A stretch of 64,000 bases of DNA from assembly GCA_030265395.1 (NCBI GenBank), contig JARFYF010000059.1, forward strand, positions 10,195,582-10,259,581. Reading direction: 5' to 3'. Positions 1 to 64,000 of the stretch are shown here, piece by piece. The first letter of the stretch is position 1; the number at the start of each line of letters is the position of its first letter. Origin of the DNA: Rhina ancylostomus (Eukaryota). A program made the position numbers and the translations under genes. Under the pieces are notes generated by a model. It was not told where the DNA came from. It ran no database searches and worked only from the letters and a program-made list of their open reading frames with translations.

Positions 1-153
1 TTCTTGTAAAATTGTTTAATTTATGTTTTTCTTGTGCATGCTGCTTATGTGAGGCTATGTGCCTTTGATGCTGCTGCAAGTAAGTTTTTCATTGCACTTA
101 TGCATACATGTACTTGTGCATATGACAATAAACTTGACTTTGACTTTGACTTT
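1..153 (+). mobile_element. LINE 3' end with (GACTTT)n tail, Rex1/Babar- or L2-like
   Basis: AATAAA followed by CTTGACTTTGACTTTGACTTT tandem tail. Confidence 0.55.
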
Positions 154-1689
154 ATCTACCTGTGCTGCCACCTTTGGAGATCTGTAGACTTGAACACCAA
201 GGTCCCTCTGTTCTTCAAGCACCTAAGACCCTACTACTCATGGTGTATGTCCTACTCTTATTAACTGCCCAAAATACATTACATTGCACTTATCAGGATT
301 GCATTCCATCTGCCACTGCTCCTCCCAGTTTACCAAGTGATCAATATCACTCAGTAACCTAAGACCATCCTTCTTACACCACCTATTTTCATGGCACCAG
401 CAAGTTTACCTATCTTTCTTCCTACACCACAGGTCACAGGCTGCCAATCACAAAGCAACCCTTCATCAACACCCTCCATCTCTTATTACCAATCCAACTT
501 TGTATCCATTTCCCAGCTAACCTTTTGGAGTTCTATGTCTGACCAGGTCAAAGATCTTAGTGAAGTCTATTTACTTTATATTCAATTTTACCTTGATACA
601 TGTGGCACTTCAACTGTTAATGCAGAGTTATTTTTCTTGCAAAATTACATTATGACATAAGTATATAAAATCTCTGTCAACACCAGACAAATTTTGCAAA
701 GCTTCCTTCTGCCAGGTATGACTCCAGAGTTTTTTTCCCTTGATTCCCACTGACTTCAATTTTACAAGAGCTGGTCTCACACTCAGTCAATGCTGCCTTA
801 GTGTGAACAGTCACCTCATCTCAGGAATTCAGCTCTTAGGTCTGAAGCTGAATGGTCCCGGTCAAACCCAAACTGAGCATCACGAACAGATCGTTTGTGA
901 TCAAGTGGTGCTTCATAGCTTTGTCTCTGCAATATCTTTTGTTACTTTGTTGTTGATTGACAGGAGATTGATGGAGCAGCCAAATGCACAGTCAGTGCTA
1001 TTGCAGATCTTCAAGACAACAGTCAAGAAATATTCAGGGTTCATGATCCTTATTGCATCCAACTGACTCAATCGTTACTTGAAATTATTAGAGTAAGTCC
1101 TTCCTGCTTCTTAGGCAGTCCTTTGGTATCAAGGATCTTACTTCCAACCACTGTTTTTTTTTTGTGGTTTCTGAGGTGGCTTCACAATCTTCTACAGAAA
1201 TGGGAATAAGTCCAATTGACTAATGTCTGGTTGCTGCTTGTTTGAGTCCTCAGGAGCAGGCTGAGATGGACCAAAGATGGACTTTGTACTTAATCTGTTT
1301 GTGTTTTGCCCAAATGTCAAACTCCATCATCATTAAGATTAGGAATATTCATGGAGTGTCCTCCTCTCACTAGCTATTTACTTGTTCTACCATAAGTAAC
1401 ATCTAGAATGGCTTTTATAATGAATGGTAGAATCAGCACAGTTGGGTGAATTATCTGCCAAGTTAAAACCCTGCATAATCTTCAAGGTCAGCAGGATTTG
1501 ACCTGCCTTCCAGTAGGTAAATAACCCAGAGCATTTTAAATGCCAGAGGGTTAGGGCTTAAATTACTTGGAATCACAGAGTGTCTTTAGCATAGAACATG
1601 ATCCCAAAATCACTGCCAAAACTTTCATCAAAGGGGTCAGTTCTAAAAATGCCTTAGAAGTGGAGAGGAAGAGGATGAAGGCTAGTCCT

Positions 1690-2665
1690 GGTTGAACTTT
1701 TGGGCAATTTGTCCACATAAAGCAATGTCCATGTTGACAGCAATAAAAATGCATGGAATGAAAGCAGACTATTTGTCAGGAGGTAATTTATAGAGAATGG
1801 GTTGAAGGGATATGTACTTAAAATGGCAGGAAGTAACTGAAAGACCTGTATCGAGGTTTCAGGTTTTACCATATTTGTGAATGATTTAGGAATCAAGAGT
1901 CTAAGTAAATAGAGTAGGTGGGAGCAGAAGGTTGCAAAGGGACAATTGTAGTGAATGGGAAAAATTGTGGCAGATGGTGCTTAAAGCAGGAAGGTGTGAA
2001 GCCAGCCACTTTGAAGGGAAGAACATACCTTTTTCTAAATTGTGGGAAACGTGAACTCAGGAGCAACAGAGGATTTACAGGTTCAGCTACCAAAGATGGG
2101 TAGATAGGTGAAAAATGCTGAAAGAATGCCATTATCTCATGGGCACTGGAAACACAAAAGAGATAGAAACACAGTCACATAAAGAACTGGTTAGGCCCTG
2201 TTTAAACTGTTGCATTCATTTCTCCATATACACCTCAGGAGGGGTATATTAACCTTAGAAAGATGCAGAACAGATTATCTGGCACAATACTGAGTCTAGA
2301 AGGGATAAATTATGAGACTAGACCAATATTTGTATGATTATAGACGATTAAAGAATGGCTTAGATCGTATTTAAGGAAATTGACTATTCCCTCTGGTGGG
2401 GTATCCACAATATCCACACTGAAAACTGGGGCCAGGACTTTTTGGGACAATGTCAGGAAGCAATCCTCAGCAACCATAATGAGAATCTCATAGTGGGTCA
2501 ACTGAAAACTTCAGAATTGACATTGCTCAATTTTTGATAGCCAAGTTTATTAAAGGTTATGAAAGGAATGCAGGTCAATGCAATTAAGATATATATCAGT
2601 TTAAGATTGAATCGAATCACAGAACAGGATCAAAGGGCCAAGCAGCCTACTACTGTTCCAATATT
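1690..2665 (+). mobile_element. Decayed CR1 LINE (RT region to 3' UTR)
   Basis: CTGGTTAGGCC..., AAATTATGAGACTAGA and tail TCAAAGGGCCAAGCAGCCTACTACTGTTCC are characteristic of CR1 3' ends. Confidence 0.7.
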
Positions 2666-2674
2666 TGTATAATT

Positions 2675-3150
2675 TTTTCACTAATGGAATGTGGACGTCA
2701 CTGGCAAGGCCAGCGTTTGCTGTTAATCTCTAATTGTCCTTGAATGAAGTGGATTGGTAGACTATTTCAGAGAGTGGTTAAGAGTCAACCACAATGATGG
2801 CTCTAGCATCACTCACAATCCAAACAGATTCCAAACAGGCCATTAGTGAACCAAGTGCAACAATCCAGTTGTTTCACAGTCCCGGTTTATGATGTTAGCT
2901 TCTTACTCTAAATTTATTTNNNNNNNNNNNNNNNNNNNNNNNNNNNNNNNNNNNNNNNNNNNNNNNNNNNNNNNNNNNNNNNNNNNNNNNNNNNNNNNNN
3001 NNNNNNNNNNNNNNNNNNNGTTGTGTCACAGTCCCGGTTTCTGATGTTAGCTTCTTACTCTAAATTTATTTACCTTCATTGAATCCCACCAGCTGCCTCG
3101 ATGGGATTCATATCCATATCCCTGGATCAATTGACTAGGCCTCTGGATAC
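2675..3150 (-). mobile_element. Decayed copy of the same SINE family
   Basis: ATGTGGACGTCACTGGCAAGGCCAGCGTTTG...CCATTAGTGAACCA...GATGGGATTCA is collinear with 10625-11035. Confidence 0.55.
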
Positions 3151-3279
3151 ATCCTCTAGACCCAGCCTCCATACCTGCATTAGTCCAAAGTGCAAAAAGG
3201 AAAGACTGAAACTGCACGTCCACTGTTGACATTGGAGTACAATATATTCAAATCATTTCTGCCTTCCTCTATTACTTAC

Positions 3280-3642
3280 TGCAACACAGAAGGAGGATGT
3301 TTGGTCCATGAGATCATTGAAGACTCCCAGTAGCAACCCCATCAGTCCCATTGGCCCTCCTCACTCTCCTGTAGCCATGTGACTAATTCTCTCTCTAACA
3401 TGTCCATCAAATCCCCTTTGGTTCTTTTGATACTTACCTACACTAAGGGGTAATTTACCACAGCTAATTAATCTACTATCATATTTTTGGAATGTGGTAG
3501 GAAACTGGAATGCCTGGCAGAAACCCAGAGGCTCATGGAGAGAACGTGTAAATTCCACACAGAAAGTGCACAAGGTCAGGATCAAAATCCAGTCCGTAGA
3601 GCTGTGAGGCAGTAGCAGTAACTGCTGTGCCACTATGCCACT
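3280..3642 (-). mobile_element. Older V-SINE copy
   Basis: Reverse complement shows a tRNA-like head (GGCATAGTGGCACAGC) and a V-domain (GTTCTCTCCATG...GGGTTTC...TTTCCTACCACATTCC). Confidence 0.75.
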
Positions 3643-5247
3643 CTCAATCAGAAGAGACTTTTATATCAAATGCCAACCAATGTTCCACATCCCTTGCACC
3701 CTCACCACTCTAACTTTGCTGCCAAACTTCTCATTCCTCTAGTCAGAAGTGCCAATTACTGAACTGTAGTCCATTAAAGCATGTGCAGTAACCAATCAGA
3801 AGTTCAGTTTGTCCTTCATCTTATAAGTCAACTATTCCCCATATTTTTGGCTTATTGAATGAAGACTTTTCTAAATTAACAACTTGCCGCAGAATCAGGA
3901 GGTAGACATTGGGAGTGCATTGGGAGAAGAAGGTTTAGTCTGCAGCACATGCTTCCATTAAAATAATGTGGCCTTTGCTCAGAAGACCCAAACAATCAGT
4001 CTTAGTTCTCCCTACGTTACACCCACTCCTCATTTCCATGGGAAAGTATCAGTCTGAAGGTGCACATGTAGTTGAGAGAAACTTTTGGCTTTCATGGAAA
4101 ATTGGCTGGCACATTAAAGAAAGGATAAACTGAACTCAATGCAACTCAATCTCACTAAATTCCAGCGATTCAGTAGTTCAGACCTGACACTATCCACTGG
4201 CTGCCTGAAAGACATGGACAAGAGCCAAAACAAAAGCAGGGTGGTTCTAAATTGAAAGTGTGTGTTGATAGACATGGTGAGTTGATGAAGCCCAGTCTTA
4301 TCCACAAATTTGATGTTTGCCACTTAATCACAAATCTTTTTTTCCTCTTCAAAGTCCTGGAACAGTTACTGTTTTTCAGGACTCTGAACCAGAGAAACAA
4401 ACTCTGGTTGTTTCTCCTAAATATTTTTGTGCTGTTCCTGAGGTAGGGAAGAAATGGAGAATGTAAATGGATGATGTCTATCTCCACCAGGCTGCCTCCT
4501 TTATTGACTGGTTGTTGCCACACTCTTTCATTGATTCTCTGACGTTGGCTGGAAGAACCAACACCTCCTCCAGATGGTCAGCAAAACTGAGGTCTTTCTT
4601 TCTGGTCCCTCTGACCCTGTGGTCTCAAGTCTAGAGATCACCAAGCAAACAGTATAGATTGAGTCATGAGGCGTGAAAACCTGCCATGCTTTTCCATTAA
4701 CAATGCCCCTTTCTCCTTCTTTTGACGAAAGTTTGTTAAATTTTTTGACAGCTCATGGCTTCACACTTTCAAAGTCCATTCCAGGTCACCTCCGAAATCT
4801 ATTCAAGATATCGTGACCTATGTTCTCTCCCACAATGAGCTCACCACCATTCCCCAAGGATTATTCTTAGTGTCAATTTTTTAATTCTCCTTCTGGGCTT
4901 CATTAGACTCCAGCTTCACAATCTACTCTCTACATCTTCCTTTCTGATGTTAGCCTTCTCACTATTCACCCCCACATTGCATCATTGCTATCTCCTTAAG
5001 TCCTACCCTCTCCGTCTTCTCAACACAGTCTCCAGCAGATTATCCCACTTCCACCTGAAGAAAACTTCCCTAAGATATTCTTTTAGACTGTGATCCTAGC
5101 CTCTCCATTCTACTTCTATTCTCTTGTGTTTAACGTCCACCCCCCCATTCCTTTCCTGTTAATATAAGCTCTATATCACAGGAGAACTCTCGAAATGAAA
5201 GCTGTGCTGCAGTGATAGAAGGCATGCCTGAAACACAAAGGTCATTG

Positions 5248-5452
5248 AGTCATAGACTAATACAGCATTTAAACAGGCCCTTTGGCCCAACTCGTTCATG
5301 CCGACCAAGATGTCCACCTATGCTAGTTCTATTTGCCTATATTTGACCCGTATCCCTCTAAACCTGTCCTATCCATGCACCTCTCAAAATTTATTTTAAA
5401 TGATGTTAATGCACCTGCCTCAACCACTTCTGCTGGCAGCTTATTCCATAAT
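5248..5452 (-). mobile_element. CR1 (HER1-like) 3' end
   Basis: Minus ORF LWNKLPAEVVEAGALTSFKINFERCMDRTGLEGYG and tail GGGCCAAAGGGCCTGTTT. Confidence 0.85.
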
Positions 5453-6875
5453 TGTGTTCTGAATAGTTCAGAACTAAATAGACTTCCATTTTCTAACAAT
5501 ATTTTCACTACAGTTATGAGACTTTTCATCTTATAGTCTATCTGTTAATCATTGCATGTTGTTGCCTAACCCCCATTCCAGTCAATTACATTGATTGTTC
5601 AATGAGAGCAAGGCTGTGTCACCTTCAAGTTCATGGATCTGTTCTAGGTTAATGGAGCTCAGGAGGGAACACTGGGACACTTAGCCTCAGTTCCCATAAA
5701 CTGGACAGGTCAAAAGGAAAAAGGAGCATGGTTCCTGATCAACTAGAGAATCATGCCTCAGGTAAAGTTCCTGGCTATCAGGAAAGAAGGGAGAAGGGGT
5801 GACTGGAAGACCCTTCACCTGATCTCCAAACCCACGTGCATAAAATTGGAACCTGGAATACCTTGTGGTCACTGCATCAGCCCCAACCATATCTGAAAGT
5901 AACTCCTAATTGTCTCTATCTTTCTTGTCATAAGCAATCCATTTTTCAAGATTGCCAGAGGATACTAGAGGACTTCATTTGTCAAATTGACAGGGTAGCT
6001 GGCAGATCTTGCCTATTCACAGTATTGGAATGCTGGGAACTGGACAGCATAGAACCTATAACTCGATTGATATGAGAGCACATCCCTACACCTGTGATAA
6101 GAATGTGACTGCTAGCTGTTTTTGTGCATTTGGGCATTCAATCTCTCATACAGGCTTTCTACCTTCCATATAATCCTGATCAGAACAAAATTCACTTTCT
6201 GGCCTTCAGAATACTCCCACCTCTATAAGCTTGACTCCAGTCTGTGTTGAATGCATATACTATATGTGCAACTGGAGTTGGCTCTTATTCTCAGAGGCCT
6301 TGGATTGAGGAGGGAAACCTAAGACTTTGCTCCTATGGCTACGTTATATGCAGAAATGTGATCACTGAATGAGGACAGTACTGAAGCTCCATAATGAAGT
6401 AGACCTGCTAATTTTCACAGCCTGAGCAGAAGGATGAAAAGTGAATCCTTGGGCAGAGCACAAGAGTGGTGCTGCTCCTATAGCAAGTTAGTGCTGTCAG
6501 CAAAAAAAGGAAATCTACAAGCAACAATAACTGCTCTTTATACTGTGACTCTGTGAAAGGAAAATGTGTGTTTGTCCCAATGCAAGTTAGAAAAGAAGAT
6601 TTCTAAACACTTACCTATTCTCTTGGTACACTCTCCTCTCTTTAGCTTTAACCTACACATGAAACTTGAGCCTGGAAGAAGTTTCAGAAAGGACATTATG
6701 TGCTGAATTCCTCTTCTATCTCAAAGCATGAGACATTTTCACCTTGTATTCTAGGGTCAGTAGGAGCATGGGATGGAACCCACCAACCATTAGTAGTAGT
6801 GGCTAATCATTTCATTGGCGTCAACAAATTTCAATTGTTTTCCAGGATTCTGTGCTACCAGACACACATGCTTGT

Positions 6876-6876
<1 letters not shown>

Positions 6877-6926
<50 letters not shown>
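6877..6926. repeat. (CA)25 microsatellite
   Basis: Uninterrupted CA run. Confidence 0.97.
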
Positions 6927-6929
<3 letters not shown>

Positions 6930-7034
6930 GAAGAGTTTATCGAAATTTTNNNNNNNNNNNNNNNNNNNNNNNNNNNNNNNNNNNNNNNNNNNNNNNNNNC
7001 AATCCTGTTCCATTAATGTTTTGTTGACAAAAGT

Positions 7035-7355
7035 GGATACCTCATTGGTGCAGCTCATAGAGCTACTTCCTCACAGCTCCGGCAACCTGGATTCAAATCC
7101 TGATCTTCAGAGTTACCTGGGTTGAGTTTGCACATTCCCCATGTCACCACAGTGTCTGGTTTCCTCCCACATCCCAAGGATGTGCAGATTGGTAGATTAA
7201 TTTGTCAATGTATATTGAATCTAGTATTAGAACTAGAGGTACAGGGTAGTTGATGGGAATATGGGGTCAGTAAATTACAGGGAAAAGCAGTGGGGAATGC
7301 AATCGCTCTGTGCGTTGACATAGACTTGATGCTGAAATTGCCTCCTTCTATATCT
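7035..7355 (+). mobile_element. Older V-SINE copy
   Basis: GGATTCAAATCC B box, GAGTTTGCACATTCCCC...GGTTTCCTCCCACATCCCAA V-domain, CR1-like tail. Confidence 0.75.
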
Positions 7356-7589
7356 AAAGGAAATGTGGAAACTGACCATGTCTTACTACATTGAATTTTC
7401 CATTATGGCCTGAAACTAAAATTCTCTGCCTCCCACTTATTCCTCATGGATTTGCATTGCACCTGTCAAACACATGATATATTTATCTTCCTTTTCCATC
7501 TTCCTTGTTCTTTTTTAACTCCTTTACCCATAGTAAATGTTCAGTCACATTGAGGTCTAGTTCTATTGCTGCCCAAAGTGCCAATTGTA

Positions 7590-8520
7590 GACCAAGGTGC
7601 CAATTCGTCAAGCAGAAGACGGCTATTCCACCAAGAGTATCACAGATGATCTAAATCATGTCCTCAGATTCCTCTCAAGTGCATGCAAGATAGAGACTGA
7701 GAATGGAATCCATCCCCAGCATCACCCAGGTTTACTGCAATACAGAAACAGAACATTTAGTCCATCGACTCTTGTTCTGCCATTCAACTAGATCTTGTCT
7801 GATCGACATCGTAAATTCACTTTATTGCATTCACTCCAAAATTTCTCCATTCCGATTCATAAAAACATCTGTAAAATATCTTTTACATCCCAATTGCTAC
7901 CCCATCTGAGACCATCTAAGATTGGACAAACAGAATTGAACTGGAGGCATTCATGATGTATGTAACTAAACAATATTGTTGGTAATATCAGTGAAACATT
8001 TAAAATATTCTCAGGATCATCATCTAGCACAGCCCTTAATCCACATGAAAGGGATGCATTTACAATAATGGATGGATCAAGCCTATATGAAAATCTTAAG
8101 CACCAATCCTTAATAATTCCGGTCATTATTTCCTAGTCTACAGAACAGTGAAGGATGCAATTAGGCATGTACCACTTTTACCACAACATCAACCTCCCAT
8201 GAAAGGCATATCAATCAACTCAAATGATGTTCATCCCCTATCTGGAACAGGGAATTCACCAGGCAGACTTGAGCCCATTTGTGAAGTCCAACTCAACATA
8301 GTCTCATTTTTAGTACCCAAAATGGAGAAATGAATCAAAAGCACTGATCCACCAGGTAAGACAGAGAAGAAAAGAACCCGCCAACTAAAATGGACCGAGT
8401 CCTTTTCCCAAGAAGATGGTTGAATCATCGACATCAAGAAAATTATTCCCTAATTGCAACATGGGATGATGGATCAATGTAGGAACAAATCAATACCTAA
8501 AACTTTGACATTACTACAAA
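7590..8520 (+). mobile_element. Possible heavily decayed retroviral/LTR pol relic
   Basis: Motif remnants in pol order across frames: LLQY, KISP..SVKYL (RT), MDGSSLYE (RNase H-like), KWTESF/W-x-GP-F-like (integrase). No intact frame. Confidence 0.35.
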
Positions 8521-10624
8521 GATGATGTCGAGTTTAATACTCAATTTAAACTGCAGAACTGCTTCTGATGGAAATGGACCAGTTACATCCCAGAGGCCTC
8601 ATTTATCCTGTGGAGGAGATTCCACAGAATTAACAGCCTTAAAAAAGATACTAATTCACATTTTTTCATGTCGTTTCTCAAAGGTGTATTCATTGCTCAT
8701 TCCCTGTTTCACTGAGAAGTTGTGGTAGGTCTTCTACTGAGCATTTGTTGTGCACAACAAAGGATCTTTGCAGCCAACCTCTGCAGCCAACTGTGTGCTG
8801 TGGACCAGAGCCATGTCAAGCAGGGATGGCCGGTTTCCATCTCCGAGGGGCATTAACGAGCAATTGTGCTTTTACAATTTTCTGACAGCTTTCATGGGGG
8901 TTTGTTTTCAGGTGTCAGATCAAAAATGACTGGATTAAGTCAATTAAATTACATTATCTGCCATGAGGTCTTATTTCTAGGTTGTCTAGTATACTCAGTA
9001 AAATGCTACTGTATCTGACTAATCCTAATTGGAAAATTTGGCCAATGTCCTGTGGAAATTCCACACAGCTCAGCAGTTAGGATGTTGAGTTGCTGGCCTG
9101 TTAGGATTCAGCCAAGTGCTCAGCCCACCTACGCTTCTGGAAAAAGGTGGCTGGTGCTGTAGCTGGCAGGCACCAGGTTTGAACTGCCACACCAGCACTG
9201 CTGCCACAGGAGCACTTCGGAATCATCCTCTCAGAAAGCTCCTTGGCTACGCCTCTGGCAGCAACAGGAGCAGTGCCACCTCATTTGCAATGCAGTTGCT
9301 GAAGTCAGCGCTGGCTTTCAGCAGTAGCAGTATTATAATGGGGACGCCTTTAGATCCTTGTGTGACCATGAGAAGGGAATTTCTCCATTTGCTAAGTACA
9401 GAGAGGAAATGTGGATCATGTTTTCGAACATAATGAGAGGAATGGGGGAAATGGAAGCTGAAGAAGGTGTTGAATTAAATCAGGATGTGAGATTACTCTT
9501 GAGCATATCATTAGTTAGCTGAGAGTTTGGAAGAAACTTCTCCAAGTTTGTTAATTTGTGGAATAAGCTGCCACCTAGTGCAGTGTGCATGGACTCTGGA
9601 TTCTTTCAAAAGAGAAGCTGATAAAGTTCTATTGCAGAAGGGAGTAGATGGCATCCAAAGTGGGTCAAAATATAGATTTAGGATAATAAAAATACAATTA
9701 GATTAGAGTCTGAGGCAACACTACTACAAGTACTCCACAATCATTGGGACCCTTACACTGGTGATGGTGTGCTTGTTACTAAATATATTTCAGTTAATTG
9801 GCATTCTGGGTATTGAAATGGTACCACATAAACTAGTAATTGCATTTATTTCTCTGTGTGTTTTATTTAGAGTTATCTACCCGAGGGATGTCAGAGAATT
9901 GAACTCTTTCACTTATGCATACCCAATGAAACTGTATCAAGCACCCTTGATCATCCATGGAAAATTAAAGGCACAATGGGCCGAGGTTCAGCACTGGATT
10001 TCCCTCTACCATGCCTCTATAACATTTTTGTATCACATCCCAGTCATCATGTGCCCAGTACATAGAACAAGAACATACAGTACAAGAACAGGTCTACTGT
10101 GGTGTCAATGAATGGCAAGCAGTTAGCTTCCACACTCACTGAAAACTAGTTCAGAGTGTCCAAACTGTTTCAAAGTAAGATCCTTGAAACAAGCAGAGAG
10201 AATGAACTTTCAGAAGGCCATATAGTAGAAATATATTAATATTTGTGTCCCAGGTTTGCATTATAAGGAATGAGGTGAGAAAATCAGAAATTAAAGAGTG
10301 AGATCAAAGGTAATGAACATGGATCAAGAGAAAAGAGTGAGTAAATGTACACATATTAGTTAGAGTCATATGTATTAGTCTTGTTTCTTTAGTGATAGGC
10401 TGAGAGTGAACCACTATGGTGCATAACATTCTCTTAAAATATGGAATGGGTAAGTACCTGTATCATTGTCAATAGGCTTATATTACAGGTAATAGAAGAG
10501 TTTACAGCCAATGTATTCCCTTCAGAGGAATTGAGCTGGTTTCACAGCTCAAGTATTTATGGTTCAGGTGCTGGAGAATTTGAACTAGATTTTCTGGGCT
10601 TGTGTCCACTGATAACAGTTCTCA

Positions 10625-11035
10625 TTTATTCATTTCTCAGGATGTGGGCGACATTGGCATGATCAGTATTTAATGTCCGTCTCGAATTACCCTTGAGCTG
10701 ATAGTGGTGAACCGCCTTCTTGAACCACTGCTTGCTAGGGCAATTTAGAAGTCGCTTAGACTCAACCACATTACAGTGGTCTGGAGTGACATGCAGGTAG
10801 GATAAGGGCAGCAGATTTTCTCCCCAAAAAGACATGAGTGAACCAGATGGGTTTTCTGACAATCCAGTGCTTTTACAGTCATCTTTACCGAAACCATTTC
10901 CTTTTGAATTCCAGATTGTTTAATTAACAGAATTTAAATTCAACAGTTGCCATAGTGGGATTTGAATACAAATCTGTGAAATGCGAGACCAGGCTCTAAA
11001 TTATGGGTCTAATAACTTAATCACTGCATCACCAT
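10625..11035 (-). mobile_element. tRNA-like-head SINE whose 3' tail is shared with the LINE at 52185-52655
   Basis: Minus strand has a B-box-like TTCAAATCCCACTATGGC and tail GCAGTGGTTCAAGAAGGCGGTTCACCAC...CAAGGGTAATT. Related copies at ~2675-3150, ~8810-8990 and ~21860-22460. Confidence 0.65.
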
Positions 11036-12001
11036 GGAACATATCAGGAAATTAGCTGTAGACATTGATTATTAACTTTTAAAGGCTGGAGCAGTAGTTA
11101 AGGTATATAAACCTCTACAACTGAACCCTGTCATAGATTCCTGCACAGCAAGAAGAAAATGTCACATTATCAAGTGTTTCTTTCCTCCTATGGTCTACAA
11201 TTCATTAAACAGAAGCTCAACATCACCAAACTACTGAGTGATTTACATCGTTCTCCCTCCTACTCTTTCCAACCTTGGTGATACCCTGCACCATAGGTCT
11301 TGTCCACTCACCCAAGTTTCTTAACATAAACAAATTTAAAAATTCTTCCCATGATCATGTGTTTGACCCTTTTGAAAGTATTAGAACAACATTAAGTATT
11401 TTCTAATATCCTGGTTCTGTCCCATTACTTAATGAGCTGTAAAAATTTCAGTCACAGCTCCTCTACCTCTACAAGTATTTTTGGATACATTCCATCTGTT
11501 CCTGTTGTCTTATGAATATTCAAGTGCTCCAGTTCTTTCATGGCTAATTTATTAGTGAGCTTCTTGATTTCACAGCACCTGTTAGCTTTTCCTGCTGTTA
11601 GAGAGCAGATAATTTTGCTTCCATCAGAATTTATATTACGTTTATAATGTATTAGTTTCTATAAAAATATGAGGAAAGTCATGGATGAAAACTGGAGCTG
11701 GATCCAAGCAAGCTCCTCCCTGCAGCATCTATCTCATTCATCAGTGGACATTTTACCCAACCTGGTCTCCTTCTCATCTTCCAGGTATTCATTTTATTCA
11801 GCTCTTCATAAAAGGGGCAACAAAGTGGCACAGTAGTGTTGCTAACAGAACTACTGCCTCACGTCAACAACCTGGGTTCAATCCTGACCTCTTTACCCGT
11901 GAGTCCTCTATCATCCTAGAATCTTTATATACCATCCCTGAATATGCTTACTGACTCAGCAGGCAGTGTATTCTGGGGTGGAAAATTTCAAAGATCCACG
12001 C

Positions 12002-12249
12002 TGTCATGGTTCTGAGTTCTGGCCCTCAATTTGGCTCCATTAATGCCTTGTTGTCCAGCACATGGATTCCATGNNNNNNNNNNNNNNNNNNNNNNNNNNN
12101 NNNNNNNNNNNNNNNNNNNNNNNNNNNNNNNNNNNNNNNNNNNNNNNNNNNNNNNNNNNNNNNNNNNNNNNNNGAAGTATCCTGACTCCAGTCTTGTATT
12201 GGTGTGCTGCATTTGGGTTCTGAGTTTGCTCTCGATCAACATTGTGACA
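12002..12249 (+). mobile_element. LTR insertion (solo LTR or gap-collapsed element), TSD CACGC
   Basis: CACGC|TGTCATGG...gap...ATTGTGACA|CACGC. Inserted into a minus-strand CR1 relic. Confidence 0.9.
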
Positions 12250-12254
12250 CACGC

Positions 12255-12895
12255 AGAGAAGAAGTCCATCATCATCTCACTCCTAAGAGCTGACCCTTAT
12301 TCTGAGATGATTCCTTCTAGTTCAAAGCTTACCCAGTAGGGAAGGCATCTATATGGCTTCCATGTAGCCATGTCCCTCAGAGTCTTAAATGTTTCAGTAA
12401 GAGTTCTTCCTAATCTTCCAAATTCCAGAGGGTACAGACCCACTTTGCTGAATGTTCCTCAAACCCCTTCATCCCAGGAGTTAACCTGTTGATCTTTTTG
12501 TTGCACTGCCTCCAATATGAGTATTTCTGTCCTCAAACAAAGGGACCGTAATTGTGCGCAGTTCTTGAGCTGCGATTTTACCAAAGCCCTGTCGAGTTGT
12601 AGCAAGATTTCCCTTTTGTACTCCATACCTCTGCCAATAAAGATCAACATTACATTTGCCTCCTTGATTACATTTGTTAACTCTCAATGTTTGTAGCCAC
12701 CCAGACCAAAATATCAACATTCTGCGGTTTCACAATGTGTATATTATATTCTGCTTTACTATTCTTCCTACTAAAGTGAGTATCCTCACTTCATCCAATC
12801 TGCAATATTTTGTGTCCCTTTGCAGACTCTTTATGTCTTTGTGTCTTGTTGGAATGCCTCCCTCACAACTTAATTTCCTATCTCTGTATCATTGG
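12255..12895 (-). mobile_element. CR1 ORF2 relic
   Basis: Minus ORF IFIGRGMEYKREILLQLDRALVKSQLKNCAQLRSLCLRTEILILEAVQ. Confidence 0.8.
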
Positions 12896-12905
12896 CTCAT
12901 AGAAT

Positions 12906-13133
12906 TGCCATGGTTTGGCGTACTGGCGCTTGATTTGGCTCCTTTAATGCCTTGTTGTACAGCACATGGATTCCATGCTGGACTGATTGCATAATGACAC
13001 ACCTGAGCCCCATCAGGGGCCTANNNNNNNNNNNNNNNNNNNNNNNNNNNNNNNNNNNNNNNNNNNNNNNNNNNNNNNNNNNNNNNNNNNNNNNNNNNNN
13101 NNNNNNNNNNNNNNNNNNNNNNNCATTGTGACA
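12906..13133 (+). mobile_element. LTR insertion, TSD AGAAT
   Basis: AGAAT|TGCCATGG...gap...CATTGTGACA|AGAAT. Confidence 0.88.
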
Positions 13134-13138
13134 AGAAT

Positions 13139-14150
13139 GGCTAGAGCACTTAACGGAGTTTTTCAGCCTGTCCTGGCATGTTAAGCCTCTGCCAGAGCAA
13201 CTCTGTAGTTCCACTCTCTGTCGCCTTGTGATTTTTTTTTTCATCATATAATTATTGAATTTCATCTTGAAGGCTTCAACAGGACCTGCTTCCATCACAT
13301 CAGCAGGCAGTACATTCTGGATTCCAATTACACTCTCCGTGAAAACATTTTTTTCCCATGTCACTCTTACTTCCCTTCCTCTTTATTTTGTCCTGGTGTT
13401 CTCCAGTCCTCAAAGCTTCCACCAAAGTGAACAGTCTCCTGCTATCCATTCTGTCCAGACTGCACATCATTTTATGTACTTTAATCAAATCTTCCCTCAA
13501 CCTTTTCTTCTCCAAAGAAAATAGCCCCAGACTCTCCAATCTATCTCAGAACAGTAGTCTTCATCCCAGGAACTATTCTTGTAATTTTGTCTGGACCCTT
13601 TCCAATGCATTCACATTGTTCCTGTTATGTGGTGACCAGAAATGAACTCAGTACTCTGGTTCAAGCCAGAGCGGTGTTTTATAAAAGTTCATCATAATTT
13701 CCTTTCTTATACTCTTGGCCTCTATTGAAAAAATCCAGACCCATTTATGCCTTATTAACTGCATTCTCAACCTGCCCAGCCACTTTCAATGACTTGTGCT
13801 TACATACCTCAAGGTCTCTGTTCCTGCACTCGGTTTAAAGCAGTATGATTGCCCTTCTTATTTCTTCCTATCAAATCGCATCACCTTTTTTTTCTCCACA
13901 TTTACCTTCATCTGCCATGCATCTGCCCAATCCATTAGCCTGTTTATATCCTACTGCAATCTATCACTATCCTCTATGCTGTTATCCACAAATTTAGAAC
14001 TTGTGGCTCATACCTCTAAGTCTAGGTCATTGATATCGATGAGAAAGAAACCAAGGCCCTGACACCCAATCCTGGGGAATGCCACTATTCACCTCCTTCC
14101 AATCTGAAAAACATCTACTTGTCATGACCCTGTGTTGTCTATTACTCATA
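13139..14150 (-). mobile_element. CR1 ORF2 C-terminal relic
   Basis: Minus ORFs SLGLFSLEKKRLREDLIKVHKMM and FTESVIGIQNVLPADVMEAGPVEAFK. Confidence 0.85.
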
Positions 14151-15984
14151 TCTGTCCTATTGATTATCACTTTTGTCAGAAAAATGTGAATAAGATTCCT
14201 GATACTATTTCCTTAATAGTGTATGCCAGCATTTTTCTGACTAAATGGCCTTCAGCTCCCTGCTTTCTTTCCCTCCTTTCTTAAAGAACATGAACAAAAT
14301 AACATTTTGGCAGGATCATCCAAACTGCTACTCACCAGCTACTTTCTAGATTCTTAGAACACGTGCCACTTCTTTCCCCTCACTATCCTTGTCGAACTCT
14401 TGATAGAGATCAGCAGTCAACTTGTCTGCCAAATCCTGCATGGTGCTGACTTGATCAGAGGGTGCTGAAGACCATGTGACCAGCCTCTGCGCATCATAAT
14501 TTTCAGGGATTTATATGGACCTGCACATAGACAGAGAGATCTGTGAGAGACACTCAAGGGGTTCAGGAGTTAAATGTACTTTCAATACCATCAAAGTATT
14601 TTCTTGTGTTGCTCAAACATCTTCCTGAGTGTCACTGCCCCAACCAACAGAAAAGTATCAAAAACTTTCTAAAGTCCTCCATGAAATCTCAATTGTCAAG
14701 TGAATTTGGAAACAGGCTGTTCCATTCTACTTACTGGTTGTTAATACTGAAAAACACTGTCTTTCAGTTTTACAAACACCCCATTGTTCTCAAATTTGTT
14801 GGACTATGGTGCTACCCACCGTGCAGTATGACCTGCAGGTAATCTCGGCCTGTGATATCTGAGATCAATGAATGATTCGTACATCAAAAGGTAAAGATCA
14901 TCCCACAGTGGCCATGTAAAGACCAACAGTAGACATGCTGCCAATAATCTTAATTCAGAAATGAAATATATTGACAGTCTCAGGAAATGATTGGGGAAGT
15001 AAAAATAAAGCATTAAAAACTTTACCAAATAGAAAACAATGTAAGTTTTAGATTTTGACAGCTGAGTTGGTTAATGTATAGTGTGGTGGATCTGAAACCA
15101 TAGGCATACTTCTTAAAAACTCCATAAGGAATTCTCTGCGTCACTTCACCCACTGCCAGACTGAGCAAGAAACCCTGTTTTTTCCTAAGGTCACACTGAG
15201 TCGAAGGTCCCTTGCCAAGTGAGGGGAGAATGCTGGCGTTGCCTGGCTCACCAGAAGTGGAAGCAGCCTGCTAGCGAAAAGGCCGGGAGATGTCAAGCTT
15301 CATGGGAGCTCAGCATCGCAGAGAAGAGCCAGTGTCTGGGGCTATCAGAGGATCTGTAGTTTGGCAGTCAGTGCACATTGCCGCTGAGCTGCTGACCTTC
15401 TGACCCAAAACACTGTTAATTGCCATCAGTTATGTTTACAATGACCAGTTAGCAGTCAGGCAATTCAGACCTTAATGTTTTCCAAATCACTGGAACCTTT
15501 CCTGGAATGCTGGAATTTTCACAATTGATATGTCCCCTATCTCAGCAGCCACCTCTTGTAGAACTAGCAGATCCATGGCACCTGTCAGCCTCTATTCCCA
15601 TTGGCTTGCCTCATTTTTTTCTCTAGTAATATTGATCGTTCTAAGTTTCTCCGTCTTTTGCCTCTGATTACCTTTTGGTATGTGTACAGTCTCTTGTATG
15701 ACGATAGATACTAAACATTAGTTTGAAGTCTCAACTATTGCCTATTGTCTCATCTTCCAAGATATTCCATCAACCTTTTTAATCGTACTTTGCTAGTTTC
15801 TAAAATAATCCCAATCAAAGGTTGTTACTATTTTGCACAACTTATGAGCCCTTTCTTTCAAATTAATATCATCCTTATCTTCTTTATTTAGTAACAGATG
15901 GATTACTTTTCCCATGGAGTGTTTATTTCCCAGTGGAATGAACCTTGAGAGTTATAAAAACATCTCTTTAAATACCTGAAATTC

Positions 15985-16197
15985 AAAAAAATGCAGATGC
16001 TGGAAATCTGAAATAAAAATAGAAAATTAAGGAAATACTCAGCAGGTCAGGCAGCATCCGTGGAAAGAGAAATAGTTAATGTTTCAGCTTGAATATCTGA
16101 TGAAGGTGTATGACAAACTGACCTGAAATATTAAATCTGTTTCTCCTTCTCTTTCCTGGCCTGTTGCGTGTTTCCAATAGAATCTGTATTTATTTCC
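15985..16197. mobile_element. Penelope-derived palindromic (hairpin) element
   Basis: GAAATAAAAATAGAA...TACTCAGCAGGTCAGG...GAGAAATAGTTAATGTTTCAG is mirrored by CTGAAATATTAAATCTGTTTCTC...CCTGGCCTGTTGCGTGTTTCC...TTTATTTC. Relatives at ~17605-17775, 25468-25560, 30475-30595, 38690-38780 and 60795-60880. Confidence 0.7.
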
Positions 16198-16934
16198 TTA
16201 AATGTTTGCCTTTGCCATTCTTCTGTCATACCTTTTAATCATATTCCCAAATCTACTTTAGCCAACCCTACCCCTGTACCTATATAATTAATTTTATTTA
16301 AATTCAAGGCTCCATTTTGAGATATAAGCTTGTCACTCAACTGAATGTGAAATTCTATCCCATTACAATCATATTTCCATAATGCTCCTTTGCTTTGCAA
16401 TTTTTAATTAATCTCATTAAATAACACATGACCAGATCTAAAATAGCCTGTTCCCTTGGTGGATCAATAATGTATTTTTCTAGGAAACCGTCTTGAATGA
16501 GAATACATTCAAATGCATTTGCAATGTACATTCAAATGCATTTTGAAAATTACCTTTGCCAATTTGACATAAAGATTAAGGCCAGCCATGATTATTGTAT
16601 TACCTTTTTTGCAAATGTCCATAGTCTCTTACCTTTCCTTATTATGGAAGAAATGAATACTTACCTTTAAACCAGTACCTTTCAGAACCTCAAGAAGTCC
16701 CAAAATGCTTTACAGCTGGTAATTGTAGCAATGGTTGCAATTCAGGATTTTCACTTTTACACTTCTCTACACAGGCTTCAGCATCTGTCATGACCAGAAG
16801 TGGATGCAATATTCAATATTGAATGGCACACTATATCTTGGTGATAACTTCCTCTGATTAGTATTCAGCAGTTGTGACTATGTTGTTCAACATCCTATTA
16901 GCCTTAGTGATTACTCTCTGTAGAACAGCAACAA

Positions 16935-17210
16935 TTGGAAGTCTTGGCACTCCTCCAATTCTGGATTCCTTCACATTCCTGATTTTAATTGCTCCGCCAT
17001 TGGGAGCAGTGTTTGTAACTAACTTGGCCTGAAACCCTGGAATTCCCTCTCTGAACTGCTCCACCTCTCCCCTTCTATCTTCTGCTCTAAGGTGCTCCTT
17101 AAAACTTACCTCTTTGACCAATCATCTGGCCAATTGGTCACAGCTCACACTCAACAAAATGTTTCTATTGATAATGCTCCTTGTAAACACCTATGGTACA
17201 CTACAGCTGC
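16935..17210 (+). mobile_element. L2-type LINE 3' relic
   Basis: CTGGAATTCCCTCTCTGAAC...CTCCTTAAAACTTACCTCTTTGACCAA (WNSLP...LKTYLF). Similar relic at ~49540-49980. Confidence 0.6.
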
Positions 17211-18600
17211 TTCACAAGTGCAAACTTTGGGTGAAAAGGACAATGTGAATCAAGTTACTTCATCATCGGGTTTTAGACAATTTCCTGGGACAAAGGAAGA
17301 ACACAGTTGTCAGTGATTTAGAAAATGTGGAAATGAAAAAGACTGAAGACTAAGAGAAGGCTAACTTGGAGGGGTGGAAAAATAAATGGGGCTGATCTTG
17401 TTGGTTATTGCCAACAGTTCCAAAGAAACCATGGGCATACCGCTGAGTTAAAAGCAGTAAGCCTCAGTCTTTGGTGCATGCACTGTCAGACACAAAGGTC
17501 CGGGACTTACTGATGGATTGGGAATCAATCAGTCTGTGCCACCACTGGACTGCACATGTGGCAGGGCTCAGTTTTGGTGGGATTCCCCACCATTACGCTA
17601 GGAAATTTAAAAAAAACAGAAAATGCTGGAAATACTCAGAAGGTCAGGCAGCATCTGTGGAAAGAGAAACAGGAGTGAACATTTTGGATCAAAGACAACG
17701 AGGGGTCTTTGACCTGAAACATTCACTCGTTCTCAGCACTTCCAGATCCACAGCATCAGCAGTGTTTTGAATTTCCTTTATGCAGGAGAATCTCCTCTCT
17801 GTCCCTGCACCAGCTCTGACCTGCTACAAGATCTTAGAGCCCACCAATTTCAAAGGAGGGCAAAGGATTAAGAGACAGAGGGGAAAGTAAGTTACCGTTT
17901 TCAATTAATTTGCATGATTTTAATGTTTTTAATTATTCAAATTACCTTATCAGCCAGATGAGNNNNNNNNNNNNNNNNNNNNNNNNNNNNNNNNNNNNNN
18001 NNNNNNNNNNNNNNNNNNNNNNNNNNNNNNNNNNNNNNNNNNNNNNNNNNNNNNNNNNNNNNNNNNNNNNNNNNNNNNNNNNNNNNNNNNNNNNNNNNNN
18101 NNNNNNNNNNNNNNNNNNNNNNNNNNNNNNNNNNNNNNNNNNNNNNNNNNNNNNNNNNNNNNNNNNNNNNNNNNNNNNNNNNNNNNNNNNNNNNNNNNNN
18201 NNNNNNNNNNNNNNNNNNNNNNNNNNNNNNNNNNNNNNNNNNNNNNNNNNNNNNNNNNNNNNNNNNNNNNNNNNNNNNNNNNNNNNNNNNNNNNNNNNNN
18301 NNNNNNNNNNNNNNNNNNNNNNNNNNNNNNNNNNNNNNNNNNNNNNNNNNNNNNNNNNNNNNNNNNNNNNNNNNNNNNNNNNNNNNNNNNNNNNNNNNNN
18401 NNNNNNNNNNNNNNNNNNNNNNNNNNNNNNNNNNNNNNNNNNNNNNNNNNNNNNNNNNNNNNNNNNNNNNNNNNNNNNNNNNNNNNNNNNNNNNNNNNNN
18501 NNNNNNNNNNNNNNNNNNNNNNNNNNNNNNNNNNNNNNNNNNNNNNNNNNNNNNNNNNNNNNNNNNNNNNNNNNNNNNNNNNNNNNNNNNNNNNNNNNNN

Positions 18601-18668
18601 GGGGTTTAAAAATGGGCGGCATGGACTCGTTGGGCCGGAAGGGCCTGTTACCACGCTGTAAATAAAAT
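18601..18668 (+). mobile_element. 3' tail of the same young V-SINE family
   Basis: AAAATGGGCGGCATGGACTCGTTGGGCCGGAAGGGCCTGTTACC matches 58198-58240. Confidence 0.8.
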
Positions 18669-18699
18669 TTTTTTTTAAATGTAAAAGGCGTTTATGCTA

Positions 18700-19075
18700 G
18701 AACTGAGAGCAAAACTTGAGTTTAGCAAGAAGTTTTGGCCACTACATTACAGGAAAGATGTGATTGCACTGGGGAAAGTGTATAAGAGAGTTTACAAGGA
18801 TGTTGCCAGGACTGGAAAGTTATAGCTATGAGGAAAGATTGTTTTCTTAGAAACAAAGGATAGAGAGGGAAGTCTTAATTGATGTGTCTTGAGAGAGTAA
18901 GTTGAAAGGACCTATTTCCTTTAGCTGGGTGTCAGAGACCAGGGGGCATAGATTTGAAGTAAATGGTAAAAGATTTAGACGGAAGTTGAGGAAATATTTT
19001 TCCACCCAGAGGGTAGCAGGAATCTGAACTTCACTGCCTATGAAGGTAGTAACACTAGAAGCAATTATCGCATGC
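18700..19075 (+). mobile_element. CR1 3' fragment
   Basis: TTACAGGAAAGATGTGATTGCACTGG...TTTACAAGGATGTTGCCAGGACTGG...TTTTCCACCCAGAGGGTAG. Confidence 0.8.
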
Positions 19076-21916
19076 AGATTTGTATACTGCAGAATCACTG
19101 ACAAAAGAGCTGAGCAGCTCTTTTCAACCAGGTACAATGGGACACAGGTTGGACATGATTCCAGCTGCTGATTTTAGTAAACTTAATTATTTTTTTAAAC
19201 TTAATTTGCATGTAATTCTTTATCTCAGCCTTAATAGTTCTTAAATGTCTATGAATTTCAGGGTAATCAAAAACTTTTAAGAATCAATGTTATCTGTGAG
19301 TAGGGCTTTGTTAATTGTCAAAGACCACCAGAGGTTTCTCCAGGGTAGAGCCTCACTGCACTGCCAATGGTTCTGGCACCAGTCAGACCACACCACTAAC
19401 TCAGGGATGCAGAGGGCCAGTGAGATATCCAGACACAGTATGAAGCATGAGTAGTGATTTCCATTAGAAGATCTATCCCAATATATTTCTAACGTGTTCT
19501 TAACTGTTAGATTACAAAGGAACATTTGAGTCCCCTTAAAGTAGGTGAGTTGGCTGAACCAGAAATAGGGCAAAAGTTTTTTTTAGAAAAACTATCTCTT
19601 TACAACAATGTGCACTATATAAACATTGGTGGTGTTGCTGGCTGGTAAATGAACAGAAAAACATCCAAGTGATGAAAAGAGATTACTAATGAACCAGTCA
19701 GTAAAAGTCTGGTTCCTGAATATTCATAAAGCATCATGCAATGGAATGAATCCAAAAATACTTAAGGAAATGAGGGTTGAACCAGGGGGCTGCTTTAGAA
19801 ATATTTTGCAAGTCATTGGGGTAATGTCAAATGATTGGAAATTTTTTTCCCTACAGTCAGGATTGTGATACCAGAAATTATAAAGCTATTACTTTGGCAT
19901 CTATTATGGGACAAACAGGGAACACGATATAAATGAAGCAATTCCACGTGGTTAGAAAGATTTAAGGCTTTAGGTTGTGCCAAGGTGCCTAACCTCTATC
20001 CCAGGAAAACAGGGCATTACAACAGGCTGAAAAGGGAAAATAAAACAGGATTTCTGACATGAATCCAACACAGCTGTTAGAAACTGCAAGGATTGACAAC
20101 AAGTGGAAAACAAGACCTGTTTCACCAGTTTATCCTTATTACTAGCTTAACCAAGTCTTCTCATGTTGATCACTCTCTACTAGCTCTGGAACCATAAATA
20201 AGTCAGCCCCTTCAGAGAAGAAGCCAAAATTCCAGGGGGAGAAATATCAGAGGGATTGGATCTGAGTTTGACGGTATTATGAAGGACATTATAATGTTGA
20301 CTTTTGACATAGAACTTTGCCCAATAGAAACACAAATCCAGAAAACAGATGCACAAGTGAGACGCAGAGGTTTTCCATCTATTGCAGATGCAAAATCCTA
20401 AGGGATCCTCTTACCTCCATGCCCCTATTCCTGATTTGTGCTCCCAGTGAGCAAATTTGTAAAATTATCTCATATCTGGACTTTCAGAAGCCTTTTGATA
20501 AGGTTAATGAGGTATTTAGTGAAGTGCCCTTGGGGTAAGGCAGGAAATTCTAAACTGAACAATGAATTCTTTAAGTAGGAAATAAAAGGTAGTGATCAAT
20601 GATGATAGTTCCAATGAGTACACGGGGTGAATAGTGGGACCTCTCCTGTGTCTAATATTTATAAAAGCAGAATGCATTCTTTTACACAAGGAAGCAGGAG
20701 GGTTGCAGGAAAAGAGATATGTTCAGATATTTATAGTGGAGTTGCAAATGAATCATGAATTGATTTGCCATACGAGTACAGTCCTAGTTGTAAAACTTGA
20801 CCGGTCTGAAATTTGTCACAGTTTGTTACAGCAGTTTCAAAGGCAAACAGAACATGCAGACACATGAAGAAAACCTCAGAATGTGATCCAAGGAAAGAGC
20901 TTTGGTATTCCATAAACTATTATTAGGAATATAAATAAAGGGTTATTCCTCTATTTCGACGTTTCCAGTGGAACTGGCACTTGCTGGATTGTGCAAAAGC
21001 ACATATGCAGCTCATGAGTTTTCTGTCTACATGACGTACAGAAAATTCTCAAGGACTCATCCCCCTTTTGATCTTCACATTGAAGAAATATAATGTGGAG
21101 TATTTCATCCTGTTACAGTTGCTGTGAACACAAACAAAACACAAACAAACAGTGCTTATAAACCAAAATATAACATGTCCACATTGCATTCAGTTGCTTG
21201 TTATCATGGCAGAAGAATTACTAAATAAGACATTGAAAAGGCAAATTCAGTATAAATATGGTATGTGTTTATTCACTCTTTGCTTGACTGTAAGTGTAAG
21301 TGGGTTGGGTTCATTAAAGGCCTATAATATAATAATACATAGCATGCTAGTCATAATGAATGTCATTTTTAAAATTACTGACACTGATATTTGGCGTAAG
21401 GATGAAAATGAAAATTGATTGATCTCTTGCCAGTTTTTACAACTCAGTCAGTTAAAATGCAAGAGGTGGTAACATTGAGGTATTGAAAAGATTTGATAGG
21501 ATAGATATGGTGAAACAATTTTTTTCTTGTATTTATTTTCTGGGAATTTAACCTTAAAAGTAGAACTAGGTCATCCGTGAGTAAAATCAGGAAGCATTTC
21601 ACTCAAAGGGGATGTGGGTCAACCAGAGCTTTCAAAACCAGACACACTAAATACTTGTTAGTAAAGGTATTCACAGGATATGAAAGAAATGTAGATTGGA
21701 AGTAAAGATCAACCATAATGTAATTGAATTGGTAGGCCCAACATCCACAATGAAAAAAACGGTTTCAGAATAGTCAAACATAATATGTTTTTAAAACATA
21801 TTCTTTCGTACGAACTAAATATCTTACTGGACAATTGAAAGAGCAACTAGCCACATTTTTCTTAGTCTACACAGGCCAGTTGAGATAAGGGTGGCAGATC
21901 TCCTTCTCTGAAGGAC

Positions 21917-22273
21917 TGTCATGGTTCTGAGTATGGCCCTTGATTTGGCTCCTTTCATGCCTTGTTGTACAGCACATGGATTCCATGCTGGACTGATTGC
22001 ATAATGACATACACCTGAGCCCCATCAGGGGCCTAGCATAAGTACCTGGGTTTCTCTAGCACTAGTTNNNNNNNNNNNNNNNNNNNNNNNNNNNNNNNNN
22101 NNNNNNNNNNNNNNNNNNNNNNNNNNNNNNNNNNNNNNNNNNNNNNNNNNNNNNNNNNNNNNNNNNNGTTGCTGCTGGTGTTTGGTCCTGAGGAAGTATC
22201 CTGACTCCAGTCCTGTACCAGTGTGCCGCATTTGGGTTCTCTGTAAACTTGCTTTTTGCTCAACATTGTGACA
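21917..22273 (+). mobile_element. LTR insertion, TSD AGGAC, nested in an older SINE
   Basis: AGGAC|TGTCATGG...gap...CATTGTGACA|AGGAC. The flanks rejoin into the SINE family seen at 10625-11035. Confidence 0.9.
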
Positions 22274-24402
22274 AGGACATTGGTGTTCCAAATGGTTTAT
22301 ACGTAAATCCAGTAGTTTCAAGACCACTTCTATTGAAACTAGCTCCTTATTCTAGATTTAATTCATTATTTGAGCTTGTGCTAATGTAATTAGATTAAAA
22401 TTTGTATCTCCAGTCCAAGTTACTGAATAGTAAGTAGTTATCCTATCCACACTATGCTAGGTATTGATAAAGCTGATCAGGACAAATTCTCTAATTTATG
22501 TAACCACTCAATTTCATTGGTAGTGCATTGAACTCTATGTCAGAAAATTGTAATTTAAAGCCCAATATGGAGTACAACATTGTTGAAGATGCTATGTTTT
22601 GGATAAGAAGTTAAAGATAGGCTCTTTTTGCACAATTCAAAAAAATAGGAAATCTTTCTGGTAACCTGGACAATGGTCTTCCTTAACCAAAAACATAATC
22701 TGCTCATCCTTCCTATTTCTTGTCTGTGCAAACAAGATGGATTGCATTTGGCTGGCTTCTTTTTTTTGGCCTTATTCACATATAAATGTCAAAAAATATT
22801 TCTTCAGAACTCATGATAAGATGCTTTATAATTGCAAATTCTTTAATTTTATCATTGAAGAATTGGATGACATCAGTTTAAAATAAATTTAAAGCTTGGG
22901 CTAAAGTGAAAACTTTGTCGTTTCTTTTAACACGTGGAATAATATTGGCAAAACTCATTGAAATAAATGGAGTTAAGAGACAATTAAAGGTATTTTTTAG
23001 AGAGGCAGATACCACAAAAGAGAGTGATAAAGTAGGTGGATGAGATTGATCTAGAAATCTGCATCAAACATATAGAGCCCAAAAGATGTTTCATTGTTCA
23101 CCAGTCTGCTGTAGTGTTGATCAATCCTGTCTACATTTCTTCTTAGAAGTTCCTACTTCTCCAATCTACTATCGTGCTCAATAAAAAAGGTTGACAAACT
23201 TGGCTGATCACTACAAAATGATTAATATATTCAGGCCAAGGTTAATTTCAAAGAAAAAAGTCACAGCCAAAATAATTATTGCTAATGACTGGGGTTATGA
23301 ACTATGACAAAACTAATGGCTGCAGGTTCATTTCAGAGCCTCAGACTAAAATAACCAGATTTTGTTGGAAAGCTTTCAAATAATCTTTCTTCTCCCCTGC
23401 TCGATGAGCTTGATCATTAATCAGGAGCCTAATATGCTTTAATTGTCCTAAAGACCCAACAGTTTCATTTTTTTTTATGGTCAAAGGACCATGCAATGAC
23501 ATGGACAATGTGATTTTAGAACCCAGCAACGCAACCTTTCCTATCAAGGAACTATACTCTAAGTACAGTCTTTACATAAAGTGTATGCATGATTCTTTTA
23601 TGAAAACAATCTGAATATGAATGTTATAAATCATTAACAGGATAATAACATATGTAGTAGACTACTTTCCAATTATCCTTCTCAACAGCAGGGTAAGTGG
23701 AGGACTTCCAAGGTCAGTGCTGATCCACTTCACACCATATGTCTATACTCGTGTATGACTAACAACAGGACACAATGCATGGCATTGTACTTCACTCAAT
23801 CCCACTCACGGCCCGGGGGGCCTTGGCCAATTGTCTCACTTCAACTGCTCACCTGGATATGAAAGCCAAACACCTGCATGGTTCAATTGCCCTTCACAGT
23901 TGAATTGCTTGCCAGCATCCACTGTTCACTCACATGCTGCTCAGGTGATAGGCAGGAGGGCATTGAAATAAGTCCTCTGACTTGGCTCATCATCTTTGGG
24001 AAACTTGGATAATAAATTGAAATTACATGTACTTTCTCGCACCACCAAAGATATTGGAATAGCAGCAGAGCACATATGTTGTGTTTTGCTTCAGACCACT
24101 TTATAGTTGCTGGGGTTTAGTTATTCATGGTTTTGACACATTCTCCCCAACACACAAACCAAAACAAAGGTCAATATAAATCATTTCATTGCACGTGTGT
24201 AGGAAATCAGACTGTGTGTATCCCAGGAGGGCATCTCAAGGTCAGAATTGGGAGTCAAATTATAGAGTGTGACCATCACTATGAGTTACTGAATAACTGG
24301 AGCTAGCAGGGGGTGTGAGGCAAAATACCAGGGATGATTAATTGGAGGCATTGCACCTTCAAGTTAAGTTATGAAAAAGTCAATGCAAGTTCTGGAGACG
24401 AT

Positions 24403-24680
24403 CAGAAAGGAGACAGAAAATAGAACAAATTATAGGGAAAAGAGAACAAACTAAAGAAAAAGAGGAGCATAAAGACTGAAAGAAAAGGAAGAAGCCAAGA
24501 TGTAAGCAACAGAGCGGTAAAGGCAGTGAGACAGTGGAACAAAGAAAACAAAATGACAAAGGAAAAGAAAAAAAAGGAAGCCAAGTGACAGAGAAAAATG
24601 AAGAGGGAAGCAGTTTCCAACTGAAAACATAGAATGGGAGATGAAAAAAGACAGATTAAAAGGAAGAAGTAACAAAAGAT
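24403..24680. repeat. Purine-rich (A/G) low-complexity tract
   Basis: Strong A/G strand bias, which produces spurious Phe/Leu-rich minus-strand ORFs. Confidence 0.8.
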
Positions 24681-25561
24681 GGTTCTTTTNNNNNNNNNNN
24701 NNNNNNNNNNNNNNNNNNNNNNNNNNNNNNNNNNNNNNNNNNNNNNNNNNNNNNNNNNNNNNNNNNNNNNNNNNNNNNNNNNNNNNNNNGGTACCCCATT
24801 TTGCGAGTGTGTCGGCTGTCTCATTGCCTTGAATAAGGGAGTGGTCCGGGAACCAGATTAGGGTTATTTTGTTAGCCGCCCCTATTGTATTTAAAATGGT
24901 TTTGTCACAAAACAGAACGTTTCCAATTATTGTTAGCTATTTGTCCATTATCTGCTATTTCAGAAGTTAAATGACATAAAAAAGAATCACACAGACAAGT
25001 ACCATATTTGCACTATTGTGTTTGGGCATTGTGGATTAGTTGCAAACCTGTTTCATTGGCATGTTCTGTTTTGGTAATGAACTTAATTTTTCCATAATTT
25101 AAAATCAATTTGCATCACTGTAATCCAAAAACAAGAAGCCAATACTTTTACTATGAATTTAATGGCCTTTAAATTTTATTTTATGAGTATATTATTTAGC
25201 TGAGTTTCTGACATAATTAACAGCTCCTAGCAGAACTTCCCTCCATGTAGTACTCTTCCACCGACTCTTGTACAGATTAGCTCCTTTAACATCAATTTTC
25301 TTGGAAAATTATTGAAAGCAACATAATAGTCATTGGTACGACTGGTATTGATACATAGATTATAACAAAGCACAAAATATCTCAGTTAATATCTATGAAT
25401 CAATACACTATTTTTGAAAGTTAAATGTATCTTTCAAATGACTGTCTTAATACCTTAATTCTGCTTGGCTAATGAAGGGTCATCAACTAGAAATGTTAAC
25501 TCTGTTTCTATCTTCATAGACACAGCCTGAGTACCTTCAACGATTTCTATTTTCATTTCAC

Positions 25562-25900
25562 TTTGGCTCAGTTGGAAGTATTTTTTTGTCCCAGGTCAGA
25601 AGATTGTGGGGTTAAGCCTGCATCAAACACAAGCGCATAATTCAGACCAAGAGAAAGCAGCAAGCAGCTGCTTCATAGCCATCTTTCAGATAAAATGTTC
25701 AACTGAGGAATGGTCATATAAATATATAAAAATACCATGGTGTTACTCAAAAAAGAAATATCCTAGTGTCCCAACCAACACCAAAGAGAGGTCTTTTAGT
25801 CATTTCTAGATGGGAATTGCCTATGTAACAACAGTAACTATCCTTCTTTTGATTCAGAAACACTTAGGAACAACCCTCATTGTACGTAAATGCAACCTCT
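25562..25900 (+). mobile_element. Decayed DeuSINE (SacSINE1/AmnSINE1-like)
   Basis: TGGCTCAGTTGG head. GCCATCTTTCAGATAAAATGTTCAACTGAGG and AAAATACCATGGTG resemble the Deu domain. A matching tail relic lies at ~55280-55395. Confidence 0.55.
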
Positions 25901-28754
25901 GTCTGTATGTGCAACTATCTTTTGATACATATGTAAAGCTTAGTAATATGCTGTGAAGCAATGAATAAATGCTTAACATTTCTGCATTAAAATACTGTGG
26001 CTGCTGTTTATTTTATGTGGGTTGGTGCCAGTTTATAACAATATTTGTGCAGCAATGGATTTAATGAGAACAAGTTAAGGGATGCAAGCTGAATTCCACT
26101 TGGTGTGATTTCAAGGCCTCAATTTATTTGTAAAGTTTTCTTGATCTCTTTGTGATTGTGATATTCATTTTCAGCATCTTGGTCGTTCCCCAATAGATGT
26201 AGAAGGTCCATTCAGGCTGTCAATGCAAAAGTCACTGCCGAAAAATATAGAGATTCATGGATTCCAGCAAATTAAACAGTCTCCAGTGGTGGAGCAGTGC
26301 CGGGGAAGAAACATATTCAGCTTGAGGTAGTACTTGTGATTTTGGAAAGATTAGCTCTGCCTTCTTTCCTGTAAAGTACTGACCTTGGAGCTGAAGCAAT
26401 TAGGAAAGAAAAGGGTCATTACTGTGCTGATGGTAACATCTGTACAAATGCTTCATTGGATAGGGAAATTACAACTGGCCTACGTTAACTAAAGAAATGT
26501 CAGCTATGTCCCAATGCTATTGTTAGGTCGTGACCTCCCACACATCCCCCAACTACCTCCAACTGCCACTACTGACCACCAAACACTACTACTGGAAGTG
26601 ATTGTGCAGGAGCATGGGAAGGATTTGGCTCTAAAAACCCTACTGATCAAATGGCTTGTTAACATTCATTGAGACCAGGATCACACATGCAGAGTGGTCA
26701 CTTGGGTGATGTAGCAGAAGTTTACCAGTAGCTGTGGAGCAGTATTCCAGCATGAGGAAGCATGTTGGAAAAAAAGGGAAGGGAAAATGATACGGTAAAA
26801 TATAACTCCATGAGAATGCAACATTCNNNNNNNNNNATTCACCAGCTGAAACGACACAGGGCCAGTTTCACCTCATTTTCACCTTACCAGAAATCAATAT
26901 TTGTACAGTAATTTCTGGACAGCAACCAAGCAATGGAAAAACTAATAAAAGAAAATAAACTTTGCAATTCCCTAACCACATGTGCTGTGCTGTGCTGTGT
27001 AAGGGTTTCCTGCTCGGCGTTTAAAGGAATTAGTGACTTCATTTGGCGCTGATACGAATGCATTCGCTAATATTGTGATTCCATTGCTATTAATATGCCA
27101 GCCGAACACATGCATTTAAAATGACCTCTTCACTGGAATTTTGTTCTCACCAAGGTGAGGGATGATAGAGCTGAGGAACATTTTCCTGTCAGGAAAAAAG
27201 CATTCCTGGATCAGCTTTAAGCAGGTTAGTTGTAGAATAAAGATCCAATTACTTCAAGGCCACAAAATGTCCGGACTTCAAACCTGGTACTATCTCCTCT
27301 CTGTAAAATTATTACCAATGTTATACTGCCTAAGAAATGCACTTTATAATTGGTCCTTACAATCAACTATCAGTTGCAATTTGAGCTTGCTGTAAACCCA
27401 ATACCAAAATAAGACGTAGGGAGTGACACCCATAACCTTCCTTGGCTACATCGTTCAGCAACAACTTGCATTTTTATATCACTTTTGACCTTGTTAAATG
27501 TACCAAGTACTTTACTGGAACATCATTGTGCAAAATTCACACCAAGTGACACAAAAAGACACAAGGCACATATAGGTTTTAAGGAGTGACTCAGAGAAGA
27601 AAGAGCAGAGAAGAGTCAATGTATTGCAGAGCCTTTTGGGATATGGTACCCAGATAGTTAAAAGCAAGATGTGAAAGTGTACAACTGGATGTCTCCTGGA
27701 TTAATGTCTCACAGGCTCAGCATCTACTGTAGCTTTACAGAGCTGCTATTTCCTACCATAGATAAATAAAAGAGCTAGTTAAGTTCCTCAGCCATCAGGA
27801 TAACCATTGTTGCAAGATTTATTTATTAGTCTATGTTGCCATGGCCCAGAATTTTAGACTCATTGAAAGACTGAATGTGGCTTTGTGCGTACTACCATAC
27901 ATCAGAGGAGGTTTAAACTAAGAAACATGCTCCTTTGTCAAGTGTATAATCTACCATTTATCACTCTACCCAGTTTCCTGCACTTTTGCCACTCTTTCAA
28001 TTGAAACAGATAAAAGCCCAAAAGCTGTGTTAAAATGCATAGAACATCTCCCACTTTGAACAATGCATGTTCCTTGTGAGCTCTGCCACAACATAGAACT
28101 GCAGAGTGCACCACAAAAATTAGCACAGCTACCCTATTGCATTAAGGTATCCACATACCAACACAGAATTGATAATTGCTGAGAATTGCTGTATAGTTAA
28201 TGATGTTGAGCTTCACAACGAAAACAATACAACTACAGGCATTGGTAATGGGATACCGTATACTGGACATTACAACTCAACAAGTCCCATGTTCAATCTC
28301 TACTGTTTGCTGAAGTAGTTGGTCTTACAATACTTCTGAAGTTCACTTTCAAATTAAATTTGAGAAAAATGCAGAGCTTCTGGCTGAATCTGTCTTGCTC
28401 TTGTATGTGAATCGTGTACTGCCTTACAGCATACTCTGTATGTCTATCATGCTTTGATATCACAGGAGGAGCAATTCTTCATCATTTCTGTCATAAGTGG
28501 TTTCCTCTGCTCTTTTTTTAGTCTGCTTTATGAGTAAATTAATTCATTACATATTAATGTTTGCTGTATCATAACCACTTGCACTACTTCAGCATGTCCT
28601 ATTTAAAATCATTATGCAATCAAAATGGAATATTTTTTGAAGAGTACCCACTATTCTAATATAGGAAATGAAGCAGCCAACTCGCATTTAACAGGACAAC
28701 ACAAACAGCAGAGTTAATGGCCTTTTTATTAAATGTGCTTTTTAATGATGTTGA

Positions 28755-29125
28755 GGGTAATAGGATTTTGATCCCGAGGAGTTTCGACAGAATGGATATG
28801 GAGATGTTATTTCGTTTAGTGGGAGAATCTAGGATTAGGGGTCACCTATTTAAGTGGTCCCGTATTTAAGATAGAGTTGAGGAGATTTTTTTCTCTCAAA
28901 AGATAGTGAATCTTTGGAACTACTTTCTTCAAATTGTGGTGGAAGAGGAGGTTTTGGATATTTTTAAGACAGGTTGATAGACTCTTGATGAAAAGGGAGT
29001 GAAATGTTATTGGGCAGTAGAGTGAAATGTGGAATTAAAGGTAAAATTGGATCAGTTATGATCTTATTAAACAGTGCAGCAACTCAAGGGGCTGAGTGGC
29101 CTATTCCTGCTCCTAAACCAAATGT
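28755..29125 (+). mobile_element. CR1 3' end
   Basis: GGGAGAATCTAGGATTAGGGGTCAC...GAATCTTTGGAAC...GGGGCTGAGTGGCCTATTCCTGCTCC. Confidence 0.8.
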
Positions 29126-32100
29126 TCATATGAAATGAAAAACAAATAAATAGCCATCTTGTTATACCAAGATGAAGGACTGCAGATTTTTATTGTATGC
29201 ATATTTTTAGCCTATGATTATAAGTCTGGACACAGAACAATTGATTCATTTTTAAAATATGACATGGGTGTAATTGCACATATTTGGACATTATGCTAAA
29301 ACACCGTGGTGAAATTGTAATCCAGATTTGACAAACATTGCAGAGAGTGCACATTGAGCCACTAACATGACATGTTCTGTTCTTCATTTTAAAGGATGAA
29401 AAAAAGTCCCTTGAGGCACTCCCTGCAAATGGCAGGTCATGGAATCACTATTCTAATCCAAAGAAATCAGAAGAATGTCTGCTCTCTCTCCCCCTCCAAC
29501 AGTTTCCAAGAGTTTTGAGTCCAATGTGGTTGAATCATGCTGTGCAGTATTAGTAACACATGTTAATAGATTTGAATGAAATTTATTTTTCCACTATTTT
29601 AATACAGATTTTAAAAAACTGTGCTTTGTGCTTTTTTATAGATAGTAAAAAAAGAACTGTGTTAATGATTTTATAAATAATATCTTCCAATGTAACTTCA
29701 TCCCTGGAATATAAACATGTCCTATCAATCAAATCCTAACCTTGAGGTTTGGCCTCAAATTTTTGGGATATTTTCACCTAAACTATCTCAATAATCTTGC
29801 TAAAAAGTGTCTATGAAATTAAAAGGCCACGCCCTTACTCATAAAAACAACACTCCTCCAATTTAAAGAGTCTTTACCTATCACTGGAGTTTATGGTGGT
29901 AGTGTTGAACCTTGTTATTGGATCTACTCAGCAGCCACAAAGCAATGAGCAGTAAATGCAGATGTGCGCTGGGAAGAACACAGTTCAATCTGTCATAGGA
30001 AGCTTGTCAAAGGAGGTGAATTTGAAAGTGCTTGTAAATGCAGATTTGTGTGGCGGAAAAGTCTAAGGTGAATGTACTGAAGATTAGAACTGAAGCTACT
30101 GAATGATCTTTCACCTAAAAAAGGTAAAGATGTTGGAGAGAAAATAATGAGACAACCCTTTCCTTAATTCACTTTTCAGGATGTGGGTAATGCTGGCAAG
30201 GCCAGCATTTATTGCCTACCCCTAATTATCCTTGAGAAGGTGATGGTGAGCCATCTTGAACTGCTGCAGTCCTCCTTCTAAACCATGGAACTGGGAGGGA
30301 ATCATAGGTTTCGTGGAATCCTGCAAATGTAAGGTAGAACTACCTTATGGAGGTGCAAACGTAATACTTTAGGGTGCAAGATGTAATTGGAGGTTATTGC
30401 GAACAGAAGGTGCAATGATAATAAATGCATGAAACTTAGTACAGGTTCTATGTCTTTAATGAGAATTGATCAATGTCTGAAAGAGAAAAGCAGTTTAACA
30501 TTTACAGATTCCCAGCTGAAATGATAACCTTGCCTTCTCCTTCAGATGCCTTTCCAACAATTTCTGTTTCTATTTTAAATTTCCAGCAATTCCAGCTTGC
30601 CTATCTTCACCCTTTGAGCTTAAGAGCCTTTGATTGAGGGTCCTACAATCATTTACCCATTGGACATATGTTTCAGGTAAAAGTTTCTATGTGTCCAAAA
30701 TTCTTCGCAATAAACCTCCTGAGTTTTCTCTGTCCAACATTCCAGAAACGTTATTGCTCCAGCATGCTGCATGCCACTTTTGTTTAATATTGAGCTTGTC
30801 TTGGAAGCTATGTTCCGCTCCTTAATGCAAGAGATAAAGTGTTGAAGGATTCTTGTCATTACCTGTATGGACCATTTAACAGGTTACAATTTTTGTACAT
30901 ATTCTGCACTGTTGCAGACTTACATCTTTCATTTGCAATGTTTCAGTTTGTAAAATTAGATCTTTAGCTGCACCTTGTCAAATAGTTCATTCTAGTTGAT
31001 TGTGAAAATCAACAAAGCAACTGGAGAAAAATTCTATACATTAATAAACAATCTTTTTAACAAGATAGAAATATTAAGGCTCATTTGGGTTTTGTTTAAA
31101 TAGCTCCTGGCAATCGCCTAGAATTAAAAAGGAAAACAGAACTTGTCACNNNNNNNNNNNNNNNNNNNNNNNNNNNNNNNNNNNNNNNNNNNNNNNNNNN
31201 NNNNNNNNNNNNNNNNNNNNNNNNNNNNNNNNNNNNNNNNNNNNNNNNNCTTGTCACAACAACAACCTGCTCTATGTTGCATGTTTAATGCCCCAAGGCA
31301 CTTCAGACGAGTGTTATCAAACCAAATTTGCATGTAACCAACAGTTTATTATTGTGCTTCAGGATGTCCTAATGAATGTATCATGTACACAATATATATA
31401 AAGAACTTTGTTTCCTGGTGCATATTTCCAAGATAGTGTTGGTGGTCTTAATGTCTGCTTTATTACCTGCTCCTCCCTTCAGTGCTAGAGAGAGAATAAA
31501 ACAAGATGCACTTGAGAGAAACAAGAGGAAGCTGCTCCAGCAAACGTTTGGTAAACTGCGACAGAAGTCTTGATACTTTGTCCAAGTGAAGGAAATATTC
31601 ATGGGATACATATCTATAGAGAATGCGCAAGAGAAGGAATCTACAGACTCATTAGCCAGCAATGGATCACCTGATGGTGGGCTCTCTCCTGTATTACACC
31701 AGGAAGGAAGGAGAATTCCTGCAGAATCTCAAGGCCTCCAACTTTTGTCTCAAATTTTCCTTCTTGATCTCTCGCTACTCCAACAATGATTCCACTCTAT
31801 GAATTTGTATTTTTTTGCAGATCAAGGGAATATAAGCAGGTGAACAGTTCATCTGGTTCTCAGAAAAAGATTGTGTGGTGAGGCAACTAGGAAGCCAGTA
31901 ATGTCTGTAAGTCCCTTTGCCTACAATGCCACCTGATCGCCATTGAGATCAGTGTAGAAGATCTCATCTATCCATGAACACAGTGCCTGCATGACTGATG
32001 CAGAAATGGGCAGTAAATTAGGAGACGTGGCAGAAATACTTTGAAGCTGATTTTACAGATCCTGTAGTGAGGAGATTAATGGAGAGAGCAGTCCAAGCAC

Positions 32101-35100
32101 AAGGGTGTATCTGTAGGTCTTCCTGCAGCAACTCATATATCTCTGTGAAGACAGCCTTGGAAAACCTGAGCCTACAAATAGATTGTTCATTAGAGAGGTC
32201 CAGGTAAGATGTAGTGACTCTTAAGACTATATAGGAATAGGCTCTTCACTGATACAGGTTTTTGGCTCCCATCTCAAGGTTCCCAACCCATCTTGCCTGG
32301 CCAGTCATTTCCACACTGATGTGTCTTGTGATGGACTGTTGCTGGCAATATTACCACTGAATGAAAGTCCTGGCAGCTAAATGCTGGAGTAAACATTCAC
32401 TGATTGCTCACTCAGTGGGTTTTAGAAGCTGTCTGAGCAGCCTGTAGTCAGATCTAAAGCTGCCCATTCAGGTCTACCCATGTCAGAGGAATGTCCCTTT
32501 AAATTATGTAAAGAACGATATATGTAGCATAATATGTCCCTTCTGGCACTGTGACTATTCAATGACATTCAAAGGTTGCCCTTATAAATTTTAACTTATT
32601 GGCAGCAAAGGAAGAAATAGGTGATGAATAAGTTGTGATGTCATTGACTGCACGTCTGATGTCAGAAAGGCATCAGGCACCTGAAAGTAATGACACCCTA
32701 ATATGACGAAATCCAATTTCCCAGTGAGTGCCTTTTCAATCAGAAATTACATTTCACCATCTTAATCTAACCCAGGTTAGATTCGCACACAAGAAACGGG
32801 CATTATCCGATCCAATTTCTAGACTTTTGTGTTCTGCACTATATGTCTTCATCTGGTCATCTGTATTTCCTTTGGTCGTTGCTGAAATACCTTCAAAAAT
32901 GTACTACTGGTAACTTATTAATGAGCATTAGAATATACACTAGAATAATTTTCATTGCATAGTGTACAATGATTAAATGAAACTCTTTATTCTAGAGAAA
33001 ATTGATTGCATTTTCAAAGGAGACAAATGTGTGGATGTCAATATACTTGATTGAAAGTTGCAGCAACAGACTTTGAAATACTCAGTAAAAGTATCATCAC
33101 ATGGGTGTTCTAGCTCCAAAGAAAACAATGTGAATTGGTCAGCTCTGCTTAGCAATACATTTGATACTTGCTTGCTGTAGATTGCCAATTGACCAATGTT
33201 ACGAATGCCCCTTGATTATAACTGTAAGGACCCACTGTTATAGGATTTGAGTGTCTTGGTGACTGACCACTGGTGCTGACATGTCTCTGAAGTAAGATCC
33301 ACGTCTGGGGAAAACAGTTTTGGTATTCCTACATAATGAAGATGCAGCTTTCTTCAGCAATTATCATCCTGGTCTGTTTTACACAGAGGCTCTCAGTTGC
33401 AAGACGCTGCTTATGACTTCCAATTAGGCTGCTCCCAGTGGAGCTCTTCCTAATCCTTGCCTTGTTCCTCTTCACATGATGAAATTGCATGTAAGGTTAA
33501 AAGAAGAAATGAGTAAGAACAAGTCTGCAAGAGCAATACAGAACCAATTAGCAAAAGCAAGACGACAATGCAGTAACAAGGAAAAAAGAGCCTTCAGCTT
33601 TAACCCGTGCTGAGAAGGTAACTATTAGATTCACTTCCAAAGGTTGTTAGCTGCTTCTCAGCACTAACTGTGCCTTTAATGTCAGCATTCCTTTCAAAAC
33701 CACACCCAGCAAGAAGGGGAAACTAGGCATGGGAATAATTTTTAATGATTTGTATGTAACAGTAATTTACACTTCATTCACAGGAAAACATGAATATTTC
33801 CTTTTTACAGAAAGGGAGTTTACATTATGACATCCCAACCCAGCTAACCTTACATGACACCCAAAAGACGAATAAATATGAAGAACATCGAAGTCAACAA
33901 ATCTAATGAATGTTAAAAATGACCAGCATGAGTCAGAATCACTTGTTTCATGGCATCTGTTTGAAATAATTTGGCTTTATATGTGAATATATCCAGCTGA
34001 GACTCAAGAGTTAGATTTGTTCAAATGGAAATTTATCAAGCTCTAACATGAATTCAGCAAGTTGTTCTGTCTTGTCACCAGAGTTTGAGGTGAGCCACTT
34101 AAAAGTGGAATGCAATTTCTTGTACCAGGAGTAGAGGTGAGCCAGGATGAATAGCTTCTGATTAAGTATTATAATGCTGATCAATTGGGTATATAATTTG
34201 CAGCAAGTCTCATTTGTAGTACTGAAGCTTCATATCTACCTTTCGCCTTTGTAGAATGAATACCACTTCCTGGAACATTCCCCTAGCATTTTAAATATTT
34301 TGCTGTTAGTTCAAAAATTAGGTATTTAATGTGGTAATATTTTAATACTTTTAAAAAGGTATGTTAACAAATAGATGCATGCAGTATTCCAGAATAAAAT
34401 TATCTTCTTAATTGGCATCAAATTCAGCAACCAAAACATTCATCTACTCCACCACTGATGCACCATGGCTGTGGTGTGTACTATGTACTTCCGACAGCAC
34501 CCAATTCTGCAAGGAAGGACAAAGAAACAGATTCCTCTATTGACTTGGGGGAATAATGCCCTTCCTTCACCTAAAATCTAAAATCGAAATTCTGGAACAT
34601 CCAACCACAGGGCTGAAGCCATTCAAGAGGGTGACTTCCTGTCATCTTCTCAGGTAAAGTTAAGGATGGATGATAACTAAATTTCTTGCTAATGACACAC
34701 ATGTCCTTCAAATAAAAATGTTTGGACAGGAACAAACTATTGGCTAATTTTGTCCATAGTTCCTAAAGCTGACATCAGTTTTCTTATTGTGCATCTAACC
34801 TTGAATCTTCTTTACTAACAGGAATCCATTCTTTAAAACCTGCCAAAGTTTACCATTCCACTATCCTTGCTGGTAATCTGTTCCCTGTTTCTATCACTCA
34901 CTCAACATATCGCCTCAATTTCTTATTTAACTTTAACATCCTTAATTATATACAGTGAGATAATGCATCAGCTGTGTAATGAAGTGACAGACCGTATATT
35001 TTATTCCATAGTACTGGTTTGTTGTATGTTGACATACATTTTTGAAGAAGGTGATGAGCAGACTGCCTCCAGAAAGGTGGAGTAATCAAAAAGCCCTCAG

Positions 35101-35634
35101 CTGGCCATTTTCTATTGACATTTTTCGGGGCAAGAGGCCTAAGGAAGAAAAGGAGGGAGGAAAGTCAAAGGAAGAATTAGAAGTTAATAAATTCTTCAAT
35201 CCATCAAACCATAAGTCCTAATTTCAAGATTAGCCCATGATTACAGTCCCAACATATAACTAATAGCCCAGCTTTTGCCTTCATTATGATATTTTGATAT
35301 TATTATTAATCACTGATTATTTCTCTAATCTTTCCTCTCTACTTCCACCAAGAGTTAATCAATTCAACCAACTTTGTCTACCTTTCATCATTGCTCCCTG
35401 CAATATATTAAAACCAAGGCCCTCTCTTACTTCTGTCCTAAGATCCATTACTCTTGTTTTCCTTTTAAAAACAGACTTTCAAAACCCAAATTCGACATTG
35501 TCCACCTCCTCAATTTTAATTTCAATACAGTACAGGATTTAACCTACAACTAAAACTAAATCCATGATCTAGACAGGAAAAAAAACTCTTCCTGATAGAC
35601 TACCTTGGATCTCAAGGATATAAAATACATTCAT

Positions 35635-36020
35635 TGGATTGAGATGATTGTCCTGTAAGGAAAGATTGAGTAGTTTGGGTTTGTGCTCTCTGCAGTTTCA
35701 AAGAAAAAGAGGTGATGCATTAGTGTACACTAGGGAATATGCTGCCAGGATAAAGGGTCGGCCATTAATGACAGAGATAAGGAGGAACTCCTCTCAGAGG
35801 GTTTGAATCTTTGGCATTCTCTATTTTGGATGGTAGCAGATGCTGAATCACTAAATAATTCAAGGGTGAGACAGATACATTCTTGGACAATGGGAGAAGC
35901 AGGGGATATGGGAATAAAGCAGAAAACTAAAAAGGCTAATGATCAGATCAGCCTTAATCTTATTAAAGCAGATTTGATGAATCAACGGGCCTCCTTCTCT
36001 CCCACAATGATTCTATGACT
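35635..36020 (+). mobile_element. CR1 3' end
   Basis: ORF NLWHSLFWMVADAESLN and a CR1-type tail. Confidence 0.7.
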
Positions 36021-39000
36021 GTGTTCTTATATAATCTACTTAGATACAATGAATATGTCTGTCCCTTTTGGCTCCCCTCTCCAGAATGTGTTAATCCTTC
36101 CTACATGTGGTTTCAGGAGTATCAAATGATCTTCAGTCGGTTGCTGAAGAAACATTCTTCATATGTGAGCCTAGACAATAAATGACAGTGCTATCACATT
36201 GAAGTGCTAAGTCCAAAGAAAACAATATCAAGCGGGCAGCTCATATACACCGTAGATTGTTTACTTGCCTGCCATTTTCTGTCTATTGTCTGATGTAGCA
36301 AATATCTCCTGTTCTACTTGAAAGTAAACAGTGGCACAGAAGTTAAGTGCTGTGGTGACGTAACAGGCATCATGGCAAAATTTGATCCTGTCCTTCCCAA
36401 GATTTATATATCCATATTCCAATATGGAAAGAAATCCGCAACGGGAACTTTGACCAATTTTCCTGCAGTTAACGTGGAGAGTTTATTTGAGGCTGCTTTT
36501 TCCCTTGCACTGCCCTGCCTGAAATCAGGCAGTATTTGGAGTAACTCACTAATCAGAAAGCAGAACCACCCTGCTGTGGCAAATAGAAAGTTTTCTGATA
36601 TGACATTTTGTACTATATTTAATGGGGTTTCACTGGAATATACTCTGTATCTAACTTTCAGAAATACAAACAGTTATGATATAAACAGTCCTTTTCCTGT
36701 AAGTACCTAATGTGTAATTATGTTCCTCTACAAAACAGTCCTTGCTGTTAAGTTGTTTGAAAATGCATATTTTATAAGAAATTGTTAATTTAACTGTTTA
36801 AAATTAAGACTCTCTTTATTTCACTTTACCACAATGTGTTTGGCATGTGGCCCAGTGGTCGGTAGTAAATCAGTGGCTTTTCAATTTCTGTGGATTTGAT
36901 TAATATGGGTGCCGAGCCAGCTCTTTATAAAGTGATAACAGGAGCCCTGCACTTCCTCAGATTGGGCATTGGGAAAGGACAGCACAAAAGATTAAGACAA
37001 ATGAAACTTGGAAAGTGGTTTCTAGTAAAGAGCTGACTGATTTCTCCTAGAAATAAGTCATGTCTTACAGGGAACCATAAGGTCAACACTCATCTTTCCC
37101 CTTACCTTGAGTCTGGAGGGTAAGAACAAGGTAAAGTTAACCATGAAATATGTAGAGTTATCACTTGTACAAGGATCCAGATTTATTTTAAATTGGGTTT
37201 CTGTTAAAACTTAACAGAAGTTATGTTACTGAGTCTTTCAGTAACATAATTTGTGTTATGCCTTTGATGTAACAGAATCCCCCAAGGCAACTAGAATGGT
37301 AGAGAAAAACACAATGTAGTAGTTTGTGAACCACTCTATTATATTATCTGTCTGTTGTATTAATGTAGACAGTAATTTATATTTGCTAGATTAATATCTC
37401 ATTTAGAACTGTCAATGTGCTGCTTGATGGATTAACATTACAGTTAAGCCAGCTAACAAGGCATGTACACACACTCCGTAAATTGTTGCTTAATTATATA
37501 CAAGGTTATATCCCTTCCTTAACAATAAAATAAAATTGATTTTCCCTACCTTATATCTATTTTATATTCTACTTATAAACTATTTGTATGATTGTGAAGT
37601 AAATACGATGACGTTTAATAAGGAAACATGGTAAACTCATCTCACTCAGAACAAAAAGTAAAGCTACATATGGTATAAATCTGAAACAAACAATGTTACC
37701 AATAAGTTCCTGAAAGAGAGAGTCTAATGTCTTAGGAGTAACTTTTCATCATTCACGTTCGTCAAACTGTAAGAGTGTTCTGACCAAGTGACTTAAACAG
37801 ATAAGATTGTCGAAAACATTACTTACAAAGCACCATAGTCTGTTCCAGTATGGCATTAACAAGAAAATTCTATTCTAAATAGCTATGTCCTCATCCCAAA
37901 GTGCTTCCCAAAGCAGATCAATGTCAGCACTGTCATTAACCAATATCAAAAATATGAGTGCAAGTTTAATTGCATGTGTGCTATTTATTTTTAGTATAAT
38001 GATTAATGCATTTGTGTTAAATTCCTGTCTGCACTATTTTAATGCAGTTCTTAACTCATTGAAAATAAACAGGCTTAAAGTACTGTTAAAGTAGCTAAAC
38101 TTGTAACAGCAGGAGGATTTCACCCCCAGTATATCTGTCTCACTATCTCAGAACCTTTCCCATATTTGACCAGACTCAAGTTTTCATTTCTCACACAACT
38201 TATTCCTGTTGTCTTCCTAAACTTTTATAATTTCAATACCATTGCTAATCTTCTGCCTCTTTTTCAGGTCAAATTTCCTTCACACTAGCCATCCACCCCC
38301 TTCCCCTTAATGTTACTCATCCAAATCTGCTGAGTTTAAAACCCACTATTCTTTGGGTCTATTTAATTCAAGGCTTGAGTTTGGGATCAGGCTGAATAAA
38401 AATAGACATTATGTTTTTTTTGTTCTATAAAGGTGAGGAATTTGGTGCTGGAAATGGAACATACTAATTTCAAGCACTCCCAGGTCAAATATAGCATTGT
38501 AAGTTATAACACGACTGGATACACACGTTTAATTCTAATATAATTTTTTTCGGTTTCTGCCATAATTCTTTTTGTCATATAACTACTTCTGCCTTCAGTC
38601 TTATCATAGACCTCCTTCTTCATTTTTTCTTCCCTCCCCAGCTTCCTTCTCTGCTTTTGAACTTGCATTAAAAACTTGTGTCTCTAACTTTTTCTACTTC
38701 TGATAAAAGATCAACTGTCTGAAACACTAGCTAACTGATGCTGCTTGGCCTGGTGAATATTTCCAGCATTTTTTGTTGTTAATCATAGTTATAATAATGT
38801 TAGTTATAACGTGAGGCCCAATGGTTAAATTTAGTTTGATAACAATCTGGTGAAAACAGTGTTTTACATTAAAGTTAAGTTGTTGTTAATTTGTCTTGCC
38901 TTACTATGGATTCCAGTGTCCTGGCTCTTGTTTCTCATCCTAGACCTCAGAAGAATGCTTGCTCTAGTCTAGGGATTTCCCAAAGTGAGATTTTGGCTTC

Positions 39001-39559
39001 ATATTATGAGTCAGAAGGCTTGTGTCTAAATTCCAATCCAAACAGCCACAGTGAATGGAGCTGGGCTGGATCGTTTACAGTCAATCAAATGGGGCACTGC
39101 ACCTGATGGGTGCAGCTACTCCAACCCTTCATAGTAAAGTGTGATTGCAAACCAACAAAGGGTAAGTAATCTGATGAAAAATTAAAAAGGAAACCATCTC
39201 AGCTATTCATTCATAGTAGGTGGCTCAAGGCTTAAATGAGAACCTGACCTAGGAAAACATGGCAAAAACCTAGGTGGATGGACCAATGGCATGTGAACTA
39301 AAACTATTCAAAATCATTTGCTGTCTAAAGACAAGGGAAATTTTAATCCCATCAATTTGGAAGTGATTTGAATTTGGGCTCTATTTTTGTTCAGGATGGA
39401 TGCAACAAATTCTAAAGATTCAACATCTATTCTATTGAATGATAAGCCGCCTTATTGCCATTTATTCCTAAGTGCTAGTGTTTGCAACCTACAAAGTGGT
39501 TTTATCTTAAAATGTTCAGATATTCACAGAAATTAAAACTGAACTCCACCTTCATGAAG

Positions 39560-39869
39560 GGCCACCAAGGAAATCTCTCTTAAAGGTGTCATAAGGTTTA
39601 TATTGACAATGAAGAAGAGCAAGGGAATGTGGTAGATATCATCCATATAAATTTTCAGAAGGTGTTTGACAAAATCCTATATAAAAAAAAGTAGGTTACC
39701 AAAATTGAGATCCAAGGAATAAATGGGACATTAGCAGCCTGGATAAGGAATTAGTCTAAGGGCAGAGAGCAGAGTATCGTGGAAAACAGTTATTTTTATT
39801 TTCAGATTGGAGGACAGCAGACAGTGATATTCCCCAGGAGTCAGATTAGGGGCTGCTATTGTTTGACGA
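39560..39869 (+). mobile_element. CR1 reverse-transcriptase relic
   Basis: TTTCAGAAGGTGTTTGACAAA (DFQKAFDK-like) and ATTCCCCAGGAGTCAGATTAGGGGCTGCTATTGTTT (VPQGSVLGPLLF-like). A similar relic at ~20470-20660 reads YLDFQKPFDKV. Confidence 0.75.
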
Positions 39870-39944
39870 TGTCATGGTTCTGAGTTCTGGCCCTCAATTT
39901 GGATCCATTAATGCCTTGTTGTCCAGCACATGGATTCCATGCTG
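39870..39944 (+). mobile_element. 5' end of the same LTR, inserted in a CR1 RT fragment
   Basis: TGTCATGGTTCTGAGTTCTGGCCCTCAATTTGG... nearly identical to the 12002 copy, then a gap. Confidence 0.85.
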
Positions 39945-42639
39945 NNNNNNNNNNNNNNNNNNNNNNNNNNNNNNNNNNNNNNNNNNNNNNNNNNNNNNNN
40001 NNNNNNNNNNNNNNNNNNNNNNNNNNNNNNNNNNNNNNNNNNNNNNNNNNNNNNNNNNNNNNNNNNNNNNNNNNNNNNNNNNNNNNNNNNNNNNNNNNNN
40101 NNNNNNNNNNNNNNNNNNNNNNNNNNNNNNNNNNNNNNNNNNNNNNNNNNNNNNNNNNNNNNNNNNNNNNNNNNNNNNNNNNNNNNNNNNNNNNNNNNNN
40201 NNNNNNNNNNNNNNNNNNNNNNNNNNNNNNNNNNNNNNNNNNNNNNNNNNNNNNNNNNNNNNNNNNNNNNNNNNNNNNNNNNNNNNNNNNNNNNNNNNNN
40301 NNNNNNNNNNNNNNNNNNNNNNNNNNNNNNNNNNNNNNNNNNNNNNNNNNNNNNNNNNNNNNNNNNNNNNNNNNNNNNNNNNNNNNNNNNNNNNNNNNNN
40401 NNNNNNNNNNNNNNNNNNNNNNNNNNNNNNNNNNNNNNNNNNNNNNNNNNNNNNNNNNNNNNNNNNNNNNNNNNNNNNNNNNNNNNNNNNNNNNNNNNNN
40501 NNNNNNNNNNNNNNNNNNNNNNNNNNNNNNNNNNNNNNNNNNNNNNNNNNNNNNNNNNNNNNNNNGTGGTGAAAGCAGAGTTATTAAAAGTTTTCAAAAT
40601 CTATAGTAGAGCCAATTAGGCAAAGAAAGTGTGAGGGAACGTGACTGACTGAATTTCTCTGCAAAGAGCTGGCATCAATTCAGTGAGTTGAATTACCTCT
40701 TTCTATGCTATGATGATTCTACGATTCAATGATTGAAGGTGGTTTGTCATTCATTGAGGTATTTCACCAAACTCAATTTTTAAAGCAGGTTGTGCTGAAA
40801 AGCAATCACTGCAAGTTAAGTGTTCTCTATAATACTCCAATATTTTCAAAGACTTATCAGATCACTTTTATTTTTTGTAAAAAGCAACCTTAATATTAAA
40901 GAGAATGAATAGAATATTTGTCCATATTTTTCAATCAATTGTATTCTGGATCTCCTGAGACCAGGTAAAGCTGACTCATTTCATGAAATCAATATGCCTT
41001 AACTGCAACTTCAGAAGATTATCTGCAACTGAGTCAGAATGGCATTTCCAATTCCCATGCCAACCATCTTTAAGATGAATTCAATGATGATGAATGTGGA
41101 ATTACTTGATACAGTGCAGAGATGATTGATAAAGAGATTCCATTGATATAGCACCTTCCACAGCATGAGAACATTGCAAAGCATTAAAAACGTTTCACCC
41201 AGAATTTTTGAGAGTTATTGAAAAGTGAATATTCATTCAACAGTAAATGTGAGTTAGATTGGAACACTTCCAGAGGTGAGACTGTTGTCTTCTAATATAG
41301 TTCCTCTACTAACTAAAATGTTTTTAAAAAGTTTAAATTGACATACTATCACCATGAAATCAATGTGCCAGAATAGTGATTATAACTTGCTTTTCAGGCT
41401 ATTTATCTTCCAATCTGAAATATCTGTTGCACTTCTTTCCTCCAAAGTGTGAGGATCTGTTGGCTTTGTATGCCTTCATTCTCCCCTCCAGATATCTGAC
41501 TCTCAGGAGGGGAGAGTTTACCCCTGGGAATATGCTAGCCAGGATGCTGATTAAGCTTAATTCAGATCACCACACTGGCTTCTTATCACTTTGTGATCAG
41601 CCTCTGTCAGAAACTTCAACCTTCTGCACCAAATTTTGATCAATCCTCATCCTCTCTCCTATAATTCACATCATTACTAACCCTTGGCAAAGATCCCTTC
41701 TTTGAGCTATGTGCAGTTAAATCATAAATGTATTTACAACAAAATATGACATTGTTCTACATGGGCTACATGTGGCCATTTCCCCACACAATAATTGTGA
41801 TTATTTTTGCAAAAAAAATTCTACAGACTGCAATTAATTATCTGCTGTTTTATGAATGCTATGAAAAATTGATTTGGATTCAATTATGCATATTTCCTGT
41901 GTGCTAATAGTGCATAAAAGCAATTTTAGCCGGGGTAGATCCCATGAGTGATCATTTCCACTGGCAATTACACCCATTGGAAAACTGAGTGATTTAACTT
42001 AGCACAACTGANNNNNNNNNNNNNNNNNNNNNNNNNNNNNNNNNNNNNNNNNNNNNNNNNNNNNNNNNNNNNNNNNNNNNNNNNNNNNNNNNNNNNNNNN
42101 CTACTGTGTGCAACCTATGACCTGTGTTGATTACTCACAGAAAAACTGAAGAGTGCACTGTGCAAAGAGATTGACAATTAAAGGCTTTGCATTGTAACAG
42201 CATCTGCCAGGTGGAAAGTGCATCAGTGGTCACCCCTTCACAGCTTTTTTGTCCAACTATATACTGCAGTCACCAGCCCCTTGATCAGTGCACGGCTCAT
42301 CGTCATCCTTGGCTTACAGAAATCAATTAGGACAGACTGTCATGTGCAGGTGGGGGGAATGCCCAGACATACGGGATATTGGCACACTCCCCCTCCACCA
42401 TGTTTTCCCTCACCTCAATGGTCGCCTTTGATGCAGCTGTTCTCGGGGAGAGGAATTTAAAAAATGGACCTGCTTCCCAGCAATCAGCACAGTAAGAGCA
42501 TACCAGCTGTGAGTTCCTGATGCAACTGCACCGGTCTTAGTTAAGAACATGATCCTTGTGCAAAACACCATTGCACTTGTTTTTAATATATATTTTGCCC
42601 GATTTCATCCAGGATGGACGATACAATTGGGTGTTAGCA

Positions 42640-43400
42640 CTATACTGAGAACACACATTTCTTCTTCTCGGGAGCTTTGGGATCGAGAATGACCACCTCA
42701 GTTTTACCGGTTCTGAGGTGAGGAATGAGACCAATGTAGGAAGCACAGAGGTTTCCACAGATGGGGCAGGAGCTGCCTGAGGGAGTGGGAGAGTGAATGA
42801 GGTGACATTCTGCCTATAGGAGGCCTCAACATTCCAGATATTGTCTTGGATGCCCCCTTTCCCCACTTCCATCGGGTCGTGGAGCCAAAGCATTCCCAGG
42901 AGTCAGTGGGTTGTTGCAAAAGGAGGCGTTGAGGACTTCCTAGAACCTTTTCCTCTGTTCGTCTCTTCTCATGAGCATCAGAAGAGAAAGAAATGCATTT
43001 TCCTAGGTAGATGTTTGCAAAGATGGGTGCGTTATCCAGTCAAGTGGAGTGCTATCAGCTCTTTGTTCCTGGACGGGAGATTAGGGAAAGGAGGTATTCT
43101 GCCGCTCTCGGTCGCTAATTTATGATCAGCGCTCGGAAGTGTGAACGCTGGGTGAGAACAGACTCACCCTGGGCTTGGCTCTGATGTGCTGCTCACAAGT
43201 AGCGCGTCCGCGCTCGCCTCCTGAAGGCTCGCACGAACTGCTGTGTAGGTTTGCGAATTACCTGCCACCCAGACAATGCAGGGCAAAAAGAATTTGGTGT
43301 GGACTAAGTTCTGAGTCTAAGGGGAGAAGTGCGAGCTCCAAAGGGGTGAGAAATCTAGTCATCGTCATTCTATTTGACTTCTCTCCCTCTGCCGGCTGGG
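42640..43400 (-). mobile_element. RTE-clade LINE 3' relic directly upstream of the WNT4 promoter
   Basis: Minus strand 42770-42709 reads SCPICGNLCASYIGLIPHLRT (C2H2-like RTE C-terminal finger), preceded by PTDSWE and remnants of KRFxDVLKAS and LxWxxH. Confidence 0.7.
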
Positions 43401-43439
43401 GCAGTGCTTTTCTCTTCCGATCTCCCAGTGTATTCACTG

Positions 43440-44090
43440 TCAGATGGTGCTCCTGTTAGTGTATCAATGACTCATCTATAAACCACACACAGCGGCGAAT
43501 GGAAGCAGCCTTTGGGGCTGATTGACGCGGTTGCCGGTCCAACCGGGTGCTGCCTTCCCCGCCCCCGGGGAGGCTCTGTGCCCGATCAGGGATCCGAGCG
43601 GGGATCGGCTCGCCTCTTCGCATTCTCCTGCTCACCCAGCGTAGGCGCAACATCCCACGGATACCAGCCTTCGACAGTGCACCGGGACTCGCAGCGCTCC
43701 CTGCTGCCTCAACAACCTAACCAGAGCTCGCTTGGACCCGGGCTGGAGCTCCACCGAACCTCCGCTAAACCCACAGCACAGCCCTCGACCGTGCCATTTC
43801 ACCAGAAATCACTTATAACCACACTCAAACAGCACTTAGAGGCGATCTCTCCGTCCGTAAATAGTTATATATATTGACGACATCCTTGATTATAACTTTT
43901 AAAGAAATTGTGTGGATCTTTGAGCGAAGATATCTGTCAGCCTATAGCAAAACAACCTGGAAAACTTCTCGTTTCTTTTTGTGACTTTTTTTTATGGGGG
44001 AAAAAATCTGAAACACTTATTTAAACAATCATCTGCAGTTGAGGGAACACATACTTTTGCCTGGATTTTAGGTTCTGAAGTTTCTTCGTG
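43440..44090 (+). promoter_or_regulatory. WNT4 CpG-island promoter and putative 5' UTR
   Basis: CpG-rich relative to the CpG-depleted background. AP-1 site TGACTCA 43468-43474, TATAAA 43477-43482, GC box CCCCGCCCC 43557-43565, directly upstream of exon 1. The TSS itself cannot be observed. Confidence 0.7.
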
Positions 44091-44167
44091 ATGACTCCGG
44101 TCTGCTTCCTGCGTTCGCTTCTCGTCCTGATCTTGGCTCTGTTGTCGGCCAATGCTAGTAACTGGCT
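44091..44167 (+). CDS. WNT4: WNT4 coding exon 1 (signal peptide), MTPVCFLRSLLVLILALLSANASNWL, phase-2 donor
   Basis: ATG at 44091 (context gtgATGa), hydrophobic signal peptide ending in the WNT4-typical ASNWL. 77 nt followed by consensus donor CT|GTAAGT. Too short for the ORF track. Confidence 0.96.
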
Positions 44168-46399
44168 GTAAGTGTTGATAATTATGACATTATTGTGTTT
44201 GTGTTATTATTGCAAAAGCAAGCTTTTGATTCTTGCATCTGCAGGCGGTGTGGTGCAGCCGGCAGAATACATGAGGTGAGAGTGTAAGGTTCAAACTTTC
44301 CTCGTCTTTCAAAACAAAAAAAACACATTTTGTTTTCTAATTGTGTCTGGGTGATATATTTCTATTTGAAAAAAAATCAGATCTGCAGATTCATCTGGAT
44401 AAATGTTTTCCAAGTTGTCACTGAAGCTCTGAAATTCCCCAATAAAATAGAACCACCCTTTCAAAACACTAAACATATGTGGCGATTTCAAATGATCTGT
44501 GTTATATAATTGTACTGATACAGTGAAGTTGTATATATTGTTATTACTTTCGCAAGTTGTTTTCCACTCTTCGCTCAGCCCACGAGCGATGTCCCCCGGG
44601 GCGTAGAGTGTCATTCTTATTTATTTATTTAAACTCATTAATTTTTGATTAGTTAGGTGGGGTGATCCGAGAGGGTGAGAGAAAAGTAGACTTGTGCAGA
44701 CCTGTTCGAGACTTCAGGAGATACGTGCTTTCAATTAATCCTCATTTTTTTCATTCATACTGTGAGTGAAGGTACGGGCTGATGATGACAGGCATCTGTA
44801 TTTAAATCGAGGCTTTCCCACGAGGCTGATTTATTCCAATAATTTTATTCCTAAGAAGCACGTCTTTATATCTCAATGGTGAACAAAATGTTGTTACAAT
44901 AGTCATAGCGTGGTGGTACCACAGATAATCCCTCTCTCTGTATTGTACTGATGCCCCCTCTATATGAAATGTCACCTATTCTGTAATTTAGATACTTTCT
45001 GAAAAATAAAATGCTTATAATCAGCCCATGTCTGGCAGAGGTGGCTGCAGGAGTGGGGATGGAACTGCTGTTTAAAAAATATATATCAGGAATTGAGATG
45101 TATGTAGAGCAACGGCAAGTGACTTAAGGAAGCAACGTAACTTTAATGGAATGACATACTGGATCTGCACAATTTGCATTTTATGTGATTTATGGGGCGC
45201 TGAAATTAAATGCAATTGTTCTGTCCTTCGCTGCTATTGTGCAACACGCATTTCGTCCTGTATAAGCAAGAGAGCAGATCTGAGAATGGGTGAGAGCAGA
45301 GATAGAGAGTGTGAGAGAGGTGGATCTGTCCATTTCCCATGTCTTATTAAAGAAGGTATTTGTTTTCCAAACGATACTGGGCAAATCGGAGGAGGGGGAG
45401 CTGTTTGGGGGAGTTGAAGGTCAGCTCTGAACAACAACGGCCTCGTACACTGTCATAGTGCTGAGTGCGAACCGCTCAAACAACAGATGCCTCGTCATTC
45501 CCATTTGTATTTACTGTGCAGTATCCTACCCTAAAGACCGTAGGATGGGCATTCTCTCCTAAGTTCTGGTTACTCCAGGAGCAGGGAGTTTAAAAGGTTA
45601 AATAAAAGTGTACCAAAATCCAGAAGGCAAAATCCAGTCACCATTAACCCTTTAATTACAATACATTTTATTTTGGCTACAGCTTTGAATCCTTTAGATA
45701 AAGGAACCTGTTGATATTCAATAACCTTTAGAATCCGAGAGCTCTGTGAATCCTGAATTATTTTAACTTAACGGGAATCTCCATTGTTACCGTGACCAAC
45801 ATTATACTAACTGAACTGGAAGGCTTCATGCTGGTACATGGATAGAAAACTCACTAACCGCAAGGTGGGTGTGCGTAATTCACCNNNNNNNNNNNNNNNN
45901 NNNNNNNNNNNNNNNNNNNNNNNNNNNNNNNNNNNNNNNNNNNNNNNNNNNNNNNNNNNNNNNNNNNNNNNNNNNNNNNNNNNNNNNNNNNNNNNNNNNN
46001 NNNNNNNNNNNNNNATAATTGTTCCTTTTCTTGTATATTATTTTATGAATTTATTTTCGACTCTACATATTTATTGGCAGAATATATAGCATCTTAGGAT
46101 TTAATCGACAATGTATATTGCGGGGAGAAAAACAGTCAATACAATGCATGTTTTGAAAATTATGCGTAATGAACGTGACGTACAACACATTATTTGAATT
46201 ACACCATCCCCTCAATCAATTCCCAGTGTTTATTTCAAGATTTCAAACTGTAGAAGATTATCTCCAGAAATTCAAACATTTTACATCCCTCTTCAAACAG
46301 GAGCACATAACCCTAAGTGCTTCAGGGTAAAGGTGGACGTTTTATGTAATACGGATCATCACCAAAACAAAGTAGTTCTCTTCAAAACAAAAAGCCCAT

Positions 46400-47650
46400 T
46401 AAATATTACACAGGGAGTTGAAAAATAAACGTAGGGGCTAAAGTTTTGATAGTAATTTGTGACCGTCTGCTTAACGTGCCTTTACTCTACCGTCTTCTCT
46501 CATAATAGAGAACGCGACTCTGTTCTCTGATATCGTTTAACTCAAATGTTACGGAAGCAGCGAAAATGGAATTTGCAAATAACTCGCGTTGCGCAATTTT
46601 TCAGATTAGAATCTCTATAGTCTAATGTGTTTACCGGCACTTGAGTCTAAAATACTAAACTTTAAGAGAAGTCTCCAGGCAAAACATACAGCTAAGACAC
46701 TGTTGGCACTGGCCCAGGGAATGTGTTTGGGGGTTCCGAGGCTATGATATGTGGAGTGTGCTGTAACAGATCCATTTTACACTGAACTAGATCCCCTATT
46801 TCTAATTTCAGTGGATCCCCCGTTTTGAAATGCGACAGATCCTGCGGTGAGCCCTCCATTTATGTTAAACCGCTGCATTCTCTATTGTTTTACACTGGCG
46901 GCTCCCCAATGAATTGGCTTCTGCTAACCCGCTGCTTTTTCTGTTGTTGTCTGTTTTCACAGGTATCTGGCCAAGCTGTCGTCGATCGCCAGTATTCAGG
47001 ACGAGGAAACGTGCGAGAAGTTGAAAGGTTTGATAAACCGACAGATCCAGATCTGCAAGCGGAATGTGGAGGTGATGGACTCGGTGCGGAGAGGAGCCGA
47101 GCTGGCGATCGAAGAGTGTCAGCACCAGTTCAGGAACCGCCTCTGGAACTGCTCCACTGTCGATACGCTGCCCGTATTCGGCAAAGTGGTCACACAAGGT
47201 ACTCAGAGGCCGGTAATCCCGGGTTACAGCGCACAAGGTACTCAGATCAGAGGCAACAAATCCAGGGCAATAGTGCAAGGATCAGTGACAGTGCACAGTT
47301 AAAATATTGTCATGGAAAGCTGAATTAAATCACAGAGCCCGGCGGTATTGGGTTCCAGTGACGACTAAATGTCTTTCAGGAGATAGGGGCTGAGAAATGT
47401 GGTGGATTGATCCGTGAGAAGAGAAATGGGTGCCTTCTCTATGCTGCTTCCCGCTTAAAGTTCTTATATATCATGTAATCCAGGAATATGGTAAGAGAAC
47501 TGAAGGATGATAAAGGCAAATAAGGTATAAGAAAGGAAAGAGATTCCATTGGAAAGAGTTACCATTCCCGCATTCAGCGCGGCTGCTGGATGGTCGGTAC
47601 AGATTTGGTGACCGCAGGGTCTGCTTCTCTGCTGTATCTCTCCTTGACTC
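46400..47650. promoter_or_regulatory. Intragenic CpG-rich domain around WNT4 exon 2
   Basis: Frequent CpGs in exon 2 and both intron flanks, compared with the distal introns. Confidence 0.55.
46963..47198 (+). CDS. WNT4: WNT4 coding exon 2: [78 protein letters not shown]
   Basis: Branch-like CTAAC at ~46924, pyrimidine tract and acceptor TTTTCACAG|G. 236 nt, frame continues exon 1. Translation closely matches vertebrate WNT4/wnt4a as I recall it. Donor AAG|GTACTC. Confidence 0.97.
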
Positions 47651-50600
47651 GATTTGTCATTGCAGATTTAATACACACAGATATAAAAAATAACAATCTA
47701 GGGATTGAACACAAAAGATCTTGAGACCAGGAGTACTGATTACCCATAAATTAATAATATTGAAGCACAGAGAATGAATGCACATGCGCATCTGTGACAA
47801 CAGTCCTGGGATGGAGCAGAGGGATACAGGAATATGCTGTGCCCCTCACTCTCAGGAAAAATTAATTAGCGAGAAAACCAATAAAAGTTGAACTTCAATG
47901 ATTGCTCTCCAGGCCATCTCTAATTTATCAACACACTGTTTCTACTCTTGGTTTCCAAAAGTCAAATATGTTGTCCTCTTCGTGGGTTGAATTCATGATA
48001 TATTATAGTATCACTTTTTCTAACTCACTCTTTCCCAAGAATTCAAACCTGTGCAATTCTTTATCTCCCTCAGTTTTCCTACATTCCTGCTATCCACAAG
48101 TTAAGAAGCCCAGCCCAGAACTATCATTCCATGACATAACTTAGCTTCTCCTCAATTCTTTACAACCTTTGGGGGGTATTTGGGGGTTTCTGCCTCTCAT
48201 CTGAATTTAAAGAACAATTAAAAGTAGAAGAGTCCTGAAAAACCAGAATTATACCAGTGAAATCTTGGTAAATCAAATGTCAATTGAGAGTGAAATTATT
48301 TTTACTGTATTCTGGAAATGGGAACTGTAGATCAGTGATAGCAATCATAAGATAAATTTTCAATCTAGAATAGCAAAGACACACAAGTTCTGCCAATAAG
48401 ATATGTATGATGTAGAGGCACAGAATAGAAAAGACAGCAATTCTGGGAATGATTATACACTAATCATATTTTCAAGCTAAAACCAATTAAGGAGTTTCCT
48501 GGATGGCTCCATGAGTTTATTCAGCAAATATTTGAGCCTCACACTTGAGGAAAATCTGTTAGATCCCAGATTAAGGAGGACATGTATATGGGCAAATTGC
48601 AGTGCTCCTGAATACCCCACTGTGCACTGTGGACATTAGGTGAGGGCATAATTGGACTTAATTAGCCTTCTGTGATGAAAGAGCTTGCTAATTGTTGGAG
48701 CTCACACAAGTCAATAATGGCCAACAAATTAAGGAGAACAAGGAGGAAGAAAAATAATCAAGAACACAGATAATGACATAGCTCCTAACATTGAAAAATA
48801 GTGAAGTAAAATGTTTAATATTAGTAATTCAAACCATAAAATAAAAGACTGGTTGGTTCATTCAGTTTCTGTCAGGGCTTAAAACAGGTGACAATAGATC
48901 AGCCACCTGGGATAAATTCCCATGATTTCCAAGCCAATGGAAATTAATATTAATAGGTTTATGGAGAGCTAGTCTGCTACTGCCTGTGTAATCCACTACT
49001 TTCATTCACCACCAATGAACTTGAAAATTCTGACCCATCATTTTACTTCTAATCCTGACCCATTGGCCATGTACCTCCAGCATCTTCATTACATGTTATT
49101 TTCAATGCTTTTTATCTTTGATAATTCACACACTGACGAGCAAAATACATTGGATTAAAGAAGCCAAGATGTATAGTGCAAGGAGTAAAACAAACAGACA
49201 CAGACACACTCACAGACTCTAATGCCAGTGGCTTCACAGATGGGGTAGGAGCACCATTACGGTATCCTGAAACAGAGTGGGGATCATAATCCCAGGACTA
49301 TCATGTACACTACAATTACAGTCATTCCAGAACAGTCACCCAAAACAAGAACAAGACTGAAGAAGAAACAAAATTCTTGGAAAAGTAATATAAAGGGCAA
49401 TTCCTTCACCAAGATTGGCCATTTCCACTTGAAACTTTGCTTGTCCCTACTCTAATTTAGTTTACCTGCTATGTTAACCATCATTTGTAAATTTGTAATC
49501 TCCACCCTCAGTAAAATTGAGCTTATTTGAAATTCTGCTGCCTTTATTCTTATTTGTACCAGGTTCTCTCATGCCCACTTACCTGTATTGGCTCACAGTC
49601 CCTCAGTGACCCAGTTTTAACATACTGATTCCCATCCTCAAATTCATTCAGAGCCCTATTTCTGTGTTTTCTGCAGCCCTGTAACTTTTAGGAACTCCTC
49701 TGAAACATGACACATGCATCTGCCTTTCCTTTCTCCCCATCACCGGTAAATGTCCTATTAATAATCTTGCCCTTTAGTCTGGAATTCCATTTCTAAACCC
49801 CTATGTTTCTCCACTCCTATCTTTTCTATTAAAATCCTTCTTAAACACAACCAGAATTTTAGTCTTGTGTTTATTCACCTGTCAAAATAGTTCCTTCTAG
49901 ATCTCAAATTCAAACTTCGATTCATTATATTCCCGTGAAGAGCTTTGGGATTTTTTTTTCTAAAGGATTTATATAAATGTTGTACACAGAGCTGTATAGA
50001 GAATTGAGCAGTCATGCAGAGAACAGCAGCAGTAACATTGCAAAAATAATGCATAAAGGTATCATTTTAAGACAGAACAGATTTAAAGTAGATCAAATAT
50101 TGATCACGAGATAATAAAAATGGAATTAAAGACAGGAGATCAAGAACACTTTACGTGGAAAGAAAGACTACATTCAGAATTAAATTGATATTAATAAAAG
50201 GAAAGACTTCATTGATTTACAAAGATAGTACAGGTAAATCAGGGACAGATGTTCAGTAAGACCTTTAAAGCATTCCAAGTAAATTAAAACAGATAGGCTT
50301 GATTGTGGGGACTTGGGATCTGAAGGAAATTGCAGATATCAAAAGAGATGGTTGGGAAAGTATAACATCTTGCAGTAACTGTAATAGGATTTACAATGGA
50401 ATCCTGGGCTTTGAGAAGGCTTAGTCAGAGATGGAGATATGCAACAAAATATAATACTTGTAGGCAAATAACCATGTGTAGATATTGGACATGAGACCAT
50501 GTAAATTATGCCTTGAACACATCTGAGAAACTCAACATTGAAATTCCTGGAGTGCTAGGTTCGTTTACACTAAATTTAAGGCTAGCCAAGTTTGAGCAGG

Positions 50601-51639
50601 TTTTTGCAGAATTGGCCCTGGGGATAATACTAGCTATGCCTGTAGACACAGATGCCCAAACATACAATGCACAAGTATGAAAGTTAAATTTTCTCTGGCA
50701 GCTATTAATCTTTNNNNNNNNNNNNNNNNNNNNNNNNNNNNNNNNNNNNNNNNNNNNNNNNNNNNNNNNNNNNNNNNNNNNNNNNNNNNNNNNNNNNNNN
50801 NNNNNNNNNNNNNTTTGTGACACTTTATCAGTATTTTATTGGTATTGAAGTATTATACAGAAACCAAATTGCAATTTTTGCATTGGCACAACATAGTCTT
50901 TATGAAGAATAATTTAACCATGGATTGAGTTGGGAACATTTGAATTTTGACAATTGAAAGTCTGAGACTCTCTTGAGGAGATGGTTCCACATTACCTGGT
51001 CTCTGCATGCCCTGCAATGTATATGTTACCAGTGGAACTTAATTGAGATTTTAAAATATACCACTGAACAATCTTAACTTTTTTAATACTGGTATAATCC
51101 TTTTTATTTTAGAATGTTCTGTCCTATACAAATACAGAACATTTGATCAACTTCTGACCCTGATGGGCAGAACTCTGAATATTTAATATGTGAACATGTC
51201 AATCTGCAATCTTCACAACTCAACTTACATCCAAATGAGCTACATGAAGGCACTGTAAAAGAGTTAATGACTCCTTCAAAATCAGTGTAAACACACTGAT
51301 CAGCGCATGACTGAGCTATACTGACCAAGGTGGTAACTGGCTCCACCTATGCTCCCTCACCTCTTTTTCCCAGTACATTGATGACTGTTTTGGTGCCTTT
51401 GTCCACAATTTCTGCTTTGTCAACTGATTTCAGCTCCACTTTTACTTTGGAGCTCAAATGACTTGAAATAGAAATAGAATATGAATGTATCCCAAAACCA
51501 TTTTGCAGGAGCCCCTTTAAAACAAATCATGAACTTTTTCACTTGACCTTAGCATAAATGGGAAGAGCAAAAGGAAACCTAACTCAGCTGGTCCTATTTA
51601 CAGTGTCACTATTGACCAGAAACTCAACTGGAATAGCCT

Positions 51640-52185
51640 CATACAGTGGCTATAGAGCCGGTCTGAGGCTGGGTATCCTGAGTCCAATGACTTGCCTCCT
51701 GAGATCAAAACCATTTACTGGGCATGTCAGTATTATGATGAAATACTCCCCACTTGTCTAGGTAAGTGACATTCAAGAAGCTTAATACCATCCAGAACCA
51801 ATGAGCCATTTGATTGGCACCCTATCCATCACCCTAAACATTCATTCCCTCCATCAGTGACACACAGTAGTTACAATATGTGCCATCTACAAAATATACA
51901 AGTTATTCACTGAGGATATCTCAACAAAACCTCCCCAACCTTTTATCAAAGAGATTCAGGAGGTCCTCTATCTTCAAGAAGAACCAGAACAGTAGATGCA
52001 TGGGAANNNNNNNNNNACGAATAAATACATTGCCGTTACTTCGTTACTACTTGGTTTTAATGCTGGAACTGCCTACCCAATAGCTGTTGAGGGAGCACCT
52101 TCACCAGAAGGACTGAAGTGATTCAAAATAAGGAGGTTGACCACCACCTCCTCAAGCGCAATTAAGGCAATAAGTACAGGACAAA
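51640..52185 (+). mobile_element. Second, more decayed copy of the same LINE 3' region, in tandem
   Basis: TTGATTGGCACC...CATTCATTCCCTCCATCA parallels 52195-52235. Shorter relics lie at ~34410-34715 (+) and ~30165-30285 (-). Confidence 0.65.
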
Positions 52186-52655
52186 GCAGCCTGTTTGATA
52201 GGCACATCATCGACAACCATTCACTCACTCCACCACCAACGCACAGCAGAAGCAGTTGGTACCATCTACAGGATGCACTGCAACAACTCACCAGGACTCC
52301 TTAGACAGCATCTTCCAAACCCACCGCCTCTACCAGCCAGGACAAGGGCAGCAAAAACATGGAAACACCACCCCCTGGAAGTTGCCCTTCAAGCTACACA
52401 CCATCCTGACTTGGAAACGTATCGCTGTTCCTTCACTGTCTCTGGGTCAAAATCCTGGAACTCCCTCCCAAACAGCACGGTGGGTACACATCAAGGACTG
52501 CAGCAGTTTAAGGCAGCAGCAGCTCACCACCACCTTCTCAAGGGCAATAAGGGACAGGCAATTAAATGCTGGCTCAGCCTGCGAAGCCCACTTCCTTTGA
52601 ATGAATGGAAAAACAATGCTGGCCTTGCCAACATTGCCCAGATCCTCCTGAAAAT
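52185..52655 (+). mobile_element. CR1-group LINE 3' end (ORF2 C-terminus relic)
   Basis: ORF 52195: IHSLHHQRTAEAVGTIYRMHC...SFTVSGSKSWNSLP...LQQFKAAA, typical of CR1/L2-group ORF2 C-termini. Confidence 0.75.
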
Positions 52656-54319
52656 GAAATTGTTTAAAGAAGTACATATTTTGGGTCCAACTGTCATGTC
52701 CCAATGATCAATTGGATTGGATACTCCCAGACCAAGATCTTCTCACATGTTACATCTTACTTACCTCCTAGATCTTAGGAAGAATGGGTGAGAGGGATGA
52801 ACAACCCAGAGCAGACATTACTCGTGGCACTGTAATGGGGACAATTTTGAGGCATAGACTGAATTGTTGGAAGACAGTTACTGCAAGCCTAACCTTAAAC
52901 TGAATTTGTATCTAAAATAAGGGGATTGAGAGACCTCAAACTGAATAAAGGCTGACAGGAGGATGGGAGAAACAGGCCCAGGAATAAGCCAACTAGCTGG
53001 TGTCAAAATGTTCCATGTCACTTTAAGCCTAGAAGGCTTGGANNNNNNNNNNNNNNNNNNNNNNNNNNNNNNNNNNNNNNNNNNNNNNNNNNNNNNNNNN
53101 NNNNNNNNNNNNNNNNNNNNNNNNNNNNNNNNNNNNNNNNNNTCCATGGATTAGAGCGACCTCCGCTGTCACGACACAGCCCTGCAAGGTGAGGACACTG
53201 CGACATCGCATTTCACCCTTCCCCAGCATGTGTTGAGAACCTTCCTTCCATCTCCTACCTTTTCCCGTGGATATTAAAACGCGAATTTAGCTCAGTCAAA
53301 TACAGACGTTTAATAGAAAACAATGTAGACAGCACGCGTCTAGCTCCCGCACCCTGGGTATTGATTCTCATGCCATCGAGTTACACGCAAGGGTCGGTGA
53401 CATGTTGCAAATATCCTCCGCTGCAGGTCGATCGAGGCCATGGCAACAGCACAAAATATATCATGTATTTTCACTGATTGGATTCAGTTGTCATTAATGC
53501 ATGAAGGCAATGCATTTGGAGAAATTGGTTCATGCACATTTAATTTCCCCAAAATTTAAAAAAAACAGAATATGTATCACTTATTATCTGCAGCCCCTTC
53601 CTTTTCTGAAGACTTTGTCAGTTATTGTGGTGCAAATGCAGTGCCAAACATGCCCTGCTGTCTCCCTAACTGCATCAGCGCTCAACTGTTGCCTGAGGGC
53701 AATATTGAAACAAGTCAGTATTAAACATTGACAGACCTACGTGCATTTTCCAAGAGTAGGCCGTTCAACCCCTCGAACTTACTCTGCCATTCACTGACAT
53801 CGCAGGTGATCTGTGGCATAACTTCCACTACTTACTCATCCTAGCTCCTTATTGAATGAACAGTCACCAGAACCTGTTATCCTGATTTATTTACCACCTC
53901 CTCTAAGGATCACAGATCAATTTAATCCCCATTCTTAAAATGCAAATCGACTGGGTTCCCAAGTTCAGGATCTCACTTGATCTGCATGGTTCAAACCACA
54001 CTCGATGGTTTGTTTGCCCATTAGGGCATGGAACTGGTTTTAAGTCAATGAATCGTACAAACCTATGACCGGAGACCATTCATCCCAAGTTGCTGGTGCT
54101 AGGTCTTTGAAAGAGCTATCACTTAGTTCCACTCTCCTACTCTTTCTGCATAACATGACAGATCCTGTCTTTTCAAAAATATGTTCCAGGTCCTTTGAAT
54201 GTGGCTACTCAGTTTACTTCCAGTGACTCAGAGAAAACATTGGAGCCTAGAAACTGGATCCACTAGTACATTTAAATCATATGTATCAAAGTCAATACTA
54301 CTGGCAATGCACTTTAATA

Positions 54320-54900
54320 GAACCACAGAATGATATAGTAAAGGGAAGTCACTGAGCTCATCATTCCTGTCTGGCAATTCTTTGAAAAAATCTATCCAAT
54401 TGATCTCTTTCCACTGCTCAACTCCCCTGGCTCTCCAGATATTCTCCCTTTGTGAACTAATCCAGTTCTCTTTTTTAAAGGATATTAAATCCACATTATC
54501 AGGCAATGCATTTTATATTATTGCAACCAAGTTTTTCTTTTCTCATGTTGCTACTGGTTCTTTTGCTAACAGCTTGCCAATTAAACATGTTTCCCCTTCC
54601 TGCTGCTGAAAGGGGTTCCTCCTTCATCAAAGCATTTCATGGTTTTGAACACCTTTTATCGCATCTTTCCCTTCACTGCGTCAAGCAGAACAAATCTCAT
54701 GCTTCTAATTTCACCATGTAACTTTTTCACCTCTAGTACCATTACGGTAAATCTAATCTACATCGTTTCTTTAGACCTTTATATCTTTCCCCATGTGCGA
54801 TGCCCAGAAATGACTATAATATTCTACCTGAGGCCAAACCAATGTCTTGCACAAGTTTAGCATAATGTCCTTGCTTTTGCACTTCGTACTTCTGCTAACA
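54320..54900 (-). mobile_element. CR1 3' relic in WNT4 intron 2
   Basis: Collinear with the minus-strand CR1 at 13139-13750. Confidence 0.65.
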
Positions 54901-57900
54901 AATGTGTGATAGTCTTAATTAATAGCTCAAATTACCACATTTCCTAATATAGACAGTCCTGTTACTTCCAGTACATCATCAACCCACGAAGATCGGGCAG
55001 ATGAAATTAGTTTGTTTTACAGTTTAAGGGTATATAACTGAAAAAAAGAATCACACAATCTCTGCTAGACTTCCCTAATATCCTAACATTGCTGTGCAGT
55101 GTTAGAACAAAAATGAAGGGGAAGAGAACACTTATCCTTTGTGTTTTGAACAGCATGGACTATTTTGGCATCAGCTAGGCCCCTGGCATGCCAAACCCAG
55201 GTAACTATGCACTGTTTGAGTTCATAATTGGCACTCAATTGGTTTGCATTTTTTTACTAAAATATTTATAACAGGTCAAAATATTCCTACATTACAACAG
55301 TGACTACACTTCAAAAGTACTTTCATCAGTTGAAACGAGTTTTGCATTGCTTTGAAAGTTTCTCTAAAGGATGCTAAATAAGTGCAAGTCTTTCCTTTTT
55401 TACAATGTCGTTAATGCCTATAGGTTGTCATCATGATGATGCAGATAAGATACTGAGCAGTTCCGATGTTGCATTAAGCTATGTTTTCAGTCATAATCCT
55501 CTACTAAACATACATTTAATATTGTTTATATTTTTTGAATATAGTAATTCCCTCCCAAACCTCTTTTTTAAAGAGGTCAACAGAGCAATTTTTATGCATC
55601 TTTCCTTCAGGTCAGGGAAGGTATGGATTCTAAGTGAAAAGATGAGGAATGTGCCTGTCACATGCACAGATCTTTAAAGAAGTGGAGAATGAGATGTTTA
55701 TTTCTTTTGCCATATGGCTTTAAGGTGGTACCATCATAACCTTGGCCAAGTCACACTGGATATTCCTTCCTCTCTGTGAGGCAGATCCTTACTTCCATGC
55801 TTACATTATCCCACCAAAATGAGACACTTATCCAAATGCACACTCATTCATGCTCTGCTGCTCTGGTTGACCATCTTGGATCTGCCTCTGTTCATTCCTT
55901 GCAGATCCCCAACTTCCATTCTTTGTTCTCCTTATCTTAGACGGCCGACTCAAAGTAGGATATGTTTTTGTACTAATATGTATCACCAAGCTATTGGACA
56001 ATGGTGGAGAGGGAGGGGAAGGGGATGGTTTATCACTGGTGAGGCTCCACCAATCCCCACAAAGTCTAATTATTTTTTTACTTGGACTAGTTACATTAGA
56101 GTGATGAATTGAAACTATGACTGTTCTATTTCCCTCTCCACCCTGGGGTGTTGAGCCCATTTGTAACACTCCTATTGTCATCCCACTCCATTAAACTAAC
56201 TAAATGCAGATTAGTAGGCCCTGATGTGTACAACACCTGTGGGGAATTTACCAGCCATTGAGGGTTCTTATTCATATCTAACTGAATAATAACAGTCATA
56301 GCAGCAAATTGTGCTGTAATTTATGTTCACGGTATCCACTTAACAGTAGATTTCTTACTTCCTGTCTCATATTTCCAAATGCTAATTTGTTAATTAGTTG
56401 TATATGTGACACTTTAACACCTCATTAATCATCATCTAGACTAGGCACTCTAAATCCACACTGCAAACTATGATTGTTAGCACAAAAAAAGTATTTTAAC
56501 ACTATTACTTTTGTGTGTCACAGTCCATTTGCGCTTTGAAGACATACATATTGTTGAAAAAGTAGTTTTAAGTACTATCCACAGTGGACTAGGAGATGCA
56601 GTGTATGCATACTTGTTTTGAATCTGGCAATTACCTTTGTCCACTAATATTAAGATCCTATGTAAAATGAGTTTGTACTTTCATTCCCAGTTCCTATATG
56701 GCATAAAGATGCCCACATTCAACACTAATTTAGTCCAAGGGGGTAATCTTATTCAGAGGTGTTAGGGTGAGTGTTGCACATGGAAGAATGTCACACTGAT
56801 TGAGAATGGGATGCAAGTAGATGTTGGGGTCAGGGTGGAGGCAGTTTTGTTCTGTATCTAATTGACCTGAGAGTCTTGATATTGATGCGGATACTTGAAA
56901 TGAAATAGGAACAAAAATTAATAATAAAAAAAGGTGTTATGGAAAAGTTAACAGCTCAGTAACCGTGGCTGTCATGTAAACAAAACCTGTTTAAATTAAT
57001 GTCTCACTTGGCGCGAGCTGACAAAATAAGGCAAATCTCAAAAAAATGTATTTTTAGTTTAACTGAGGCCCTTGAGAACTTCCTCTAATAATACCCAAAA
57101 GTCCCATTATTACTGAAATCTGTACTGTTATATCATGGAGTGGATTTGACAGAGCCAGAAAGAAGCACTGAAAACTAGCACTTATTAACTTCATTTCTGG
57201 CTGCTGTATCTTCTCCAGGGACCAGGGAAGGACTACACAGTCCTGAGACAGCATACCACTTTGCAAGCCTCTGTAGGGTTTTTGTTCAGTCGGTAGTCTG
57301 TTGTCATCCTAATAGCGAAGCCTGTGCCTCTGATGAGGCCCTGTCAAACCTTGTTTTGGTGGGGCTCAAAATGTTCTGAGGCAACAAATACATCTTCTTT
57401 ACATTACTGCTCTTTTGCTGAAGTTGGGCCTGCTGTCAATGGTATCACATGAAAATAAATATAGATGAAGTTAGTGCAGGAGTGAACATTTGCAACAGAG
57501 CTCAAAGGACAAAGTGCAACCAGAGAGGATGCAGTTTCTTAGTCCTTTGTAAAGAGCATTAAGAGCAATTGCTGCCAAAGGTCTTTTCATGAAGACACTG
57601 TCTAGTTTCACAGTTGCAATCCTTCTATAGACTTCAATGTCCTAGGGGTGGAGAAGGGAACGATCTAGCCAGGGTACATGCTCCTGATCATTAACCAGTG
57701 ATGCAAGCTGAAAAAGTGGACATTAAGCTAATAGTATGGGCTTTTTTAAAAATGTGTTCTACAGTTGAATGGCCAGCTAATACAAAATACCTTCAGCTCT
57801 TGATTGAGAATGGCCGGTTATTCAAAGGAAATAAATTACTGCCAATGTCCATGAAACAGAATTCAGGAGAGGATAATCCCGGGTTTCGGCAGATTCTTTG

Positions 57901-58252
57901 GGCAGCACGGTAGTGTAGTGGTTAGTGTGAGGCTATTACAGCACCAGCGATTGGGGTTCAATTCCCGTCGCTGTCTGTAAGGAGTTNNNNNNNNNNNNNN
58001 NNNNNNNNNNNNNNNNNNNNNNNNNNNNNNNNNNNNNNNNNNNNNNNNNNNNNNNNNNNNNNNNNNNNNNNNNNNNNNNNNNNNNNGCCGCTGTCTGTAA
58101 GGAGTTTGTACGTTCTCCCCGTGTCTGCGTGGGTTTCCTCCGGGTGCTCCAATTTCCTCCCACATTCCAAAACATACAGGTAGGTTAACATGGGCTTAAA
58201 ATGGGCAGCGCGGACTCGTTGGCTGGAAGGGCCTGTTACCACTCTGTAAATA
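57901..58252 (+). mobile_element. Young tRNA-derived V-SINE (HE1-like)
   Basis: A box TAGTGTAGTGG 57911-57921, B box GGTTCAATTCC 57955-57965, V-domain GTTCTCCCCGTGTCTGCGTGGGTTTCCTCCGGGTGCTCC, CR1-like tail GAAGGGCCTGTT. Interrupted by a gap. Confidence 0.88.
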
Positions 58253-59869
58253 ATATTTTAAAATTTTTAAAAAATTTAGGACAGAGATGGAGGAGAGCAC
58301 TGGTAAAAATTACAGTGGCAGAGGGTTGAACTCCACTTTGAAAAGGAATACACTCCATCTGTGTAAGGAAAAGTTGCATCATATTCCTATGATATGTTAT
58401 TAATAACATTTGTGTGTTTTATTATATATCTGGAACAATATCTATTAAGAGAAAATGGTTTTATTTGTAAATTAAAAATTTACTACTTTGGTAAAAATTC
58501 ACTATTTTTAACTGAGTGAGACCCGGGACCAATATTAACAAGAAATAAATTCCCTCTTGGAATAAATCATGCTTTTGTATTGGAAACTACTTTAATTAAA
58601 ATGGAACATTCCAAGTGGTACTGCCAATTGGCGCTAATTCATTAAGATGGTTTCAGTTTGTAGAATGTAGTTTTTATGTTTAAATGCTGTTAAAAGGGCC
58701 CAACATGGTAATATCTAAGATGATGTTCCCTGATATGAAGCTCTTCTGAAACTTAGAAGTTAAAAACTCTCACCCACTGATCTGGGTCTGTAATGAATCA
58801 GCTGACCTCAGCTCTGATGGTCATCTAACTGCTCCAGTTGGCTTCAGCAGCTCTGGATGTGAGAAAGGAAACTCAGCCAGGATTTCCACTGAGCCTTGGT
58901 GGGAAATGCATGTGTGGATTTCAGAAGAGGGCTGTGTTGGTGTCAGTCAGCTGTGGTGCCTACATGCCCACTGTTCCTAACAGCTATTTTCCAGGCCTAC
59001 AAGTGAAAAATGATTACTTGTGTGGAATGCCACAAGGCAAATGAAGCTCTTTGAGCTGTAGCCCAGCACTTATCAGAGAGAAGGAAAGGAAATATAAGGA
59101 TTAAAATAAATCTATTTGCAATGTTCAAAGCAGAAACACAGTCTTAAATTTGGTAATAAGAAACCTTAGTTCTGGTTTAATAAGATTACTGTTGTGTGTA
59201 ATAGCATGGAACTGCACCATTCTCAGCTATCATTTCATGGCTTAATCAGCTTCACATTCTTACCCACCAGCCATTAAAGTAACATGATCTGAAACAGTAG
59301 TGATCTTTGTTGGCCCATCAGTTAGTGATCAGTCAACAAGAGTAGTTGGCTTCATTTAAAGGGTTAGTTTTGCTACAGTTATGGTCTTAGATCAGTTTGT
59401 TGGAGGGAGGGAGGGAGGTGGTGGGGATGTGGAGGAGGAGGGGCTAGGGGCCATTCAGGCAATCAGAGTGGGTAGCAAACCCTGCATTGTGCTTTCCAAA
59501 CAGGATCAGTATAAATAGTCTGCAACCAAACAGCAAACTATTAAGTGTTAATGTTAGGAGCAAGCTGAAGATTGTGTAGAAACTAGTGCTACTAGCGATC
59601 TACTACCAGATTTTAAGACAGATCAATTGGTTTAACATTATTTCCTGGCAGCAGTCCTATGTGATGAGAATCTTAGACTTTGGAGTTTTAAAGCTATCAT
59701 AACACTGACTCCAAAACCTCTGGTTCCAAGTTGTGTCAATTATGCACCCAAAGGCACTTTGCCCCAAAACAAATAAAAAGGCCATTGAAAAGGAGAAAAA
59801 AAAGCACAAATATTATTTAACAATACTGTATAAAATGTTTGAAACAGTGCTTTTCCATGTCAGAAACAA

Positions 59870-60270
59870 GAACAAAAACAGAAAATATTGGGAATACTCA
59901 GCAGTTCAGGCGGCATCTGTGGAGAGAGAAGTAGAGAATTCAAATCGATGATCCTTCATCAGAATTGGAAAAGTGAGACAACAAGTGACAGAGAGGGTGA
60001 GAAAGAATAATCCGTTCATTGCAGAGGCCGGTGGGTGGAAGCTGAGGAGAATGGGAAGCTTATCCTTGTTTTGGCTGGGAAGAAAGAGGGTGACAACTGA
60101 AATAAAGGAAATAGAGGGAATGTACTTGAGAATTCTGTCAATCACAATAAAGGAAATCCATAATTAAAAAGTAAGGAGACACCTCAGGAGCACAGGTGTG
60201 GGAAGTCTCATCATCAGAATAGATATGACAAAGATAGAGTAATTCGGTGAACTTTCTTTGAAATGACAGG
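59870..60270 (-). mobile_element. Penelope-like element fragment upstream of exon 3
   Basis: AAACAGAAAATATTGGGAATACTCAGCAGTTCAGGCGGCATCTGTGGAGAGAGAA arm plus adjoining purine-rich internal sequence. Confidence 0.6.
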
Positions 60271-60470
60271 ATCCATGCACTTCTCAGCTAGCTCCTAAAT
60301 TGTAACCTAACTTGCACAAGCATAAACTTATGCATTTCTGGGTTGACAGTAAAACAGAACTGGTCCTGTAACTTGGATCCACCCATCGCTTTCTGATCTG
60401 TGCGGGCACTTTTAAATCCTGGTGTGTCTGTAATGCAATGAAGTAACCAGTGTCATCTCTTTGAATGCAG

Positions 60471-60602
60471 GAACAAGAGAAGCAGCCTTTGTGTATGCAA
60501 TCTCATCCGCTGGGGTGGCCTTTGCAGTTACTCGTGCCTGTAGCAGTGGAGAGTTGGAAAAGTGTGGTTGTGATCGCACAGTCCATGGAGTGAGCCCTGA
60601 TG
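60471..60602 (+). CDS. WNT4: WNT4 coding exon 3: [44 protein letters not shown](G)
   Basis: Acceptor TGCAG|GA, 132 nt, donor ATG|GTAAAT. Nearly identical to the human WNT4 segment [42 protein letters not shown]. Confidence 0.97.
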
Positions 60603-61177
60603 GTAAATGCAAAAATGTTGCTTCGTCCGGGGACTGTGTGTTGTAGTGAAAGCCATTGACCTTTCACCTGTTAGGATGTGTGTTCTTAACTAGTCAGAGG
60701 GAAAGGTCTCTTTCTTTTTGAAGGGTCCTCTATAAAACAAGTTTCACTAATTTCAATCCAGATCCTGGTGTACATTACAAATCATCTATAATCTGGAAAA
60801 ATTGAACAGGTCAAGCAACATCTGTGGATTTTCTGTTTTGAATTTAAGATTTCCAGTATCTGTGGTACTTTGATTTGTAACCATAATCTGGTATTAATGG
60901 ATAGTCTAATACAGAGCGCATAGAATGGCTGATGTGAAGAAAATCATACATAGTAGGTCCTTTCCTCCAGGTTGGAGCAAGGCTATTTGTTGGGGAAGAG
61001 TATGGGAGAGAGTAACTAAATTATTCTTAATCTGGTAGAATGTTTGATGCTGATACTTGGTGCCTGAGAGGGAAAATGTTCTATTTTCTAGTGCTAATAT
61101 TCATCATGCATGAACAAACAGCCAAGAAAATTCCCTTTCTTGTGCTTCATCATCATTAATGCATTTGTACTCAAAAC

Positions 61178-61572
61178 TGTCATGGATGTGAGTTCTGGCC
61201 CTCAATTTGGCTCCTTTAATGCCTTGTTGTCCAGCACATGGATTCCATGCTGGACTGATTACATAATGATGCACACCTGAGCCCCATCAAGGGCCGAGCA
61301 TAAGTACCTGTGTTTCTCTAGCAATAGTTGCCAGAGTATTGGTCTACCTTTGGCTCCTAGTTGCTTAGAGTGGTGTACTCTAGAGCAGTCCTGTGTTGTC
61401 TATTCCTTATGAAGATCCAGTTCGTGTTGGGATTCCTCTTCTGATCTCTGAGGCAAGATTCCTTCCAGTCACTACCTGTGTTTTTCCTGAGGAAGTATCC
61501 TGACTCCAGTCTTTTATTAGTGTGCTGCATTCAGGTTCTCTATGAGCTTGCTCCTTGCTTGACATTGTGACA
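61178..61572 (+). mobile_element. Complete ~395-bp Gypsy (Tf1/sushi-like) LTR, 5' LTR of a truncated element
   Basis: Ends TGTCA...TGACA. TATA-like CATAAGTA 61299-61306. Homologous to six other segments in the window. Followed by a leader and a gag-like ATG. Confidence 0.85.
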
Positions 61573-61588
61573 GAATACTCTGGTCAGC

Positions 61589-61711
61589 ATGAACCCAGTG
61601 GACAGGAACCCCCTGTATGAAGCCCTCACTAGCCAGGGCTCACTTCTGGGCCAGCATGACCAGGAGCTCCGAGGGGTTGTGGCAGACTTCCATACCCTTA
61701 CTGTATCCTGA
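61589..61711 (+). pseudogene. Truncated gag N-terminus MNPVDRNPLYEALTSQGSLLGQHDQELRGVVADFHTLT, fused to LTR sequence
   Basis: ATG 16 nt after the LTR end. The ALxSQGxLLGQHDQ motif resembles N-termini of fish sushi-type Gypsy Gag. Runs into LTR 3' sequence at ~61703 and stops. Confidence 0.65.
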
Positions 61712-61773
61712 CTCCAGTCTTTGATTAGTGTGCTACATTTGGGTTCTCTGTGAGCTTGCTCAACATTGTGACA
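61703..61773 (+). mobile_element. 3'-terminal fragment of the same LTR
   Basis: GTATCCTGACTCCAGTCTT...CAACATTGTGACA matches 61495-61572. Confidence 0.85.
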
Positions 61774-62764
61774 CCTCACTGGAATTGAGATTATTATTAA
61801 AGCAGCAATGGGAGAATTGCTCACATTTAAAGCCACGTTTCTCTATTTACATCTGAGGTACAGGCGATGCTCCAGCTGTGTCTCAACAATAGTCCTCATT
61901 TCCTGTTGTTCTCCCAGCAAGGAAATTAACATTGTGAGAACAGATACCAGAAAATTATATGTGCACTGCCCATAATTTTTGAGACATCTGTTTTGCCATT
62001 AGAATCACATGTCCAAATTTATGTTGCTCACCATCAGGAGGTTTCTTATCATAAACCAATGTCAGAAAATTATTTCCTAGAAGACTGCACTAACTGTTCA
62101 TGCTGGTGTAAGTGCATGTCATCCCCTCCAGGCACTCAAGATCCTGGGACACTGCCATGGCTACGGCACCACCCCAGTTCACATCTCCCTCCTGGTAGGG
62201 GCAAGATAGGAGAAAGGGGGGGGAATGGTAGTAATAGGGAAGGTGGGATTGGTGGGTGGACATGGAAAGGGGTGAATGAAGTGTCAACATAAATGAAGCT
62301 GGAAGAGTGACTGCAGTTCAAATTTAGTCAACTGTTCAAAAAGTATTCTGGAACATTCCAATAACATAGAAGACTTTTTCAGCTATCTTTGCTTATTCCA
62401 TGTTGTCAAGAGGTCAAAAAACATGCAAAGGTGAAAACATTCACTTGTGAAAGAACTACCATTCAAGTTGTGAGGATATTTGGATTTTACTGACACATAC
62501 AATATCTACAGTTTGGTGTCACTTTTGATAAGATTATCAAACTGGGCTTGACTAGCCTGATAGATTTATAATGAGATTTGAATTTATATTTGTTTGCCCT
62601 TCAGGCTTTTCTTTGTGAACATTTGGAATCATGGTGAGAAATAGACCAGCAAGTTATTGCTTAAACCAGTAATAATTAAGGGTAGGGAAACAAGCAGTAG
62701 ATTGATTAAGGAGCATGAATTACCACACACCAATTCAAAGCCAAATAATACATTCATAGATAAA

Positions 62765-63085
62765 GCTTGGGAACAGGTACGTCAACCCACCGAGTCTGCG
62801 CCGACCATCAACCACCCATTTACACCAATCCTATATCAAGTCCATTTCTAGTTCTCCCCAATGCCTATCAGCTCCCTAAAGATTCTACCATTCACCTACG
62901 CAACAAGGACAATTTATAGTGGCTAATTAACTTAACACTCCACAAGTCTTTGGGATATGGGAGGAAATCAGAGAACCCCGAGGAAACTCATAAGGTCACG
63001 AGGAGAACCTGCACACCCCACACAGACAGCACCTGTGGTTAACATTGTAGTTAGGTCTCTGGCACTGGTGAGGCAGCAGCTCTTC
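62765..63085 (-). mobile_element. V-SINE copy in WNT4 intron 3
   Basis: TTTGGGATATGGGAGGAAATCAGAGAACCCCGAGGAAAC is the reverse-complement V-domain. CR1-type tail at ~62770-62820. Confidence 0.75.
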
Positions 63086-63382
63086 TGATAGAGAAGGAAA
63101 ACCAGGTAAGAGAGGAAAATAATTGGATGAAGCAGAAGTAGAAAAAGTACAGAAATAATAAAAAAATGCAATAAGAGAAATAAATTAAAATCAGACGTGT
63201 TAAATCATAGAACCATAGAACAATACAGCACAATACAGGCCCTTCAGCCCACCATGTTGTGCTGCCCATCAAACCACACCTCNNNNNNNNNNNNNNNNNN
63301 NNNNNNNNNNNNNNNNNNNNNNNNNNNNNNNNNNNNNNNNNNNNNNNNNNNNNNNNNNNNNNNNNNNNNNNNNNNNNNNNNN

Positions 63383-63464
63383 GGAAGTATCCTGACTCCA
63401 GTCTTGTATCGGTCTGCTGCATTTGGGTTCTCTGTGACCTTGCTCCTTGCTCAACATTGTGACA
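63383..63464 (+). mobile_element. 3' end of the same LTR family (5' part in gap)
   Basis: GGAAGTATCCTGACTCCAGTCTTG...CAACATTGTGACA immediately after an N gap. Confidence 0.85.
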
Positions 63465-64000
63465 AAAACAGAGAGGAAAGTACAGGTAGAGTAAGGAATA
63501 CATTTAAATGGTCAGTAATGCTCCCCCTTTCTAACCCCTATATCCCTGAGATGAAACTTTCTTCCATTGTTCTCTCGACTTAGAAGTCTGAATATTTATG
63601 ATGTATTTGGGACACTTTAAGAACTAGAGAGGATGGCTCGATCGTATCCTCTTTATCTTCATTCCTACATGCCCAATGACTTACTGGGACAACTCACCAG
63701 CTACAGCTTACAAGCCCAGCTTCCTCCTGGAATTCATGAGCCACCCTAACTTGAAACAACTGTTTCAGACTAAAGTCAGTTTTCAGTGCCTGTTTAAGGG
63801 AATGAACAAGCCATTTAATGCAAGTACAAACATCTTGTGGTATTTGTGAAAATGTGTGTTTGATTGGCATCTCTTTTGTATTTAACAATTATCCAAAAAT
63901 GTGCAGTCCTGATCGTTTTTGTTTTCCAGAGAGTGGTATTAATCTATCTGGTTTAATTCAGGGCAGCTGCCTGAAAACTGCTTAGAGAGATAGTCAGGCC

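What the first reader, a model, noticed from the sequence alone, without database searches (positions are those of the whole stretch)
61299..61711. Gypsy LTR element with a tRNA-independent self-priming signature
Seen: directly after the LTR end there is no TGG tRNA-type primer binding site. Instead AATACTCTGG (61574-61583) is the exact reverse complement of CCAGAGTATT (61331-61340) inside the LTR. That target lies ~30 nt downstream of a TATA-like CATAAGTA (61299), i.e. where transcription should start. A gag-like ATG follows at 61589. Known: S. pombe Tf1 primes reverse transcription with the first ~11 nt of its own mRNA, and the same mechanism was proposed for vertebrate Tf1/sushi-group elements, the lineage related to mammalian PEG10/RTL1. 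Inference: this is a self-priming sushi-type family in a cartilaginous fish, possibly uncatalogued.
Basis: partly seen in the sequence, partly recalled or inferred. Interest (0 to 1): 0.7.

Follow-up and report, generated by a model that had tools for sequence, protein, structure and literature searches.

The report
Self-priming sushi retrotransposon, with fold-back fossils
This is a broken copy of a very abundant, decayed jumping gene in a fish genome whose copying start site pairs with a stretch of its own terminal repeat instead of a host tRNA, so it likely primed itself like fission-yeast Tf1, a known trick, and some mis-copied insertions that turn around at this stretch likely record that step.

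Summary
Confirmed, and the mechanism is known. The pairing is 11 nt (61330-61340 with 61574-61584, one G:U here). It is kept at 10 or more of 11 pairs in 45 of 54 copies. A distant second family has the same geometry (box at -31, LTR end + one G + 11 nt) with 8 of 11 letters changed and compensated. A second, pseudoknotted U5-leader helix is present in both. Full copies carry PEG10-like Gag, RT, RNase H, integrase and a chromodomain, with 5-bp target duplications: a Tf1/sushi-type chromovirus, for which self-priming is published. The window copy is a fragment and probably joined from two loci. New here: inverted insertions with two U5 ends and matching target duplications; 4 of 5 turn-around points found without a targeted pattern lie within +1 to +16 of the predicted RNA start. 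No RNA start site could be mapped. The scan noted self-priming signatures in other genomes, nothing on this DNA.

The parts
60471..60602 (+). Exon of a Wnt gene; the element lies in the following intron (subtype Wnt4 is recalled, not tested)
   Evidence: Pfam wnt E=1.1e-13; splice signals read
61173..61177 (+). Left target-site duplication AAAAC
   Evidence: empty site in two related organisms joins 61177 to about 63482
61178..61572 (+). LTR of family A, 395 bp, TGTCA...TGACA
61299..61305 (+). TATA-like box at -31 from the predicted start (non-canonical; function inferred)
   Evidence: same spacing to TATTTAA in family B
61330..61340 (+). Predicted self-primer, first 11 nt of the RNA
61525..61538 (+). 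U5 arm of the U5-leader helix (4 bp + 3-nt bulge + 7 bp); two mutations in this copy at 61532-61533
61573..61573 (+). One-nucleotide spacer G (80 of 82 copies)
61574..61584 (+). Primer-binding site complementary to 61330-61340
61589..61700 (+). First 37 codons of gag; 61591-61601 is the other arm of the U5-leader helix
61701..61773 (+). Last 73 nt of an LTR joined directly to gag; its flank CCTCA does not match AAAAC
61774..63282 (.). Single-copy stretch that related organisms hold on another contig with other upstream DNA; probably misplaced here
63383..63464 (+). LTR 3' end after a 100-N gap; true right end of the intron insertion
63465..63469 (+). Right target-site duplication AAAAC
12002..12249 (+). 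Family A LTR ends around a gap, duplication CACGC (solo LTR likely)
12906..13133 (+). Family A LTR ends around a gap, duplication AGAAT
21917..22273 (+). Family A LTR ends around a gap, duplication AGGAC
39870..39944 (+). Family A LTR start running into a gap

Best explanation
The window holds a truncated copy of a high-copy, decayed Ty3/gypsy chromovirus of the Tf1/sushi type whose primer-binding site pairs over 11 nt with its own LTR, and which likely primed reverse transcription with the first 11 nt of its own RNA. Shown: LTR, one G, an 11-nt site complementary to LTR nt 61330-61340, a second helix between U5 and the first gag codons, and in full copies gag-protease-RT-RNase H-integrase-chromodomain with 5-bp duplications. 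Inferred from Tf1: transcription starts at G61330, the 5' end folds onto the site, RNase H cuts between nt 11 and 12, and the freed 11-mer is extended through the spacer G, U5 and R. Inferred from the aberrant copies: RT sometimes left U5 early for a short match in gag, or folded back at +1, at +12 or at the 11-mer itself, and integrase inserted the products by two U5 ends.
For: 45 of 54 copies with both sites pair at 10 or more of 11 positions; the helix is bounded by mismatches on both sides (1 of 53 pair at -1, 1 of 53 at +12). Family B, on a separate Gag branch, has the same register with 8 of 11 letters different; 90% of cells pair in 10 copies; the whole structure pairs at 90.8% against 26-40% when slid. 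A diverged A subfamily changes pair 7 from G:C to T:A (2 of 54; L092, L128). U5-leader helix: 63 of 75 A copies pair at 10 or more of 11; B has its own version. The helix appears in both the minimum-energy and the centroid fold. In four other organisms no listed change falls in 61330-61340 or 61573-61583 while flanks differ (7 rows not shown). Domains. Fold-back junctions and duplications. Tf1 mechanism: passages.
Against: No start site or cleavage was observed. Within families there is no covariation above shuffles, so the case rests on two families and one subfamily change. The whole-leader fold is no better than shuffles (z -0.40). The third helix of the Tf1 'pretzel' is only 3 bp in A and I see no counterpart in B. 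The box is non-canonical and none of 53 copies has an AATAAA or ATTAAA in R-U5. The tRNA comparison covered five isotypes only. One fold-back locus has unmatched flanks (L307/L319) and one turn-around lies in U5 (L125).
Confidence: 0.9

Rival explanations
1. The site is primed by a host RNA (a tRNA 3' end or internal fragment) and the match to the LTR is a structural or packaging helix, not a primer.
For: Only 56 tRNA genes of five isotypes were compared; other LTR elements use half-tRNAs (passage); no start site mapped.
Against: No TGG within 8 nt of the LTR end; longest complement to those 56 tRNAs is 7 nt, 5 nt at the 3' end; the two families have sites differing at 8 of 11 letters, each matched by its own LTR at the same distance from the box.
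Confidence: 0.05
2. The complementarity is chance or a by-product of how this copy was assembled.
For: The window copy is probably joined from two loci.
Against: 91 of 20000 and 135 of 20000 shuffles for the two families separately; 82 independent LTR-PBS junctions examined; full copies with matching duplications (L044, L078, L082, L093).
Confidence: 0.01
3. Self-priming is right, but the inverted two-U5 insertions are library or assembly chimeras, or later homology-driven rearrangements that say nothing about strand ends.
For: Gap-rich assembly with probable misjoins at the window, L043 and L314; an 11-nt inverted repeat can drive switches wherever strands end; no reads were laid on these loci.
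Against: Exact 5-bp duplications flank two like ends in L042, L304, L306, L311, L314 (two U5 or U5-like ends) and L038 (two U3 ends); junction homologies are 2-11 nt, too short for an assembler's overlap (general knowledge); the same 4-nt fold-back at +1 to +4 recurs at two loci 14 Mb apart (L314, L315).
Confidence: 0.3

Closest known systems
Tf1/Tf2 of Schizosaccharomyces pombe (and Tj1, Tosmo1-3)
   Same: 11-nt site right after the 5' LTR complementary to the predicted first 11 nt; flanking helix between a site-adjacent sequence and the LTR; chromodomain integrase (passages).
   Different: Gag here has a CCHC motif, which the fission-yeast elements lack (passage); only one flanking helix is well supported; no biochemical proof here.
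Vertebrate Tf1/sushi group (GyDB V-clade: sushi-ichi, Amn-ichi/ni/san; Butler et al. 2001, not readable here, cited through)
   Same: Vertebrate chromovirus, DUF4939/PEG10-like Gag, predicted self-priming, 5' end TGTYANR matches the Sushi LTR motif.
   Different: Apparently a cartilaginous-fish host; 3' end fits 6 of 7 letters of CNTNACA; gag reads past CCHC without a stop in 8 of 8 copies and stays in frame to the protease motif in 4 of 8, whereas most non-fission-yeast members use a -1 frameshift (passage); about one insertion per 44 kb.
PEG10/RTL1 (Mart/SIRH) domesticated genes
   Same: The only PDB match of the Gag is PEG10 (7lga, E=4.2e-6); DUF4939 hit.
   Different: These are fixed genes without LTRs (recalled); this family is a decayed mobile repeat.

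Membership tests
Ty3/gypsy LTR retrotransposon | LTRs with TG...CA, 5-bp target duplication, polypurine tract | tested here: met
Ty3/gypsy LTR retrotransposon | Order gag-protease-RT-RNase H-integrase; RT nearest to Ty3 among solved structures | tested here: met
   L031: (4ol8, E=3.4e-44); the protease is seen as a DSG motif only, no Pfam hit
Chromovirus | Chromodomain at the integrase C terminus | tested here: met
   22 of the 30 best PF00385 loci are family A; L243 E=6.1e-12; the decayed L031 domain alone gave no hit
Tf1/sushi group | No tRNA-type site; site after the LTR complementary to the 5' LTR | tested here: met
Tf1/sushi group | Three-helix 'pretzel' | tested here: inconclusive
   central and U5-leader helices met in both families; third helix 3 bp in A only
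Tf1/sushi group | Primer is the capped 5' end of the RNA | not testable with these tools
   no RNA holder listed; indirect: box at -31 and fold-back points
Tf1/sushi group | RNase H cut between nt 11 and 12 | not testable with these tools
   indirect only: junctions at +10 to +16 in L005 and L021/L045
Tf1/sushi group | RT-integrase phylogeny inside the clade | not tested
   no named reference set was fetched; a Gag tree (quick method) places A beside a ray protein and both families among teleost and unnamed DUF4939 Gags
tRNA-primed gypsy elements | TGG 0-5 nt after the LTR and 12 or more nt complementary to a tRNA 3' end | tested here: not met
   (five isotypes only)

The most novel reading that the evidence does not exclude
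Self-priming elements leave their own class of genomic fossil: short fold-back integrants with two U5 ends, produced because the primer-binding site equals the start of R, whose turn-around points mark the RNA 5' end (+1) and the RNase H cut (+12). This genome would give the first in-vivo record of self-primed reverse transcription in a vertebrate, and a way to map primers in any self-priming family from DNA alone.
Probability: 0.45. Interest if true: 0.65.

Novelty: new member of a known kind. Interest (0 to 1): 0.42.

Why it matters
Self-priming is proven for fission-yeast Tf1 and described as 'implicated' for hosts from fungi to vertebrates (passage). Two families with compensated 11-mers extend the signature to what is probably a cartilaginous fish, where one family reached tens of thousands of insertions. 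That alone is an expected extension. The fold-back integrants matter more: if long reads confirm them, they are products of the priming step itself and a DNA-only test for the many predicted self-priming families.

Tried and rejected
No RNA holder listed, so no start-site mapping; both read layings were contigs. Searches for a third family gave only A and B; one search used a poorly framed query. The 1249-aa 'open frame' at L077 is an N gap. Pfam gave nothing on the 37-aa window gag piece, or on the protease, CCHC and chromodomain pieces of L031 and L044. The genome tRNA search returned five isotypes only. The gag-joined fold-back of L005 is unique by exact pattern. One search found nothing because the pattern was mistyped; one search is the corrected one. 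No partner for the CCTCA flank was found in 264 kb around the window. The careful Gag tree did not finish; the quick tree was used. Butler 2001, Lin and Levin 1997 (RNA) and 1998, and Levin 1996 are not held.

Full report
Observation. The LTR runs 61178-61572, is followed by one G, then 61574-61583, the exact reverse complement of 61331-61340. G61330 pairs with T61584 as G:U; in most copies that base is C, so the family helix is 11 bp. A 10-nt complement anywhere in this LTR arises in 91 of 20000 shuffles. The ATG at 61589 opens 37 codons of gag; at 61700 the sequence jumps to the last 73 nt of an LTR.

The locus. It lies in an intron of a Wnt gene. AAAAC precedes 61178 and follows a further LTR end at 63464, beyond a 100-N gap, whereas the end at 61773 is followed by CCTCA. 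Contigs of two related organisms join 61177 to about 63482 and carry 61774-62822 on a different contig with other upstream DNA; the two closest organisms have all three LTR junctions. So the intron insertion is 61178-63464, and the piece with the PBS probably comes from a second insertion joined in through the LTR. No listed contig spans the copy, so this is inference. It does not affect the family-level result.

The family (A). A search with the junction gave 998 candidates, 40 scored. Nine insertions lie in 400 kb sampled outside the window, about one per 44 kb, which extrapolates roughly to 5 x 10^4 in 2.2 Gb (three regions only). L031 holds both LTRs around DUF4939/Retrotrans_gag, RT, RNase H, and integrase, all broken by stops and frameshifts. 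Four copies checked have 5-bp duplications (L044, L078, L082, L093); paired LTRs are 82-95% alike (five pairs), so the copies seen are old. The Gag's only PDB match is PEG10, the RT's best is Ty3, and 22 of the 30 best chromodomain loci are family A. Of 40 Gag relatives the best is from Mobula birostris (56%); the other named ones are teleost.

Conservation. Of 82 distinct LTR-PBS junctions, 54 also had the upstream LTR stretch: 9 pair at 11 Watson-Crick positions, 45 at 10 or more counting G:U, and one (L059) has lost the stretch. The spacer is G in 80 of 82. Pairing does not extend: 1 of 53 at -1 and 1 of 53 at +12 (L059 dropped). L092 and L128 change pair 7 on both sides. In contigs of four other organisms no listed change falls in the two 11-mers while the flanks differ (7 rows hidden).

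Compensation between families. One Gag hit belonged to a distant family B. Ten of its 13 loci carry LTR and PBS. The geometry is the same: TATTTAA box 31 nt before a G (shorter in L104 and L109, not visible in L105), 11-mer, and LTR end + G + complement. The 11-mers (GCCAGAGTATT in the window, GTTCACTCATC in L099, L101 and L106) differ at 8 positions. 90% of cells pair in that helix; the whole structure pairs at 90.8% against 26-40% when slid; within B there is no covariation above shuffles, as expected for copies decaying after insertion. Both families also have a helix between U5 and the first gag codons with a 3-nt bulge (63 of 75 A copies pair at 10 or more of 11; B 95% and 86%). It crosses the primer helix, which is the 'pretzel' described for Tf1 (passage). 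The third helix is only 3 bp in A. The primer helix is in the predicted fold, but the leader as a whole folds no better than shuffles.

tRNA. No TGG follows the LTR. Against 56 tRNA genes of five isotypes the longest complement is 7 nt; this set is narrow.

Aberrant copies. Seven junction copies (six, L023) read PBS, about 130-180 nt of gag, then only the last 17-73 nt of U5, joined at short matches. Several insertions have two like ends with exact duplications: L311 AAAAT, L042 TGAAC, L306 TAATG, L304 TTTAG (its right end is an LTR-end-like motif in gag), L314 GGTAG (across a gap and another LTR end), and L038 GGTTG with two U3 ends. L307 does not match across two gaps; L305, L308, L312, L313 and L315 cannot be judged. 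Turn-around points inside the LTR that were found without a targeted pattern: L046 and L314 at +1 to +4, L052 at the 11-mer, L005 at +11 to +16, L125 in U5: 4 of 5 within 16 nt of a 404-nt LTR. An exact pattern for the L052 type finds 5 loci genome-wide, L052 included. A deletion in both LTRs of L021/L045, probably one event, ends at +10 to +13. I read these as template switches during reverse transcription. Junctions at the 11-mer need only the homology; those at +1 to +4 and +11 to +16 use 4-5 nt matches and fit strand ends at the RNA start and at the cut site. The sample is small and was not checked against reads.

Known work. Tf1 uses its first 11 bases, cut by RNase H between 11 and 12 (passages of PMC7175516). 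Self-priming is a common feature of the Tf1/sushi group, including vertebrates (passages of PMC6317226, bioRxiv 2022.12.06.519325 and PMC4600332). I also saw passages of PMC3601003, PMC4340606, PMC11042837 and PMC4350176. The primary papers, Butler 2001 among them, were not held, so I cannot say whether they cover cartilaginous fish. Searches (listings and abstract starts) showed no paper on a chondrichthyan sushi family; searches showed none on two-U5 fold-back integrants. The library lacks most subscription journals, and Dfam and Repbase were not available. Earlier notes of this scan report self-priming signatures in BEL/Pao and copia elements of other genomes (unchecked), which is why membership here was tested by domains and not by the signature alone; none covers this DNA.

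Verdict. A real self-priming signature in a new member of a known group (confidence 0.9). The fold-back integrants are the part worth following. Interest 0.42.

Noticed in passing
L304, L306 (=L052), L311 (=L023), L042, L314: Short insertions with two U5-type ends in inverted orientation and exact 5-bp duplications; L304 ends at an LTR-end-like motif inside gag.
   Followed up: partly
L038:224-1033; L094: Insertions with two U3 ends in inverted orientation; duplication exact in L038, 4 of 5 letters in L094.
   Followed up: partly
L005/L312: Tandem repeat of the unit PBS-gag-U5 end, preceded by an inverted LTR piece that stops just after the primer.
   Followed up: partly
L021, L045: Both LTRs lack the stretch from about nt 41 to the end of the primer, box included; near-identical flanks suggest one duplicated event.
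   Followed up: partly
family A R-U5, e.g. window 61330-61572: No AATAAA or ATTAAA in 53 of 53 copies, while most family B copies have ATTAAA; how A ends its RNA is open.
   Followed up: no
window 61178-61572 laid on runs X1-X4, X10: Summed contig depth over the LTR is hundreds of times higher in organisms A and B than in D and E, which lack this intron insertion: a lineage-specific burst is likely, though depth is no copy number.
   Followed up: no
gag-protease junction, L032, L049, L155, L217: Gag and protease lie in one reading frame, unlike the -1 frameshift usual in the group.
   Followed up: partly
L032: A second gag-pol stretch is nested or tandem inside one pair of LTRs.
   Followed up: no
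L046, reverse strand ORF of 218 aa: An unrelated reverse-transcriptase fragment that looks retroviral; not characterised.
   Followed up: no
window 12002-39944: Four more family A LTRs in this window, denser than the 400-kb sample.
   Followed up: yes
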